A stretch of 64,000 nucleotides of DNA, taken from Candidatus Azotimanducaceae bacterium. GTDB lineage: Bacteria > Pseudomonadota > Gammaproteobacteria > Pseudomonadales > Azotimanducaceae. A program made the position numbers and the translations under genes. A model generated the notes under the pieces. The model was given only the letters and a program-made list of their open reading frames with translations. It was not told the DNA's origin and searched no databases. The stretch covers positions 2,041,464-2,105,463 of the forward strand of contig OZ251532.1 of assembly GCA_965243175.1 (NCBI GenBank), written 5' to 3'. Numbering within the stretch: position 1 is the stretch's first letter; each line of letters starts with the position of its first letter. Shown in pieces: positions 1 through 64,000 of this stretch.

Positions 1-220
1 AGACGGCCTCGACGATGGCTTCCACCAGCGCTTGGTTGACCGGGTGGCCAGCGAAGGCGCCGTCCAAGTCGACCACGTGGAGGCGTCGGGCGCCCAAGTC
101 CTGCCAGTGGCGCGCCATCGCCGGCGGGTCGTCGGAATAGACGGCCGCGGAGGACATCACGCCTTGGCGCAGCCGTACGCAGCGCCCCTCCTTGAGGTCG
201 ATGGCGGGAATCAGCAGCAC
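1..220 (-). CDS. hisA: HisA (ProFAR isomerase), 5' part; the gene runs off the left edge
   Basis: Reverse-strand translation from GTG 218-220 gives [32 protein letters not shown]...[10 protein letters not shown], the canonical HisA N-terminus. It starts 14 nt after the hisB stop. Confidence 0.8.
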
Positions 221-234
221 GCGCTTGGCGGACG

Positions 235-843
235 CTACAGGGCGCCTTTCGTGGAGGGGGTGTCCTGGGTGCGGGGATCGCGTTCCGCGGCCATGCGCAG
301 GGCGCGTCCGAATGCCTTGAACACGGTTTCGGCCTGGTGGTGGGCGTTGACGCCCTTGAGGTTGTCGATGTGCAGCGTCGCCTGGGCGTGGTTGGCGAAT
401 CCCTGGAAGAACTCGCGGAGCAGGTCGACGTCGAAATCGCCGACTCTGGCTCTGGCGTAGGCGACGTCGTAGGAGAGGCCGGGGCGGCCGGAGAAATCCA
501 CCACCACTCTCGAAAGCGCTTCGTCGAGGGGCACATAGGCGTGGCCGTAGCGGTGGATGCCGCGCTTGTCGCCAAGCGCTTCGGCGATGGCTTGGCCGAG
601 CGTGATGCCCACGTCCTCCACGGTGTGGTGGGCGTCCACTTCCAGATCGCCCTTCGCTTGGATGCGCAGGTCGATGCGGCCGTGGCGGGCCACCTGTTCC
701 AGCATGTGCTCGAAGAAAGGCAGGCCGACAGCGATTTCGGCTTTGCCTTCGCCGTCCAGGTTCAGGGCGACAGCTACGCTCGTCTCCAAGGTTTTGCGCT
801 CGCGATTGGCCTTGCGCTGGGGCGTTGCGGAATCTTCGCTCAT
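235..843 (-). CDS. hisB: Imidazoleglycerol-phosphate dehydratase
   Basis: ORF 235-909; start moved to the internal ATG at 841-843 (MSEDSAT...). Motifs [32 protein letters not shown] and [17 protein letters not shown] are typical of HisB. Confidence 0.95.
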
Positions 844-1250
844 TGCGCGAGCCGGTCGGCGAGGCTGCCGTAGGGGAGAAAGCGGTTCTTGCTCACGGAC
901 TTGATCCACGGCGTCAGGTCCTCGGGATACGCGCCGCGTTCGCGCAGCAGGCGGGCGATCTGGATCACCGGCGACTTTGCGCCGGCATCGCAGCCGGCGA
1001 TGGCCTCTTCGGCGAGCGTCAGCACGCGCAGCCAGCGGACGAGGCGCGGCGAATCGATGGGTTGCAGCCAGTGCTGGCGAGCCGATGGTTCCGCTTGCAC
1101 GACGTCGCGCAGGTGGTTGGCGCGCTCGTCGCCGAGTTCGCGAAGGGCGGCGCTGGCGTCATCGAGCGCAAGCGCCGCGTCGTCCAAGGCGCTCGCGTGA
1201 ACCGGTCCGAGAGTAGCGGACGGGTTCCACGCGCCGACGGTCGCGCTCAT
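840..1250 (-). CDS. Hypothetical protein, translationally coupled to hisB (ATGA overlap)
   Basis: ORF 840-1364 with likely start MSATVGAW at 1250. The stop overlaps the hisB ATG. No family recognised. Confidence 0.45.
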
Positions 1251-1260
1251 ACTTGCCCCC

Positions 1261-2382
1261 GTGTCCATGCGCGACAAGTCTAACGCAGCGGCGGAGCGAA
1301 GCGGTCTCGCGCCGCCGTGCTTCGCGGAACGGCTGCTCGCTTGGTGGGACGTGCATGGGCGCAAGAATCTGCCTTGGCAGAAGCAGCGCTCGCCGTATCG
1401 GGCGTGGGTTGCGGAAGTGATGCTGCAACAGACCCAGGTGAGCGTGGTGATCCCCTACTTCGAGCGGTTCGTGGCGCGGTTCCCGACTGTCGGCGCGTTG
1501 GCGGATGCCGAACTCGACGACGTGCTGCATCTGTGGAGCGGCCTCGGCTACTACGCCCGTGCTCGCAATCTGCATCGTGCAGCGGGAGTCGTCGTTCGGG
1601 AACATGGCGGGGCGTTGCCGAGGTCGGCAGAGGGCATCGCGGCGTTGCCCGGAGTCGGTCGTTCCACCGCTGCGGCCATTGCCGCCCAAGCCTACGGCGA
1701 ACGCGCCGCCATTCTGGACGGCAACGCGAAGCGCGTCCTCGCTCGGTGTTGGCGGGTGGCCGGCGCAGCGTCTTCGGCGGCGACCAACAAGGCGCTGTGG
1801 GAACTCGCGGAAGCCTGCACGCCAGCGGACCGCGTGGCCGACTACACGCAGGCCATCATGGACTTGGGCGCGACGGTGTGCGCGCGACGCAATCCGCGTT
1901 GCGGCGAATGCCCCATGGAGGACGCCTGCGCCGGGCGGGCCGAGGGCGATGCCGAGCGGTTTCCGATGCCCGCGGTGCGCCGCTCGAGGCGTTTGGAGCG
2001 GCGGCGCTTTTTCGTCTTGATCGACGCCCGGGGCGACTGCTTTCTGGAACGTCGTCCGCCGCATGGGATCTGGGGCGGGCTGTGGTCGCCGCCGGAGCGT
2101 TCCGCGTCCACATCGGCGGTGGAGTTTCTAACGGGCCTTGGCGGCGATGAGCGACTGGTGCGCCGAACGCGGGTGGCACCGTCCTTCAAGCATGGCTTCA
2201 CCCACTACGACTTGGACGTGCGGCCGGTTTATGTGTGGCTGAAAGCGCGGCCGGGGCTTGTGGGCGATCGCGAGGGAGCGTGGATCGATCCCGCCGATCA
2301 TCGACTTGGCCTTTCCGCTGTTGCGGCTAGACTCTTGGCCGCGGCCGCCACCTTCCGACTGGAGCCGAACGATGGAACGTAG
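1261..2382 (+). CDS. mutY: A/G-specific adenine DNA glycosylase
   Basis: LLAWWDVHGRKNLPWQ, PYRAWVAEVMLQQTQV, GLGYYARARNLH, PGVGRSTAAAI, and an Fe-S cluster loop CxxRNPRCGECP. Confidence 0.93.
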   Translation: MSMRDKSNAAAERSGLAPPCFAERLLAWWDVHGRKNLPWQKQRSPYRAWVAEVMLQQTQVSVVIPYFERFVARFPTVGALADAELDDVLHLWSGLGYYARARNLHRAAGVVVREHGGALPRSAEGIAALPGVGRSTAAAIAAQAYGERAAILDGNAKRVLARCWRVAGAASSAATNKALWELAEACTPADRVADYTQAIMDLGATVCARRNPRCGECPMEDACAGRAEGDAERFPMPAVRRSRRLERRRFFVLIDARGDCFLERRPPHGIWGGLWSPPERSASTSAVEFLTGLGGDERLVRRTRVAPSFKHGFTHYDLDVRPVYVWLKARPGLVGDREGAWIDPADHRLGLSAVAARLLAAAATFRLEPNDGT

Positions 2383-2644
2383 CGTCTTCTGCAGAAAGTA
2401 CCAGCGGCAACTGCCCGGCCTCGACGCGCCGCCGCTGCCGGGTGCTGCTGGCCAGGACCTCTTCGAGAACGTCTCCGCCAAGGCATGGCGGGAGTGGCGG
2501 CACTTGCAGACCATGCTCATCAACGAACACCACCTCTCGATGGCCGACCGCAGCGCACGCGAATACTTGAGCGAGCAGATGCGGCTCTTTCTCGCCAACG
2601 AGGAGTACGAGAAGCCGGCCGGCTACGTGCCGGAGGGCGAATAG
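2372..2644 (+). CDS. yggX: Fe(2+)-trafficking protein YggX
   Basis: MERSVFCRKYQRQLPGLDAPPLPG...WREWRHLQTMLINEHHL. It sits in the classical position downstream of mutY, with an 11-nt overlap. Confidence 0.9.
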   Translation: MERSVFCRKYQRQLPGLDAPPLPGAAGQDLFENVSAKAWREWRHLQTMLINEHHLSMADRSAREYLSEQMRLFLANEEYEKPAGYVPEGE

Positions 2645-2780
2645 GGGTCTTCTCCTACATGCGAAAGCAGGGATTTCCTACATCCGGCCGGGCCAATCTC
2701 TCTAGAATCGGCGTTTCCGGCTGGCCAAGCTATGTGCCTCGCTACACTTCGCGGCTTGGCGGTCATGGTACGGTTGAAGC

Positions 2781-3617
2781 ATGAAAACGCAGCGCCAGTA
2801 CGAGATCAACGGCACCCGCGTTCGTCGTCCGGTTCGGCCCAGCGCCAAGGCCGACGACGGTCTGTATCGCTACGTGCCAGTGCCGCCCGTGGGCTACGAC
2901 GAAGACGGATACCCCGTTGAGGACGGCATGTCGCAGAACCGAGACCATCAGCGGCAGACCTCGCACTGGTGCAGCGCGCTCACGCTGCGCTACCCGAACG
3001 CGACGGTGTGTTCGGACCTGATCATGCCCTACGAACGCGGCGACAAGGAGAAGGTGGCGGTGCCGGACCTGTTGGTGGCGCTGAATGCGCCGCTGGATGT
3101 CCATCGGCGCTCCTACAAGCTCTGGGAGAACCCGACGCCGGACCTGGTGATGGAGATGATCTCGCCGGACAGCACTTGGAAGGACGATGTCGGATCGAAG
3201 TACCGCACCTACCAGATGCTCGGCATTCGCGAGTACTGGCTGTTCGATGCGACCGGCAAACGCCTAACCGCGCCGGTGGTCGGCTACCGGCTGTGCGGCA
3301 AGGTCTATCAGGAGATCTCGGAGACCGAAGGGCGGCTGGAGAGCGAAGTTCTGGGTCTCGACCTGTATGTGCGCAACGGCGAACTGCGATTCCACGACCC
3401 AGAGACGGGGAAGGATCTGACGACCCACGCAGAGTCCGAGGCCCAACGAGATACCGCTGAGCAACAAGCCCAAGACGCCAAACGAGAAGCCCAGAACGCC
3501 AGGCGAGAAGCCCAAGACGCCAGACGAGATGCCCAGTCCGCCGAACAACGAGCCCAGACCGCCGAAGACGAGGTGGAACGCCTGCGGGTGCTGCTCGAAC
3601 AGAAGGAATCCAAGTAG
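2781..3617 (+). CDS. Uma2-family (DUF820) PD-(D/E)XK endonuclease with a C-terminal coiled-coil tail
   Basis: PDLLVAL...PDLVMEMISP...K..Y...GIREYWLFD core, followed by LRFHDPETG and a heptad-repeat tail (AQDAKREAQNARREAQDARRDAQ). Confidence 0.8.
   Translation: MKTQRQYEINGTRVRRPVRPSAKADDGLYRYVPVPPVGYDEDGYPVEDGMSQNRDHQRQTSHWCSALTLRYPNATVCSDLIMPYERGDKEKVAVPDLLVALNAPLDVHRRSYKLWENPTPDLVMEMISPDSTWKDDVGSKYRTYQMLGIREYWLFDATGKRLTAPVVGYRLCGKVYQEISETEGRLESEVLGLDLYVRNGELRFHDPETGKDLTTHAESEAQRDTAEQQAQDAKREAQNARREAQDARRDAQSAEQRAQTAEDEVERLRVLLEQKESK
3466..3570 (+). repeat. About five imperfect 21-nt tandem repeats (unit like gaagcccaagacgccagacga) encoding the heptad tail of the Uma2 protein
   Basis: Direct reading of 3466-3570. 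Confidence 0.6.
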
Positions 3618-3705
3618 CGGCCCTGCGCTCTCGGTGCCGCTTCCACGCTGCGGCTGGCTTCCCACATGTCGCCAACCCCTCGGCAGCTGGGCCGGCGCAC
3701 TGCCC

Positions 3706-6069
3706 TCACCTTCCGACGACGCCGCTGCCCACGAGTTGCTCCACCTCGCCAGCCGGCAACTTCAGCAGGTCGTGAAGCACACCCTCGGTGTGTTCGCCCA
3801 GCAATGGCGAGCGGCGAACCGCCGGGCGTTCGCCTTCCACCAGCACCGGCAAGCCGGTGTAGCGCCGGGTGCCGGAGGTCGGATGCGCGAGCGCTGGGAA
3901 GAACGACGTCTCGCTCGTCGCCATGTCGTCGCCGGTCACCACGCGGGAGGCGTGTACGCCAGCAGCGCGCAGGGCGGCTTCGGCATCTTCGACGGCCAGT
4001 TGCCGCGCCCACTCGCCGAGGGCCTGATCAATCGCAGCCGCGTTCGCGATGCGTCCGGCCAAAGAGCGGAACGACGCGCCAGCCAAGCGCTCGTCGGCAA
4101 CCACTTCGGCAACCTCTTGCCACTGCGCGTCGTCCTCCACCGCCAAGGCGAGCCAGCGTTCGCGCCCTTCGCCATCGTCGGCGCAGCGATAGCAGCCGTG
4201 CGGCGCCATGTCGTGGCTGCCGTTGCCTAGCGGCACGACATCCTCCGCGGCGTAGAACTGCTGCACGTAGCGGTCGCCGATGAGAAACGCCGCGGCTTCC
4301 ACTTGCGTGGCGTCGATGAAGCAGCCTTGGCCGGTTCGATCACGACGCATCAATGCCGCCAGCAACGGCACCAGCGCCTGCTTGCCGGCGATGTGGTCCG
4401 GGTGGTTCAGCGTGGTGCCCACTGGGAAGGGATCGTCGGGGTGCGACCACTGGTGGGTCACGCCGGAGAAGGTTTGCAGGTTCGGGCCGTAGGTTTGGAA
4501 GCCGTCGTAGGGGCCGCTCCCCAGCCCTTGGCTGCCCAGGTAGACGACGTCCGGGCGGATCGCCTTGGCACCGCCGTAGTCCAACCCCCAGCGCGCGACC
4601 ACCGAGCCGCGCATGTTCTCCATCACGATGTCGCATTCGGCGGCGAGTCGCTGCACCACCGCCACGCCTGCCGGCTTCGACATGTCCACCGCCAGGCTGT
4701 GGACGCCGAGGTTGAGCTGGTTGAAGGTGGGGCTGTTGTTGACGTCCATCGCGCCGGCCATGCCGTTGCGCCGCAGGAAGTCCACGTGGACCAACGATTC
4801 CACCTTGACGACTTCGGCGCCGAACAGCGCCAGCAGCGAGGCCGCTTCCGGCACCACCGCGCCGACGCCGAGTTCCAACACGCGCACACCAGCCAGCGGC
4901 GCCTCGCTGACGGCGGGTGCGTCGCTCGATGGCGTTGGGCGGCTGGCGGCTTGGGCTCGCGCCGCTTCGGTGTCGGCGCCGAGCGCGGGCGCGGGAGCGG
5001 GTTCGGCTTCGAGTTCCTGCGGCAACAAGCGCAGCGGCGTGCGCACCCGTTCCATCGCGCCGAACTCCGGGTCGTCCACTTCGCGGATGATCTGCCGAGC
5101 GCGAACGTGCGGGTCCTTGCGAAACGCGCTCAACGTGTTCACCGGCGAAATGGTCAGGCCCAGCCGCTGCCCTTCCATGAACAGGTCTTCGGTGGAACGC
5201 TCGCGGATCAGCTCGGCGCACAGGAGCTTCAGCGCGTCGGCGTTCTCGACCCGGAACTGCGGATCGCTGAACGGGCCGTCGACGATTGCCTCCGGTTCGC
5301 CGAGCAGCTTCACGAAGGCGGCCCACTGCTTCGGAGTGCCGGCCAGAATGCGCGCGTAGCCGTTCTGGGTTTCGTAGATGGGGAAGCCGTTGGGACCCAG
5401 TCGAGCGGTCAGCGTACCCTGGCCAGCGGCCTGCATTTCGTAGGCATGCAAACAGCGCGTCCACGGCGTGATGGCCGACACGGCGGCCTCGTGGTACGGA
5501 ATCTCGAACCGCGCGGTGCGTCGCCTCTCGCCCGCCCGCTGCGCTGCGAAGAGGCCCATCGCCGCCATCACCGCGGCGTAGACGCCAGCCCCGTCGAGCG
5601 CCAACCACGACGGCGCGTTGCACGGCGGCTGCTCCGGCCAGCCGCTGGACGCCATGCCGCCACTCGCCGCGAAGCCGACGATGGACGAGACGCCAAGCCC
5701 CAGTTCATCGGTCACCGTCGCCGCCACCTTCGGCTGCGCGCTCGCAACGCAATCGTGAAACGGCGAACGTTCCGCATCGAAGACGACATCCGCCTGCGCG
5801 CAGAGACCAAGCAGCAGGCGCTGGTCGTCGCCGCTCGCAGGGTCCAGCACGACGCTCTTCTTGCCCGCGTTGCGGGCGAGGAAGGCGATGCTGCCGCGAG
5901 TGGATTCGCCAGCGTTCGGAACACGCGGCAAGCGCCTGCGTGTCGCTCCGCCGCCCGGCGGCTCGACCAGCCAGACATCGGCACCCAAGCCAGCGAAAAT
6001 CAAGCCAGCGTATTCAGTGTGCGGGTGCGCGATCTCAACGACCTGCACGCCATCAAGCAAACCAGCCAT
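3706..6069 (-). CDS. Family III CoA-transferase (CaiB/BaiF type), two tandem transferase modules in one 787-aa protein
   Basis: N-terminal LDGVQVVEIAHPHTEYAGLIFAGLGADVWLVEPPGG and an internal LAGVRVLELGVGAVVPEAASLLALFGAEVVKVES both match the CaiB N-terminal signature. Confidence 0.85.
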   Translation of the reverse strand: MAGLLDGVQVVEIAHPHTEYAGLIFAGLGADVWLVEPPGGGATRRRLPRVPNAGESTRGSIAFLARNAGKKSVVLDPASGDDQRLLLGLCAQADVVFDAERSPFHDCVASAQPKVAATVTDELGLGVSSIVGFAASGGMASSGWPEQPPCNAPSWLALDGAGVYAAVMAAMGLFAAQRAGERRRTARFEIPYHEAAVSAITPWTRCLHAYEMQAAGQGTLTARLGPNGFPIYETQNGYARILAGTPKQWAAFVKLLGEPEAIVDGPFSDPQFRVENADALKLLCAELIRERSTEDLFMEGQRLGLTISPVNTLSAFRKDPHVRARQIIREVDDPEFGAMERVRTPLRLLPQELEAEPAPAPALGADTEAARAQAASRPTPSSDAPAVSEAPLAGVRVLELGVGAVVPEAASLLALFGAEVVKVESLVHVDFLRRNGMAGAMDVNNSPTFNQLNLGVHSLAVDMSKPAGVAVVQRLAAECDIVMENMRGSVVARWGLDYGGAKAIRPDVVYLGSQGLGSGPYDGFQTYGPNLQTFSGVTHQWSHPDDPFPVGTTLNHPDHIAGKQALVPLLAALMRRDRTGQGCFIDATQVEAAAFLIGDRYVQQFYAAEDVVPLGNGSHDMAPHGCYRCADDGEGRERWLALAVEDDAQWQEVAEVVADERLAGASFRSLAGRIANAAAIDQALGEWARQLAVEDAEAALRAAGVHASRVVTGDDMATSETSFFPALAHPTSGTRRYTGLPVLVEGERPAVRRSPLLGEHTEGVLHDLLKLPAGEVEQLVGSGVVGR

Positions 6070-6163
6070 GCACCCTCCTTGAAGCCCGAGCCCATCCTAC
6101 ACCCGAAGCGATGCGCCCACGTGGCAGTTACTGTCAATCGACTACTAATCACTGTCAAATTCA

Positions 6164-6996
6164 CTAGGGCGTGTTGACACTACTGCAGGGCATCGACGAT
6201 GAGCGCCAGATAGACGAACGAAGCGAAGACGACGTCCAGCTTGTCGTAGCGCGTGAATATCCGCCGGAACCTCTTCAGTCTCCCGAAGAGGCGCTCCACT
6301 TCGTTGCGGCGCCTGTAGATCCCCTTGTCGTAGTCCCACGGCTTCTTGCGGTTCTCCTTCGGCGGAACCACCGGCATCGCGCCCATCTCCTCCACCAGCG
6401 CCCGCGTCTCGTCGCCCTCGTACGCCTTGTCCATCGCCACGTTCTCCGCGGTCAGCGGAGTCGCCGCCAGCAGCTTCCTGCCCTCCGGCCTGTCTCCCGC
6501 CTGCCCGCCCGACAGCGAGAAGTTCACCGCCGTGCAGGCGTCCGCCGCGATCGCGTGGATCTTCGTCGTCCATCCCCCGCGCGACTTGCCGATGCTTTGC
6601 GCACCGTTTTTTTTAACGCCCCGGTCCCATCCGGATGCACCTTCACCAGCGTGCTGTCCAGCGACACCGTGTCCCCTTGGCCGCCGACCACCCCGAGCTC
6701 GCGCAACTCCTTGAAAATCGCTGCCATGACGCCCTTCTTCGACCACCGCTCCCAACGCCGGTACACCGTGTTCCACGGCCCGTAGCGCTCCGGCAGCGCG
6801 CGCCACTTGCACCCGTTCTCCAGCACGTAGAGCATCCCGTTGAGCTGCGTCAGCGGGTCGTGCTTCACGTTCCCCCGCGGCCGCGGCAGCACATGCTTGA
6901 TCTTCTCGAACTGCGACTCCGTGATCTCCATGACGACCTCCTTGTCGTCTCAAATCTCCACGCCAATGTACCACGCGTTATGTCAACACGCCCTAG
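6164..6996 (-). mobile_element. IS5-family insertion sequence (IS427/IS1031-like), about 0.83 kb
   Basis: Perfect 16-bp terminal inverted repeat: ctagggcgtgttgaca (6164-6179) and tgtcaacacgccctag (6981-6996). The outer CTAG could instead be a 4-bp target duplication. It encloses a two-frame transposase. Confidence 0.85.
6180..6931 (-). CDS. IS5-family transposase OrfAB, needs a -1 frameshift on an A8 run
   Basis: OrfA (6524-6931) reads MEITESQFEKIKHVL...GCKWRALPERYGPWNTVYRRWERW. OrfB frame (to 6180) reads ...GGWTTKIHAIAD...MDKAYEGDETR...RNEVERLFGRLKRFRRI. The frames join at the T8/A8 run 6607-6614 (GALKK|NGAQS). Confidence 0.85.
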
Positions 6997-7082
6997 CAAC
7001 TGCCTTGCACGCTATCGCGATCCAAAGCCGACGGGGCCGTCCGCCTGCGGAACGCAAACCCCGTTGACGCGCCCGGCGCCGA

Positions 7083-7288
7083 AGGAAACCTGGGCGCTGA
7101 CGATGCGCTGGCACGATCCGGCGACGGCCACGGACATCCCGGACTACGACCAGTCGCGGGCCGAAGCGCAGGCGGAGCGCACCCGGGCGGACGCGGTGGA
7201 GCACGAAGCGCGAGCCCGCACGGGAGCGGACCAGCGCAGGATCGCCGAACTGGAAGGACAGCTTCGGCGGCTGCGCGAGGGGCGTTGA
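7083..7288 (+). pseudogene. C-terminal fragment of a second Uma2-family gene (N-terminal part missing)
   Basis: TWALTMRWHDPATATDIP...AEAQAERTRADAVEHEARAR...IAELEGQLRRL parallels the LRFHDPETG plus coiled-coil tail of 2781-3617. The PD-(D/E)XK core is absent and the IS lies immediately upstream. Confidence 0.5.
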
Positions 7289-7322
7289 GTCCTCTGCGTG
7301 GCCGTTCAGCACGGCTGGCTCT

Positions 7323-7366
7323 TGCGCTTGACAAGCGCGTTGGGAGAGAGCACTCTTTGCGCCGTT
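7323..7366 (+). promoter_or_regulatory. Conserved about 44-nt box (copy 1) with TTGACA at 7328-7333, upstream of precursor A1
   Basis: tgcgcttgacaagcgcgttgggagagagcactctttgcgccgtt aligns with 10667-10710. The flanks are not conserved. Confidence 0.4.
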
Positions 7367-7481
7367 CAACTCGGCGAGCCGAGTGGCGAGTGCGCCGTGA
7401 GGGATGCGGCGCGGTGGCTGTTTTGGCAGCTAGGCCAGCAGCTGGGAGCAGCTTTCCTTAAATCAACGCGAGGAGTACGCT

Positions 7482-7684
7482 ATGAATTCCCCCCCCCCCC
7501 CCCCCCTCAGAAAGCCGAGGACGACAGCGGCGACGTAGCGCCGCACGAAGCCGCTGCGGCAGAAACCAAGAAGAAGCCGTGGTCGAGGCCGACCTTCCGC
7601 GCCATCGACGAAGTGACGATGTCGGCGAGTGCGCCGGCTCCCGACCTCGCTGAGAACACCGCTTACTATCCACTGTCGAACTGA
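7482..7684 (+). CDS. Putative RiPP (lasso-like) precursor peptide A1; the ATG frame and the conserved peptide frame differ by -1 inside a C18 tract
   Basis: SD GAGGAG 6 nt before ATG 7482, then the C18 tract. The conserved frame reads ...PPPPPPQKAEDDSGDVAPHEAAAAETKKKPWSRPTFRAIDEVTMSASAPAPDLAENTAYYPLSN* and is paralogous to 10810-11027. Confidence 0.6.
7489..7506 (+). repeat. Homopolymeric C18 tract
   Basis: Counted directly. Confidence 1.
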
Positions 7685-7750
7685 GTGGTGCGGCTAGCGG
7701 CTTCGGCAGCGGCTGGACTCCAGCAGCAACGCGGCCAGAGGCGGTCTGAG

Positions 7751-8782
7751 ATGCCGGCTTTCTATCGCGCCTATGGGTTGCGCGTGCGCTCCGAGGTGCC
7801 GCTGCCGTTCGATTCATTGCCGGCGCCTGTCCAAGATGCGGACGTCACGGTGCGCCTTGGCGACATTCCCGCCGAGCTTCCCGGCAGCGACGTCGTCCGC
7901 AAGGTGCGGTGGCAGGCCCGGCCTGGCGTCTTCCTCATCAAAGTCGAGGGCGTCGCTCGCTACTTGGTGGAGGGCGGTCGGGACATTACCGTGGCACCGC
8001 TTGGCGGCGACGATGCCGACATCGCCGCCTTCTTCGCCAACGCGCCCTTCGCAGTCCTCCTTCAACAGCGCGGCGTGCTCACGCTGCACTCCAGCAGCGT
8101 GGCGACCGGGGCTGGCGCGGCGTTGCTGCTCGGCGAGAGCGGAGTCGGCAAGTCCTCGCTGGCAGCGGCGCTCGTCGAGCGCGGCTTTCCGCTGATCGCG
8201 GACGACGTGACCGGGCTGGTCGCGGACGCAGACGGTCGCGTGACGGCGCTGCCCGGGTTCGCGAGCCTGCGGCTGTGGGCGGATACCTTGGACGAGATGC
8301 GCTGGCGAGGTCGCGGCGAGTCGAAGATGCGGCAGAGCATGGACAAGTACTGGATGCCCGTCGAACGCGCCCGCGCCACGCCGCTGCCGGTGCATGCCGC
8401 CTTCGTGCTGAAGGCCAACGGATCGAACGTCGACATCGATCCGATGCCGGAGCGGGACGCTTTCTCGCTGCTGTGGAGAAACACCCATCGGGCGCGGGCG
8501 ATGGGCGCGATCGGCAAGACGCAAACACGGTTCCGCACGGTCGCCGCGATGGCGCAGCGCGTCCCGGTAGCGGTAGCGACGCGGCCACGCCATCCGTTTC
8601 TGCTCGATGCGCTGGCGGACCGGGTTGCGGCGCTGCTTCCCGCGGCTTCGTTCTCCCGGGCCAGCGTGGCGGGACCGTGGCGCGACGTCCTGACGAAAGC
8701 CCAGGAGCGAGCGTTGACCAGCGCTCACGGCGAGGTGATGGCGCGGTTCGGCTATCTGCCGGACGCCGAATCGCCGGCGTAG
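7751..8782 (+). CDS. HPr-kinase-like P-loop kinase (HprK C-terminal-domain family)
   Basis: LTLHSSSVATGAGAALLLGESGVGKSSLAAALVERGFPLIADD is the HprK-type Walker A region. ORF 7685-8782 with ATG at 7751 preferred. Confidence 0.8.
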   Translation: MPAFYRAYGLRVRSEVPLPFDSLPAPVQDADVTVRLGDIPAELPGSDVVRKVRWQARPGVFLIKVEGVARYLVEGGRDITVAPLGGDDADIAAFFANAPFAVLLQQRGVLTLHSSSVATGAGAALLLGESGVGKSSLAAALVERGFPLIADDVTGLVADADGRVTALPGFASLRLWADTLDEMRWRGRGESKMRQSMDKYWMPVERARATPLPVHAAFVLKANGSNVDIDPMPERDAFSLLWRNTHRARAMGAIGKTQTRFRTVAAMAQRVPVAVATRPRHPFLLDALADRVAALLPAASFSRASVAGPWRDVLTKAQERALTSAHGEVMARFGYLPDAESPA

Positions 8783-8816
8783 GCATTTTCGACGCTTCGT
8801 GTACGCCGCAGCGTCG

Positions 8817-10661
8817 ATGGCCGCGATCTGTGGAATCCGCACTGCGGGCCGGGGCGGCAAGGCGGCGCTCGAGGCCATGCTGGGAACGCTTGCGGGAGCT
8901 GGCCCCGCGCACTCGGCTTGGCCGCAAGCGGCCATCGGCCTTGGCTGCCGCGAGACGGCGCTAGGCGAACCCGCGCTGGTCGCGGACGATGCCGCCGGCT
9001 TGACGCTGGTGGCCGACGCCCGCCTCGACGACCGCGATGGCCTTTGCGACGCGCTGGGCGTTCCAGTTGCCGAGCGCCGAGGCGTTGCCGATGCGCAACT
9101 GATTCTCCGCGCCTGGTCGCGCTGGGGCCGGGAGTGCCCGAACCACCTGCTCGGCGACTACGCCTTCGCGCTGTGGGACGCGCGGCGCCATTTCATGTTC
9201 TGCGCTCGGGACCACGCCGGCGCCCGGCCTTTCTACTACGCCCTGCCCAAGGACGGCATCGTCTTCGCGAGCGCCGTCGAACCGGTCCTCCGTGCGCCGG
9301 ACGTCGGGGACGCCTTGGACGAAGCCGTGGTGGCGACGCATCTTGCCAGCCGGCATTGCAGCGACACGCGCACGTTCTTCGCTGCAGTGCGCAAGCTGCC
9401 GCCGGGCCATGCGCTCTGCGTCGAATGGGCGCCGTCCGCGAACGGCACCGTGCAGCGAAAAAAGAGCCTCGCGCGTTACTGGCGGCCCGAACTGGCACCC
9501 GTGGCGAGACCAGCCGCCGACGACGAGTACGCCGAGCAGTTCCGCCACCTGCTCGCCCAAGCGGTGCGCGACCGGCTGCGCGGGTGCGATCCCGGCGCCA
9601 TCGGAACCCATCTGAGCGGCGGCCTGGATTCCTCCAGCATCGCGGTCGTCGCGGCCCGCGAGTTGCGCAGCCAAGGCCGTTCGCCGCCGCTCGCCTTCAG
9701 TTGGCTGCCGCAGCTGGGGGATGCGCCGCCCAAGGCCGAGTACGAGCGGGAGTACGCGCTGGTCGACGCGGTGTGCGCCCAGGAAGGCATCGAGGTCGTC
9801 CACGGCACGCCTTCGGCTGCGGACACCCTCGGCGTACTCGGCACCGACGGGGCGCTGCCCGGCATCCACCTTCACATCAACGAGGAGATCGCGCAACGCC
9901 ATGCCGCGGCCAGAGGCGTGCGTGTGCTGCTCTCCGGCTGGGGCGGCGACGAGTGCGTCTCGTTCAATGGCCGCGGGCATTGGCAGGAACTGCTCTTGCG
10001 TGGCCGCTGGCGGAAGCTCGCCGCCGAGTGTCGGGCGCAGGACGCCACGGCGCTGCGTTTCCTGGCGCACGTCGTGCTGCCGCTCCTGCATCCCGCGCTC
10101 GTGCCAGCGCTCGCCGGAAGCCGTAGCTGGCCGACCGCGAAGCGCTGGCTTATCGACCCCGCGTTCTCTCGCCGCGTGAAGCCGTTGGCTGCACCGGGAT
10201 GGCGAGAGATCGGAGTGCGCAGCACGCAGCTTCGGCTGCTGCAGGCCGGGCATCTGGTCGACCGCATCGAAGGCTGGGCGGCCAGCGGCGCCCGTCGAGG
10301 TATCGAATACCGCTATCCGCTGCTGGATCGCCGACTGCTGGAGTTCGCCCTGGGGCTGCCGCCCGAACAGTTCCGGCGCGGGCGCTGGAGCCGCTGGCTG
10401 TTCCGCCACGGCTGCCGCACGCTGCTGCCGCCGGAGGTCCGCTGGAATCGGCTGAAGGCCGACCCGGCGCGCAGCGAGACCACGCAGGACGCCTTCGTCG
10501 AGGCGTTCCCCGCGATCCGGCAGCGCCTCGCCGCCCGCACTCCGTCCCGCGCCCGCTACGTGGACGTGCAGCGCCTGCTCGAACGCCTGGACGCGGCGCG
10601 GTTCCACACCAAGCCGCAACCGGGGCCGATGATCAGGGCGCTGCAACTCCTCGATTTCTGA
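8817..10661 (+). CDS. Asparagine-synthetase-like protein (lasso-cyclase-like; Cys not at position 2)
   Basis: MAAICGI, LLGDYAFALWD, RDHAGARPFYY, PP-loop THLSGGLDSSSIA, LLSGWGGDE. An alternative GTG start is at 8799. Confidence 0.85.
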   Translation: MAAICGIRTAGRGGKAALEAMLGTLAGAGPAHSAWPQAAIGLGCRETALGEPALVADDAAGLTLVADARLDDRDGLCDALGVPVAERRGVADAQLILRAWSRWGRECPNHLLGDYAFALWDARRHFMFCARDHAGARPFYYALPKDGIVFASAVEPVLRAPDVGDALDEAVVATHLASRHCSDTRTFFAAVRKLPPGHALCVEWAPSANGTVQRKKSLARYWRPELAPVARPAADDEYAEQFRHLLAQAVRDRLRGCDPGAIGTHLSGGLDSSSIAVVAARELRSQGRSPPLAFSWLPQLGDAPPKAEYEREYALVDAVCAQEGIEVVHGTPSAADTLGVLGTDGALPGIHLHINEEIAQRHAAARGVRVLLSGWGGDECVSFNGRGHWQELLLRGRWRKLAAECRAQDATALRFLAHVVLPLLHPALVPALAGSRSWPTAKRWLIDPAFSRRVKPLAAPGWREIGVRSTQLRLLQAGHLVDRIEGWAASGARRGIEYRYPLLDRRLLEFALGLPPEQFRRGRWSRWLFRHGCRTLLPPEVRWNRLKADPARSETTQDAFVEAFPAIRQRLAARTPSRARYVDVQRLLERLDAARFHTKPQPGPMIRALQLLDF

Positions 10662-10666
10662 CGCAC

Positions 10667-10710
10667 TGCGCTTGACAAGCCGCACTGGGAAAGAGCACTC
10701 TCGCGCCGTT
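10667..10710 (+). promoter_or_regulatory. Conserved box (copy 2) with TTGACA at 10672-10677, starting 6 nt after the cyclase stop
   Basis: tgcgcttgacaagccgcactgggaaagagcactctcgcgccgtt aligns with 7323-7366. Confidence 0.4.
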
Positions 10711-10809
10711 GGACGCAACTTGAACGGGACCGTCGGGTAGCCGCAAGGCCCCGAGAGCAAGATCGGTCGAGAGGCCGATCTGCACACCCAAGCCAGCAGA
10801 GGCCACTCT

Positions 10810-11027
10810 ATGAATTTCCCCAATTTCCCCCCCTCCCCCCCCCCCCCCCCCCCCCCCCTGAGGACGACAACGACGGCGTAGCGCCGCGCGAGCCGTTAGC
10901 GGCAGAAACGAAGAAGCCGTGGTCGAAACCCACCTTCCGCCGTCTCGACGATAGGACCATGTCGCGAGTCGCAAGCGGGCCGCAACCGGAAACGAACGAG
11001 ATCGGCGTTTACAACCCAAACTCGTAA
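10810..11027 (+). CDS. Putative RiPP precursor peptide A2; again -1 out of frame across a C24 tract
   Basis: SD AGAGG 7 nt before ATG 10810, then C4, C7 and C24 runs. The conserved frame reads ...EDDNDGVAPREPLAAETKKPWSKPTFRRLDDRTMSRVASGPQPETNEIGVYNPNS*. That frame has no ATG, GTG or TTG between 10662 and 10958. Confidence 0.55.
10835..10858 (+). repeat. Homopolymeric C24 tract, preceded by C7 at 10827-10833
   Basis: Counted directly. Confidence 1.
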
Positions 11028-11069
11028 GTCGCGAAGCATTCATTGACGGACACAGCTCGAAGCGTCCCC

Positions 11070-11135
11070 ATGCAGGCTGCCTACTGCGCCTGCGGGTTGC
11101 GGGTGCGCTCCGACGTGCTGCTGAACTGGCCGTAA
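11070..11135 (+). pseudogene. 21-codon relic of a second HprK-like kinase gene
   Basis: MQAAYCACGLRVRSDVLLNWP* compared with the kinase N-terminus MPAFYRAYGLRVRSEVPLPFD (12 of 21 identical). It holds the same position relative to A2 as the intact kinase does to A1. Confidence 0.6.
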
Positions 11136-11147
11136 GGCGGGCGTCGG

Positions 11148-13043
11148 TTAGGACTTGCGGGCAAACCGGAGCGCGCGCACCGCCAGCGCGAGGAGGGCCA
11201 GCGCAATTGCGTACCACATCAGGAAGCCCAGGGAGAGGGTGAGGGCGGATTCCATCTCCAAGGCCAGTACCGCGAGCATGTGCGTGCCAGCCGCCAACGT
11301 CGCAGGGCAGGCGTCTGGATGGTGCAGGAGTTCGTGCAGGGCGCGATAGAGCAGGCCGAGCGCGACCATGCCGAGGAGCACGCCGGCGAGGCCGAAGTTG
11401 ACGTAGAACTCGCCGAGCTGATGCACCTTGAAGGCGCGCATCGTGTCCGGCGCCGTGAAGCCGTACCGAATCCCCAAGTCGCGCACGTCGCCCGGTTTCT
11501 CGGCGAAGACGGCGCGGGGGACGAGCTTGTAGAGGATCGGCAGATAGGTCTCGCCGTGCAGGAAGGGCAGCGGGTCGGGGGAGCGCACGGTGAGCCAGGC
11601 GAGGGGCAGCAGGTAGTCGAGGCGCTTGGCGGTCAAGTCCTCGGTGCGCATCGCGCCGCCTTCGCCGTCGAACGCCGCCGCCATCGTCTTCGCGTACAGT
11701 CCCGCCTTCTCCGCTAGGGAATCGTGCGCCTGCGGCGCTCCCGGGTTGCTGGGAATAGCGGCACGGAAGGGCGCGTCCGCGTGTTCGGCTGCGGCGACTT
11801 CGTGCGGGACGACTTGCTTCAGCCGCGACAACTCGATGCGAACGGCCACTATCGGATAGTCCGGCAGACGGAGGCTGGCGACGCAGCGGCCGTCTTCGAC
11901 GAGGCCGTCGCCGAAGGAGGTTCCCAAGGACTGGAAACTGCGGCGCCATCTGAGTTCGGGCAGGTCGCGTACGTCCACCGGATCGACGAACGCGCCGATT
12001 CGGAACGCCGGTTGGGCGCAGACTTCCGGGTCGTTGTGGGCGACGGTGAGGGTTCGGCCGCGAAGCGTTGCTTCGTAGGCAGGCGTGGTCAACGTCTGTT
12101 TCTCGCCGTCCGCCAGCACGAACTGGTGGGCGGCGACCGGCGAGGTCGCGTTCGGGCCCACGCCATGCGTCCAGATCAGCTGCCGGTACTCCAAGCGCGT
12201 GGGAATCAGCACGAAGAGGAGCGCCGCGGCGGTCACTGCGCCGAAGGCGATGCCGCGCCAAGTCGGCCTCGGTGCGACCACCGCGTAGGCCACGAACAGA
12301 GCGAACACCGCCTTCGCGCCGTGGTTCACCATCCCGGTGCTGAACCCCAGAACCGTGTAGTACGCGACCAACGCCGCCAGATAGAGCCGCCCGGCAACGC
12401 CAAGCTGGCCGCGCAAGTGCAGGTGGAAGCACACCAGCGCCGCGAACAGCACGAACTGCCCGGCGAGCGTCACCGGGAACGCGACCGCATCGGGCAGCAG
12501 CGTCTCCCCGGCGTACCGGGCGGCAACCGCCGCCTTGTCCAGATAGAAGAACGGCGCTGCGGCGAGGCCCACCACCACCGCGACCGCCTTGGCGAGCTGC
12601 GGATCGTCGCTCGGCAATATGCGGACGGTCGGCAGCGCGGCCCACGGTTTCCCGCCGGCGAACGCGAAGTAGCCCGCCATCAGGGCGGCCCATCCGCCGA
12701 GAGCCAGCATGAGCGCGTAGTCGATGGCGTCCGCTTCGAGCAGCGGCCGCGGCAGCCAAGCGCCGAAGAAGTCGACGCGCACGAAGACCGGCGCCGCGAA
12801 GCAGGCGGCGTAGAGGACGCCGACGTAGGGCATCGCCGAGTGTCGCCAACGCCGCCGTGCAGCCCACATGAGCGAAGGCGCCGCGCACAGGGCGATGAGC
12901 AAGCTCGCGAGCAGGCGCTGCAAGCCGGTCGGCTCGGCTGGCGCGTGGAGATTGAGGGCGACGATGGCCAACGCCACCAGAACCGCGACCGCCGCGAACA
13001 TCCGCCGCCCGTCGTCGAGTGCGCTTGCTGGTTTCTCTTCCAT
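11148..13043 (-). CDS. Polytopic membrane protein of unknown function (Wzy/O-antigen-ligase-like topology with a large soluble insert)
   Basis: 631-aa ORF with many hydrophobic helices at both ends and an insert of about 200 aa. The family assignment is a guess. Confidence 0.65.
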   Translation of the reverse strand: MEEKPASALDDGRRMFAAVAVLVALAIVALNLHAPAEPTGLQRLLASLLIALCAAPSLMWAARRRWRHSAMPYVGVLYAACFAAPVFVRVDFFGAWLPRPLLEADAIDYALMLALGGWAALMAGYFAFAGGKPWAALPTVRILPSDDPQLAKAVAVVVGLAAAPFFYLDKAAVAARYAGETLLPDAVAFPVTLAGQFVLFAALVCFHLHLRGQLGVAGRLYLAALVAYYTVLGFSTGMVNHGAKAVFALFVAYAVVAPRPTWRGIAFGAVTAAALLFVLIPTRLEYRQLIWTHGVGPNATSPVAAHQFVLADGEKQTLTTPAYEATLRGRTLTVAHNDPEVCAQPAFRIGAFVDPVDVRDLPELRWRRSFQSLGTSFGDGLVEDGRCVASLRLPDYPIVAVRIELSRLKQVVPHEVAAAEHADAPFRAAIPSNPGAPQAHDSLAEKAGLYAKTMAAAFDGEGGAMRTEDLTAKRLDYLLPLAWLTVRSPDPLPFLHGETYLPILYKLVPRAVFAEKPGDVRDLGIRYGFTAPDTMRAFKVHQLGEFYVNFGLAGVLLGMVALGLLYRALHELLHHPDACPATLAAGTHMLAVLALEMESALTLSLGFLMWYAIALALLALAVRALRFARKS

Positions 13044-13138
13044 GCCGTGTACCGGTGCGCGACGAAGGACTGTAGCGGTACCGCGTTTCGTGGCCCATGA
13101 TAGTCCGCCGAAGGTCTCTCGCCCGCGAAGCGCCTCCC

Positions 13139-13612
13139 ATGCCCGATTCCGGCAAACGCCTGCTCGTCGTCTACCACACGCAGACCGGACGCACCCGCGC
13201 CTTGGCCGAGGCGGTGCGCGAAGGCGCGGCCGACCCGGCCATCGAAGGCGTGGAACTGCGCGTGGTCACGGCGCGGGAAGCCGATGCGGAGAGCCTGCTC
13301 TGGGCGCAGGGGTTGCTGCTCGGCACGCCGGAGAACTTCGGCTACATGTCCGGCGGCATGAAGGACTTTCTCGACCGTACCTTCTACGCCGTGGAAGGCA
13401 AGCTCCAGCCGCTGCCCTACGCCATCTTCATCAGCGCCGGCAACGACGGGCGCGGCGCACTGCGAGCGATTCGGCGCATCGCTGGCGGCTACCCCTTCGT
13501 GGAAGTGCAGGAGCCGGTCATCGCCCGCGGCGAAGTGCGGGACTGCCATCTGCAAGCCTGCCGCGAGCTCGGGATGGCGCTTGCGGCGGGGCTGGAAGCT
13601 GGCATCTACTGA
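13139..13612 (+). CDS. Flavodoxin-like fold protein
   Basis: KRLLVVYHTQTGRTRALAEAV...LLLGTPENFGYMSGGMKDFLDR. Confidence 0.7.
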   Translation: MPDSGKRLLVVYHTQTGRTRALAEAVREGAADPAIEGVELRVVTAREADAESLLWAQGLLLGTPENFGYMSGGMKDFLDRTFYAVEGKLQPLPYAIFISAGNDGRGALRAIRRIAGGYPFVEVQEPVIARGEVRDCHLQACRELGMALAAGLEAGIY

Positions 13613-13746
13613 CGCGCCCGGAGTCGCGGTGTCCGCAAGTCTTGGGTGACGGAGGCTGGGAAAGCGGGCGTCCCGCCGCCGGCAGACGAGACGCCTGCGC
13701 TCCCAGGTTCGCCCCACGGCGCGGCTGAGCGCGTAAACTGGCGTCC

Positions 13747-14979
13747 ATGCCCGGCTTCACCACGTCCATCGTCCACTCGGATCGGCTCGATCCCATCGAG
13801 CACGGCTCGCTGCACAAGCCCGTTCACGCCACCGTCGCCTACGGCTACGAGGACGTGCAGGGCCTTGCCGACGTGTTCCAAGGCAAGAGTTCGGGCTACT
13901 CCTACGGGCGGCAGGTCAATCCCACCGTCTCCGCGCTCGAAGCGAAGATCAGCCGCATGGAGCGCGGCATCGCCACGGTGTGCTTCGGCACCGGCATGGC
14001 GGCCATCGGCACGACGCTGTTCGCGCTGCTGCGCAGGGGCGATCACTTCGTTTCCAGTTCGTTTCTGTTCGGCAACACCAACAGCCTGTTCCAGAGCTTC
14101 GCCGCGCATGGGGTGGAGGTGACGTTCGTGGATGCCACGCGCACGGACGCCGTGGCCGATGCGCTGCAACCGAACACCAGGCTGGTGTTCGTGGAGACCA
14201 TCGCCAATCCGCGAACCCAGGTGAGCGACCTGGCCGGCATCGGCGCGCTGTGCAAGGAACGCGGGGTCGTCTATGTGGTGGACAACACCATGACCTCGCC
14301 GTATCTGTTCCAGCCCGTGGCGGTGGATGCATCGCTGATCGTCAACAGCCTCACCAAGTACATCGGCGGCCACGGCAACGCCTTGGGCGGCGCGGTGACG
14401 GAAACCGGGCTGTTCGACTGGCGCGCCTTCGACAACATCTACGACACCTACAAGAAGGGCGACGCGAAGCGCTGGGCGATCACGCAGATCCGCAAGAAGG
14501 GCCTGCGCGATTTCGGCGCCGCGCTTGGGGCGGAGGCGGCGCACCACCTGGGGATAGGCGCCGAGACCCTCGCCTTGCGGCAGGAAAGGCAGTGCGACAA
14601 CGCGCAGGCGTTGGCGGATTTCCTGGCGGCGCACCGCAACGTTCGGCGCGCCTACTATCCTGGGTTGGCCGAGCACCCGGAGTGCGAAAGGGCGAAGGCG
14701 CTGTTCCGGCGCCCGGGCGGGCTGTTCAGCTTCGAGCTGGTCGACGGCATGGATGCGTTCGCGTTTCTCAATCGGCTCAGGGTGGTCGTCAAGTCCAGCA
14801 ATCTCGGCGACAACCGTACGCTGGCCATTCCCGTGGCGGAGACCATCTACTACGAGATGGGGCCGGAACGCCGCGCCAGCATGGGCATCGCGGATTCGCT
14901 GGTGCGCATCTCCACCGGCATCGAGGAAACCGACGACCTGCTCGAGGACTTCGCGCAGGCACTGGCGTCTGCGAAGTAG
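13747..14979 (+). CDS. Cys/Met-metabolism PLP enzyme (O-succinyl/acetyl-homoserine sulfhydrylase or cystathionine gamma-synthase family)
   Basis: GYSYGRQVNPTV, VCFGTGMAAI, VVDNTMTSPYLF, NSLTKYIGGHGNALGG (PLP lysine), SLVRISTGIEE. Confidence 0.9.
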   Translation: MPGFTTSIVHSDRLDPIEHGSLHKPVHATVAYGYEDVQGLADVFQGKSSGYSYGRQVNPTVSALEAKISRMERGIATVCFGTGMAAIGTTLFALLRRGDHFVSSSFLFGNTNSLFQSFAAHGVEVTFVDATRTDAVADALQPNTRLVFVETIANPRTQVSDLAGIGALCKERGVVYVVDNTMTSPYLFQPVAVDASLIVNSLTKYIGGHGNALGGAVTETGLFDWRAFDNIYDTYKKGDAKRWAITQIRKKGLRDFGAALGAEAAHHLGIGAETLALRQERQCDNAQALADFLAAHRNVRRAYYPGLAEHPECERAKALFRRPGGLFSFELVDGMDAFAFLNRLRVVVKSSNLGDNRTLAIPVAETIYYEMGPERRASMGIADSLVRISTGIEETDDLLEDFAQALASAK

Positions 14980-14994
14980 AGCGGAGGGAGTAAG

Positions 14995-17022
14995 ATGGCG
15001 CGTCCGAATCCGCACGGCGAAGCCATGACCACCTCCCGGCCCGAACTGTTCGGCCATCCGGCCGGCCTCTACACGCTGTTCTTCGCGGAAATGTGGGAGC
15101 GCTTCTCCTTCTACGGCATGAGAGCGCTGCTGCTCTTCTACATGATCAAGGGCTTCCTAGGCTACGGCGACAGCGAAGCCTACGCGGTCTACGGCGCCTA
15201 CACGGCGCTGGTCTATCTGACGCCGTTCTTCGGGGGAATGTTGGCGGACCGCCTGCTCGGCGCGCGGCGAGCGGTGATTCTGGGCGGCCTGCTGATGGCG
15301 GCCGGGCACTTGATGATGACGGTCGAGAACGACTTGGCCTTCTTCGCGGCGTTGGCGCTGCTGATCTGCGGCAACGGCTTCTTCAAGCCGAACATCTCGA
15401 CGATGGTGGGCGGCCTCTATCCGGTTGGCAGCCCACGGCGCGACGCGGGCTTCACGCTGTTCTACATGGGCATCAATCTGGGCGCCGCCATGTCGCCGCT
15501 GCTCTGCGGCTACATCGGCGAAACCTACGGCTGGCACTACGGATTCGGCTTGGCGACCATCGGCATGCTCACCGGCCTGGCGGTCTTCGTGGCGCCGCGC
15601 CGCGTGACGCAGGTGCTGATTCTGACCGGCGCGGGGGCTGGCGCGTTCGGCTTGTTCGTGTTCACGCCGGACAGCGGCCTGCAAATCGCCATCAATCTGA
15701 TCGTCGGCGCGGCTTTGCTGGCGGCGGGTCTCATCGCCTGCACGGCGCTTTCCCGTGGCGGCTTGCCGGAGGATGCGGGCGCTGCGCCGAACGTCGAACG
15801 ATTGCGAAAGCGGGTCTTCGGCGTCGTTTCCCAGGAGTGGCTGGTGTACCTCTGCACCTTGCTGGCGGTGCCGGTGGTGGTGCTGTTCGTGTCCGGCTTC
15901 TCGCCGTTCACTGGCGGCGAAGCGGTCTCTCTTCTGCCGAGCGCCTGGCTGGCGAACCTGCAAGCCGGCGGGACGCTTTCGCAAGTCGTGGCCGTGGTGG
16001 CCACGGAAATGAGCCGGCCAGCGGGACTGGTGCTGATGGTTTCCGGGGCGGTCGCGCTCGGCTATCTGGTGACGCAGACGGCGAAGCTGCCGAAGGTGCC
16101 GAGGGAGCGGATGTTCGTGGTGCTCATCCTGACTTTCTTCTCGCTGCTGTTCTGGGCCTTCTTCGAGCAGGCCGGCAGTTCGTTGAACAACTTCGCGGAC
16201 CGCAACGTGGACCGCGTGGCGGAAGAACGTGTCATTGGGACGGCGGACGTGGGTGCCACGCTGCGCCTGCAGCCCACCCAGGAACAGCTGGGCTACCGCA
16301 ACGGCGACGCGCTGTTCACGCTGGACGACTTGAACGCGCTGCGCGAACAACACGACGAGGCGGACTTCGAAATCGACTGGCTGGTGGCGGAAGACAACGT
16401 CGGCATGGGCGTGGGCGCGAGGGCGACGGAAACTCCGGCCAGCGTCTTCCAGTCGTTCAATCCAATCTACATTCTGGCGTTCGGACTGGCCTTCACGGCG
16501 CTATGGGGCTTTCTCGGCAACCGTGGGCGGGAACCGCCGACCCCCTACAAGTTCGCGCTGGGGCTGTTGCAGCTGGGGCTGGGTTTCGGCGCGTTCTGGT
16601 ACGGAGCGCAGATGTCGGACGAGCGCGGCATGGTGGCGCTGCAATGGCTTGCCATCGGCTATCTGCTGCATACCAGCGGCGAGTTGTGTCTCTCGCCGGT
16701 GGGGCTGTCGATGGTCACCAAGCTGGCGCCGGCGCGGCTGGTGAGCACGGTGATGGGCGCTTGGTTCCTCGCCACCGCGTTCTCGCAGTTTCTGGCGGCG
16801 ATCATCGCGCAGTTCACGGGGGTGACCGGGCCGGCGGACTCGGGGCAGGGCGTGCCGGCGCCTATCGAGACGGTGAACGTCTACGGCGGCGTGTTCGGGG
16901 GCATTGCCGTGATGGCCTGCGTTGCCGCGGTCGTCTGCTTCGCGCTTTCGCCTCTGCTTTCGCGTTGGATGCATGCGGAAGCGGACGCCGAGGAACCGCA
17001 ACCGGAGCGCGAAGCGGCCTAG
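14995..17022 (+). CDS. Proton-dependent oligopeptide transporter (POT/PTR2, DtpT-like)
   Basis: [60 protein letters not shown]. An alternative start is at 15025. Confidence 0.9.
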
Positions 17023-17175
17023 CGGGAACTTGGCGCGTCCAGCGCCGGGGCGGATTCGGCGCCGGAGGCTGCAATGCGGTAGTCGGCGTCGGCAGACTCC
17101 GCAGGGACGACGAACCCGTTGCTGCGGCCGCGTTCGGCGCAGCGACTCGTCGGCATCCGCGAAGGCAAGTAGAAG

Positions 17176-18426
17176 ATGCGACAGTATTGGCGGTTCTACT
17201 GGCCGCTCGCCCTGACCGGCGTGGCCACGGTGCTGGCGATTCAATTCCAGAACGCGGCGCTGGCCCGCTATCCAAGCGCGGTCACGGAACTCGCCGTCTT
17301 CGCGCTGGCGACGAGCGTGTACGGGTTGTTCGCGTCCGGCCTCAATTTCGCCTCGCAGTTGGCCAACGTCTTCGCCCGAAGCGCCCACGGGCTGCGCCTG
17401 AGCCGCCATTTCGTCGCCGCGTGGAGCATCGCGCTCAGCCTGCCGTTGGCCGCCATCGCCGCGACCGATGCGGGCGCACTCGGCATCGAGCTGGTCTTCG
17501 GCATCGACGCCGACTTGGCGTTGCGCGTCCACGAATACCTGCTCTACATGCTGCCGCTGCTGTTCGTGACCGGGCAGCGGTTCTACTTGACGGGTCTGCT
17601 CGTCCAAGGACGGCATACGGGCTGGGTGACCGTCTTGAACGTCGCGTTTCTGGTCGCCGCGGGTGCCGCGCTGGTCGTCGGATTCGCGCTGCGACTGGCG
17701 CCCGTCGTCACGTTGGTGGGTGCGCAGGTCATCTCCGGCACGCTGCACTGGGGCTTGTCCGCGCTGGTCGTGCGACGTCGCTACCGTCTGCCGGAAACGG
17801 CGGAGCACGAAGGCGTGACGGTGCCGGACCTGGTGCGGTTCTTCCTGCCGATGACCGCCACCGGCTTGATGTTCGCCGTCAGCCGCCCGGTGCTGTTCGC
17901 CTTCGTCGCCCGTGCGCCCGACGGCGTGGCGACCATCGCCGCGCTGCGAGTGGCGTTCGACTTCAGCCACGTCTTCCAGCAAGCGGCGAACCAGTTCCGC
18001 CACTTCTTCGTCACCTTCGGCCTGGAACAGCTCGCCGCCAAGCGCCGCTTCATGGCCCTCGTGTGCGCCGGCATCACCGGCATCATGCTCGCCGTCGTCC
18101 TCACGCCGCTATCCGACTGGCTGCTCGGCCGCATGCTCGGTGTTCGCGGCGCGGTGCTGACCCACGCCGTCGAAGCGGTATTGGTGCTGTGCCTGATGCC
18201 AGCCGTCATCGTCGTCCGCAACTACTACCACGGCCTCCTGATGGTGCGCCGCCGCACCACCGGCATGGCCGTCGGCGGGGCGTTGCGGGTGCTCGCCATG
18301 GCCGCGCTGGCCCAGGCCGCCTACGCGCTCGGCGTCCTGAACCACACCGTCGCGGCGTTCATCCTGCTGCTGGGCTTCGCCACGGAGACTCTGGCCGTGC
18401 TTGCGAGCGCCCGCCGCGGCGACTGA
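17176..18426 (+). CDS. MATE/MOP-superfamily-like 12-TM membrane protein
   Basis: 416-aa hydrophobic ORF with a duplicated 6-TM pattern. Family assignment is tentative. Confidence 0.55.
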
Positions 18427-18497
18427 GGCCGTACAAGACGTTGCGCGGCGTTGCCGCGCGGCGTTACGATACCCGACCATTTTGCTCGGATTTGAGC

Positions 18498-19076
18498 ATG
18501 GTCGAGATTTCGGACGGTGCGCAGACGTACTTGCGCGAACTGCTCTCCAAGCAGGAAGAAGGCTGCGGCATCCGCATGTTCGTGGCGCAGCCCGGTACGC
18601 CCAACGCGGAGACGTGCATCGCCTACTGCCGCCCCGGCGAGCAGCAGGACGAAGACACGCCGAAGCAGTACGAGGGCTTCACCGCGTGGTTCGAGAAGCA
18701 CAGCGAGCCGTACCTGGTGGACGCCGTGGTGGACTACCAGGAAGACCGCATGGGCGGCCAGCTCACCATCAACGCGCCCAACGCCCGCGTACCGAGCGTG
18801 GACGAGAATTCACCCCTCGAAGACCGCATCAACTACGTGCTCTACAACGAGATCAACCCCGGCCTAGCGGCCCACGGCGGCCAAGTCACCCTCGAGGAAG
18901 TCGTGGAGGAGACCGTCGCCGTGCTGCAGTTCGGCGGCGGCTGCCAAGGCTGCGCAGCGGTGGACATCACGCTGAAGCAGAGCGTCGAATCGTCCCTGCT
19001 GGCGCAGATCCCCGATCTCACCGAAATCCGCGACGCCACCGACCACTCCTTCAGGGAACACGCCTACTACCGCTAG
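18498..19076 (+). CDS. nfuA: Fe-S cluster biogenesis protein NfuA
   Basis: [44 protein letters not shown]...[14 protein letters not shown]. It is the last 192 codons of the spurious 15093-19076 ORF. Confidence 0.93.
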
Positions 19077-19162
19077 CGCACGGTGCGCCGAAGGCGTTGT
19101 GTGGCGATGCGCGAGGGTGCCCCGTGTGTGGAGAACAAACTGTAGAGCCAACGGTGCAACCG

Positions 19163-19438
19163 ATGCTCAGCCAGACGCCCGGCGTGGTGAGCGGTGCCGT
19201 GGTGTTCACGGGTACGCGGGTTCCGGTGGAGATGTTGTTCGACCATCTGGCAGCCGGCGAACCGCTGGAGAGTTTCCTCTCTTCCTTCGACATCCCCCGA
19301 GAGCAGGCTGCCGCGGTGTTGCGGCTTGCCGGCGAGGTCCTGCGCGATGCGTCTCCTGAGCGGGCTGTTCTCAGGCGGCGTCGCCCGCCCGCAAGCCGCA
19401 GTCTACGAGACGTCCGCCAGTGCCACCCTGTCCAGTAG
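19163..19438 (+). CDS. DUF433-like small protein (antitoxin-like)
   Basis: GAVVFTGTRVPVEMLFDHLAAGEPLESFLSSFDIPREQAAAVLRLA matches the DUF433 pattern. The 3' end overlaps the convergent DAHP synthase gene by 36 nt. Confidence 0.55.
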   Translation: MLSQTPGVVSGAVVFTGTRVPVEMLFDHLAAGEPLESFLSSFDIPREQAAAVLRLAGEVLRDASPERAVLRRRRPPASRSLRDVRQCHPVQ

Positions 19439-20485
19439 CGGCTGGCGCAGTTTGTTCGCCAACCCTCGCAGGATCGCTTCCGTTTCCTCCCAGCCTACGC
19501 AGGCGTCCGTGATCGAGACGCCGTAGGCCAGGTCCTTTGCGGGGGCGAAGGGTTGGTTGCCGGGGCCGATGTTGCTCTCCACCATCAGGCCGACGATGGA
19601 GCGGTTGCCGGCGACGATTTGCTCCGCTACCGAGTCGGCGACGATGCCTTGGCGGCGGTGGTCCTTGTTGGCGTTGGCGTGGGAGCAGTCCACCATGACG
19701 TTGCTGTCGAGTCCGGCGTCCGTCAAGGCGTTTTCGCACCTTGCCACCGCTGCGGCGTCGTAGTTCGGGCCGCTGACGCCGCCGCGCAGCACGATGTGAG
19801 CGTTGCCGTTGCCGCGGGTGTGGATCATGGCGACCTGGCCTTTGCCGTTGATGCCGAGGAAGCGATGCGGGCTGGCGACGGACTTCATGGCGTTGACGGC
19901 GACGTCGAGGGCGCCGTCGGTGCCGTTCTTGAAGCCGACGATGGACGAAAGGCCGGACGCCATTTCGCGGTGGGTCTGCGATTCGGTGGTGCGGGCGCCG
20001 ATGGCGGACCAGGTGATGAGGTCTTGCAGGTACTGCGGCGTGATCGGGTCCAGCGCTTCGGTGGCGAGCGGCAGGCAGGATTCGGCGAGGTCGAGCAGGA
20101 GTTGGCGCGCCAAGCGGATGCCGCGTTCGATGTCGAAGGTGTCGTCGAGGGAGGGGTCGTTGATGAGGCCCTTCCAGCCCACCGTGGTGCGCGGCTTCTC
20201 GAAGTACGCCCGCATGACGATGTAGAGGGTCTCCGCGGTGTCGTCGGCGAGACGGCGCAGGCGGGTGGCGTAGTCCCGCGCCGCGTAGGGATCGTGGATG
20301 GAGCACGGGCCGATCACCACGAGCAGCCGATGGTCGCGGCGCGCCAGGATGTCCGTCACCTTGCGCCTGGACGCGGCGACGAACTTCAGCACGTCCTCGG
20401 AAGCGGGCAACGCGCCCTTCACCTCCGCTGGCGTCGGCAGCACGGCCTGCGCCGTCACGTTGAGATTCTCGGTCGCAGTGGCCAT
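19403..20485 (-). CDS. Class I (AroF/G/H-type) 3-deoxy-7-phosphoheptulonate synthase
   Basis: RLLVVIGPCSIHDP, YFEKPRTTVGWKGLINDP, ITPQY, GARTTESQTHREMASGLS, GFKNGTDG, SITDACVGWEETE. Confidence 0.95.
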   Translation of the reverse strand: MATATENLNVTAQAVLPTPAEVKGALPASEDVLKFVAASRRKVTDILARRDHRLLVVIGPCSIHDPYAARDYATRLRRLADDTAETLYIVMRAYFEKPRTTVGWKGLINDPSLDDTFDIERGIRLARQLLLDLAESCLPLATEALDPITPQYLQDLITWSAIGARTTESQTHREMASGLSSIVGFKNGTDGALDVAVNAMKSVASPHRFLGINGKGQVAMIHTRGNGNAHIVLRGGVSGPNYDAAAVARCENALTDAGLDSNVMVDCSHANANKDHRRQGIVADSVAEQIVAGNRSIVGLMVESNIGPGNQPFAPAKDLAYGVSITDACVGWEETEAILRGLANKLRQPLLDRVALADVS

Positions 20486-20898
20486 GTGTAGCTCCTTCGC
20501 TGCATGTTGGATTCCGATGGCTGGTCGCCATTCGGACTGAGCGAAGGGCGACCGTGGACGCCCTCGAAGCGAGTGCGCCGCTAGGTGCTAAACCAGTAGC
20601 GGAAGCGCGGCACGGGTGCCGCGGGGTTGACCGAACGCATCGCTTCGAACATGGCGGGGCATTGTCTACGGCGAGGGCGGAAAGTCAAGCGCTGGTTTCT
20701 CGTCCGACGAGAACGAGCCTGACGAACGGTGCCCGTGCGCGGCCGAGTTGGGAGCTGCCAGTTGAGACCAGACGATGGTTGCGCGAGTCGGGAGGTCGGG
20801 CAAGCATGATGGGGCGAGGAGCAGGGCGAGGATCCGGTGATGCAGATGCGCCCCTTGTGCTAGGATCGCGCTCACCCTAGTCGGAGCGGGGCCGGGAG

Positions 20899-21324
20899 AT
20901 GGGCTATGCCGCAGACTTTCCCAGTGCTCACGTCCGGCACTGGCAAGATGCCGAGCTGCTGGCACGGGTCGAACGCTGGGCCAACGCCGACCAGCTCTAC
21001 GGCTTCAGTGCGGAGTGTGGTCTCAAGGCGGTGATGGTGGCGAACGGCATGCCCGTTGCGCCTGGCAGCGGCTCCCCAACGAAACGGCGCCACAAGCAGC
21101 ATATACAGAATCTCTGGGGCACCTTCCGCTCGTTCGTCAGCGGCAGGCCTGCCGCGAGCCTGCTGCACCACCTGCCGCAGTCGAATCCGTTCACCCAGTG
21201 GACTCAGGACAACCGCTACGCGGCCAGCCGCCACTTCAACGCCGCAGCGGTCGCCCCGCACCGAGAGGCGGCGCAGCAGGTCCGGCGGTTCTACTTGCGC
21301 CTCAAAGTGAGCGGCTATGTCTAA
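20899..21324 (+). CDS. HEPN-like small protein (Rx5H motif)
   Basis: N-terminal helix AHVRHWQDAELL, LYGFSAECGLKAV, and NRYAASRH (R106-x5-H112). Its end overlaps the next gene by 8 nt. Confidence 0.55.
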   Translation: MGYAADFPSAHVRHWQDAELLARVERWANADQLYGFSAECGLKAVMVANGMPVAPGSGSPTKRRHKQHIQNLWGTFRSFVSGRPAASLLHHLPQSNPFTQWTQDNRYAASRHFNAAAVAPHREAAQQVRRFYLRLKVSGYV

Positions 21325-22591
21325 GGTATTCAACAGGTTCGAGTCCGTGTTGCCGATGGTGGAAGACACGCTTCGCGACCCGATGCACCCAGCGGTGCCA
21401 TGCGTCTATGTGGTACGGGACGTTTACGGCAAGGTGCGGCTGGCGGTCGCGGAATCCGTCGAGAATGACAACAGAGCCCACACGTGGCTGAAGGAAGAAG
21501 CGAAGACGCTTCAAGAACGGCTAGGCGCACGCGCCTTCCCGCCGGACGAGGCCATCTTGTTCCTGGACGACGACCTGCTGCAAGAACTCGATCGAGACAG
21601 CCGCGAGTTGCTGCCGAGCGTGCGCTTTGTCGACCGTCTGGTCACCGGCGCCGGCTGGTGGAACGTTGACGATACGGAGTCCGAGACGCCCATCTACACC
21701 CTCTATTCCGTGAAAGGAGGCGTCGGCCGCTCCACGACCGCGGCAGTGCTGGCTCGGCATCTGGCACGGCGCGGCGAGCATGTGCTGGTGGTGGACTTGG
21801 ACCTCGAGTCGCCCGGCATTTCGTCTGCGATGTTGCCGTCGGCGCTGCAACCGCGGTATGGCGTTGTCGATTGGTTTGCCGAAGACCTGGTTGACCAAGG
21901 AGACCATGTGGTCGAAGACATGATCGCCCGGCCGAGCTGGCACCAGAACTTTCGCGGCGACGTTGCCATCGTGCCGGCGCACGGCTTCGAGCCGCGGGAA
22001 TATCTGGCCAAGCTCGGTCGCGTCTATCTGGATGCGGACGTTCGGTGGACGCGACGATTGAAGCGAATGCTGCAACAGATCCGCGAGATCGCGCAGCCCA
22101 GCGTCGTGCTGCTGGAGAGCCGCAGCGGACTGCACGACATCGCCGCGGCCACCGTGACCGATCTGCAAGCGCATGTGCTCCTTTTCGGTACAGACTCGGC
22201 GACGAGCTGGCAAGACTACGAAATACTCTTTGGGCACTGGCGCGAACTTGGCCTCGCCGGCCGCATCAGGGAACGGCTGTCCATCGTCTCCAGCTTGACG
22301 CCAGACATCGACACCGAAGCATACGTCCAGAGCTTCCGCGAGCGGGCGTGGACGCTCTTCCAAGATCACTTGTACGATACGGTCGAGTCCACCGAGGCGC
22401 CTTACGGTTTCACCTTCGACATGCAGGGGGAGGGCGTACCCCACGATCCGCTGCCCATCCAATGGACGCGGGGGTTCGCCGCCGGCGCGTCGCTGCACGA
22501 CATTGAAGACAGCACGGTAGAGCAGGCATATGGTCGGTTCCTAAGGCGATTTGACGAGCTCCACGGCAACGGCGGCGGTGCGGGCCCGTGA
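21317..22591 (+). CDS. ParA/MinD-like ATPase with a deviant KGGVGR Walker A, plus an N-terminal extra domain of about 120 aa
   Basis: IYTLYSVKGGVGRSTTAAVLARHLARRGEHVLVVDLDLESPG, then VVLLESRSGLHD. Confidence 0.75.
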   Translation: MSKVFNRFESVLPMVEDTLRDPMHPAVPCVYVVRDVYGKVRLAVAESVENDNRAHTWLKEEAKTLQERLGARAFPPDEAILFLDDDLLQELDRDSRELLPSVRFVDRLVTGAGWWNVDDTESETPIYTLYSVKGGVGRSTTAAVLARHLARRGEHVLVVDLDLESPGISSAMLPSALQPRYGVVDWFAEDLVDQGDHVVEDMIARPSWHQNFRGDVAIVPAHGFEPREYLAKLGRVYLDADVRWTRRLKRMLQQIREIAQPSVVLLESRSGLHDIAAATVTDLQAHVLLFGTDSATSWQDYEILFGHWRELGLAGRIRERLSIVSSLTPDIDTEAYVQSFRERAWTLFQDHLYDTVESTEAPYGFTFDMQGEGVPHDPLPIQWTRGFAAGASLHDIEDSTVEQAYGRFLRRFDELHGNGGGAGP

Positions 22592-24042
22592 GCGATCACA
22601 AGGCCGCGATGCGCCAGGCGCTTGAGGGGTTGCCGGCCGAAACCAGCTACGGCGAGCCGCCGGCACCGGCGAGCGTCTACTTCCCGCAGTCGCACTTGAA
22701 AGCCATGCACCCGGATGTCGCCGTGGTCACGGGCATGCGCGGCGCCGGCAAGACGTTCTGGTCCGCCGCCTTGCAGGTAGCCACTATTCGTGAGTTGATC
22801 GGTACGCGCTACGAACGCACGGCGATCAACGACAAGACCGTGGTGCGAACCGGGTTCGGCGCTCGCCCTGCCATCGATGAGTATCCCAGCAAGGATGTGC
22901 TCGCCGACCTTCTGAACCAAAGAAGCGACGCACGGCTTACCTGGCGAACCGTTCAGGCCTGGCAGCTGGCACCGCAGGATCATCCGCTGCGACAAGAGGA
23001 GAGCTGGCGCAGGCGGACGACCTACGTTGAAGGAAATCCAGAACAAATTGATCGACTGTTCGCTGAGCGCGATGCGAAGCTGGCCCAGGAAGGCCGCCAT
23101 TTCGTCGTGATCTACGACGCCTTGGATAGAAGTGCGGACGACTGGCGAACGATGTACCAACTCGTCCGCGGTCTGTTGCAAACAGCGCTGGACATGCGCG
23201 GCTATCGGCGCATTCGCGCAAAGGTGTTTCTGCGTACCGATCAGTTCAATCCAGCGGCGATTGGCGACTTCCCGGACGCGTCCAAGGTGCTCGCATCCGC
23301 GGTGGAACTGAGCTGGCCGCGGCATGAACTGTATGGGCTGCTTTGGCACCTGCTCGGCAACGCGGAGCGGCCGCCAGCGGCGCTGAACGATCTGATCGGC
23401 GAAGTGCGCTCGAATCCGGCGGCGGCAAGCGGTTGTGGCACATGGCTGGTGCCGACCTCCTTCGTGTTCGACGAGGACCGCCAACGCAAGGCCTTCCACA
23501 CCGTCGCCGGCCAGTGGATGGGCACGGATCGTCGCCGAGGGTTTCCCTACACGTGGATTCCCAACCACCTCGGCGACACCGAGGGCAAGGTGAGCCCGAG
23601 ATCGTTCATAGCCGCCTTGAGAACCGCGGCGGTAGACAGCCGCCAGAGGCATCCCCAGCACGAGTACGCATTGCACTACGACAGCATCAAGCGAGGCGTG
23701 CAGAAGGCATCCGGCATCCGCGTTGCCGAACTTCGGGAAGACTACCCGTGGGTGGACCGACTGCTGAAGGACCTGCAAGGCGGCACTGTACCTTGCCCGT
23801 TCGGGGACATTCGGTCGCGCTGGACGGACAGACGGACCCTGACCCGTTTGCGCGACGAGATCGCGCAGCAGGAGGTGAAGCTGCCGCCAAGCCGCATCGA
23901 CGAGGGTGCCGAGGGCGTCCGCGCCGATCTTGAGTCGCTCAGCATCTTCCAGCGCGTACACGACGGCCGCGTGAACATCCCAGACGTATTTCGCGTCGGC
24001 TACGGGCTGGGGCGACGCGGCGGCGTTCCGCCAGTTCGCTAG
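22588..24042 (+). CDS. P-loop NTPase of unknown function (possibly the Sll1717-like family)
   Basis: Walker A VAVVTGMRGAGKTFW and Walker B HFVVIYDALDRS. GTGA start/stop overlap with the upstream gene. Confidence 0.7.
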   Translation: MSDHKAAMRQALEGLPAETSYGEPPAPASVYFPQSHLKAMHPDVAVVTGMRGAGKTFWSAALQVATIRELIGTRYERTAINDKTVVRTGFGARPAIDEYPSKDVLADLLNQRSDARLTWRTVQAWQLAPQDHPLRQEESWRRRTTYVEGNPEQIDRLFAERDAKLAQEGRHFVVIYDALDRSADDWRTMYQLVRGLLQTALDMRGYRRIRAKVFLRTDQFNPAAIGDFPDASKVLASAVELSWPRHELYGLLWHLLGNAERPPAALNDLIGEVRSNPAAASGCGTWLVPTSFVFDEDRQRKAFHTVAGQWMGTDRRRGFPYTWIPNHLGDTEGKVSPRSFIAALRTAAVDSRQRHPQHEYALHYDSIKRGVQKASGIRVAELREDYPWVDRLLKDLQGGTVPCPFGDIRSRWTDRRTLTRLRDEIAQQEVKLPPSRIDEGAEGVRADLESLSIFQRVHDGRVNIPDVFRVGYGLGRRGGVPPVR

Positions 24043-24106
24043 CCGATCCACCGCGATCGACGACGCGGAGAACTTGCGGCCCTACGTTGAGAAGCGCATG
24101 GGCGGA

Positions 24107-25966
24107 CTATGGCATTCGCTCAACCTTATCGATGGCCTCCGCGCCGACCAGTTCCCAGCCTCGGAACACCAGCGCGATCCCCGTGAATTGGACTGACGGG
24201 TGCTGCTGGGCCAGCCGCTCGTCGGCCAGATAGCCGCGCAGCTGGGCCTTGGCGGCTTCCAATGCGGATTGCGTCGCCGCATCGTCATCGTCGCCGCGCT
24301 TGAGGTACTTGAGTTCCACCACGTAGCCGTGGCGCAGCGTCGGGTAGCGAGCCACGAGCGGCGTGAGCACCATGTCCGCGTAGCCTTTTTCGAGTTCCTG
24401 CTCGGTGTGGAACACGAAGCAGCTGGCCGCGCCCAGATACGCCGCCAAGAAGCCTTGCAGCAGCCGCTCGCCCTGTATGTAGTCGCGCACGCTGGTTTGC
24501 TGGCGCAAGGCGTTGGCCAGGTAGTCCACCGCCGGGCGCCAAGCGCCGTCCCGGGCCATCGCCCACGTCAGCGCCTCGAACTGGAGGTGGTCCACGGAGA
24601 ACACGCCAACGTCGCGGTAGGCGTCGCGCAGGTAGCCGTACATCAGCCGCCGCACGGTCTGGTTCGGAACGCGCAGGCGCTGCCGGCCGTCCGCCACGCC
24701 TTGGATGGAGAGCAGCCCGAAGCAGTGCAGCAGCGTGACGAAGTTCTCGCGCTGGCCAAGTTGCTCCACCGGGAAACTGGGGTTCAAGTCCGAGTCCACC
24801 TGGCCCTCGGCGATCACTTGGCGCAGCACGTCGAAGTTGCCGTTGAGCGCCAGCGCCTGCGCGTCGTGCAGTTCCGCCTTGTTCGAGACCCGGCGCGGCA
24901 CCTCGGCTGCGGCCTCGCGCTCGGCCGTGAGCGTCAAGTCGCGGTTCACCACCACCAGATGCCGCAGCTTGCCGTAGTCCACGCGCACGTTGACGTCGAT
25001 GAGGTCGTGCGGGCCTTCTTCGTTGGGAATGCTGTGCGCCAGGTAGTACAGCACCATGTCGGTGTTGTAGACGTCTTCGGCGGCGTCCTTGGCGAAGCGG
25101 TAGCCGTTGTACCACTCGCGCATCACTTCCATGGCGGCGTCCGCTTCTTCGTCGAACACGCCCGCTTCCCTATACGAGTCCACCAAACCCCGCACTTCAC
25201 TCTCCGTGAAGCCCACCATGTCGTTGTACTTCTTGCGGAAGCTGATGTTCGTGCCGATGTTGAAGCCGCTGGTGACGTCGTCCAAGGTCACGGGCGAAAC
25301 GCCGGTGACGAACAGCCGTTCCAGATTGCCGGACTCCGTGCCCGCCTTCAGCGTGGCGAAGAAGTCGCGGAAGAAGCCGCTGCCGTGGGTTACCGAGTGG
25401 TAGGCGGCAACGCCCTCGCCGGCAAGGATCGTGTTGGCGAAGTTGTCGTACTCGTCGATCAAGAGGTAGAGCCGAACGCCCAGGTCCTCCGCCTGCAGGA
25501 ACAGCTCGTCCAAGCGGCCGTCCATTGCAGGCGGCGACAGGATGCGCTGCCTCGCCTCTTCGGGGAACAGGTCGGCGTTGGCCTCGAGCATCCTCCGCAG
25601 CCGCCGGTAGCAATGATCTTCGAAGCGTTCCTCCAAAGTGGAGAGGCGCTTGCTGAAGGCCGAGAAGTTGAGTCGCAGCACCGCGTACTGGCTGCGATTG
25701 GCGGTGGGTTCGCGGTCGATGTCCAAATCCGCGAACAGCGCCTGGACGCGATCCTTGCGGGTACGGTCGTAGTAGTGCTGCAGAATCGACACCCAGCACG
25801 ACTTGCCGAATCGCCGCGGGCGCAGGAAGAACACGTGGCGCTCTCCCTCCAGATCGTGCAGGAAGCGCGTCTTGTCCACGTACAGATAGCCCTCGCGGCG
25901 GATCATGCTGAAGTCCGCCATGCCGTAGGGGATGGGCCGATAGGGTTTGCCGACGGCGGTGGCCAT
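24107..25966 (-). CDS. AAA-ATPase-like domain protein with a C-terminal PD-(D/E)XK nuclease domain
   Basis: YGMADFSMIRREGYLYVDKTRFL...FFLRPRRFGKSCWVS at the N-terminus. C-terminus EKGYADMVLTP...HGYVVELKYLK. Confidence 0.8.
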   Translation of the reverse strand: MATAVGKPYRPIPYGMADFSMIRREGYLYVDKTRFLHDLEGERHVFFLRPRRFGKSCWVSILQHYYDRTRKDRVQALFADLDIDREPTANRSQYAVLRLNFSAFSKRLSTLEERFEDHCYRRLRRMLEANADLFPEEARQRILSPPAMDGRLDELFLQAEDLGVRLYLLIDEYDNFANTILAGEGVAAYHSVTHGSGFFRDFFATLKAGTESGNLERLFVTGVSPVTLDDVTSGFNIGTNISFRKKYNDMVGFTESEVRGLVDSYREAGVFDEEADAAMEVMREWYNGYRFAKDAAEDVYNTDMVLYYLAHSIPNEEGPHDLIDVNVRVDYGKLRHLVVVNRDLTLTAEREAAAEVPRRVSNKAELHDAQALALNGNFDVLRQVIAEGQVDSDLNPSFPVEQLGQRENFVTLLHCFGLLSIQGVADGRQRLRVPNQTVRRLMYGYLRDAYRDVGVFSVDHLQFEALTWAMARDGAWRPAVDYLANALRQQTSVRDYIQGERLLQGFLAAYLGAASCFVFHTEQELEKGYADMVLTPLVARYPTLRHGYVVELKYLKRGDDDDAATQSALEAAKAQLRGYLADERLAQQHPSVQFTGIALVFRGWELVGAEAIDKVERMP

Positions 25967-26077
25967 ATTTGCAGGCTTCGCGAAGCTGCGGAAGACGATT
26001 GGATTCTCACACCGAGGCGCCGTGCTGTCCAGCCGAGATGCGCCAACGGCAGGCGAAGCCGCTACCGAAGCGGCGGT

Positions 26078-27148
26078 TCAGGCGGTCTGCAAGTTGACGA
26101 TTTCGCCGCCCTCCTTGGCGTCGTCGGTCGCGGTGGCGCGGCGTGGGTCCAAGGCGTCGCGCACGCCTTCGCCGACGAAGATCAGCAGGGTCAGCAGCAT
26201 GGCGAGGGTGACGAAGACCGAGATGCCGAGCCAAGGGGCGTGCAGGTTGGCTTTGGCGGCGGAGAGCAGGCGGCCGAACGACGGCGCGTCCAAGGGCAGG
26301 CCGAAGCCTAGGAAGTCGAGGGCGGTCAAGGACGTGATGGAGCCGTTGAGGATGAAGGGCAGGTAGGTGAGGGTGGCCACCATCGCGTTCGGCAGCACGT
26401 GGCGGCGCAGTATCGTCCAGTCGGAAACGCCCAGCGCCTTGGCGGCGCGCACGAACTCGAAGTTGCGGGCGCGCAGGAACTCGGCGCGCACCACGCCCAC
26501 CAGCGCCATCCAGCTGAACAGCGCGAGGATCAGCAGCAGCCAGAACACGTTCGGTTCAACGATGCTGGCGAGGATGATGAGCACGAACAGGATCGGCAGG
26601 CCGGTCTGGATTTCCACCAGGCGCTGGCCGATGAGGTCCACCAGGCCGCCGAAGTAGCCCTGCGTCGCCCCGACCGTGATGCCGATGGCGGAACTGATGA
26701 GGGTGAGCGCCAAGCCGAACAGCACGGAAAGGCGGAACGAATAGAGCAGCCTGGCGAACAGGTCGGAACCGCCGGAGTCCGTGCCGAGAAAATGGTTCTC
26801 ATCCGGCGACGAGGGGGTGATGGCGTAGTCGTAGTCGATGGTGTCGTGGGAGAAGCGCAGCGGTGGCCAGAGCGCCCAGCCGTTCGCTTCGATCAACGCC
26901 TGCACGAACGGGTCGCGGTACTCCGCCTCGGTTTCCAGAACGCCGCCGAGTTCCGCTTCCGAATAGGCGAAGAGAATCGGGAAGTGCAGGTCGTCCTTGT
27001 AGGAGAACATGATCGGCTTGTCGTTGGCGATCAGTTCCGCGCCGAGCGAGAGGACGAACAGTGCGCAGAAAATCCAGAACGAGTAGTAGCCGCGCCGGTT
27101 CGCCTTGAACAGCTCCCAGCGGCGCTGGTTGATGGGGCTCAGGCGCAT
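26078..27148 (-). CDS. yejE: ABC peptide-importer permease, YejE-like
   Basis: MRLSPINQRRWELFKANRRGYYSFWIF...NDKPI; the permease core is EFVRAAKALGVSDWTILRRHVLPNA. Confidence 0.85.
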   Translation of the reverse strand: MRLSPINQRRWELFKANRRGYYSFWIFCALFVLSLGAELIANDKPIMFSYKDDLHFPILFAYSEAELGGVLETEAEYRDPFVQALIEANGWALWPPLRFSHDTIDYDYAITPSSPDENHFLGTDSGGSDLFARLLYSFRLSVLFGLALTLISSAIGITVGATQGYFGGLVDLIGQRLVEIQTGLPILFVLIILASIVEPNVFWLLLILALFSWMALVGVVRAEFLRARNFEFVRAAKALGVSDWTILRRHVLPNAMVATLTYLPFILNGSITSLTALDFLGFGLPLDAPSFGRLLSAAKANLHAPWLGISVFVTLAMLLTLLIFVGEGVRDALDPRRATATDDAKEGGEIVNLQTA

Positions 27149-27191
27149 CAGTCCATCGCCCGAAATGCCGAAACGCCCACGCTGCCCGCGG

Positions 27192-28265
27192 TCACGAGCG
27201 CTTCTCGAAGTCGATGCGCGGGTCGACGAAGGTGTACACCATGTCGCCGATCAGCTGCATCACGAGGCCGATCAGCGTGAAGCAGAACAGCGTACCGAAG
27301 AACACCGGATAGTCGCGCTTCACCACCGCTTCGTAGCCGAGCCGCCCGATGCCATCCAAGGAGAAGATCACCTCGATGAGCAGCGCCGCGGTGAACAGCA
27401 AGCCGACGAACGCCGCCGGAAAGCCAGCGATCACGATCAGCATCGCGTTGCGGAACACGTGGCCGAACAGAACGCGCCTCTCGGTGAGTCCCTTGGCGCG
27501 GGCGGTGAGCACGAACTGCTTGTTGATCTCTTCGAGAAAGCTATTCTTCGTCAGCATCGTCAGCGTGGCGAAGCCGCCGATGGTCATGGCCGTGAGCGGC
27601 AGCGCCAAGTGCCAAAGGTAGTCGCCGATCTTGCCGAACAGCGAGAGGTCGTCGAAGTTCTCCGAAAACAGGCCACGCATCGGAAACCAGTCGAAATACG
27701 ATCCGCCGGCGAAGAAGACGATCAGCAGCACCGCGAACAGAAAGCCGGGAATCGCGTAGGCGGTGAACACGAGGGCGGACGTCCACACGTCGAAGCGTTC
27801 GCCGTCGCGCACCGCCTTGGCGACGCCGAGCGGAATGGAAATGCTGTAGATGAGGAACAAGGACCACAGCCCCAGCGAAACGGAAACCGGCAGCGCGTCG
27901 AGCACGAGTTCCATCACCGCCCGGTCCTGGAAGTAGCTGTCGCCGAAGTCCAGCCGAAGGTAGTTCCAGATCATCAATGCGAAGCGTTCGTGCGCTGGCC
28001 TGTCGAATCCGAATTCCTTTTCCAAGCGGGCGACGAACTCCGGATCCAATCCCTCGCTGCCGGTGTAGCCGGTCTGCGTGGTCGGCCCCATCGTCGCCGC
28101 GGAGGAAATCGACGCGGTGGTGGAAACGCCCAAGCCCGACGCCTGGATGATCGCCTGTTCCACCGGCCCGCCCGGCGCGAACTGCACGATGACGAAGTTG
28201 ATGACCATGATGCCGAACAACGTCGGCACGATCAGGAACAAGCGGCGAAGAAGGTAGCGTCCCAT
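27192..28265 (-). CDS. yejB: ABC peptide-importer permease, YejB-like
   Basis: [37 protein letters not shown]...[25 protein letters not shown]...VDPRIDFE is collinear with E. coli YejB. Confidence 0.88.
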
Positions 28266-28268
28266 GTT

Positions 28269-30161
28269 TCAGCTGTCGTGGCTGTCGCGCCCGCGGTAGG
28301 CGGCGACTCGGCGGGCGCGCTCTTCGTCGTACCACCACGTGTCCCAGTACACTTCGCGCTTCAGCGGCTCGCCGTTGGGAAGTTCCGGCCGCCCGAACCG
28401 ATCCCAGAACACCGCGCCGATGCGCGTCTTGGTCATGCCGGGAACGTAGTAGAAGTTCCACAGCAACACGCGATCCAAGGCGCGGATGGCAGCGGTGTAG
28501 TCTTCGTAGGTGGTCGCCGCGGCCATGGCGGCGATCAGATGATCCACCGCCGGGTCGCGCATGTTCGGCCAATTCAGGCTGTACGCCTGGTCCGCCATGA
28601 CGCTGTGGAAGCTCTGGAAGATCAGCAGCGTCGGCGTATAGCTCGGGCGAAACCAATTCGCCCCGGCATCGAAATCGCCGGAACGCGAGCGGTACAGCCA
28701 GTTGGAAATTTCCGGCGACTTGATGGACGACGTGATGCCCAAGCGTTCGAGATTTCGCGTGAAGGGAATGAACGAACCGCCGAGCGCCGGGGAAACCGCG
28801 ATGAAGCGGATGTGGAACGGTTCGCCGGTTTCTTCGCGGACGAGGCGGTAGTCGCGCACGACCCAGCCGGCTTCCCGCAGCAGTTCGGCGGCGCGCACGA
28901 GATTCTCCCGATGCCAGCCGCCACCGCCGTTGGGCGGCGGGCGGTAGGGTTCGGAGAAGACGCGTGGCGGAACGTGGTCGCGCACCGGTTCCAGCAGCGC
29001 CAGTTCCCGTTCGCTGGGCAGGCCGCTGGCGGCAAGCTCGGAACCGTGGAAGTAGCTCGTCGCCAAGCCGAAGAAGTCGTAGCCCTTGCGGTTCAACCAC
29101 ACGAAATCGGACACCAGCCACAACGCTTCGCGCACGCGGATGTCCTGAAAGCGCGGCTGGTCGAGGTTCCAGAAGACCGGCCACCACAGCCCCCACGGCT
29201 GCTTCACCGGCAGCCATTCGTGTTTGAAGACGCCCGCTTCGTAGGCCGGCATCACGGTGTAGTCGCGCTCCCAGTATTGCGGCACGTTCTCGATGTGGAA
29301 GTCGATCACGTCGCCCTTCACCGCCTCGGTCTTCACGCGGTCGTCGGCGAAGTAGTCGAACTTCAGGATGTCGAAGTTGAACCTGCCTTTCATCACCGGC
29401 AGGTCCTGGCCCCAGTAGTCCCGCACCCGTTCCCAGCGGATCCAGCGGCCCACTTGGAAGTCCTTCACCCGGTACGGGCCGGAACCGAGCGGCGGCTGCA
29501 CGGTCGTCTTGGTGATGTCGCGGTCTTCCCAGTAGTGCTTGGGGATGATCGGCACCTGGCCGATGCGGATGGGGAGCAGGGCGTCGTTGCGGGAATCTTC
29601 GGCGATGCGAAAGAGGATCTCGTTCTCGCTCAACACTTCGATGGCCTCGATGGGCTGCAACGGCGTACTGACTGTGGCGGTGGCTTCGTCGCGGTAGACG
29701 CGGTAGGTATAGGCCACGTCGTCGATGGTGAGCGGCTGCCCGTCGTGCCAGCGGGCGCCGTCGCGGATCTTGAAGGCGATCCAGGCGCCATCTTCGGCCA
29801 CCGCCACGCCTTCCGCCAACCGCCCATACCACGCGGCGGGTTCGTCGGCCGCCTCAGTGAGCAGCGAGTCGTGCAGATAGTTGGCGTGCGGCGCCGCCAT
29901 GCTCAGCCCGGCCACCACTTGCGCGGCGCGCAGCGCGGCGGGATTGAACGAATCCCAGCTGCCGGTGCCGTGGCGACGCATCGCGCCGCCCTTCGGCGCA
30001 TCTGGATTCACATAGTCGAAGTGCGGAAAGTCTGGCGGATAGCGGGGCTCAGCCAAGAAGGCGTAGCCGTGCTTGTACGCTATCGCCCCGGCATCTGGTT
30101 GGGTCTCGGCATGGCTGGCGACGACCGCAAGGGCCGCCGCCAAGCCAAGCGCCAAGCGCAT
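28269..30161 (-). CDS. Extracellular solute-binding protein (family 5, YejA-like)
   Basis: 630 aa with a signal peptide MRLALGLAAALAVVASHA; sits in operon position before yejB/yejE. Confidence 0.82.
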   Translation of the reverse strand: MRLALGLAAALAVVASHAETQPDAGAIAYKHGYAFLAEPRYPPDFPHFDYVNPDAPKGGAMRRHGTGSWDSFNPAALRAAQVVAGLSMAAPHANYLHDSLLTEAADEPAAWYGRLAEGVAVAEDGAWIAFKIRDGARWHDGQPLTIDDVAYTYRVYRDEATATVSTPLQPIEAIEVLSENEILFRIAEDSRNDALLPIRIGQVPIIPKHYWEDRDITKTTVQPPLGSGPYRVKDFQVGRWIRWERVRDYWGQDLPVMKGRFNFDILKFDYFADDRVKTEAVKGDVIDFHIENVPQYWERDYTVMPAYEAGVFKHEWLPVKQPWGLWWPVFWNLDQPRFQDIRVREALWLVSDFVWLNRKGYDFFGLATSYFHGSELAASGLPSERELALLEPVRDHVPPRVFSEPYRPPPNGGGGWHRENLVRAAELLREAGWVVRDYRLVREETGEPFHIRFIAVSPALGGSFIPFTRNLERLGITSSIKSPEISNWLYRSRSGDFDAGANWFRPSYTPTLLIFQSFHSVMADQAYSLNWPNMRDPAVDHLIAAMAAATTYEDYTAAIRALDRVLLWNFYYVPGMTKTRIGAVFWDRFGRPELPNGEPLKREVYWDTWWYDEERARRVAAYRGRDSHDS

Positions 30162-30183
30162 TGCAGCGCCGGATTGTTGGGGC

Positions 30184-32751
30184 CTAGTCGAAGTCCCAGA
30201 TGGCCCGCAGGTAGTAGAAGGCGCCGCCGAAGCCGTAGGGCGAGTTCTCCGGATAGAGCATGCCCACGCCGTCCTGCGAAGGCTGCGACGTCTCCTCCGG
30301 GTACTCGTCGAGCAGGTTCTGCCCGCCGACCACGAAGGTCAAGCCGTTGTCCATCTCGTAGGCGGCTTCGCCGTCCAGGAACCAGCGGGCGTCGTAGGTG
30401 CTGCCCCACGGCTGCACGTTCGCCGGCGCGCCGTAGAACTCGCCGTAGCGACGATACCTGCCCATGAAGCGCCAAGGCCCTTGCGTGTGGTTCACGGTCA
30501 ACGACACGCGGTTGTTCGGCAGCGTGTTCTTCAGCTGTTCGACCCGCAGATCGTCGATGATGTCCGGGTTGCGCTTGTCCACCACCGTGTCGTTGCGATT
30601 GGCGACGAACACCAGGTCCGTGTCGCCAGCCATCAGCTCCAAGGGCATCGTCACCACCAGATCGACGCCCTTCGTGGTGGTGTCGAAGTCGTTGGTGAAG
30701 AACAGGACGCCGGCGAAACTGCTGGCGTCTGCCACGCCCAATGCCATCAGCGCCTCGATGTCCGCATCGGTCAGCGCCAGGAAGGACGTGCGCGCGATGC
30801 GTCCTTCGACGACGATCTGGTAGTAGTCGAGCGTAACGCTTGCCGGCCCGACATCGAACACGGCGCCAAGCGTGCTGTTCACGGACTCTTCCGGTTCCAG
30901 CGGGGCCGCGCCCTTCTGCATCGAGATCGGATGCGTCGGCGGCAGCGTTGCTTCGTCCGCCAACATGCCGTTGTTGAACGCAGTCGTCACGTTGCGCACG
31001 TTGGACTGGCCCACCGTGGGTGCGCGGAAGCCGGTGCTGACGGCGCCGCGCAACGCGAAGTTTTCCGCAACCTGCAAGCGCGCCGTGAGCTTGCCGTCCA
31101 ACGTGGTGCCGAAGTCCTCGTAGTCCTCGTAGCGCAACGCGCCGCCGACGAGCAGGTTGTCGGCGAGGTCGGTTTCCACGTCCACATAGGCCGCGTAGCT
31201 GCCACGGGTGGTCTCGCCAGCGTGGCGTGGCGCAAGCCCTGGGAAGCCGTTGGAGCCGATGCCGAAGCCTTGGTCGGCGAAGCCCCCCGGGCGCTCGTCG
31301 ATGAACCAAGAGTTCCTGTCGCCGGCTTCGCGCTCGAAGGTTTCGTCGCGCCACTCGAAGCCGAGCGCCAGATGCACCGGCGCATCGTTGCGTCCGAGCC
31401 CGTCGAGCGCCTTGGAGAGATTCACGTCGAAGGTGCGATCCGTCTCGGTGTAGGTGCCGGGGAAGTAGGTGGTGGGGATGCCCACGCCTTGGCCGGCCAG
31501 CTGCGGATTGATCGTGTTGTGCATGAAGTGCTCGACCGTGTTGGTGCCCCACACGCCGCTCACGTCGTAGAACCAGTCGTTCGCCATCTGGCCGCGTAGC
31601 CCCACGGCGAAGCTCAAGTCCTCCACGTCGCCGCCGAACTGCGGGGTGAAGCCGCCGGGGAAGCGTTCGATGAAGGAGAAGCAGTTGGGATCCGCTGCGA
31701 CAGCGGCAATGGCGGACGCATCGGCAACGTCGTTCATGACCGGAATGACTGGGCAGTCGCCTTCGCCGCTCAGGTTGGCCACCTTCACGGTCGGCACGCC
31801 ATCGACCACCGGGCCTCTGAAGACGCCGCCACGGGTGTGCGGGTTGCGGAAGAAGAAGCCGCCCTCGACGGTGCGCTGCGCCCAGTTGCCGTAGGCGTAG
31901 AGTTCGCTGTTCTCGCCGACCTCGAAGCCGAGATTGGCGAACAGCTTGAGGTCGTCGCGGATTTCGGGAGCGCCCCAGATCTGCGCTGCCGGCTGGCGCA
32001 CGCGCGAGTTGCCAGCGGCGATCAGACCAGCGGCGTCCGCGCGTTGAACGCTGCGGCTGGTGGGGTCGGCCTGCTTGTACTCCATGCTCAGGTTGATGAA
32101 GCCGCTGTCCATCAACGGCAGGCCGAGATTCGCGGCCAGCGTGGTGGCTTCGCCGTCGCCTTCCGCGCTGCGGCCCCACTTCGCCTCCACGGAGCCGCCG
32201 CTGGAATCCTCGCGCAGCACCAGATTCAGAACACCGGCGATGGCGTCCGAACCGTATTGGGCGGATGCGCCGTCGCGCAGCACTTCCACGCGGTCGAGCG
32301 CCACGGCGGGGATGGCCGACAAGTCCGGCCCATGGGCGCCGTCGCTGATGCCGCCGCCGAGGAAGCTGATGACGGCGCCGCGATGACGGCGCTTGCCGTT
32401 CACGAGCACCAGGGTGGCGTCCGAAGGCAGGCCGCGCAGGCTGGCTGGCCGAATGACCGTGCCAGCGTCGCTGATCGGCTGCTGGTCGACGTTGTACGAG
32501 GGCACCAGCGCCGCCAGCAGGGAGTCCATGTCGGTGTCCCCCTGGTTGCGGAAGTCCTCGCCGCCGATCACGTCCACCGGCACCGGCGAATCCGCCGCCG
32601 AGCGGTCCCGCCGCCGCGAACCGACGACCACGAGTTCTTCGACCAGCTGTTCTTCGTCCTGCGCCAAAGCGGGCGTCGCCAGCGGCAGGGCGACGCCGAA
32701 AAGCGCACCGGCGGCAAGGCCCCGGCACACGGTGTTCAAGGTGAGTTTCAT
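30184..32751 (-). CDS. TonB-dependent receptor
   Basis: Signal peptide, plug region EELVVVGSRRRDRSAADSPVPVDVI, and a C-terminal beta-barrel ending in ...YYLRAIWDFD. The start is taken at MKLTLNTV with SD gagggg. Confidence 0.9.
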   Translation of the reverse strand: MKLTLNTVCRGLAAGALFGVALPLATPALAQDEEQLVEELVVVGSRRRDRSAADSPVPVDVIGGEDFRNQGDTDMDSLLAALVPSYNVDQQPISDAGTVIRPASLRGLPSDATLVLVNGKRRHRGAVISFLGGGISDGAHGPDLSAIPAVALDRVEVLRDGASAQYGSDAIAGVLNLVLREDSSGGSVEAKWGRSAEGDGEATTLAANLGLPLMDSGFINLSMEYKQADPTSRSVQRADAAGLIAAGNSRVRQPAAQIWGAPEIRDDLKLFANLGFEVGENSELYAYGNWAQRTVEGGFFFRNPHTRGGVFRGPVVDGVPTVKVANLSGEGDCPVIPVMNDVADASAIAAVAADPNCFSFIERFPGGFTPQFGGDVEDLSFAVGLRGQMANDWFYDVSGVWGTNTVEHFMHNTINPQLAGQGVGIPTTYFPGTYTETDRTFDVNLSKALDGLGRNDAPVHLALGFEWRDETFEREAGDRNSWFIDERPGGFADQGFGIGSNGFPGLAPRHAGETTRGSYAAYVDVETDLADNLLVGGALRYEDYEDFGTTLDGKLTARLQVAENFALRGAVSTGFRAPTVGQSNVRNVTTAFNNGMLADEATLPPTHPISMQKGAAPLEPEESVNSTLGAVFDVGPASVTLDYYQIVVEGRIARTSFLALTDADIEALMALGVADASSFAGVLFFTNDFDTTTKGVDLVVTMPLELMAGDTDLVFVANRNDTVVDKRNPDIIDDLRVEQLKNTLPNNRVSLTVNHTQGPWRFMGRYRRYGEFYGAPANVQPWGSTYDARWFLDGEAAYEMDNGLTFVVGGQNLLDEYPEETSQPSQDGVGMLYPENSPYGFGGAFYYLRAIWDFD

Positions 32752-33005
32752 ATTCCCCTCGGCGATGTTGGCAAACGACGTTCGCAGCACGACACGGGCG
32801 CTGCGTCTCTCCTCACAGGCGACAGCCCGCCGACGGGCGACAGACCCGCCAGCGTCGTCCGGCTGCGGGCGCGCACTCTACCAGATTCGCCCGCGGGATG
32901 AACGGCGTTTTCCTAAGCTGCCTCGCCCTCGCGCCGTGCTACGCTTCGCAGCCTCTCGTCGCCGGCCTCGGCGACCCCATCGTCGCAAGCGCGGAGCCGG
33001 AAACC

Positions 33006-33125
33006 ATGTGGCACCTCATTGAGGATTTCTTCGAGCAGGGGCTGATCGTCAAGCTCTTTCTGGGCGTCGGCTGGCTGGCGGTCGTCATCATGCTGGCGAG
33101 CTTCGTGACGCTGCTCTTGCCCTAG
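33006..33125 (+). CDS. Possible 39-aa single-TM peptide upstream of the TerB-like gene
   Basis: MWHLIEDFFEQGLIVKLFLGVGWLAVVIMLASFVTLLLP with a GGAG-like SD. Weak evidence. Confidence 0.3.
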   Translation: MWHLIEDFFEQGLIVKLFLGVGWLAVVIMLASFVTLLLP

Positions 33126-33137
33126 TAGGCCCGCGCC

Positions 33138-33533
33138 ATGTGGCTCTCGTCCCTCACGGAACAGCAGCGCGACGCCCTGCTGGGCCTGGCGCACAACGTC
33201 GTCGTTTCGGACGGCCTCCTCGACCCCAACGAGGAGGACATGATGGACCAGTTCAAGCGCGAGATGGCGGTGAAGCCGGACGTCGTCTCGGACTACCTGG
33301 AACTGGACGGCATCGGCGCCGTCTTCGACTCCCGCAAGTCGCGCATTGTCGCCATCCTGAACCTCCTGCACCTCTCCTACGCGGACGGCGCCTTCGAGAT
33401 CGAGGAGGAATGCCTGCTGAAGGAAGTGGCCCGCTCCTTCGGCTTCGACGACGACGACTTCCGCGGCATGGACAGCTGGGTGAAGCGCCTAGTGGCGCTG
33501 GAACAGGAGGCGCGACGGCTGATGGCGTCTTGA
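33138..33533 (+). CDS. TerB-like (tellurite-resistance TerB / DjlA-N fold) protein
   Basis: Two copies of the x-DG-x..x-EE pattern: LAHNVVVSDGLLDPNEEDMM and LLHLSYADGAFEIEEECLL. Confidence 0.6.
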   Translation: MWLSSLTEQQRDALLGLAHNVVVSDGLLDPNEEDMMDQFKREMAVKPDVVSDYLELDGIGAVFDSRKSRIVAILNLLHLSYADGAFEIEEECLLKEVARSFGFDDDDFRGMDSWVKRLVALEQEARRLMAS

Positions 33534-33617
33534 GAGTTCGCGGGTGGTTTGACACTCGCGGGAGCGAGCGCGCTACGGTGACATGGCCCAAACAAGGAAG
33601 CCCAAGGGAGGGAACCA

Positions 33618-33830
33618 GTGAGCCGGGAAGGGGCGATAATCCAAAAGATTCGCGCCGCCGTTAAAGCGGGACGGTTGAAGGAGCCGTTTTCGTCGAAAGA
33701 CGTGATCCAAGCGGGAATCCGGTATGCAGCCATTAGTTCGGGGACGTTCCTCCCAAAGCACCGAGTCGGCAATGGCAGCACCACGGAACACTTCGTTCAG
33801 GTCGCACGGGGTCTGTACAGATTGGCTTAA
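33618..33830 (+). CDS. Small hypothetical protein (70 aa)
   Basis: GTG start with SD gggaggg; ...GTFLPKHRVGNGSTTEHFVQVARGLYRL. Confidence 0.45.
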   Translation: MSREGAIIQKIRAAVKAGRLKEPFSSKDVIQAGIRYAAISSGTFLPKHRVGNGSTTEHFVQVARGLYRLA

Positions 33831-33856
33831 TGTTCTGAGGCTCCCTCGGCGACGGA

Positions 33857-33890
33857 CTCGTACATATGTGTACGAGGTTGATTTATTTCA
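33857..33890 (+). terminator. Hairpin (8-bp stem ctcgtaca/tgtacgag, loop tatg) followed by a T-rich stretch
   Basis: Read directly. It lies in an unusually A+T-rich spacer. Confidence 0.45.
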
Positions 33891-33933
33891 CAAAATTCTT
33901 GCCAGCTAGCGGAATGTCGTCTACGCTTGCGGC

Positions 33934-34953
33934 ATGACTGAAGTACGCGCCAGATACATCACCGCCCGCGATCGCCCGCAGCTGGCGCCGGGGCGGCGAG
34001 TCAACAACATGCGGCCAGCGAAGCGCGCACCGCACCGTTTGCTCTCGGCCGTGGAAGCGGGCTTCCCAGGCTGCGAAACCGTGCCGATGAACGCCCGGCA
34101 GTTCGAGCACTGCGATCGGCACGTCGAGTATTGGGACGCGCGCAAGGGCGTCGCGTGGATGGTGCGCGAGGTCAGCATCGAGCACGAACGGCCGCTCTCG
34201 CGCCTAGCCGTGCTGGTACACCGCATCGCCGAGGAACGGGGCGCCGCGATGCTCTGCTGCGGAACCACCTCGCTGCACGACCGCGATGCCAAGGGTGATG
34301 TGCGCGTGATGGAGGCGGACCAAGCCATCTACTTGAACGGCAAGAGCGCACAGGCGCTGCGTTCGCCGATCCTCGTCCGCGAGGGGCAGGCGCCCGATGT
34401 CGTTCTGGAGGTGGACCACACCACCGATGCGCGCCGGCGGAAGCTCGGCGTGTACGAAGAGTGGGGTGTGCCGGAGGTCTGGGTGGAAGTGCCGGACGCG
34501 CCCGCTCGAAGCCGCCCGAAGAGCCGCCGGTCCGGGCTCACGATCCATGTGCTGGACGAGGAAACCAGCTGCTACCGCGAGGCGCAGGCAAGCGAAGCGC
34601 TGCCCGGCTGGACGGCCGCGGAGATTCACTCGGCGTTGAACGAGGGCGTCATCTCGGAACGCACTAGGGCGGCGATAGCGCGGGTCGGCAAGGCGATGCG
34701 CACGAACGAAGGCACCGTGCCGTGCTCGTCGAGCCTCCTTGAAGCAAATGCGAGCAACTCTCCGCAAACCGCCATCGCCGTACGCACGGCAGCGATGGTG
34801 TGCGCGATCCTCGCCGGACGCGGCATCGGCGTCGCGCCGGAGTTCCTAGCCGACCCCAGCGCCATAGCTGCCCACGACGCCAAGCAAATCGTCGAAGCGG
34901 CCTTGGCGTGCGACAGCGCAGAGCACTTTCTCGCGTTGATGGCGGCGTCCTAG
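33934..34953 (+). CDS. Uma2-family-like PD-(D/E)XK protein (third family member in the window); start uncertain
   Basis: APDVVLEVDHTTDARRRKLGVYEEWGVPEVWVEV fits the D..E.K...Y...G..E.W signature. Internal ATGs at 34009 and 34087 are alternative starts. Confidence 0.6.
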   Translation: MTEVRARYITARDRPQLAPGRRVNNMRPAKRAPHRLLSAVEAGFPGCETVPMNARQFEHCDRHVEYWDARKGVAWMVREVSIEHERPLSRLAVLVHRIAEERGAAMLCCGTTSLHDRDAKGDVRVMEADQAIYLNGKSAQALRSPILVREGQAPDVVLEVDHTTDARRRKLGVYEEWGVPEVWVEVPDAPARSRPKSRRSGLTIHVLDEETSCYREAQASEALPGWTAAEIHSALNEGVISERTRAAIARVGKAMRTNEGTVPCSSSLLEANASNSPQTAIAVRTAAMVCAILAGRGIGVAPEFLADPSAIAAHDAKQIVEAALACDSAEHFLALMAAS

Positions 34954-35726
34954 GAGCGCTCACCCCCTCTGCCGCGGGCGAGCAGCACGTCCTTGGCCTT
35001 GTTGAGCGTCGCCGCCAAGTAGTCCGTGCCGCCGCGGTCCGGGTGCAGCTTCTGCATGAGGCGGCGGTGGGCGGCCAATATGTCGTCCTTGGACGCCGCA
35101 TCGTCTAGGCCCAGCACCGCGAGGGCCTGGCCTTCGTCCATGTCGCGCGTGCCTCCGGCGCGGTCCGCCCGCGAATCCGGCGTCCAGCCTGGGAAACGCC
35201 GTTCCATGTAAGCGGCGAGCAGCTGTAGAGAGTCGGCGGATTCCAGTGCCGCGTACAGTTCCTCCAACTCCGTTTGGCCGAGGTCCGCGAGCCGGCGGCT
35301 GGCGAACTGGCCACGCAGCACCTCACCGTCCATTTCGCCGGATTCGTGCTCCAAGGTCATGCGCAGATCCGCGGTGGCCACGGTGGACACGCTCGGCGCT
35401 TGGCCGCTCGGCTGTCCAAGGCCTTGCTTGAACCCTCCGAAACGCGCAAACGGATTGAAGCCGGTACCGGAGCGGAGGAAGTGGCTGAGGAGAGGCGCGG
35501 CGAACATGCTCAAACCCCAGCGCAGGAACGGCAATGCGCCGGCAGCGACCGCCGCCAGCCAAGGCAGGCGGCCGGTGGCGGTGAGCAGGAGCAGCGCCGC
35601 CAGCAACGCGACCGCCGCGGCGCCGGCCACTTTGGAGAGCTTCTTCGGGCGGTTCTTGACGCTCAGTTCCTTCCACAGCAGCCAGAACGCGACGAGGCCG
35701 ACGACGGCCGGAATGACCGCCATCAT
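34950..35726 (-). CDS. Membrane protein with a C-terminal J-domain (DnaJ-like)
   Basis: N-terminal TM helices, then ALAVLGLDDAASKDDILAAHRRLMQKLHPDRGGTDYLAATLNKAKDVLL (HPD motif). Confidence 0.8.
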   Translation of the reverse strand: MMAVIPAVVGLVAFWLLWKELSVKNRPKKLSKVAGAAAVALLAALLLLTATGRLPWLAAVAAGALPFLRWGLSMFAAPLLSHFLRSGTGFNPFARFGGFKQGLGQPSGQAPSVSTVATADLRMTLEHESGEMDGEVLRGQFASRRLADLGQTELEELYAALESADSLQLLAAYMERRFPGWTPDSRADRAGGTRDMDEGQALAVLGLDDAASKDDILAAHRRLMQKLHPDRGGTDYLAATLNKAKDVLLARGRGGERS

Positions 35727-36406
35727 GGCAGTTGCGCCAGCAGATGCCGGGCGGCGGCATGTTCGATGGCGGCCAAGCCGTCGCGGCCTTGCGCAGCGTA
35801 GGCCGCCACCGCGCCGAACAACTCGCGCAGCGTCTCCGCGCTCCCTGGCGCGAACGGCACGTGGGCGCCGCGAGTGACCGCGGCGATGTCGCGGAAGACT
35901 CTGCTGGCCACCGGATCGCCGCCTTCCTGGAAGACGAAACACGGCAGGTTGAATACCCCAAGTTGTCCGGCGCGACCGGCAATCGCATCGTGGTCTTCCT
36001 CGCAAGCGTCGCCGACGAAGACCACGGCCTTGATGCGCTGCTTCCTCGATTCGTCCAAGGCGTGTTGCAGCACGCGACCGATCTGGGTCAAGCCGCCGCG
36101 GCAGCGAACGCCCGTCATCCGCGCGAGCAGTTCGGCTGGCGACGTCGACCAAGGCGATGCGTGGAACTCGTTGAATCCGCGATAGTAGGCGAGCTGCACC
36201 GCAACGCCGCTGCCGGAAGCGGCGGAGAACAGCTCCGCGTGCAGGTTCATCGCCATGTCCCAGGTCGGTTCTCGGCTGGCGGTGGCGTCCAAGGCGAACA
36301 GAATCCGCGCCTCCGGGGCACCATGCGCGCCCCGACGGACGGGCAGCGTTCGCGCCTCGGCGAGGAACCGTGCGACATCGGTGCGCGGCACAGGGGTCTT
36401 GGCCAT
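35723..36406 (-). CDS. VWA-domain protein
   Basis: ILFALDATASR (MIDAS-like DxTxS), VVFVGDACEED. ATGA overlap with the J-domain gene. Confidence 0.7.
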   Translation of the reverse strand: MAKTPVPRTDVARFLAEARTLPVRRGAHGAPEARILFALDATASREPTWDMAMNLHAELFSAASGSGVAVQLAYYRGFNEFHASPWSTSPAELLARMTGVRCRGGLTQIGRVLQHALDESRKQRIKAVVFVGDACEEDHDAIAGRAGQLGVFNLPCFVFQEGGDPVASRVFRDIAAVTRGAHVPFAPGSAETLRELFGAVAAYAAQGRDGLAAIEHAAARHLLAQLP

Positions 36407-36477
36407 TGGTTCGCCCCCTCGCTAGCTCGGCTCCACTCTGCGCGGACAGGGCCCTTCGCTGCTCGTTCGCAGAGCGG

Positions 36478-37497
36478 CTAGTCGCGCAGCGACACCAAGC
36501 CGCGGCCGACCATTTCGCCCGCCAGAATGCGGTCGATGGCGGGGGAGAGGGTGTCGAGGCCAAGAGGAGTCACGAGGTCCTCCAAGCCGTCGAGCTGCCA
36601 CGGGCCGGCCAGCTTCCGCCAGATCTCCGCCTTCTGCGGCAGCGGCAGTTCCACGGAGTCGATGCCGAGCAGGTTGACGTGGCGAAGGATGAACGGCAGC
36701 ACCGTGGCGGGGATTTCCGGCGAGGCGACGAGACCGCAGGCGGCGAGGCTCTGCCCGTAGCGCAAGGACTTCACCGCGTTCACCAGAATCTGGCCGCCCA
36801 CGGTGTCCACGGCGCCGCCCCAGGTCGGCCTGCCGAGAGGCCGTTCGGCGCCGGCAAGAGCGTCCTCGCGGCTGAGAATCTCGGCGGCACCGAGGCTGCG
36901 CAGGAAATCGTGCTGCGAAGCCTTGCCGGTGACGGCGTGGACTTCGTAGCCGAGCTTGGCCAAGAGCTTGACGGCGACCGATCCCACGCCGCCGGTTGCG
37001 CCGGTGACCAGCACCGGGCCGCCGTCCGGCGCCATGCCGACAGCTTCGAGCTTGTGGACGCTGAGCGCCGCGGTGAAGCCGGCGGTGCCGAGAATCATCG
37101 CCGAGCGCGGATTCAGCCCGGCCGGCATCGGGACCGCCCAGCCAGCCGGTACGCGGATCTTCTGGCCGAAGCCGCCCGGCGTGCCCATGCCCAAATCGAA
37201 GCCGATGACGATCACCTCGTCGCCGACCGCGAACTCGGCGCTGGCCGACTCCGCCACGGTGCCCGCCGCATCGATGCCCGGCGTGTGCGGGAAATTGCGC
37301 GTGACGCCCGGATTGCCGGTGGCCGAGAGCGCGTCCTTGTAGTTGAGCGACGAATACGCGACGTCGATCAGCAATTCACCCGAAAGCGCACCGCCCGGTG
37401 GCAGTTCCGCGGTGGCGAGTTCAACGACGCTGCGCGTGAACGTCCTGTCTTCGGACTTTTCGACGCGGAAGGCGCGGTAGGCGGCGGAATCGGTCAT
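36478..37497 (-). CDS. acuI: YhdH/AcuI-type MDR oxidoreductase (acrylyl-CoA reductase-like)
   Basis: VAYSSLNYKDALS, FPHTPGIDAAGTV, VLVTGATGGVGSVAV, GRGLVSL. Confidence 0.82.
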   Translation of the reverse strand: MTDSAAYRAFRVEKSEDRTFTRSVVELATAELPPGGALSGELLIDVAYSSLNYKDALSATGNPGVTRNFPHTPGIDAAGTVAESASAEFAVGDEVIVIGFDLGMGTPGGFGQKIRVPAGWAVPMPAGLNPRSAMILGTAGFTAALSVHKLEAVGMAPDGGPVLVTGATGGVGSVAVKLLAKLGYEVHAVTGKASQHDFLRSLGAAEILSREDALAGAERPLGRPTWGGAVDTVGGQILVNAVKSLRYGQSLAACGLVASPEIPATVLPFILRHVNLLGIDSVELPLPQKAEIWRKLAGPWQLDGLEDLVTPLGLDTLSPAIDRILAGEMVGRGLVSLRD

Positions 37498-38714
37498 CGA
37501 AGTCCTCCTGTGGTGGTTCTGTCCAGCAAGCCCTCGAGAGCGCGCGACGCGCCCTTGCCGAGGGCCGTCCCGAGCGCACTTGCGAACTGGCCGGCGAGTC
37601 TCTCCAAGGGGGGCTTCGGCACCACCCAGGAGACCTCGAAGACGTCGGCGTCCTGGCAGGCGCGGGACAGGTACTCGTCGCTGGTCACGAGTTCGTCCAC
37701 CAGCGCCCGATCCAACGCCCGCTGGCCGTACCAGTGCTCGCCGGTGGAGACGGCATCCAGATCGATTCCAGGCCGCCAGTTCGCAACGTACTCCTGGAAC
37801 AACGCATGCACGTCTTCCAGTTCCTCGCGCAGCTTCGCGCGCCCTTGTTCGGTGTTCTCGCCGAGGAAATCCAGTGTGCGCTTGAAGCGGCCGGCGGTGT
37901 GGACCTCGACGTCCACGTCGTGCTTCTTCAGCAGGCGGTGGACATTGGGAATCTGCGCCACGACGCCAATCGAGCCGACCACCGCGAACGGCGCCGCCAG
38001 AATCCGATCCGCCACCGCCGCCATCAGATAGCCGCCGCTGGCCGCCACCTTGTCCACCGCGACGGTGAGCGTCGCCCCGTGGCTGCGAATGCGCGCCAGT
38101 TGCGATGCCGCCAAGCCATAGGCGTGGACGGCGCCGCCAAAGCTCTCCACGCGCACCACCACTTCGTCCCCGACAGCCGCCGCGCCAAGCACCGCCGACA
38201 CCTCCTGCCGCAGCGACTCCACCCCGCTCGCCGCCATGTCGCCCTCGAAGTTCAGCACGAAGACGCGGCGCGTGGCCTTTTCCGAGGACTGCGCCGGTTC
38301 GACGGCCTTGGCCGAGTCGACATCGCTGGCACCGGGTGCCTGTTCTTCGGCTTGAGCGGTCTGTGCTTCCGGAGCATCGTCCGACGGTGCCTCCGGCGCA
38401 GTCTCGGCCACGGGGCCCGAGGCGCCTCTAGTCTTCTCGCGGCGCGCTTCCTCCTTCAAGTGCTGCTTGCGCGCCTTGGCGTCCGCCTTCCGGCGCCGCT
38501 TGACCACCGCCGCAGGCAGCGCCGCTTCTTCCACAGCGCGATGCATGCTTTGCAGCCGCTCGTTCAGCTGCATGACCTCGACATGGCCGGTGGGCGGCGA
38601 ACGCAGCGCCCGGTGGGCCGCCGCGGACGCGACCGCGGAAAGGATGACCATCACCGCCACGACCACGGTGACCGTCTTGGCGAGGAATCCAAGGTAGTCG
38701 AACAGGAGTTCCAT
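37494..38714 (-). CDS. sohB: S49-family periplasmic serine protease SohB, with an acidic Ala/Glu/Pro-rich linker
   Basis: MELLFDYLGFLAKTVTVVVAV, VESFGGAVHAYGLAASQL, VDKVAASGGYLMA, GEHWYGQRAL. Confidence 0.85.
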   Translation of the reverse strand: MELLFDYLGFLAKTVTVVVAVMVILSAVASAAAHRALRSPPTGHVEVMQLNERLQSMHRAVEEAALPAAVVKRRRKADAKARKQHLKEEARREKTRGASGPVAETAPEAPSDDAPEAQTAQAEEQAPGASDVDSAKAVEPAQSSEKATRRVFVLNFEGDMAASGVESLRQEVSAVLGAAAVGDEVVVRVESFGGAVHAYGLAASQLARIRSHGATLTVAVDKVAASGGYLMAAVADRILAAPFAVVGSIGVVAQIPNVHRLLKKHDVDVEVHTAGRFKRTLDFLGENTEQGRAKLREELEDVHALFQEYVANWRPGIDLDAVSTGEHWYGQRALDRALVDELVTSDEYLSRACQDADVFEVSWVVPKPPLERLAGQFASALGTALGKGASRALEGLLDRTTTGGLR

Positions 38715-38821
38715 GCACTTCGCTTGGGTTGGCAAGGGTGCCTGAACGCACGATTGTAGCCTCAACACGCCTTGTTGCAGAATCGCGCAAAGCTGATCGG
38801 CTGCGGTTAGAGGAGAAGGCC

Positions 38822-39286
38822 ATGAGTGCTGCGTTGAAGAGGACAGGAGCGAATGACCCAGTCGACGTCTTTACTTCGACTGTCGACGCCTCGCTCAAGC
38901 GCCTTCTGCTTACACTGGCGCAAGGTTCGCGGGGAGTTCTGCTCGTTGCGAGCCTCTGGTACACCCGGCGTATGCTCGGTCGGTCGAGGGACGCAATCTC
39001 GGCCGCCGACGTGACCAGCGAAGTCGACAGAGATCTGATGCACTGGGTGGCCGCCCGCCATCAGAGCTTCGCCGACGTGTTGGAGGGGATCCACGGCCAG
39101 TTGGCCGACGAGCTCCTACGACTTCGACTCGCCCCGTTCAGGTTCGCGGCCGTGCGCCTGTTGGAGACTCTCGTCATCGAGGCTGAAGATGCAGCGGAGA
39201 CAGCCGCCTTGGGCGCAAGTGCGGAGTTCGCCAAGCTGGTCAGGGAGGACTTGAGAAACCACCGCGTCGCCTATGTCAATGGCTGA
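38822..39286 (+). CDS. Hypothetical protein
   Basis: ORF with SD gaggagaagg before ATG 38822. No family recognised. Confidence 0.45.
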   Translation: MSAALKRTGANDPVDVFTSTVDASLKRLLLTLAQGSRGVLLVASLWYTRRMLGRSRDAISAADVTSEVDRDLMHWVAARHQSFADVLEGIHGQLADELLRLRLAPFRFAAVRLLETLVIEAEDAAETAALGASAEFAKLVREDLRNHRVAYVNG

Positions 39287-39623
39287 GTACGGCGATTTCG
39301 AGGCCGCGCTTGAAGCGCGGTTTCAGGCGGAGGCGGGGCGGGATGTGGATTTCGCCTTGGCGTTGGCGGTCGATGGCGATCCGGCGGAGCAGCTTGCGGC
39401 GTTCTCGGTTCAAGCGGGCGTGTTGCGGTTTCAGCCGGATTGCCGGCTCGATGCCACCTTCTACTTCGCCGATGCGCAAGCGGCGTTGGCGGTTCTGGAT
39501 GGCGAGGAGGACCCGTTCGACGCTTTCGCGGCCGGGCGCTTTCGTGCCGATGGCAACCTGCCGCTTGCGTTCGTGCTGCTGGGGCTGTTCCGGCCTGGCA
39601 CCGGGGTGGACGTGCCGGAGTAG
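39273..39623 (+). CDS. SCP2 sterol-carrier-like domain protein
   Basis: ...ATFYFADAQAALAVLDGEEDPFDAFAAGRFRADGNLPLAFVL is typical of the SCP2 C-terminal pattern. Confidence 0.6.
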   Translation: MSMAEYGDFEAALEARFQAEAGRDVDFALALAVDGDPAEQLAAFSVQAGVLRFQPDCRLDATFYFADAQAALAVLDGEEDPFDAFAAGRFRADGNLPLAFVLLGLFRPGTGVDVPE

Positions 39624-39630
39624 GTTCTCG

Positions 39631-40488
39631 CTACGCTGGCGGGGTGTTCTTCTCGGCGGCGGTCATCTCGTCAATGAAGGCGTTGATGAGCCAGCGCGAG
39701 ATGGCCGTGCCGCCTGGCACGTTCGGCAGTTCGCGGTAGTGGAACCAGCGCGCTTCGGCGATTTCGCCGTCGTGGAAGACGAACTCGCCGCTCGCGTAGT
39801 CGGCGTGGAAGCCGAGCATCAGCGAGTTCGGGAACGGCCACGACTGGCTGCCGAGATAACGCAGATTCGTCACCTCGATGCCCACTTCCTCGGCGACTTC
39901 GCGATGCACCGTCTGCTCGATGGACTCGCCGGGCTCCACGAATCCGGCCAGCGTGGAGAACATCGTCGTCGGCCAGGCGACGTTGCGCGCCAGCAGCATG
40001 TCTTCGCCTTTGCGCACCAGCACGATGATGCTCGGCGACAAGCGCGGATAGATCGTCAGCCCGCAGTCCGGGCAGTGCTTGGCGCGGTCCGTCGCGTGGT
40101 CCTCGGTGGCGGTTCCGCAGCGGCCGCAGAACCGGTGCTGCCGATGCCATTCCACGATCTGCTTGGCGCGCCCGGCCAAGTAGAAGAAGTCCGGCTCGAC
40201 GCGCCCCAGCCAAGCGCGCAGCCCGGTGGACGCGAAGCCTTCCGGCGGCCTGCCCGTGGCGGCCAGCGCGAAGCAGGCGCGGCTTTCCCAGCGGCCCAGG
40301 TAGTGCTTGTAGTCCACGGCGAGATCCACCCAGCGGAACTCGTCGGCGGTGACCGGGCGCGGCACCCCCTGCTCGCTGATGGAGAGCATCTCGTCGCCAA
40401 GGCAGACGAAGTACAGCGCTTCGCCGAGGTCGAGGCCATCGGGCGGCGCCACTTCGGAAACGAAGCGCGACGGAGACGTCTGGAACAT
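39631..40488 (-). CDS. nudC: NAD(+) diphosphatase (NADH pyrophosphatase)
   Basis: Zn-ribbon FCGRCG...HCPDCG, and the Nudix box GFVEPGESIEQTVHREVAEEVG followed by SQSWPFPNSLMLGF. Confidence 0.9.
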   Translation of the reverse strand: MFQTSPSRFVSEVAPPDGLDLGEALYFVCLGDEMLSISEQGVPRPVTADEFRWVDLAVDYKHYLGRWESRACFALAATGRPPEGFASTGLRAWLGRVEPDFFYLAGRAKQIVEWHRQHRFCGRCGTATEDHATDRAKHCPDCGLTIYPRLSPSIIVLVRKGEDMLLARNVAWPTTMFSTLAGFVEPGESIEQTVHREVAEEVGIEVTNLRYLGSQSWPFPNSLMLGFHADYASGEFVFHDGEIAEARWFHYRELPNVPGGTAISRWLINAFIDEMTAAEKNTPPA

Positions 40489-40730
40489 AGGCAGAACCCG
40501 CTTGCCAAGGGCATTGGTGGCCGCTCAAGCGCACAACGCCAAGCCGCCACCAAGCCATGCTAGCGAATTTCGGCGCGTGGTTGCAGCGGCGCTTTGTGCC
40601 TCGGTGCCTGCGTTGCTATGCTGCGCCCGAATCCCGTCCTGCGTCGGATGGGCGGCGTCACCCTCGGCGTCGTGGCGTCGGCTGCGCGGTGGCGTGGCGG
40701 CGGATTCGCGTTGGATTAGGAGTCGTTTTG

Positions 40731-42242
40731 GTGCAAGCACAAGCAGCGCATAGCCTCGGGCGGTCGTTCTGGGAGAACTTTCTCGGCAGCGCACCGACCT
40801 GGTACAAGCAGGCCATCGTGGCCTTTCTGGTCGCCAACCCGTTGCTCTACTGGGCGTTCGGCGGCTTCATCGCCGGCTGGATTCTGGTGCTGCAGTTCAT
40901 CTTCACGCTGGCGATGGCGCTGCGCTGCTATCCGCTGCAACCGGGCGGGCTGCTGGCCATCGAAGCGCTGCTCATCGGCATGACGAGCCCCGGCCACGTC
41001 TTCGAGGAGGTGGAGACCAACCTCTCCGTGATCCTGCTGCTGGTGTTCATGGTGGCGGGCATCTACTTCATGAAGGAGCTGCTGCTCTTCACCTTCACGA
41101 AGATTCTCATCCACGTTCGCAACAAGATTCTGCTCTCGTTCCTGTTCTGCTTCGTCGCCGCGTTTCTCTCCGCCTTTCTGGATGCGCTGACCGTCACCGC
41201 AGTGGTCATCAGCGTGGCCGTCGGCTTCTACGAGGTCTATCGCCGGTTCCTCGTCGAACAGTCGATCGAGCGCCTCGACGAAGCCGGCGACGAGGACATC
41301 CCCGAACTCGGCACCGAAGAGATGCTGCAGTTCCGCGCCTTCCTGCGCAGTCTGGTGATGCACGCGGCCGTTGGCACCGCGCTTGGCGGCGTCACCACCA
41401 TCGTCGGCGAACCGCAGAACGTGCTGATCGCCGAGCGCATGGGGTGGGTGTTCATGGAGTTCTTTCTACGCATGTCGCCGGTGACCTTGCCGGTGCTGGT
41501 GGTGGGGCTGACGACGTGCGTGCTGCTCGAAAAGCTCAAGATCGCCGGCTATGGCCCGCTGCTGCCGCCCACGGTGATGAAGGTGCTGGCGGACTACGAC
41601 CGCAAGCAGACCTCCGAACTCACCCGCGCGGACAAGGCTCGGCTGATCGTGCAGGCCGCGGTGGCAGTGGTGCTCATTCTGGCGCTGGCCTTCCACGTGG
41701 CCGAGATCGGCTTGATCGGCCTCTCGATCATCGTCTTGCAGACGGCCTTCAACGGCATCATCCAAGAGCACCGCATCGGCCCCGCTTTCGAGGAAGCGCT
41801 GCCGTTCACCGCGCTGCTGTGCGTCTTCTTCGGCATCGTCGCGGTGATCGCCGATCAGGGCCTGTTCCAGCCGGTGATCGACTACGTGCTGACGCTGCCG
41901 AAGGAGCAGCAGCCCGGCGTCTTCTACATCGCCAACGGGGTGCTCTCGATGATCAGCGACAACGTCTTCGTGGCGACGGTCTACATCGGCCAGGTGGCGG
42001 AAGCGTTCAACGCCGGCACCATCGACCGTACGCAGTTCGAGTTGCTGGCGGTGGCCATCAACACCGGCACCAACATCCCCAGCGTGGCCACGCCGAACGG
42101 CCAGGCGGCGTTCCTGTTCCTGCTTACGTCGTCCTTGGCGCCGCTCATCAACCTCTCCTACGGGCGCATGGTGCTGATGGCGCTGCCGTACACGGTGACC
42201 ATCGGCATCACCGGCTGGCTCGGCGTCCACTTTCTCTTGTAG
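40731..42242 (+). CDS. nhaB: Na+/H+ antiporter NhaB
   Basis: [34 protein letters not shown] is collinear with the E. coli NhaB N-terminus. GTG 40731 (or TTG 40728) follows SD taggag. Confidence 0.9.
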
Positions 42243-42270
42243 GAGCTCTTGTAGGAGAGAAGGCGCAACT

Positions 42271-42291
42271 CCCGGCGCAAGTCGCGCCGGG
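42271..42291. terminator. GC-rich hairpin between the convergent nhaB and large membrane-protein genes
   Basis: cccggcg-caagt-cgccggg read directly. Confidence 0.4.
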
Positions 42292-42296
42292 CACGT

Positions 42297-45200
42297 TCAG
42301 GCTGGCCAGGCGCTTGCGTCTTCCTCTCCGCCTTTCCGGTCTTTGCCATCTTTCCCGTCTTTTCCGCCGCTCTTGTCGGCTGGCGCTTTCGGCAGCCACA
42401 GCCCGCCTTCCGCGAAGCAGCGCCATACCCACGGCAGCCAACGCATCAGCGCGAAGCTGAGCCACAGCGCCCAGGCGAGGATGAGCGCCTTGTAGGCCCA
42501 CATCGGCAGCGAGTAGACGGCCGCCTGGGGCATCGCGCCGTCGGTCTTGTCGGCGAACCAGCTGAGCTGCTTGCCGGACGACTCGAAGCCGGTCACGCTC
42601 ATGTCCGGGCTGCCGAGAAGGCCGCTCTGGATGCCGACGAGAATGGCCGCGAAGGCGATCAGCGTCAGCAGTCCGAAGCCGATCTGCAATGCGTTGTAGA
42701 GTGTGCGCTCCAAGTCCGCGCCCCAACTCTTGCGCGTGCCGTGCGCGAGCAGCCAGGCCGCGACGACCGCGAACGCGATCCAGGACGACGTGCTGAAGCC
42801 CAGCCCCAGCAGCAGCCAGTGCTGCCAGCGCAGCGGCGTGACCCGGAACCGCCCCAGCAGGATGCTGGCGGCGATCAGCGCGATCAGTTCGGACCAGTAG
42901 AGGATGGCCGGGCCCAGCGTCGGCCCGGTGGCGAACAGCAGCCAACGCGCCGGCATTTCGATGCGCGTGGTCAGGTTGCTGGCCGGCGCGCCGAGTTCGA
43001 CCGCTGGCGTGGCCACGCGCAAGCCGGCGGGGTTCGGCGCCTGCCAGGCAATCGACACCGTGTGCTCGCCCGGATCGATTGGAACGTCGAGTTCGCCAGC
43101 CGCCATTGCCAGCGGCACCGAGGCGCCGTCGATGGAGACTTCGGCAAGGCTCGCGTCCTCCGGCAGGCGCACGACGTGGCTCGCGCCCCGCGTGCTCCGA
43201 TAGGCCAGTTCAAGCCGCGAGTTGCGCCAACGTTCGCCGGCCGTGGTTTCAAGCTCCACGGCGTCGATGGCGAGGGTGGGACCGTCCACCGCCTGCGGCT
43301 TGGCGATGGTCAACGCAAGCGTCTCGCCGGGGCGTGGATGGAACGTCAAATGGCCGCCGGGCGTGTCCGCGTCCGGCTGGCTCGCCGGCACGCCCTCGGA
43401 CGTCACGCGCCATGTGCTTCCCACAGCCAGCCGCCACACTTCCCGCCAAGGCCGGTCCGCAAGTACGCGCAGCGACATCGACGAACGCTGGGGCAGCGTG
43501 GAGCGCCACTCGAAGCTCCGTTGCGTTGGATGCATCGCCACCGCGATGTGGCCATCCTGCGAGGGCTCGCCGGAGACCACGGCTTCGCCGTCGAGAAGCG
43601 GCACTCGGAGTTCCACCGCGCCAGTGCTCGGCGCTTCGCGGTACACGCGGGTTCTCACGCCCCAGTCGATGCGCCCCAGATCGATCGACCGTTCGATGTG
43701 CACGAACGGCGGCAGCCGACTGGCCTCCCATGCGGCGTCCGGCAGTTCGGCTTGTCCTTCCCGAAGTCGCCTCAGGGAGAGCGATCCGGCGGAGAGCGAT
43801 CCATCGCGGATGCCCGTCACCAACCAATGGTCGGACGTCGCGGCAATGGTGCGGGGGTTCGCCGGGAACGGAATCTCCATCGCCTCGTCGCTCGGCAGCG
43901 GGCCGCGCACCGTCACGACGTGGCGGCCGCGATCGAGTCGCGTCCAGAGCGTGTCGGCGCGGCGTTCCACGGCCAGCGGCGTCTGGCCGATTACTGCTTC
44001 CGCCGGCAACCAGCCGTTCGGCGCGCCCGGCAGCGGCACGGCAACCGCTTCGAAAGCATGGACATGCAACTCGATAGCGAGAGCGTCTTCGCCGACTTCC
44101 ACGCGGGCATGGACGACGTCCGCGCAGTCGGGTACGCAGTCCGGTGGCGCGAGCAAACGCTCTTCCAGCTGGTCGAGCAGCGCTTGCGGCGGTGTCTCGG
44201 CGCTTGCCGAAGGGCTGGGCGCGAGCAACGCGGCCATGGCGACGATCGCGGTCACCGAGCCGGATGCGCCGCGCTTCCAGACCGGCCAACGCCAAGCACG
44301 GCCGAGCAGATCGAATGCGAAGATCGCGGCAAGCAGCCCCAACGCGGCCACCGTCAGCACACGCAGCAGGCCCGTCAGCCAAGGCGGCGCCACGACCAAG
44401 CGCATCGTCCGCGTCTCGTCCACCGGGCCGCTCCAGAAAAGGGCGTGCGGCGACCACTTCCATGCCGGCCGGCCCGGCCCGGTCTGGGTCAGCGCGTCCG
44501 TCTCGTAAAGAAACGCGCCGCTGACGACTGCCTCCTCAATGTCCGCATCGCCAAGCGAGGCAGCGAGACCCTCCATTTCGGCTTCGGTCGGCTCGGCAGG
44601 CAGGTCGAACTCGGCGCGTCGGATGTAGGAACCCACCACGTCCGCACGCCGCTCGGTTCCCGCGAGCATTTCGAACAAGCCAATCGTCTCGGCGCGGCGA
44701 TAGGACGACGGTTCAAGCTGCGGATAGGCGGCCATGCGGATCTGCGCGATCAGGAACGGCACTAGAAAGAGCAGCAGCAGCGCGAACGAGACCAGCCGAT
44801 ACCTCTGCGTCACGCGCTGCAACCGTCCACTCGGCGCAACGCGCGCCAAGGCCGCGGCGGCGAGCAGGTTGAGCCAAGTCCACACCGGCGCACCGGATTC
44901 GTGGAAACTCAGCGCCAAGGCCAGCAGCGCCACCACGCCCGCCGCTCGCCCGTACAGCCGCGCCGTCGCGGTGGCGACCACCAGCAGCACGAAGAAGTCG
45001 AGCAGACGCCAGCGCCCCATCCAGCTGCTCGGCGCATCGTCCACGCCGAACGCCGCCAGCAGCTTGTTGCCAGGCGGCAAGTGCAGAGTCGTCGCCGCCG
45101 TCATGTTGGTACGCCAGCCGGACACCGGCATTTCGCCACCCTCGTCCACGCGACCGAGCGCCTGCACGTCCACATCGCGACGCCGAACCTCGATGCCGCC

Positions 45201-46433
45201 ACCGTCCTCGGCTTCGCCGCTGGCCGCGTTCTCGCCGCGCGTCACGGGCAGCGCGCTGCCGCCTTCCTTGGCGGCGAGCAGAACGTAGGGGCGCACGGTT
45301 TCCAAACGCCACTGCGTACGCATCGTGCCGGTGACGTGGTCGAGGAACGTGAAGCCGCGCCGATCGAAGTCCAGCCACAGGTCGCGCGTGAAGGCGAGTT
45401 CGTTCTCGGCGTCCGTCGCGCCGCGGCTGCGCTCCACGATGGTCAACGCGTCGCCGGGGGACAGCCGAAAGGTCGGCAGGTCCGACCAAGGCGCGCCGAC
45501 CAGCAGCGGATCGACCGGACGCGGCGCCTCCGCCGACGTGATGCGCAGCCTCGGCGCCGATTCGTAGCCCCAGACCTCGGTCGCCGGCATGTTCCGCTCA
45601 GACCCCGGTACGGCTGCCCCCGCCAACACGCCGTCCGCGCGGGCCGCCACGGCCACCTGCCAGGAGCCCGGCCGCACCTGCAAACGCAGCGCGCCGTTCT
45701 CCAACCGCGCCGGCAGGTCGCTTCGCAAGGTCATGGGGACGAAGCCAAGCGGCAGGACCGGGCGCAGCAGTTCCTCGCGAACGCGGCCGGAGACGTCGAG
45801 GTGGAGATGCGTGACGAGGCGCGTCGGCACGTCGTCGATCAAGCGGCGGAAGACTTTCACGGCGAGCGCGTCCTCCGCCCGCGGCTCGGCACTGGCAGCG
45901 CCCAGCCACAAGCCATCGTCGCGTCTCGGCAAGGCGATGGGAACGCCATCCACGGCCAAGGCGATCAAGCCGGTTTCGGGAGGAACTGCGAGCTTGGGCG
46001 GGCGCTCCCGCCAGGCGAAGCGCCCGGCGACGCGGTGTTCCCCAGGCGCAAGGCGAAGCGCCGGCCGTTCGTCGCGCAAGACCAGAGACGCTGGCTGCCC
46101 GTCCCGGGTCACGTCTCGCGGCCAGTGCTCGGCGTCCCCGGGCAGCGGCACCCACTGCTCGGCGCCGTGGATCGTCCAGCGCTGCTCGAACCGCCCGCCC
46201 TCGGCATCGACTTCGATGCCAAGGCGTCCTGGCCAAGCGCAGACGAAATCGCTCCGGGCCGCCGCCTCGCTGTCGTGAAGGAAGGGGCAGCCACGGTATT
46301 CGAAGCCGTGCAGCACCCACTCGCGCCAGTCTTCCAGCGCCTCCGGCACGGCAACGCTCTGCGCACCTTGAACGCCCAAGGCCGCAAGCACCGCACCGGC
46401 CAGCCAAGCCCGCCCCAGGAACCGCGTCCGCAT
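42297..46433 (-). CDS. 1378-aa secreted/membrane protein of unknown function
   Basis: Signal peptide MRTRFLGRAWLAGAVLAALGVQGAQS, three hydrophobic TM blocks, and a GKDGKDGKD tail. No family recognised. Confidence 0.75.
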   Translation of the reverse strand: MRTRFLGRAWLAGAVLAALGVQGAQSVAVPEALEDWREWVLHGFEYRGCPFLHDSEAAARSDFVCAWPGRLGIEVDAEGGRFEQRWTIHGAEQWVPLPGDAEHWPRDVTRDGQPASLVLRDERPALRLAPGEHRVAGRFAWRERPPKLAVPPETGLIALAVDGVPIALPRRDDGLWLGAASAEPRAEDALAVKVFRRLIDDVPTRLVTHLHLDVSGRVREELLRPVLPLGFVPMTLRSDLPARLENGALRLQVRPGSWQVAVAARADGVLAGAAVPGSERNMPATEVWGYESAPRLRITSAEAPRPVDPLLVGAPWSDLPTFRLSPGDALTIVERSRGATDAENELAFTRDLWLDFDRRGFTFLDHVTGTMRTQWRLETVRPYVLLAAKEGGSALPVTRGENAASGEAEDGGGIEVRRRDVDVQALGRVDEGGEMPVSGWRTNMTAATTLHLPPGNKLLAAFGVDDAPSSWMGRWRLLDFFVLLVVATATARLYGRAAGVVALLALALSFHESGAPVWTWLNLLAAAALARVAPSGRLQRVTQRYRLVSFALLLLFLVPFLIAQIRMAAYPQLEPSSYRRAETIGLFEMLAGTERRADVVGSYIRRAEFDLPAEPTEAEMEGLAASLGDADIEEAVVSGAFLYETDALTQTGPGRPAWKWSPHALFWSGPVDETRTMRLVVAPPWLTGLLRVLTVAALGLLAAIFAFDLLGRAWRWPVWKRGASGSVTAIVAMAALLAPSPSASAETPPQALLDQLEERLLAPPDCVPDCADVVHARVEVGEDALAIELHVHAFEAVAVPLPGAPNGWLPAEAVIGQTPLAVERRADTLWTRLDRGRHVVTVRGPLPSDEAMEIPFPANPRTIAATSDHWLVTGIRDGSLSAGSLSLRRLREGQAELPDAAWEASRLPPFVHIERSIDLGRIDWGVRTRVYREAPSTGAVELRVPLLDGEAVVSGEPSQDGHIAVAMHPTQRSFEWRSTLPQRSSMSLRVLADRPWREVWRLAVGSTWRVTSEGVPASQPDADTPGGHLTFHPRPGETLALTIAKPQAVDGPTLAIDAVELETTAGERWRNSRLELAYRSTRGASHVVRLPEDASLAEVSIDGASVPLAMAAGELDVPIDPGEHTVSIAWQAPNPAGLRVATPAVELGAPASNLTTRIEMPARWLLFATGPTLGPAILYWSELIALIAASILLGRFRVTPLRWQHWLLLGLGFSTSSWIAFAVVAAWLLAHGTRKSWGADLERTLYNALQIGFGLLTLIAFAAILVGIQSGLLGSPDMSVTGFESSGKQLSWFADKTDGAMPQAAVYSLPMWAYKALILAWALWLSFALMRWLPWVWRCFAEGGLWLPKAPADKSGGKDGKDGKDRKGGEEDASAWPA

Positions 46434-46843
46434 GGCAAGTCCTTACAGTCCGCCTGCTCGATCGCCAGTGTGCCAAATTCGTAGACAGCACGAACGAGCT
46501 TGCGTTCCATCTGGGCCGCACACGCCGGGGCGATTGCGATTGCACTTGCCCATCACCAGCCAACGCGCCATGTTCCGATGCGTCCGCAGCAAGGTGGAAC
46601 CGGGACGGAAACGATGCGCGACCTCTTCAGCGCCTCGATGTGCCCGCGGCTGTCACCGTGCGTTTCGGCGCCGTTCCCCGCACTCTTCCCTGCGCTGGTC
46701 GCCTGATCCGCGCCGGCACGGCCGGACAATGGCGCAGCGAACTCGCGCCCGAACAGGTGCAGGGCGATCGTCGCGCCGGCGAGTCCGCAAACGCAGCGCT
46801 CGCTGCCGGAAGTCCCACCAGCCTGAAGCGCAACGCCGCTCGC

Positions 46844-47812
46844 TCAGCCGGGGATGCGGGCGAACTTCTGCAGGGCGTGGCAATCGAGCGGCACGAGCCC
46901 TCGGTTGCCACCGCCGCTGTAGACCACTTCGGAGACGTAGAGATCGCCCTTCGAGTCGCACCAGATGCCGTGCGGCGCGAAGAAGTTGCCGGGGCGGACC
47001 GGGTCGGAACCGCCGAAGCGGGTGACCACCTGGCCGTCCAAGTCCATCACCGTGACGCGGGCATGAGGCGTGTGCGGGAGGATTTCGACATCCGGCGAAC
47101 GACCGGCGATTTCCCCAAGTTCCGCGACATAGAGGAAGTCGTCCTCGTCAATGTAGAGATCGTCGGGGCGGACGACGTGACTCCACTCCTTCACGTACTC
47201 GCCGTTCGGCTTGAACACCTGGATGCGCGAGTTCTCCCGGTCCGCCACGTACACGGTGTCGTCCTTGTCCACGGCGATGGCGTGCGGCAGGCGGAACTCC
47301 CCCGGCCCACGGCCCGGCTCGCCCCATGAGAACTGGTGCTCCCCGCTGGCGGAGAACTTGTGGACCCGAGCGTTGCCGTAGCCGTCCGCCACGTACAGTT
47401 CGCCGGTGGTGGAGAGCGCCACGTTGGTGACGCGGTTGAAGGGATCGCCCCCGAACTGCACCGGCGCCTTGCCGGGCACGAAGCCGGTGTCCGCCGGCTT
47501 GTCCTTCTCGCCCAGCGTTTGCAGCAACTCGCCGCCCGGCGTGAAGATGCGCACCGTGTGGTCGAAGTTGTCCGCCGCGAAGACGCGGTCGTCGGAACCG
47601 ATGTAGAGCCCGTGGGCGTTGGTGAACACCCCTTCGCCCCAAGCGTCCAGAAAGTTCCCGTCCGCATCGAAGACGATCATGGGATGCTCGCCGCGATTGA
47701 ACGCGTAGACCCGATCCTTCGAGTCCGTCGCCACGCCAGCAACCTCCACGAAGCTCCACCCTTCTGGCAGCTTCTCCCAGCCTTCCACCACCTCGTACTC
47801 GATCTTCGCCAC
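46844..47812 (-). CDS. NHL-repeat six-bladed beta-propeller protein (peptidyl-alpha-hydroxyglycine lyase-like)
   Basis: Repeated ...D..G.(L/V)YVAD..N.R(V/I)..F motifs (VFAADNFDHTVRIF, LYVADGYGNARVHKF, VYVADRENSRIQVF). Confidence 0.78.
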   Translation of the reverse strand: MAKIEYEVVEGWEKLPEGWSFVEVAGVATDSKDRVYAFNRGEHPMIVFDADGNFLDAWGEGVFTNAHGLYIGSDDRVFAADNFDHTVRIFTPGGELLQTLGEKDKPADTGFVPGKAPVQFGGDPFNRVTNVALSTTGELYVADGYGNARVHKFSASGEHQFSWGEPGRGPGEFRLPHAIAVDKDDTVYVADRENSRIQVFKPNGEYVKEWSHVVRPDDLYIDEDDFLYVAELGEIAGRSPDVEILPHTPHARVTVMDLDGQVVTRFGGSDPVRPGNFFAPHGIWCDSKGDLYVSEVVYSGGGNRGLVPLDCHALQKFARIPG

Positions 47813-47867
47813 GGCACGCCCCTTGTCTCTTCCCTCGCTGCATCATAGCCACGGCTGCGGTCAATGG

Positions 47868-48368
47868 TCAGAACTTGAGAAGGCTCGTTTCGAGGTCGGC
47901 GAGGTCCACGACGCCGACGGCGTTGTAGCCCTTCATATGGCCAGCGCACTCGCCTGGATTGAAGATGAGGCGCTCGCCGTCGCGTTCGCAACGATGGAAG
48001 TGCGTGTGGCCGTGCAGCGCCAGATCGTAGCCGTCGTCCAGATCGTCGAGGTCGCCGGGATCGTGAACGACGACGATGCGCCGCTCCGCCCAGTCGAGAA
48101 GCAGAGGCGGATCGCAGAGCGTGAAGCCATGCTCGGTCGCGCTTCGCTCCAAGGTCTCGCGCTCGACGTCGTTGTTGCCGTAGACGCCGTAGAGCGGCAC
48201 CTGCAGATCCTTGAACAGGTCCAGCGTCTTCGCTTGGGTGATGTCGCCGGTGTGGACAACTCTCGCCACGCCAGCGGCGTTGAACAGCGCGACAATCTGG
48301 CGCACGTTGGCGAGATTATTGTGGGTGTCGCTAACGACACCGACTCGCAAGTTGGCCGGCGAAATCAC
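47868..48368 (-). CDS. YfcE/MJ0936-family metallophosphoesterase
   Basis: VGVVSDTHNN, VHTGDI, GNND, HGHTH, NPGE. Confidence 0.85.
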   Translation of the reverse strand: MISPANLRVGVVSDTHNNLANVRQIVALFNAAGVARVVHTGDITQAKTLDLFKDLQVPLYGVYGNNDVERETLERSATEHGFTLCDPPLLLDWAERRIVVVHDPGDLDDLDDGYDLALHGHTHFHRCERDGERLIFNPGECAGHMKGYNAVGVVDLADLETSLLKF

Positions 48369-48390
48369 TGAAGCGTGATTGCCCGAATCG

Positions 48391-49197
48391 TCACTTCAGT
48401 GCCAGCGCATTGCTAATCTGCTTAGCAGCCCGCTCTTGCTTGCGCTTCTCGACCTCAGGCACCTGGGAATAGCGAGGTCCGAGGTGATCGCCTCCCTTGT
48501 CGTTAAACGGCGGCGACAAGATTTTGATCAGTATTGTCTCCATCGCCTTAATCGCTTCATCCATGTCCAAGCTATCCCGGTTGGACACGAGCTCTTGGTT
48601 CGTATCGACGGAGTGGAGACCGAACCAAGAGAACCTGTCGAACCATTTTCGCCGCTCGTGTCTCGTGTGGTCGTACAGCCTATCGTACAAGCCAGAGTCC
48701 GTCGTACGCCCCACATAGATGACGTTGGGCCATTCGTACAAGACGTACACGCCGATTTGGTCCGCAAAGTTGACTTCGATGTTGTTGTCGCCGTACCTTC
48801 CCGGGCTGCCAAGCAACTCACGTTCGCCCCACACAACTTGATCGCGATGCCAGCTCATTCCGTAACAAGGAATCAGCAGGTCACCGGCGGCAGACGGTCG
48901 AGTTACACGGTCTTTGTTTGGTATATCTGTGCGGTGCCAAAGACCTGCTTCATTGAAGACCTCTTTGTCTTTCAAATACTGAAGAGCGCTGTTAATTTGG
49001 TCCCGGTCGAGTGACCGATGGTCGCTGCTGCGACCGAGCCACTCGCGGATTTGCTTCTGCGACAAGGCCCCTTCAGAGAGGGCTTCTAGGACGAGCTCTG
49101 TGTTCTTCAATGATCTTGGCCTCGGGTTCTCTAGCTCAGCGTCATACGCAGGACTTGGGACTGGATCGCCCGAGTCGCGGTGCCTAGACAGTGGCAA
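48391..49197 (-). CDS. GIY-YIG-like nuclease domain protein with an N-terminal wHTH-like region, on a low-G+C segment
   Basis: IGVYVLYEWPNVIYVGRTTDSGLYDRLYDH (GIY..YIG spacing), a later R, and E in AMETILIKIL..FN. Confidence 0.6.
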   Translation of the reverse strand: MPLSRHRDSGDPVPSPAYDAELENPRPRSLKNTELVLEALSEGALSQKQIREWLGRSSDHRSLDRDQINSALQYLKDKEVFNEAGLWHRTDIPNKDRVTRPSAAGDLLIPCYGMSWHRDQVVWGERELLGSPGRYGDNNIEVNFADQIGVYVLYEWPNVIYVGRTTDSGLYDRLYDHTRHERRKWFDRFSWFGLHSVDTNQELVSNRDSLDMDEAIKAMETILIKILSPPFNDKGGDHLGPRYSQVPEVEKRKQERAAKQISNALALK

Positions 49198-49236
49198 CTC
49201 GGGAGATCCAACGGGTCGGCAATAGCTAGACCATCG

Positions 49237-50382
49237 CTAAGCCGCCCTCTCCAAAACGTGGATCCCGCAGGCGCTGCCGAGGCCGATCACGTGGGTGAGG
49301 CCGATGCGGGCGCCGTCCACCTGGCGCTTGCCGGCTTCGCCGCGCAGGTGGGTGGAGACTTCGTAGATGTTGGCGATGCCCGTGGCGCCCAAGGGGTGGC
49401 CCTTGGAGAGCAGGCCGCCGGAGACGTTCACCGGCACGCGGCCGCCCAGGGCCACTTCGCCATCGTCGATGAGTCGGCCGGCTTCGCCGTCCTTGCACAG
49501 GCCGAGGTTTTCGTAGTGCAGGATTTCCGCGGTGGCGAAGCAGTCGTGCAGTTCCACGAGGTCGATGTCGTCGGGGCCGACGCCAGCCATCTCGTAGGCG
49601 GCTGCCGCTGCTCGGCGGGTGCAGGTGTTGACATCCGGCATCACCAGATCGCGCTCCTGCCACGGGTCGGAAGTGAGCACCGAAGCGCGCACCTTGACGG
49701 CGCGATCCATCAGGCCGAGCTCGCGGGCCTTCTTCTCCGAGGCGATCACCGCGGCCGCGGAGCCATCCACGTTCACCGAACACATCAGCTTGGTGTTCGG
49801 GTAGGAGATCATCTCGGCGTTCATCACCGTCTCCAAAGGCGTCTCGATCTGGTACATCGCCTTGGGGTTCATCGTCGAGTGGTGGTGGTTCTTCACGGAG
49901 ACCTTGGCGAACTGCTCGAACGTGGTGCCGTGCTCCCGAGCGTGCTCCATGCCGGCTTCGGCGAACACCGAAGGCATGGTGCCGGAGCCGAGCAGCCCTT
50001 CCTTGGAGATGCCCTTGCCGCCGCCCCCGCCACCGAGCAGGCCCTTGCCCATCTGCTCGACGCCCACCGCCAGCACGACGTCGTAGAGTTCGGCCTTCAC
50101 CGCCGTCCACGCTTCGCGGAACGCGGTGGCGCCGGTGGCGCAGGCGTTGGAGACGTTCACCACCGGGATGCCGGTCTGCCCGATCTCCTGCAGAATGCGC
50201 TGGCCGACCATGCCGCTGGCCTGGCCGAGATTGCCGCAGTACAGCGCCTGCATGTCGTGAATGGTCAGCCCGCAGTCGTCGAGCGCCAAAAGCGCCGCTT
50301 CCGAGCCGATTTGCGGGACGGTCTTCTCCGGGAACCGCCCGAACTTGATCATGTCTACGCCAACGACGTATGCGTCCGTCAT
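49237..50382 (-). CDS. Thiolase-fold protein (SCP-x/lipid-transfer type)
   Basis: AYVVGVDMIKFGRF, VNVSNACATGATAF, ELHDCFA, GGLLSKGHPLGATG. Confidence 0.85.
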   Translation of the reverse strand: MTDAYVVGVDMIKFGRFPEKTVPQIGSEAALLALDDCGLTIHDMQALYCGNLGQASGMVGQRILQEIGQTGIPVVNVSNACATGATAFREAWTAVKAELYDVVLAVGVEQMGKGLLGGGGGGKGISKEGLLGSGTMPSVFAEAGMEHAREHGTTFEQFAKVSVKNHHHSTMNPKAMYQIETPLETVMNAEMISYPNTKLMCSVNVDGSAAAVIASEKKARELGLMDRAVKVRASVLTSDPWQERDLVMPDVNTCTRRAAAAAYEMAGVGPDDIDLVELHDCFATAEILHYENLGLCKDGEAGRLIDDGEVALGGRVPVNVSGGLLSKGHPLGATGIANIYEVSTHLRGEAGKRQVDGARIGLTHVIGLGSACGIHVLERAA

Positions 50383-50412
50383 GCTGGTGCTCCTACCCGG
50401 TGTGGGTTTTCC

Positions 50413-50832
50413 TTAGGGTTGAAGAGGCCGAAAGAAGTAAGCGAGGTAGGCGTTGCCGTCGCTGTCCTTGCGCCCAAGGGCGTCGTCGTAGACCACCTCG
50501 ACGGGCATGCCGAATGCGATCTTCGCCGGGTCCGGCTCGACGCCGATCAGATTGCCCTTCACCGTGCCCCCGCCTTCGAGATCGACGATGGCCGAGACGT
50601 ACGGCACCTCGATGCCAGGGAACGACCGATGGACGATGCTGTAGGCGTACAGCTCGCCCCGGTTGGACAGCCGCACGGCGCTCATCTCGCCACGCGCCCC
50701 GCACTTCGAGCAGATGGCGCGTTCGCCGAGGAACGTCGCCCCGCAGCAGTTGCAGCGAGACCCCTCCAGATACGGCTCGCCATCGTCTGGAATCTTCAGA
50801 TAGGCCACTGCCGGCAACGGTTTGCTCGCCAT
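50413..50832 (-). CDS. DUF35 Zn-ribbon/OB-fold protein (thiolase partner)
   Basis: CNCCGATFLGERAICSKCG, then an OB-fold. It holds the standard position upstream of the thiolase. Confidence 0.85.
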   Translation of the reverse strand: MASKPLPAVAYLKIPDDGEPYLEGSRCNCCGATFLGERAICSKCGARGEMSAVRLSNRGELYAYSIVHRSFPGIEVPYVSAIVDLEGGGTVKGNLIGVEPDPAKIAFGMPVEVVYDDALGRKDSDGNAYLAYFFRPLQP

Positions 50833-51050
50833 CGTCCCTCCGTTCGACGTTGAAGCGCCCTACTTCGGCTCACGGTTCGGGGGCCAAGCAAGGCGTACTG
50901 CACCGTGCCGATCCCCGAACCCTGACGCCACTTTACGGGCTGGCCGGCCACTGTCAAGCCGGATTCTCCGCCGGCCTATGCCGCGACACCACGCACAAGA
51001 CAAACCCGATGGTAGAGTACGCCCTGCTGGACAACCAAGGCGACCGCGAC

Positions 51051-51266
51051 ATGTCGACGTTAACCATCACGCTTGACGAGAGGCTCGAGGCCGACCTGCG
51101 CGAGGTCGTGGCCAGCACCGGGTCGCGTCGCACGGATTTCGCCCGAGAGGCGCTGCGACGGCAGCTTGCGCTGGCGAAGCTGAAGCTGCTGCGCAAGGAG
51201 ATGGCGCCCTATGTGCGAGCCTACGGTTGGTCGACGGAAGAGGATGTCTTCCGGGACGTCTCTTGA
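51051..51266 (+). CDS. Ribbon-helix-helix (CopG/VapB-like) antitoxin-type protein
   Basis: MSTLTITLDERLEADLREVVASTGSRRTDFAREALRRQL... Confidence 0.6.
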   Translation: MSTLTITLDERLEADLREVVASTGSRRTDFAREALRRQLALAKLKLLRKEMAPYVRAYGWSTEEDVFRDVS

Positions 51267-51349
51267 CCACGCCGATTGCTGGTCTTCCATCCGCATGAGT
51301 CCTCGGCGTTCATCGGCCCCGAAGCAGATCTAGGAGCTCCCCTTGGGGC

Positions 51350-52577
51350 CAGGGCAATCGCATATGGATTTGCCGCCTACTCGCGCCTGCGGATGCCTCG
51401 GATCATGGCGAGCAGGACGTCGTCGTTGCGCTGGGCGCGGGCGAACTTGCGCCGGACGGACCGCTTGTCGGGATCCATCCGGGCGATGTTCAGCGCCAGC
51501 CGGCGGACGACGCCGAGGCAGGCGGCGCCGTTGCCCTTGCGGTTGCGCGCCTGGTCTTCGTCCATCGACACGTCGAGCACCCAGTGCAGGCCGTTCTCGA
51601 TGGTCCAGTGGGAGCGGACGATGCGGCCGAAACGCTCGGCCGAAGGCTTGCCGCTGAGCAGGAAGTAGCGGGCGTCGGCGCTCTCCGACCCGTCGGCCAG
51701 GCGCCGCTCCCCGACCACCTTGCCGATGGCCGACAGGCCGGGCCAGTCGTGGCGCTCCTGCAGCCAGCCGACGTCGTGGCAGACCGTCGCGGTGCGCGTC
51801 TCGACGCGCCCGTGCCCCTTGTCAACCTGTTGATGCGACAGGAGTTCCGCCGACTTCGGGGGATTGTCCAGATACTCGACCACGTCCTCGTGCAGACCGC
51901 CCTGGTTGCGCTTCAACTGCAGCGCGTAGTCGCCGCCCTTGGCCACGATCGCCGCCGCGGACCCGCGCTGCGCGTGCATTGCGTCCGCGGTCACCGTGCG
52001 CCCCTTCACGTCCAGCAGCTCCAGCAGTTCCGGCAGCGCCGGGATCTCGTTCGACTTGCCGTCCACCTTCACCTGCGCCAGCGTCAGCTTCGCCTCCGCC
52101 GCGAACGCCTGCAGCAGGTGCGTCGGCGACCGCTCCGAGGCCGTCTCGAACGACCGCCGCAGCGCCTTGCCGTCCACCGCCACCACGTCGCCGAGTTCGT
52201 CCGCCCAGTCCTGCGCCAGGCGCAGCAGCGCCTTTTGCAGACCCGCCGGGTCCAGCTTCCGGAACAGCCGCGAGAACGTGTCGTGGCTCGGAATGCCGTT
52301 CTCGAGCGTCAGGTACCGCCGCAGCCATTCCTCCCGCTCGCGCCCGAAGTCCTCCATGTCGACGCAGGTGCGCCCGCTGGTGAGCATCGCCAGCAGGGCG
52401 AGCACCAGCATCTCGTGCAGGTCGTGGCGCTTGGCGTTCCCCCGCCTCGGGTCCTCAACGTCTTGAAAGACAAAGAGAAGTTCCCGCATGTCGTCTCTCC
52501 TTCCTTGGATCGAGACGTCAATCCTGCACCATCCCCCTCTCGCCACGCCACATCGCAATCCATATGCGATTGCCCTG
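51350..52577 (-). mobile_element. ISAs1-family insertion sequence (1228 bp) with a 10-bp target duplication
   Basis: Inverted repeats cagggcaatcgcatatggatt (51350-51370) and aatccatatgcgattgccctg (52557-52577). Direct repeats cccttggggc at 51340-51349 and 52578-52587. Confidence 0.88.
51377..52489 (-). CDS. ISAs1-family (H-repeat-associated) transposase
   Basis: FQDVEDPRRGNAKRHDLHEMLVLALLAMLTSG, VAVDGKALRRSF, VTADAMHAQR, SHWTIENGLHWVLDVSMDEDQ. Confidence 0.9.
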   Translation of the reverse strand: MRELLFVFQDVEDPRRGNAKRHDLHEMLVLALLAMLTSGRTCVDMEDFGREREEWLRRYLTLENGIPSHDTFSRLFRKLDPAGLQKALLRLAQDWADELGDVVAVDGKALRRSFETASERSPTHLLQAFAAEAKLTLAQVKVDGKSNEIPALPELLELLDVKGRTVTADAMHAQRGSAAAIVAKGGDYALQLKRNQGGLHEDVVEYLDNPPKSAELLSHQQVDKGHGRVETRTATVCHDVGWLQERHDWPGLSAIGKVVGERRLADGSESADARYFLLSGKPSAERFGRIVRSHWTIENGLHWVLDVSMDEDQARNRKGNGAACLGVVRRLALNIARMDPDKRSVRRKFARAQRNDDVLLAMIRGIRRRE

Positions 52578-52949
52578 CCCTTGGGGCCGGATGGCCTTGA
52601 GCTCGGTCTGTGGTTCTTCCAAGATGTCTCCGTCCCCGGTGACGAGCATGTCGACGCCATGCTCCAGCGCGGCACCGACGATCAAACGGTCATCGGGGTC
52701 TCGTTGGGGCCATGCGGCTGGTCTGACCGCTTGAACCACTGCCGCATGGTCGCTGACGAACGCGACGTACCCGCGAGCCCGGTGCGCCGTCATCGCCAAC
52801 TTGTCGACCAGCACACGTTCGAGCTCCGTGAGCGTCTCGCGGGCCACGAAGAGGTCATGCTCCGCAAGCACGGCATCGAGAACCTCGGCGCAAACGCCGC
52901 CAAACCCGAAGGCGGAGACCAGAATGTTGGTGTCCAACATGACCCTCAT
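52518..52949 (-). CDS. PIN-domain toxin-like protein; its native last 9 codons are displaced by the ISAs1 insertion
   Basis: MRVMLDTNILVSAF...DPDDRLIVGAALEHGVDMLVTGDGD. The reading frame runs into the IS right end. The original tail (ELLDLLRGR*) is recoverable at 51310-51339. Confidence 0.7.
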   Translation of the reverse strand: MRVMLDTNILVSAFGFGGVCAEVLDAVLAEHDLFVARETLTELERVLVDKLAMTAHRARGYVAFVSDHAAVVQAVRPAAWPQRDPDDRLIVGAALEHGVDMLVTGDGDILEEPQTELKAIRPQGQGNRIWIAMWRGERGMVQD

Positions 52950-53031
52950 GGGCCGGCCGTGCGCAGCGCGTGGGCAGCGCCCCAAGCCTCACGCACCGGC
53001 CATCCCGCAGCAGCTATGGACTTCCTTATCC

Positions 53032-54051
53032 TCAGACCCCGAGGCGTTGGTGCATGATGGGGCTGGTGGTGGTGTATTGGAGGTGAACTTTTTCGTCTGG
53101 GTTCAGGCGGGCCTTGATGGCGAAGGCGGCGAGGGCGGCTTCGTGGAAGCCGGAGAGGATGAGCTTCTTCTTGCCGGGGTAGGTGGCGATGTCGCCTACC
53201 GCGTAGATGCCGGGGATGTTCGTCTCGAAGCGTTCGGTGTCGGTGGGGATCTGGTTCTTGTCGAGGTTCAGGCCCCACTCGGCGATGGGGCCGAGTTTCG
53301 GGGAGAGGCCGAAGAAGACCAAGGCGTGGTCGATGTCGAGTCGCGTGGTGGAGCGGTCCGGGTGGCGGATTTCCACGCTCTGAAGCGCGCCGTCGCTTGC
53401 CTCGAAGCTAACGCAGTTGCCGATCATGAAGGTCAGGTGCCCTTCGGCTTCGAGTGCGCGCATCTTGGAAACCGTTGCGGGGGCGGCGCGGAATTTGTCG
53501 CTGCGGTGTACCAGGGTGAGGGATTGCGCGGCGGGGGCGAGTTCCACGGTCCAGTCGAAGGCGGAGTCGCCGCCGCCTAGCACGAGCAGGCGCTTGCCGT
53601 GGTGGTCTTGGGGGTTGCGCACGCGGTAGAAGACCTGGCTGTCCACGAAGGCGTCGATGCCCTCCACGCGCAGCGGCATCGCTTGGAAGGCGCCCACGCC
53701 GCCCGCGATCACGACTGCGCCAGCGTCGAACGTTTCGCCCTTGCTCGTCGCCACGTGGAAGCGGCCGCCGTCCATGGGCGCCACTTCCGTCACCTGGCTC
53801 TCCAAGTGGAAGACCGGCGCGAAGGGTTCGATCTGCTTCATCAAGCGATCCACGAGTTCCTGCGCATCGCAGACCGGGATGGCCGGAATGTCGTAGATGG
53901 GCTTGTCTGGATAGAGTTCGGCGCACTGTCCGCCGGGCGCGACCATCGCGTCCACGACGTGCGCTTCGATGCCCAGCAGGCCGAGTTCGAATACTTGGAA
54001 CAGCCCGCACGGGCCGCCGCCGACAATGACGACATCCGTGTGAATGGTCAA
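53032..54051 (-). CDS. Thioredoxin-reductase-type ferredoxin-NADP(+) reductase
   Basis: DVVIVGGGPCGLF, GGQCAELYPDKPIYDIP, LVLGGGDSAFDW, YAVGDIATYPGK. Confidence 0.88.
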   Translation of the reverse strand: MTIHTDVVIVGGGPCGLFQVFELGLLGIEAHVVDAMVAPGGQCAELYPDKPIYDIPAIPVCDAQELVDRLMKQIEPFAPVFHLESQVTEVAPMDGGRFHVATSKGETFDAGAVVIAGGVGAFQAMPLRVEGIDAFVDSQVFYRVRNPQDHHGKRLLVLGGGDSAFDWTVELAPAAQSLTLVHRSDKFRAAPATVSKMRALEAEGHLTFMIGNCVSFEASDGALQSVEIRHPDRSTTRLDIDHALVFFGLSPKLGPIAEWGLNLDKNQIPTDTERFETNIPGIYAVGDIATYPGKKKLILSGFHEAALAAFAIKARLNPDEKVHLQYTTTSPIMHQRLGV

Positions 54052-54128
54052 TGCGATCTCCTTACGTTCTTGCGTTCATTCGCTTGCGGTTGGGTTCTTG
54101 TCGAAACAGAACTGCGAAGAGCGGATCT

Positions 54129-56096
54129 TCAGTCGATGTAGCCGCGCTTTCTCAGCAGTTCGACGATGCGTTCGGCGCAGCCTTCCACGTCCAGCGTGTT
54201 CGTCGCCAACACCAAGTCCGGCGATGGCGGCGCCTCGAACTCCGCGTTCACGCCGGGCAGGTTCGCTTCGCCCCGGTCCGCCGCGGCGTAGAGGCCGTCC
54301 GAGTCGCGTTCGCGCAGAACGGCCATCGGCGCGGTGAGGAACACTTCCAGAAAACGCGGTTCGCCGATGGCAAGCCGGGCGCGTTCGCGGACGGATTCTT
54401 CCGGCGCCACGAAAGCCGTGAGGCAGATGAGCCCGGCGTCGTTCATCAGTCGCGCCGTTTCCGAGGCGCGCCTGATGTTCTCCGAGCGTTCGCGGGGCGA
54501 GAAGCCGAGGTCGCGGCTGATGCCTAGGCGGAAGCTCTGGCCGTCGAGCACGGTGGCGAGGCGGCCGAGGTCGAAGAGCTTGCGCTCCACGGCATGGGCG
54601 ATGGCCGTCTTGCCGACCTTGGCCAAGCCGGTCAGCAGCACCGTTGCCGGGCGCTGGCCCAGCCGCGCTTCCCGTTCGTGGCTCGCGACGCGGCTGGTCG
54701 CGGCGCGCAGCTGGCCGTGCGGCGCTTCGTCCCAGGCCGCGGTGACGGAACCGTGCGGCGGCAACGCCATGCCAGCGCCCACCGTGGCGTTCGTCAGCCG
54801 GTCGATGAGGATGAGGCTGCCGAGGCCGCGGTTCTCCTGGTACGGGTCGAAGGCCACCGGCTCGGTGAGCTTCAGTTCGCCGCGGCCGATTTCGTTCAGC
54901 GCCAACTGCGTCGCCGTTTCGTGGCGCAGCGTGTCCACGGCCACCCGGTAGCGAATCGCCGAGACCGTTCCCGGCACCTGTCGCGCGCCTTGCTTGACGA
55001 GATATTCCCGGCCCGGCAGGAGCGGAGTTTCGGACATCCACACCAGCATGGCGTCGAAGCGGTCGGCCACGAAGGGCAGTTCGTCGGGCGCCGCCAGCAC
55101 GTCGCCACGGCTCACGTCGATGTCGTCGGCCAAGGTGAGGGTGACGGCCATCGGCGCGAAGGCGGCTTCGCGGTCGCCGTCGAAGGTGGCGATGCGTTCC
55201 ACCGTGGTGGTCTTCCCCGAAGGAAGCGCGGTCACCGCATCCCCTGGCCGCACCACGCCGCCCGCCACCGAACCGCTGTAGCCGCGGAACTCGGCGTTCG
55301 GGCGGTTCACCATCTGCACCGGAAAGCGGAAATGGTCGCTGGCGCGGTCGGTCTGAACGTGGATGTTCTCCAGCAGATGCATCAGCGTCGCGCCCTGGTA
55401 CCACGGCATGTTGGCGGATTTATCCACCACGTTGTCGCCGCGCAGGGCCGAGATCGGCACGAAGTGCAGATCGTGTACGGAAAGCTGGGAGGCGAACGCC
55501 GCGTAGTCCGAACGAATGGCGTCGAAGACCTCCTCCGAGTAGCCGACGGCATCGAGCTTGTTCACCGCCGCGATCAAGTGGCGAATGCCGAGCAGGTTGG
55601 CGATGAAGGTGTGGCGACGGGTCTGCGGCAGCACACCGTTGGTGGAGTCGATCAGAATCACGGCCACGTCGCACGTGGAGGCGCCGGTGGCCATGTTGCG
55701 CGTGTACTGTTCGTGGCCGGGGGTGTCGGCGATGATGAACTTGCGCTTGGCGGTGGAGAAGTAGCGGTAGGCCACGTCGATGGTGATGCCCTGTTCGCGT
55801 TCGGCCTGCAGGCCGTCCACGAGCAACGCCAGATCGACGCCGCCGCGTTGCGTTCCGGTGGTCTTGCTGTCGCGGCGCACGGCGGCGAGCTGATCTTCGT
55901 AGATCATCTTGGAATCGTGCAGCAGGCGCCCGATCAACGTGCTCTTGCCGTCGTCGACGCTGCCGCAGGTGAGAAAGCGCAGGATTTCCTTGCGCTCGTG
56001 CCGCGCCAGGTAGGCGTGGATGTCCAGCGCTTCCGCGACACCCGGCGAAGAACCGCTCGCCGGCGCTGGGTCCGCAATCACCCGCATCGAGCACAT
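54129..56096 (-). CDS. cysNC: Bifunctional sulfate adenylyltransferase subunit 1 / adenylyl-sulfate kinase (CysN-CysC fusion)
   Basis: GTPase motifs [28 protein letters not shown]-terminal APS kinase P-loop [18 protein letters not shown] overlap with cysD. Confidence 0.92.
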
Positions 56097-57004
56097 CAGA
56101 AGTAGCCCTCGCGCTTCTTGCGTTCCATCGACCCGCTCACGTCGTGGTCGATCAGGCGCCCTTGGCGCTCCGAATGCCGCGCCACCAGCATTTCCTGGAT
56201 GATCTCGGGCAGCGTCGCCGCGGTGGATTCGATGGCGCCGGAGAGCGGATAGCAGCCGAGGGTGCGAAAGCGGACGCTGCGCTGCATCGGCTTCTCCCCA
56301 TCCCGAAGCGGCATGCGGTCGTCGTCCACCATGATGAGCATGCCGTCGCGTTCCACCACCGGGCGCTGCGCAGCGAAGTAGAGCGGCACGATTTCGATGT
56401 TCTCCAAGTAGACGTACTGCCAGACGTCCAGTTCGGTCCAGTTGGAGAGCGGAAAGACGCGCACTTCCTCGCCAGCGTCGATGTTGCCGTTGTAGAGGTT
56501 CCAGAGTTCCGGGCGCTGGCTCTTCGGTTCCCAGCGATGGTTGCCGTCGCGCACCGAGTAGACGCGCTCCTTCGCCCGCGACGCTTCTTCGTCGCGCCGC
56601 GCCCCGCCGAAGCAGGCGTCGAAGCGGTGGATGTCCAAGGCGTCCTTCAACGCCTGGGTCTTCATGATGTCCGTGTACTTGCGGCTGCCGTGGGTGAACG
56701 GCGTCACGTTCGCCTCGCGCCCGGCTTCGTTGGTGTGGACGATCAGGTTCAAGCCGAACTCGCGGGCGATGCGGTCGCGGAACGCGATCATGTCGCGGAA
56801 CTTCCACGTCGTGTCCACGTGCAGCAGCGGAAACGGCAGCGGGCCGGGGAAGAACGCCTTGCGGGCGAGATGCAGCAGCACCGACGAATCCTTGCCGATC
56901 GAATAGAGCAGCACCGGCCGCTCGAACTCCGCCGCCACCTCGCGGATGACGTGGATGCTCTCGGCCTCGAGTTGCTTCAGATGCGTGAGCGCGTAGCCGG
57001 ACAT
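56096..57004 (-). CDS. cysD: Sulfate adenylyltransferase subunit 2
   Basis: [64 protein letters not shown]. Confidence 0.95.
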
Positions 57005-57114
57005 GGGTCGGTGAAGGCGGCGTTCCTAGGGGCGCGTATCGTAGCAACCGCCGGCGCGACTTCTTATTGCGATGTCGCTATATGCTTAGGGCGCTACTGA
57101 TAGGAATGACGCCG

Positions 57115-57330
57115 ATGAGCAACACCTTTACGGCGATCTTGGAGCGGGATGGCGACTGGTACGTCGCCTATAGCCCCGAAGTGCCGGGCGCGAACGGCCA
57201 AGGCCGATCGAAGCAGGAGGCGCGGGCGAGCTTGGCCGAAGCCATCGAGCTGATCTTTCTGGATCGCCGGGAAGATGCCCTGCGCGGCCTCCCTGACGAT
57301 GCGGAACGCGACACGGTAGCCGTTGGATGA
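57115..57330 (+). CDS. hicB: HicB-family antitoxin (short, UPF0150-like)
   Basis: MSNTFTAILERDGDWYVAYSPEVPGANGQGRSKQEARASLAEAIELIF. Confidence 0.72.
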   Translation: MSNTFTAILERDGDWYVAYSPEVPGANGQGRSKQEARASLAEAIELIFLDRREDALRGLPDDAERDTVAVG

Positions 57331-57375
57331 GCGCCGAGATAGCCAGGTGATGCTGATTGAAGGTTGAATGAAGAG
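57289..57375 (+). repeat. Direct repeat copy 1 (hicB 3' end, spacer and hicA start)
   Basis: Aligns with 59399-59484 at roughly 80% identity by eye. The first 37 nt differ at 2 positions. Confidence 0.75.
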
Positions 57376-57476
57376 AAACGCTTCTGCTGCGTCATCTCCG
57401 GCGTCACGGCTGCTATCTCAAGCGCGAGGGTTCGGCGCACTCCCTCTCCGTACGCCTGCGGCAGGCCAAGACGACA
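57368..57476 (+). pseudogene. hicA: hicA toxin relic (frameshifted after about 5 codons and 3'-truncated)
   Basis: ATG AAG AGA AAC, then the HicA-like sequence LLLRHLRRHGCYLKREGSAHS continues one frame over. That HicA frame is closed by the tga at 57369-57371, which overlaps the ATG. No HicA C-terminal half follows before the terminator. Confidence 0.5.
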
Positions 57477-57509
57477 GAAGGCCCGGCGCCTTTCGGGGGC
57501 CGGGCCTTC
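57477..57509. terminator. Strong GC hairpin between the convergent hicBA relic and the secreted-protein gene
   Basis: gaaggcccggc (57477-57487) pairs with gccgggccttc (57499-57509), followed by ttggttg. Confidence 0.6.
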
Positions 57510-57558
57510 TTGGTTGTAGTCGGAGGGTTGGCGCCGTCGTGCGAATCGCCGCTTGGGC

Positions 57559-59172
57559 CTAGTTGTCCACGTAGGTGTTGTTCACCAGCACGCCCGCGGT
57601 GCTGCGAGTGAGTTGCTGGACGGAGATGTCGCGGGTCGAGTGGATGGTGCAGGACATCCGGCCGCTCTCCCAGACGCCTTCCCCGAGGTCCAGCGCGTCG
57701 CTCAGATCCTCGGCGGTCAGCACCAGGGTGGAGCGCCCCTGCACCGGTTCCGCCACCTGCTTGAAGTAGGACATGCCGTCCTGGTCGTCGCACTCCAGGT
57801 ACAGCGTGCAGGGCGTGGAGCCCTTGCAGTTGACGCGCACCGTGCCGGAGTCGCCAGCGCGCTGCGGCGGAATCGCGTAGGCGATCTGCATGTCCTCGGT
57901 CAGCGTGTAGCGCGTCGTGTGCCTGTTCTCGAACGGAAAGCGCGCACCTTGGTACTCGAAGTCGACCTTGTCCGCAACCGTCGCGCTATCGGTCGTCAGC
58001 GTGAGGGTGGTGCGGTACTCCCCTGGGCGCAAGGCGTCCGTGCCGTTCGGAAGGTAGTAGAGACTTCTGGTGGCCACGCCTTCCTCGCGGTCCAGCTCGC
58101 CCGCTTCGCCGTCCAGCGCGTTGGGGTTGCCGGCCACGTAGTCGAGGCGGAACGACTCCTGCATCGAGCCGTCGGCCTGCAAGTCCAAGTCCTCGCCGGC
58201 GCCCGGCATTCGGTCGCCGTCGAGGTCGAGGAACACCACGTCGCCGTCGCGGAAGTCGCCCGTCACGGTGACGTTCAGGTCGCCGCGACCATCGCCCCGC
58301 CGGCCAAGACTGAACGGCCTGCCGTCGCGCTGCAGAATACAGGAGACTCCACCATAGGGAGCGGTTCGGCTAGTACACAGGTTGGCACCCGACCTGCCCA
58401 CCCGGACTATGGCCAAGTGGGCTCGGCCTGGTGCGGTGAAGCCGGTGCGGCCGGCCGCCAAGTCGATTTCCGAGCTCGTCGCGTTCACGAAGCGGCCGTT
58501 CTGAGTGCCGGCGCCGAGTACTTCGACACGCAACGCCTCTAAGTATTCGACGAGGTTTCCTTGCTCATTGCCTGAGGGATCTCGAACGATCGTGGTGATT
58601 TCCTCGCCCGCACTCAAGGTCGGCCAGCCGCTGCCAGCCGGTGCATCCACCGCCAGTTTCGCCAGTACCGGCTTGGTGTTGTCCAAACCCGTGAGCGCCG
58701 GCAATGCGAGAGTGAAGCCGGCACGGCGCGTGACCGGCTGCGGCGACACGGCGCAGTCGCCGCTGTCGCCGGAGGAACGAGGGACGGTTTCGACAGTGAA
58801 CGTCGCGCTGGCGGTGCCAGCTTCGCTGTCGACGCTCCTCACGCGCGTGTCGCATTGAGCGACTCCCGGAAAAGTCAGCGCCAGAGCGCTGCCGCGGACG
58901 GCTCGGGCAAACTTCGCGTTGACCAACGTGAACGTCAGGTCGATGGTGTCGTTCCGATCGATCAAGTCGACTTCGTCGTCCGTCAGAACAACGCCGGCCC
59001 CCACCTGTGGTCGCACGCCTTGGAAGTCGATCACGACATCCCCCGACGTGACGGACTCCGTCGCAAAGGTTTTCGGACTCACAGCGCCCACGCTCCACTC
59101 CGCGGCCGACGCAACGGGCGCGAACGCCAGCAAGGCCGCGGCGAAGGCCGCCCAAATGGAACTTCTAGCCAT
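57559..59172 (-). CDS. Secreted protein of unknown function (537 aa)
   Basis: Signal peptide MARSSIWAAFAAALLAFAPVASAAEW. No family recognised. Confidence 0.7.
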   Translation of the reverse strand: MARSSIWAAFAAALLAFAPVASAAEWSVGAVSPKTFATESVTSGDVVIDFQGVRPQVGAGVVLTDDEVDLIDRNDTIDLTFTLVNAKFARAVRGSALALTFPGVAQCDTRVRSVDSEAGTASATFTVETVPRSSGDSGDCAVSPQPVTRRAGFTLALPALTGLDNTKPVLAKLAVDAPAGSGWPTLSAGEEITTIVRDPSGNEQGNLVEYLEALRVEVLGAGTQNGRFVNATSSEIDLAAGRTGFTAPGRAHLAIVRVGRSGANLCTSRTAPYGGVSCILQRDGRPFSLGRRGDGRGDLNVTVTGDFRDGDVVFLDLDGDRMPGAGEDLDLQADGSMQESFRLDYVAGNPNALDGEAGELDREEGVATRSLYYLPNGTDALRPGEYRTTLTLTTDSATVADKVDFEYQGARFPFENRHTTRYTLTEDMQIAYAIPPQRAGDSGTVRVNCKGSTPCTLYLECDDQDGMSYFKQVAEPVQGRSTLVLTAEDLSDALDLGEGVWESGRMSCTIHSTRDISVQQLTRSTAGVLVNNTYVDN

Positions 59173-59398
59173 GACTCGACTCCTCCAAAACGCAGTGCGT
59201 CAAGCATACTTGAAACCGAATCGGCCTTGGCGACCGCCGCGCACTTTGTTGCTGGTCGTAGAGTAGGCAAGGGCGCGGAGAGCCGCCGCCGACATCTCCT
59301 GCCGAACCGCCGACGCCAGGGTGCGCGACAAAACGCAGGTCAGCCGCCATGCGCTGGCCCGATCGGCACGGTGCTTGATGCCTACCAGCCGTCGTACG

Positions 59399-59484
59399 CT
59401 CCCTGACGACGCGGAACGCGACACGGTAGCTGTTGAGTGAGCGGACGAGAGCCACTTGCGGCTGATCGAAGGTTCAACGAAGGG
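59399..59484 (+). repeat. Direct repeat copy 2: relic of a hicB 3' end (LPDDAERDTVAVE*) and a hicA start mutated ATG to ACG
   Basis: ctccctgacgacgcggaacgcgacacggtagctgttgagtga... aligns with copy 1. It abuts the gatB stop. Confidence 0.75.
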
Positions 59485-60918
59485 CTACTCCAAAGCCGCC
59501 CGAAGCAACTCGTTCACTTGGCGCGGGTTGGCTTTGCCGCCGGTCGCCTTCATCACCTGGCCGACGAAGAAGCCGAGCAGCTTGGTCTTGCCGGCTCGGT
59601 AGTCGGCCGCTTGGGCCGGGTGCGCCGCGACGGTTTCCGCGACCAGCCGCGAGAGTTCGTCGGCGTCGTTCATCTGCTTCAGGCCGCGGCTCTCGATGAG
59701 CGCGTCGACGTCCTCGCCTTCGCCGCGCCACAGCAGTTCGAACAGCGACTTGGCGATCTTGCCGGTGATGGTCTGGTCGGCGATGCGGCGCAGCAGCGCG
59801 CCAAGCTGCTCCGGCGTCACCGGGATGTCCGCGATGTCCTTCTCGTCGCGGTGCAGGGCCGCGGCGACATCGCCCATCATCCAATGCGCCGCCGCCTTGG
59901 GTTCGGCGCTCGTTTCGGCAAGCGCCTCGAAATAGGCGGCGGTCTTCGGGTCTCCGGCCAGATGGCCGGCTTCGTAGTCCGTCAGTCCGAACTCCGCGCC
60001 GTAGCGTTCGCGTTTCGCGTCCGGCAACTCCGGCAGCGCCTCCCGGGCCGCTTGCAGCATCGCTTCGTCCACCGCCACCGGCAGCAGGTCGGGGTCGGGG
60101 AAGTAGCGGTAGTCGTCCGAAAGCTCCTTGCCGCGCATGGGCCGCGTCTCGTCGCGCGCCGCATCGTAGAGCAGCGTCTCCCGGCGCACTTCGCCGCCGG
60201 ACTCCAGCAGCTCGATCTGCCGGTCGATCTCGAAGCGCAGCGCCCGCTCCAGAAAGCGGAACGAGTTCAGGTTCTTGATCTCGGTGCGCTCGCCCAGGGC
60301 GGCACCGGGCCGCCGCACGGAGACGTTGGCGTCGCAGCGCATGGAGCCTTCGTTGAGGTTGCCGTCGCAGATGCCGAGATAGAGCACCAGCGTGCGCAGA
60401 GCGCGGAAGTAGGCGACGGCTTCCTCCGGCTTGCGCAACTGCGGCTCGCTGACCACTTCGAGCAGCGGCGTACCGGCGCGGTTGAGGTCGATGGCCGTGC
60501 GTCCGGGGTAGTCCTCGTGCAGCGACTTGCCGGCGTCTTCTTCCAAATGCGCCCGGGTCAGCGCGATGCGGCGGACGCCCTCCCCGGCGTCGATGGAGAC
60601 GCTGCCGCCAGCGACGATGGGTTCGTCGAACTGGCTGATCTGATAGCCCTTCGGCAGGTCGGGATAGAAGTAGCTTTTGCGGTCGAAGCGGCAGCGCTCG
60701 GCGACTTCGCCGCCCACCGCAAGGCCGAACAGCACGGCGTGGCGCACCGCTTCCTCGTTCAGCACCGGCAACACCCCGGGCAGCGCCAGGTCGACCGCGC
60801 ACGCCTGGGCGTTCGGCGCCGCGCCGAAGTCGGTGGCGGCGCCGGAGAACAGCTTCGAGCGCGTGCGCAGCTGCACATGCACTTCCAAGCCGATGACGCT
60901 CTCCCAATCGCCGTTCAC
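59485..60918 (-). CDS. gatB: Asp/Glu-tRNA amidotransferase subunit B
   Basis: WESVIGLEVHVQL, FDRKSYFYPDLPKGYQISQ, NLNSFRF, KTKLLGFFVGQVMKATGGKANP. GTG start after SD ggagga. Confidence 0.93.
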   Translation of the reverse strand: MNGDWESVIGLEVHVQLRTRSKLFSGAATDFGAAPNAQACAVDLALPGVLPVLNEEAVRHAVLFGLAVGGEVAERCRFDRKSYFYPDLPKGYQISQFDEPIVAGGSVSIDAGEGVRRIALTRAHLEEDAGKSLHEDYPGRTAIDLNRAGTPLLEVVSEPQLRKPEEAVAYFRALRTLVLYLGICDGNLNEGSMRCDANVSVRRPGAALGERTEIKNLNSFRFLERALRFEIDRQIELLESGGEVRRETLLYDAARDETRPMRGKELSDDYRYFPDPDLLPVAVDEAMLQAAREALPELPDAKRERYGAEFGLTDYEAGHLAGDPKTAAYFEALAETSAEPKAAAHWMMGDVAAALHRDEKDIADIPVTPEQLGALLRRIADQTITGKIAKSLFELLWRGEGEDVDALIESRGLKQMNDADELSRLVAETVAAHPAQAADYRAGKTKLLGFFVGQVMKATGGKANPRQVNELLRAALE

Positions 60919-62372
60919 GATGTTTCCTCCGGCGGCAGTCGAAGATGCCAGTCGGTCTCGCGTTGGAACGCTTCCGCCAAGTCGAGCAGCACCCCCTCGC
61001 CGAAATGCGGCGCGATGAGCTGCATCCCAACCGGCAGACCGGCTTCGAAGCCGCACGGTACGCTGAGCGCTGGCAGGCCAGCCAAGCTCGCCGGCACGGT
61101 GAACACGTCCTGCTTGTACATCGCCGTCGGGTCCTGCGTCGCGTCCTCCGCATCGGCGCGAGCAAACGCGGTGGTCGGCGTCGTCGGCGCGAGTATCGCG
61201 TCCACCTCGCGGAACACGTCGAGGAAGTCCTGGCGCACCAGTCGGCGCAGCCGCTGCGCCTTGCGGTAGTAGGCGTCGAAATAGCCGACCGACAACGTGT
61301 AGGCGCCGGTGAGGATGCGCCGCTTCACTTCGGTGCCGAAGCCTTCGCTGCGCGAACGGCAGAAGAGATCGTCCAAGTCGGCTGCGTCGGACGCCCGGTG
61401 GCCGTAGCGCACGCCGTCGTAGCGGGAGAGATTGGTGGAGGCTTCCGCGCCCGCGATCACGTAGTACGCGGGCGCAGCGTAGGCGGAGTGCGGCAGCGAA
61501 ACGTCGCGCAGCTCGTGGCCCATGCCTTCGAGCACCTTCGCCGCGTCTTGCAGAACGCCGCCAAGGGAAGCGTCCAGCGCCCGCTGATACTCGCTCGGGA
61601 TGCCGATAAGTCGCGGCTGTGAAGGCGTGGCGGCGGGTGTCGGCGGTTCGTTCGCGCAAGTGGAATCGCGCCGGTCGTGCCCTTCCATGAAACGCAGCAG
61701 CGTTCGCAAGTCGGCAGCGCTCCGCGCCATCGGCCCGCCCTGGTCGAGGCTCGACGCGAACGCCACCATGCCGTAGCGCGAAACGCGCCCGTAGGTCGGC
61801 TTCAGGCCGGAGATGCCGCAGAAGGCGGCTGGTTGGCGTATCGAACCGCCGGTATCCGTACCGGTCGCTGCCACGGCCAGCCCGGCCGCCACCGCCGCCG
61901 CGGAACCGCCCGAAGAACCGCCAGGCACCCGCTCGGCGTTCCACGGGTTGGCGACCGGCCCGAAATGGCTGGTTTCGTTGGACGACCCCATCGCGAACTC
62001 GTCCATGTTGGTCTTGCCGAGGGTCACGGCGCCGGCCGCCGCAAGGCGTTCCACCACTGTGGCGTCGTAGGGCGAGACGTATTCGGCGAGCATTCTCGAA
62101 CCGCAGGTGGTGGCGATGCCGGCGGTGCAGAACACGTCCTTGTGCGCGATCGGCACGCCGAGCAGGTCGCGGAAACCCTCCTTCGCGATTGCCGCATCCG
62201 CTTGCCGCGCCGCGGCCAAGGCTTCTTCTTCGCAGACGGTGATGAAGCTGTTGGTGCGGTCGTCGCGAATGCGCCGCAGATAGTCGCGCGCGAGTTCCTC
62301 CGCGCCCACCGCCTTGTCGCGCAGGGCGGCGCAGACATCGTGCAAAGTGGCGAACGGCGGCGGTTCGTTCAC
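60915..62372 (-). CDS. gatA: Asp/Glu-tRNA amidotransferase subunit A
   Basis: Amidase signature [17 protein letters not shown]...[26 protein letters not shown]. Confidence 0.93.
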
Positions 62373-62686
62373 TCGACCACCCGCGGCACCAGATAGAGAC
62401 CGTCGCGGGCGTCGGGCGCCAAGCGCTGGAACCGCTCGCGGTCCACCGCCTCGGTCACGGCGTCGGAACGCAGCGGCTGGGTCGCGGCGACCGGGTGCGC
62501 TTGGTCCGCGGCCAGCACGCCGTCCAAGGGATGCGCCAACGGCGCCACGCCGTCCGTGTTCGCCGCCTGCATAGCATCGACGAAGCCGACGATGCGTTCG
62601 AGGTCGGCTTCGAGCCGAGCGCGTTCGGGCGGCGGAAGCGTCAACGCCGAAAGGCGCAGCAGCTTGTCGATGGTGCGGGCGTCCAA
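62369..62686 (-). CDS. gatC: Asp/Glu-tRNA amidotransferase subunit C
   Basis: [42 protein letters not shown] start 6 nt after AAGGAG. Overlaps the gatA start. Confidence 0.85.
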
Positions 62687-62842
62687 TCGGTTCTCCTTCG
62701 CTCCGGCGCAACCGGCGGACGCCCACACAGGGGTTCTTCGCACGGGAAGAATCGGCGCAAGTCGAACGCTTTCGCGCGAGCGTTGCGGCCAACAACCATG
62801 TTATGGTTGAACGACAGTGCGCTGTCAATAACAAAGCACGGC

Positions 62843-63889
62843 ATGTTCAAAAATCTGCGAGGGATGTGGTCGCGCGATCTGGCCATCGACCTCGGTACCG
62901 CCAACACCCTCGTCTATGCGCGTGGCCGGGGCATCATCCTGGACGAACCGTCCGTGGTCGCGTATCGGGAGGAAGGCCATCGCCATCGCGTGGTCGCGGT
63001 CGGCATCGACGCCAAGGTCATGCTCGGCCGCACGCCGACGAACATCAAGGCCGTCCGCCCGTTGAAGGACGGCGTCATCGCCGACTTCGACGTCACCGAG
63101 CAGATGCTCAAGCACTTCATCAACAAGGTGCATGGCATCCTGCGCAAGAACTCCCTCTTCCGCCCCAGCCCCCGCGTGCTGGTGAGCGTTCCCTGCAAGT
63201 CCACGCCGGTGGAACGCCGCGCCATCCGCGAATCCGCGCAGTCCGCCGGCGCCAGGGACGTGCGCCTCATCGAAGAACCAATGGCCGCGGCGCTCGGCGC
63301 CGGGCTGCCGGTGAGCAAGGCCGTCGGCACGCTGGTGGTGGACATCGGCGGCGGCACCACGGAGATCGCCGTCATTTCGCTCGGCGGCGTCGTCTATTCG
63401 GACACCGTGCGCGTCGGCGGCGACCGCTTCGACGAAACCATCGTCAACTACGTCCGGCGCACCAAGGGCATTCTCATCGGCGAAGACATGGCCGAGCGCA
63501 TCAAGAAGGACATCGGCGTCGCCTACGAGCAGAAGGAAACCCGAGAGGTCAAGGTGCGCGGCCACAATCTGGCGCTCGGCGTTCCCAGAGCCTTCACGCT
63601 GGACGAAGGCGACATCCTCACCGCGCTGCGCGACCCGCTGACGATGATCGAACAGGGCGTCAAGAACGCCTTGGAAGCGACTCCGCCGGAGCTCTCGGCC
63701 GACATCGCCGAGACCGGCATGGTGCTCACCGGCGGCGGCGCCCTGCTTTCCGACCTGGACCGGCTGCTGGCCGAATCGACCGGCCTGCCGGTCATCGTCG
63801 CCGAAGACCCGCTCACCTGCGTTGCCCGCGGCGGCGGCAAGGCACTCGAAGACTTCGATGCCTATTCCGGCCTGCTGCGGGTCGATTGA
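62843..63889 (+). CDS. mreB: Rod-shape-determining actin homologue MreB
   Basis: [58 protein letters not shown]. Confidence 0.95.
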
Positions 63890-63927
63890 CGAGGCCGCGC
63901 CCGCTTCCGCCAAGCGCCGCCAAGGCC

Positions 63928-64000
63928 ATGCTTTCGCAAAGAAGCGCCCCAATGCCGAAGCCGCACGGCTCGGCCATTTGGCGCAGCCCCGCCGTCCTTG
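63928..64000 (+). CDS. Possible 5' end of mreC; runs off the right edge
   Basis: Based on position after mreB only; MLSQRSAPMPKPHGSAIWRSPAVL is not diagnostic. Confidence 0.3.
   Translation, partial: MLSQRSAPMPKPHGSAIWRSPAVL

Follow-up and report, generated by a model that had tools for sequence, protein, structure and literature searches.

Three overlapping genes on a contig of a Candidatus Azotimanducaceae bacterium (OZ251532.1, assembly GCA_965243175.1) raise the question of whether they form a defence system against phages or other mobile elements, and how their products might share the work. They lie in a stretch of 64,000 nucleotides, here called the window. The original prediction, made from the letters of the DNA, had taken them for an uncharacterised defence or conflict system composed of a HEPN-like protein, a ParA-like ATPase with a KGGVGR motif and a second P-loop NTPase.

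The operon and its family

Gene 1 (20899..21324, 141 aa, ATG start), gene 2 (21317..22591, 424 aa, ATG start) and gene 3 (22588..24042, 484 aa, GTG start) are co-directional on the + strand, and the list of open reading frames bears out the claimed overlaps of 8 nt between genes 1 and 2 and of 4 nt between genes 2 and 3. The motifs named in the original prediction (NRYAASRH, AHVRHWQDAELL, AECGLKA, KGGVGRST, VLVVDLDLESPG, GMRGAGKT and VVIYDALD) were all found in the translations. Full-length homologues form 390, 1768 and 1987 clusters for genes 1, 2 and 3, respectively, and codon-position GC in all three follows the pattern of coding sequence; together with dN/dS, these observations establish that the three ORFs are real genes, and chance ORFs are rejected. 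The overlaps point to coupled translation and to a complex formed by the three products. Upstream, a 413-nt intergenic region (20486..20898) separates gene 1 from a divergent DAHP synthase gene (19403-20485, - strand) and presumably contains the operon promoter; a consensus scan of this region found no sigma-70-like site on the + strand, and its identity to the sister genome is only ~94% over 320 nt.

The neighbouring genes are those first described, namely the DAHP synthase on one side and, on the other, a gene with AAA-ATPase_like and PDDEXK_9 domains (24107-25966, - strand) with ABC permease and binding-protein genes beyond it. The accessory pocket of the original prediction has to be corrected, in that the window around the triad holds mostly housekeeping genes and no defence island. 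A BREX type 2 system at this locus was considered and rejected, its required components being absent: a PADLOC and Pfam scan of 41 other window proteins found none of pglX, pglZ, pglY/brxC, pglW or brxD, and a weak BrxP match (3e-6) was the sole BREX-related signal.

The PADLOC run that had been proposed as a check matched all three proteins to components of one family, PDC-M28, with nearly the whole profile covered in each case: gene 1 to PDC-M28A (PDLC04558, E 3.2e-47), gene 2 to PDC-M28B (PDLC04559, E 5.2e-131) and gene 3 to PDC-M28C (PDLC04561, E 2e-173). The genes stand in A-B-C order, adjacent and co-directional on the + strand. The operon is a real, horizontally mobile triad that is already catalogued as the phage-defence candidate PDC-M28, one of 145 candidates from the 'guilt by embedding' study of Payne, Hughes, Fineran and Jackson (bioRxiv 10.1101/2024.01.29.577857), and it is listed in PADLOC-DB v2; the cassettes on which its definition rests were found inside BREX, DISARM or type I RM systems. 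Being so listed, it is a known candidate whose defence role is still putative; the candidate status given to it by the original prediction therefore stands, while the description as uncharacterised does not hold in the sense of uncatalogued, the family having been named and modelled by HMMs from PADLOC-DB v2 onwards. The literature that we searched contained no experiment on PDC-M28 and no mechanism for it; its follow-up studies assayed only other PDCs, some of which failed in experimental tests, a point that counts against the defence reading of PDC-M28.

Folds and conserved residues of the three proteins

The AF2 model of gene 3 (pLDDT 89.8) shows an AAA+ ATPase of ORC/Cdc6/BrxC-like fold, in which the core is joined by a helical lid and, towards the C-terminus, probably by a winged helix. 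Foldseek searches with the model returned Cdc6, Orc1 and Orc2 (E 6e-6 to 2e-4), BrxC (4e-5 to 1e-3) and TnsC (9e-4), with a probability of 1.00 for Cdc6, Orc1, Orc2 and BrxC. All eight residues of its Walker A motif, G49-M-R-G-A-G-K55-T56 (22732..22755, + strand), are invariant among 46 homologues, as are D177, L179, D180 and R181 in and beside the Walker B motif D177-A-L-D180 (23116..23127, + strand); with GxxGxGKT and DALD invariant, the features of the ORC/Cdc6 clade that were tested (core, lid, winged helix, Walker A and B) were all found in the predicted protein. The earlier label of second P-loop NTPase was thus right about an intact P-loop and too general about the fold. Both protein families that the original prediction named exist in the databases, as NF047398 and NF047389, and their application to this locus held for gene 2 and failed for gene 3, which scored 52.7 bits against a cut-off of 75 for NF047389 ('P-loop ATPase, Sll1717 family'), in a partial match of aa 148-417 to profile positions 168-396 of 454. 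By this profile comparison, gene 3 is a relative of the Sll1717 family and no member of it under the NCBI criterion.

Gene 2 has three parts: a conserved N-terminal domain (~aa 1-120), an NTPase core of the ParA/MinD (SIMIBI) type and ~110 aa at the C-terminal end. It passes the NF047398 model, 'KGGVGR-motif variant AAA ATPase', with 176 bits against a cut-off of 90 (aa 124-309), and the Pfam families CbiA, ParA and AAA_31 match it around the P-loop only. Likewise, a PDB profile search aligned ArsA, Soj, Mrp, BcsQ and MinD to aa 123-183 alone and returned nothing for the N- and C-terminal domains. The deviant Walker A motif, K133-G-G-V-G-R138 (21713..21730, + strand), keeps the signature lysine and carries arginine at the canonical P-loop lysine; KGGVGR is invariant even in members just 28-41% identical to the copy in the window, and DxDLExPG and the acidic Walker B are invariant in distant members. 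Among 40 aligned sequences of the near clade, conservation at position 138 reaches at least 90%, and one sequence (P0212) has cysteine there. Assignment as a ParA/MinD partition or positioning ATPase was rejected on account of Arg138 and of equivalog scores, those for ParA, MinD, RepA and BcsQ all lying far below their cut-offs (ParA_partition, 31.8 against 180). With its arginine P-loop, gene 2 may perform no ATP hydrolysis at all.

The AF2 model of gene 1 (pLDDT 92) is all-helical, with helices at residues 7-23, 27-48, 69-91 and 115-138 and a beta-bridge insert at 49-68. Its five best PDB fold matches (1ufb, 1o3u, 1wol, 2hsb and 2q00) are all minimal HEPN proteins, matched weakly (E 0.15-1.1, TM 0.5-0.6). 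A Pfam search with the window's own protein matched no HEPN model, nor any other Pfam model, and among 150 representatives of the gene 1 family, 48 matched HEPN_AbiV (PF18728) and six the generic HEPN model, all below the Pfam gathering score (best, 23.9 against 27.1 bits), other Pfam families being matched by at most two representatives each. These weak fold matches and sub-threshold profile hits point to the HEPN superfamily for gene 1, probably nearest to the AbiV clade, in keeping with the HEPN-like character first proposed for it. The Rx5H motif that had been read as its HEPN signature, R106-Y-A-A-S-R-H112 (21214..21234, + strand), did not survive the comparison: R106 and Y107 are conserved in 96% and 95% of the family, respectively, and His112 in only 17%, against 83% of the near clade, and any Rx4-6H occurs in just 26 of 130 family members. 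The alignment thus indicates that this histidine is a feature of the local clade and not of the family; since Rx5H is not conserved, a canonical HEPN RNase active site is not to be assumed, and with the canonical histidine missing in ~80% of the family, RNase activity of gene 1 is uncertain. The family, which comprises more than 1,000 clusters at 50% identity, has a different near-invariant set, R13, H14, D17, E39, C40, K43, H68, R106 and Y107 (94-99%), and W101 is likewise among its conserved residues. In one variant, the gene in the position of gene 1 has an added toxin-type Fic/DOC domain, and a homologue of gene 2 comes next; this fits the first position of the triad being the effector position.

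Distribution, mobility and natural inactivation

The three genes stay together at 69 of 80 genome loci, across at least ten phyla and at 48-71% identity, so that the triad is conserved as a unit; its failure to be so would have refuted the original prediction. Restriction to core-genome contexts, another outcome that would have refuted it, was likewise not observed: the contexts are variable and non-core, and the immediate neighbours at the 80 loci are mostly metabolic, with no family contributing more than seven of 144 neighbour proteins. A defence ATPase of the HEC-01/AbiL type adjoins the triad at ~4 loci. Most chromosomal copies, including that of the window, stand alone among housekeeping genes and outside defence islands, an observation that argues against a defence function.

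We also found the triad on 23 plasmids, where some copies adjoin integrases or repC, and gene 1 was present in all eight plasmid triads examined. Three of ten annotated plasmid contexts, in Sphaerotilus, Streptomyces and Thiodictyon, place the triad inside BREX-2 operons, in the same orientation and at an insertion point that differs between hosts; unrelated toxin-antitoxin genes are embedded in BREX-2 in the same manner. On plasmids of Enterobacter, Paraburkholderia and Agrobacterium, an integrase is followed by the triad, which in Enterobacter adjoins a TIR-domain gene and a toxin-antitoxin pair and in Paraburkholderia has toxin-antitoxin modules nearby. No copy was found in phage genomes.

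Comparison with the sister genome showed that the triad evolves fast but under constraint: dN/dS is 0.16-0.41 for its genes and 0.22 for the triad against 0.05 for the flanks, dS is ~2.4x higher than in the flanks (Fisher p = 9e-6). GC3 of the triad lies below that of the neighbours. Natural populations contain recent single-gene knockouts of each of the three genes. Gene 1 is truncated beside intact genes 2 and 3 in one lineage (four contigs, three samples), and in other alleles gene 1 is intact and either gene 2 is frameshifted by a 14-bp deletion or gene 3 is interrupted by an IS, the remaining triad being at least 99.9% identical to intact copies. Such knockouts argue that no gene of the triad is a constitutive toxin restrained by another. 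The occurrence in lineages typical of sponge microbiomes across phyla, together with frequent recent inactivation, fits rapid gain and loss of immune genes in dense symbiont communities.

Candidate mechanism, alternatives and related systems

From family membership, folds, conservation as a unit, mobility, embedding in BREX-2 and fast but constrained evolution, which the analysis documents, we infer a function in defence, and with it a role and a biochemical activity for each protein. To the reading of the PDC-M28 operon as a self-contained, horizontally mobile sensor, switch and effector system against phages or other mobile elements, we give roughly even chances. Gene 3, the candidate sensor, would recognise invader DNA or a replication intermediate in an ATP-dependent manner. 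Gene 2 would dimerise and, with arginine in its P-loop, work as a nucleotide-dependent switch or scaffold in which hydrolysis is slow or absent; its family-specific N- and C-terminal domains might couple the sensor to gene 1. As the output module, gene 1 would halt either the invader or the cell that it infects, probably by acting on RNA or translation, through a non-canonical active site formed by the near-invariant residues in place of Rx4-6H. The sensor and effector roles are assigned here by analogy. Against this reading also count the weakness of the HEPN fold matches, the histidine missing from most of the gene 1 family, the possible lack of ATP hydrolysis in gene 2 and the want of matches for its two outer domains.

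One alternative, which we regard as rather unlikely, keeps the defence function and makes gene 1 a non-catalytic adaptor or regulator with a degenerate HEPN fold, the output coming from the ATPases, for instance by ORC/ParA-like binding or occlusion of invader DNA, or from recruited host or fused effectors such as Fic. The loss of the classical histidine in ~80% of the family, the genuine toxin-type domain fused to the gene 1 domain in one variant, the lineage with gene 1 truncated and genes 2 and 3 intact, and published work on BrxC-like ATPases as DNA-binding scaffolds in BREX all favour such an adaptor; the near-invariant polar constellation of gene 1 would suit an active site or a ligand pocket better than a simple adaptor, and its retention in most loci and in every plasmid triad examined likewise counts against this reading. 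That gene 1 is a constitutive HEPN toxin kept in check by gene 2, gene 3 or both, as in a toxin-antitoxin or addiction module, appears highly improbable. Its best structural matches do include HEPN-MNT toxins, and plasmid copies lie near other toxin-antitoxin genes, but gene 1 persists intact beside a broken gene 2 or 3, a combination that should be lethal on this reading, though the argument is an indirect one, and two large NTPases would be atypical antitoxins.

The folds of genes 2 and 3 are also those of classic partition and initiation proteins, and the plasmid copies, some beside integrases or repC, would suit a module for replication, partition or stability of a mobile element, in which gene 3 would be the ORC/Cdc6-like initiator, gene 2 the ParA-like partition ATPase and gene 1 a small accessory protein. 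We consider this improbable, since most copies are solitary in chromosomes among metabolic genes with no other genes of an element, others lie within BREX-2 operons, the lysine-to-arginine change in gene 2 extends across distant members, unlike in working partition ATPases, and gene 1 resembles HEPN proteins and no centromere binder of the ParB, RHH or HTH type. Just as improbable in our view is an accessory or backup module that depends on BREX type 2, of which the solitary copies would be orphans or remnants. That reading draws on the plasmid copies embedded in the same orientation, on the fold that gene 3 shares with BrxC and on reports that HEPN modules standing on their own often lie within BREX loci as 'backup effectors'; it is opposed by the window's lack of pglX, pglZ and brxC, by the absence of any BREX component from the top neighbour families of the 80 loci, by purifying selection on solitary copies, and by variable insertion points in operons that take up unrelated toxin-antitoxin genes too.

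Returning to the sensor, switch and effector reading, a bolder version of it, which we put forward tentatively and hold to be doubtful, is that the gene 1 family is a large HEPN branch that has lost the classical histidine and whose fixed polar residues could mark a novel enzymatic activity or an output gated by a ligand, driven by an arginine-P-loop ParA-type NTPase and an ORC/Cdc6-like sensor; PDC-M28 would then be a mechanistically new class of defence spread by horizontal transfer across at least ten phyla and, it seems, through much of the sponge-symbiont community. If the triad does protect against phages or plasmids, it would do so with an unusual set of parts: an ORC/Cdc6-like ATPase, an arginine-P-loop ParA-like protein and an AbiV-like HEPN protein that lacks the classical histidine. 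For mutation, H112 is predicted to be dispensable and R106, Y107, H68, E39 and C40 are predicted not to be, and a standard host would serve for testing the copy on the Enterobacter plasmid (E. asburiae, NZ_CP063442). The immediate value for genome annotation is modest, as PADLOC already detects the locus.

Among known systems, AbiV, a lactococcal abortive-infection HEPN protein, resembles gene 1 in profile matches, all-helical bundle and defence-associated context. AbiV acts as a single gene, whereas gene 1 is coupled to two NTPases and most of its family lacks Rx4-6H. HEPN-MNT type II/VII toxin-antitoxin systems supply the minimal HEPN proteins that gene 1 matches best in structure. In those modules, MNT AMPylates HEPN, which the AMPylase-type Fic fusion of one gene 1 variant may loosely recall; here there is no MNT partner, the catalytic histidine is not conserved, and the natural knockouts speak against toxin-antitoxin logic. 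Several features of the SIMIBI proteins ParA, MinD, Soj, ArsA and Mrp (KGGxGK[ST]) recur in gene 2: it has their signature lysine (K133) and glycine-rich loop, together with an acidic Walker B and a DxD motif that resembles switch I. It differs from them in its P-loop arginine, in a similarity limited to ~40-60 residues, in the additional ~120-aa N-terminal domain and ~110-aa C-terminal region, and in having no ParB or centromere partner. BrxC/PglY and archaeal Orc1/Cdc6 provide the best folds for gene 3 over the AAA+ core, lid and C-terminal helical or winged-helix part, with no detectable similarity in sequence. In its defence system, BrxC serves as the anchoring ATPase; it has a coiled-coil extension of ~250-500 residues, for which gene 3, much shorter at 484 aa, has no room; gene 3 instead carries a family-specific invariant C-terminal tail, and this locus has no methyltransferase/PglZ system. 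With PDC-M28 itself, the window copy agrees in its three proteins, their order and strand, with no structural difference, and it departs from the defining cassettes in being solitary in a chromosome and not embedded in another system.

Identity of the operon

The three genes of the triad lie on the forward strand at 20899-21324 (gene 1, HEPN-like, 141 aa), 21317-22591 (gene 2, a ParA-like ATPase with a KGGVGR P-loop, 424 aa) and 22588-24042 (gene 3, an AAA+ ATPase, 484 aa), with overlaps of 8 nt between gene 1 and gene 2 and of 4 nt between gene 2 and gene 3. This layout agrees exactly with the original prediction, every motif quoted there was found in the three translations, and the flanks are as described, with a DAHP synthase gene on one side and, on the other, first an AAA-ATPase_like + PDDEXK_9 gene and then an ABC transport operon. 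The ORFs are real genes, as indicated by many homologues of full length (at 90% identity, 390 clusters for gene 1, 1768 for gene 2 and 1987 for gene 3), coding-type codon-position GC and a dN/dS of 0.16-0.41 against the sister genome. An exact-match look-up of the gene 2 product returned no record, and a promoter and terminator scan of the locus gave nothing informative.

All three proteins match PADLOC profiles over essentially their whole length, gene 1 to PDC-M28A (E 3.2e-47), gene 2 to PDC-M28B (5.2e-131) and gene 3 to PDC-M28C (2e-173), which at the level of sequence profiles is the decisive identification of the triad as PDC-M28. This is one of 145 'phage defence candidates' of Payne, Hughes, Fineran and Jackson, which were derived from cassettes that lie within BREX, DISARM or type I RM systems and are stated by the authors to be untested; their supplementary table gives cassette CAS_00115, three families, with the remark 'Assign as candidate PDC-M28' (bioRxiv 10.1101/2024.01.29.577857). 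We read the value of 121 in the first column for this cassette as its occurrence count. Two follow-up studies of other PDCs have given mixed results. The full-text literature searched contained no mention of PDC-M28, KGGVGR or Sll1717, and the PDC-M28 cassette is not described in a 2026 BREX survey. The locus is a further member of a catalogued, experimentally untested candidate family, so that the term 'uncharacterised' was wrong in the sense of uncatalogued, while the description as a conserved defence-candidate triad was right, given the PDC-M28 match and the conservation as a unit; the interpretation as a whole is supported in part.

The two NCBIfam families named for the ATPases in the original prediction both exist. 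Against NF047398, 'KGGVGR-motif variant AAA ATPase', gene 2 scores 176 bits, above the cut-off of 90, and the match of gene 3 to NF047389, 'P-loop ATPase, Sll1717 family', stays below the cut-off (52.7 bits against 75). Among Pfam families, gene 2 is matched in its P-loop region alone, by ParA/CbiA-type families, gene 3 has a weak AAA_16 match, and gene 1 of the window has no match.

Features of the three proteins

The AlphaFold2 model of gene 1 (pLDDT 92, pTM 0.88) is all-helical; the helices span residues 7-23, 27-48, 69-91 and 115-138, and an insert separates the second from the third. A fold search against the PDB returned minimal HEPN proteins as all of its top five matches (1ufb, 1o3u, 1wol, 2hsb and 2q00), which are statistically weak (E 0.15-1.1, TM 0.5-0.6); a profile search against PDB sequences found no HEPN protein, its one match being a chance one to a cyclophilin (E 0.011), and a fold search of viral structures gave nothing of significance. 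An exhaustive profile search (E <= 0.001) assembled a gene 1 family of 1,014 clusters (50% identity), in nearly all of which the protein is standalone and about 140 aa long, and when 150 diverse representatives were compared with Pfam, 48 matched HEPN_AbiV and six a generic HEPN family, with no other family matched more than twice. Taken together, the predicted fold and the family matches make gene 1 a probable member of the HEPN superfamily, closest to the AbiV abortive-infection clade, and the HEPN-like label is supported.

The Rx5H motif that had been taken as the signature of this fold (R106-x5-H112) does not hold up as evidence, since position 112 is histidine in just 17% of the 150 representatives and any Rx4-6H motif occurs in 26 of 130 members; H112 is kept in 49 of 59 near relatives and lost in plasmid-borne copies. 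The residues conserved in the family are R13 (98%), H14 (94%), D17 (96%), E39 (99%), C40 (99%), K43 (97%), H68 (99%), W101 (96%), R106 (96%), Y107 (95%) and H121 (85%), a constellation that suggests a non-canonical active site or ligand pocket. One homologue, P0447, is a Fic/DOC domain fused to a gene 1 domain that matches Pfam HEPN_AbiV at E 5e-5; its gene (434-1711 of contig L106) overlaps by 11 nt with a genuine KGGVGR gene 2 homologue (1701-2786), and the contig of this variant of the system ends before any gene 3 is reached. One label and one match were set aside: the 'SAM-dependent methyltransferase' name that NCBI and UniRef attach to the gene 1 homologue P0114 (140 aa, Candidatus Palauibacter) is almost certainly a misannotation, because an all-helical protein of about 140 aa has no methyltransferase fold, and the repetitive, helicase-like P0484 (1,396 aa) is a spurious match of the gene 1 profile.

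Gene 2 resembles ParA, Soj, MinD, ArsA, Mrp and BcsQ over residues 123-183 only, and relatives were not detected for its N-terminal domain (~120 aa) or its C-terminal region (~110 aa). Members of its family at 28-41% identity to the window copy share, without exception, the KGGVGR motif, D160-x-D162-L-E-x-P-G, K232, R235, an acidic Walker B residue followed by S/A-R-x-G, and VRDxxG in the N-terminal domain. The signature lysine of the ParA family is retained (K133), and the canonical P-loop lysine is always arginine (R138). As judged from this alignment, the arginine P-loop is a selected, family-defining feature, and by established P-loop chemistry it probably leads to altered, slow or absent hydrolysis, from which we infer that gene 2 would be a nucleotide-dependent switch and not a motor.

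For gene 3 (AlphaFold2 model, pLDDT 89.8, pTM 0.89), the best fold matches in the PDB are archaeal Cdc6, Orc1 and Orc2 (E 6e-6 to 2e-4), followed by BrxC of an Acinetobacter BREX system (4e-5 to 1e-3) and TnsC (9e-4); at the sequence level, a PDB profile search returned nothing. BrxC and BrxD are themselves ATPases of the ORC/Cdc6 clade, and BrxC has been described as the anchor of the BREX complex (PMC12839542). The most fitting description of gene 3 is therefore an ORC/Cdc6/BrxC-like AAA+ ATPase, which, going by the modelled fold, plausibly binds DNA. No variation is seen in its Walker A (G49 to T56) or its Walker B (D177, D180), and conservation extends along the whole length, including the C-terminal tail RVNIPDVFRVGYGLGRRGGV.

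Distribution, genomic context and evolution of the triad

An alignment-based scan with gene 2, using one genome per species, found a gene 2 relative in 344 species genomes; a single-protein scan of reference genomes found nothing. Among the best 80 of these 344 loci, gene 1, gene 2 and gene 3 follow each other in the same order and tightly packed in 69, with gene 1 undetected in nine and gene 3 in two; at least some gene 1 copies that seem to be missing are present in divergent or truncated form. The hosts include Gamma- and Alphaproteobacteria, Acidobacteriota (Vicinamibacterales, Bryobacterales), Latescibacterota, Binatia, Spirochaetia, Chloroflexota, Gemmatimonadota (Longimicrobiales), Rhodothermales and Entotheonella, and this wide range, at a protein identity of 48-71% across hosts, shows horizontal transfer. 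The closest triads (L001-L080, and the ERZ samples of L081-L093) nearly all come from MAGs whose lineages (Entotheonella, Latescibacterota, Vicinamibacterales and others; compare PMC8941161) occur together in the microbiomes of marine sponges; the cross-phylum identity of 48-71% suggests horizontal spread throughout the habitat. One Rhodothermales MAG (OY760427.1) carries two divergent whole triads about 1 Mb apart.

Immediate neighbours are highly variable, the most frequent Pfam family accounting for at most 7 of 144 flanking proteins; most are metabolic enzymes and about four are defence genes, namely HEC-01/AbiL/AriA-like ABC ATPases. In called-gene maps of the homologous loci the triad is solitary amid housekeeping genes. 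No gene 3 homologue turned up in phage genomes (tblastn), and 23 plasmid records of cultured bacteria carry one. We inspected 11 of these contexts, ten of them annotated (a Ralstonia megaplasmid is not), and found the whole triad in eight of the ten. In three it is enclosed by a BREX-2 operon, with the gene orders pglX, triad, DUF6079, pglZ, brxD (Sphaerotilus), pglW, triad, pglX (Streptomyces) and pglW, pglX, triad, pglY, pglZ, brxD (Thiodictyon). In three others an integrase lies directly upstream: the Enterobacter triad (E. asburiae IncF plasmid NZ_CP063442, 78224-81560) has a TIR-domain gene and a toxin-antitoxin pair (GNAT/DUF1778) beside it, that of Paraburkholderia has toxin-antitoxin modules and IS66 nearby, and that of Agrobacterium a HEPN-domain gene and repC. 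Two Streptomyces plasmids (L101, L102) encode gene 3-like proteins (77-79% coverage, the C-terminal part missing), one of them adjoining conjugation genes, with neither gene 1 nor gene 2, indicating that the Sll1717-like ATPase also occurs outside the triad.

As a whole the window is no defence island: apart from transposase fragments, the PDDEXK_9 gene and a gene of the Uma2 family, it encodes mostly housekeeping proteins besides the triad (e.g. HisB, MreB, NhaB, MutY). The PDDEXK_9 gene (PF09820/PF08011, 24107-25966, reverse strand) is not part of the system, since it lies beside the triad in just one or two of 80 other loci (L019, weakly L064). It differs by one nucleotide in 1,860 from the sister genome L105, and an ABC permease gene (27192-28265) likewise by 1 nt, while the genes between and around them diverge by 1-1.7%, a mosaic that suggests tracts of recent recombination. 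The Uma2-family 'putative restriction endonuclease' gene (2781-3617, forward) matches the PADLOC single-gene candidate PDC-S03 (E 3.7e-13), and Pfam counts a second Uma2 protein in the window. A PADLOC match to 'REase_II type II nicking endonuclease' at 1261-2382 (forward, E 1e-34) is a false positive for defence, the gene being housekeeping MutY (HhH-GPD + NUDIX_4). A small DUF433 gene of an antitoxin-like family (~19163-19438, forward, 91 aa as called in L105) is convergent with the DAHP synthase gene and overlaps its 3' end; no partner toxin gene is evident. An IS4/5-family transposase fragment (DUF4096, 6524-6931, reverse) and a DDE_Tnp_1_assoc protein are mobile-element traces in an otherwise housekeeping region. 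A 268-aa ORF at 48391-49197 (reverse), with no Pfam or PADLOC match, is by its very atypical composition probably foreign DNA (GC3 is 0.66, where the median of the window is 0.85, and local GC is 0.57), and a small TerB-domain protein (33138-33533, forward) adjoins two other short ORFs, of which that at 33618-33830 also has atypical GC3 (0.66).

Synteny in L105 is the same as in the window. Between the two, DNA identity is 98.3-99.9% in the flanking genes and 95.5-97.1% in the triad, and protein identity 99-100% and 92-97%, respectively; pN/pS (Nei-Gojobori) is 0.22 for the triad (0.41, 0.21 and 0.16 for genes 1, 2 and 3) and 0.05 for the flanks (Fisher odds ratio 5.0, p = 9e-6), dS is ~0.083 against ~0.033, and GC3 is 0.77-0.82, below the 0.88-0.92 of the neighbours. 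The low pN/pS indicates that the triad genes are constrained and therefore functional, while the excess over the flanks in pN/pS and dS, with the lower GC3, indicates faster evolution and a history partly separate from the backbone, a pattern typical of immune genes. Recent natural single-gene inactivations were also found: four contigs (L081-L084) have a 5'-truncated gene 1, a 14-bp deletion shifts the frame of gene 2 in L088 and an IS splits gene 3 in L091, the remainder of the triad in the latter two contigs being at least 99.9% identical to intact copies.

A model for the triad and its rivals

AbiV-like HEPN proteins probably act on RNA or translation. We propose, at about even chances, a sensor-switch-effector arrangement, in which gene 3 would sense invader DNA in an ATP-dependent manner, a gene 2 dimer would relay the state of gene 3, and gene 1 would deliver the output, on RNA or translation, as supposed for its AbiV-like relatives. 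The Fic fusion in the first slot supports this slot as the effector position.

The main rival keeps the defence role and makes gene 1 a non-catalytic adaptor; this fusion and the poor conservation of the Rx5H motif speak for it, the conserved residues of gene 1 against it, and we consider it unlikely. Two weaker rivals we regard as distinctly improbable: a mobile-element maintenance module, for which the integrases speak, and a BREX-2 accessory, for which the enclosing operons speak. The solitary triads amid housekeeping genes count against the first, and the constraint on such solitary copies against the second. That the triad is a toxin-antitoxin module is very improbable, because recent inactivation of each of the three genes singly argues against such a logic and for dispensability under some conditions.

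To the catalogued family the analysis contributes the natural knockouts, the raised evolutionary rate, the invariance of the arginine P-loop in gene 2, the real conserved residue set of gene 1, the link of gene 1 to the AbiV clade, the ORC/Cdc6/BrxC fold of gene 3 and direct views of the embedding in BREX-2.
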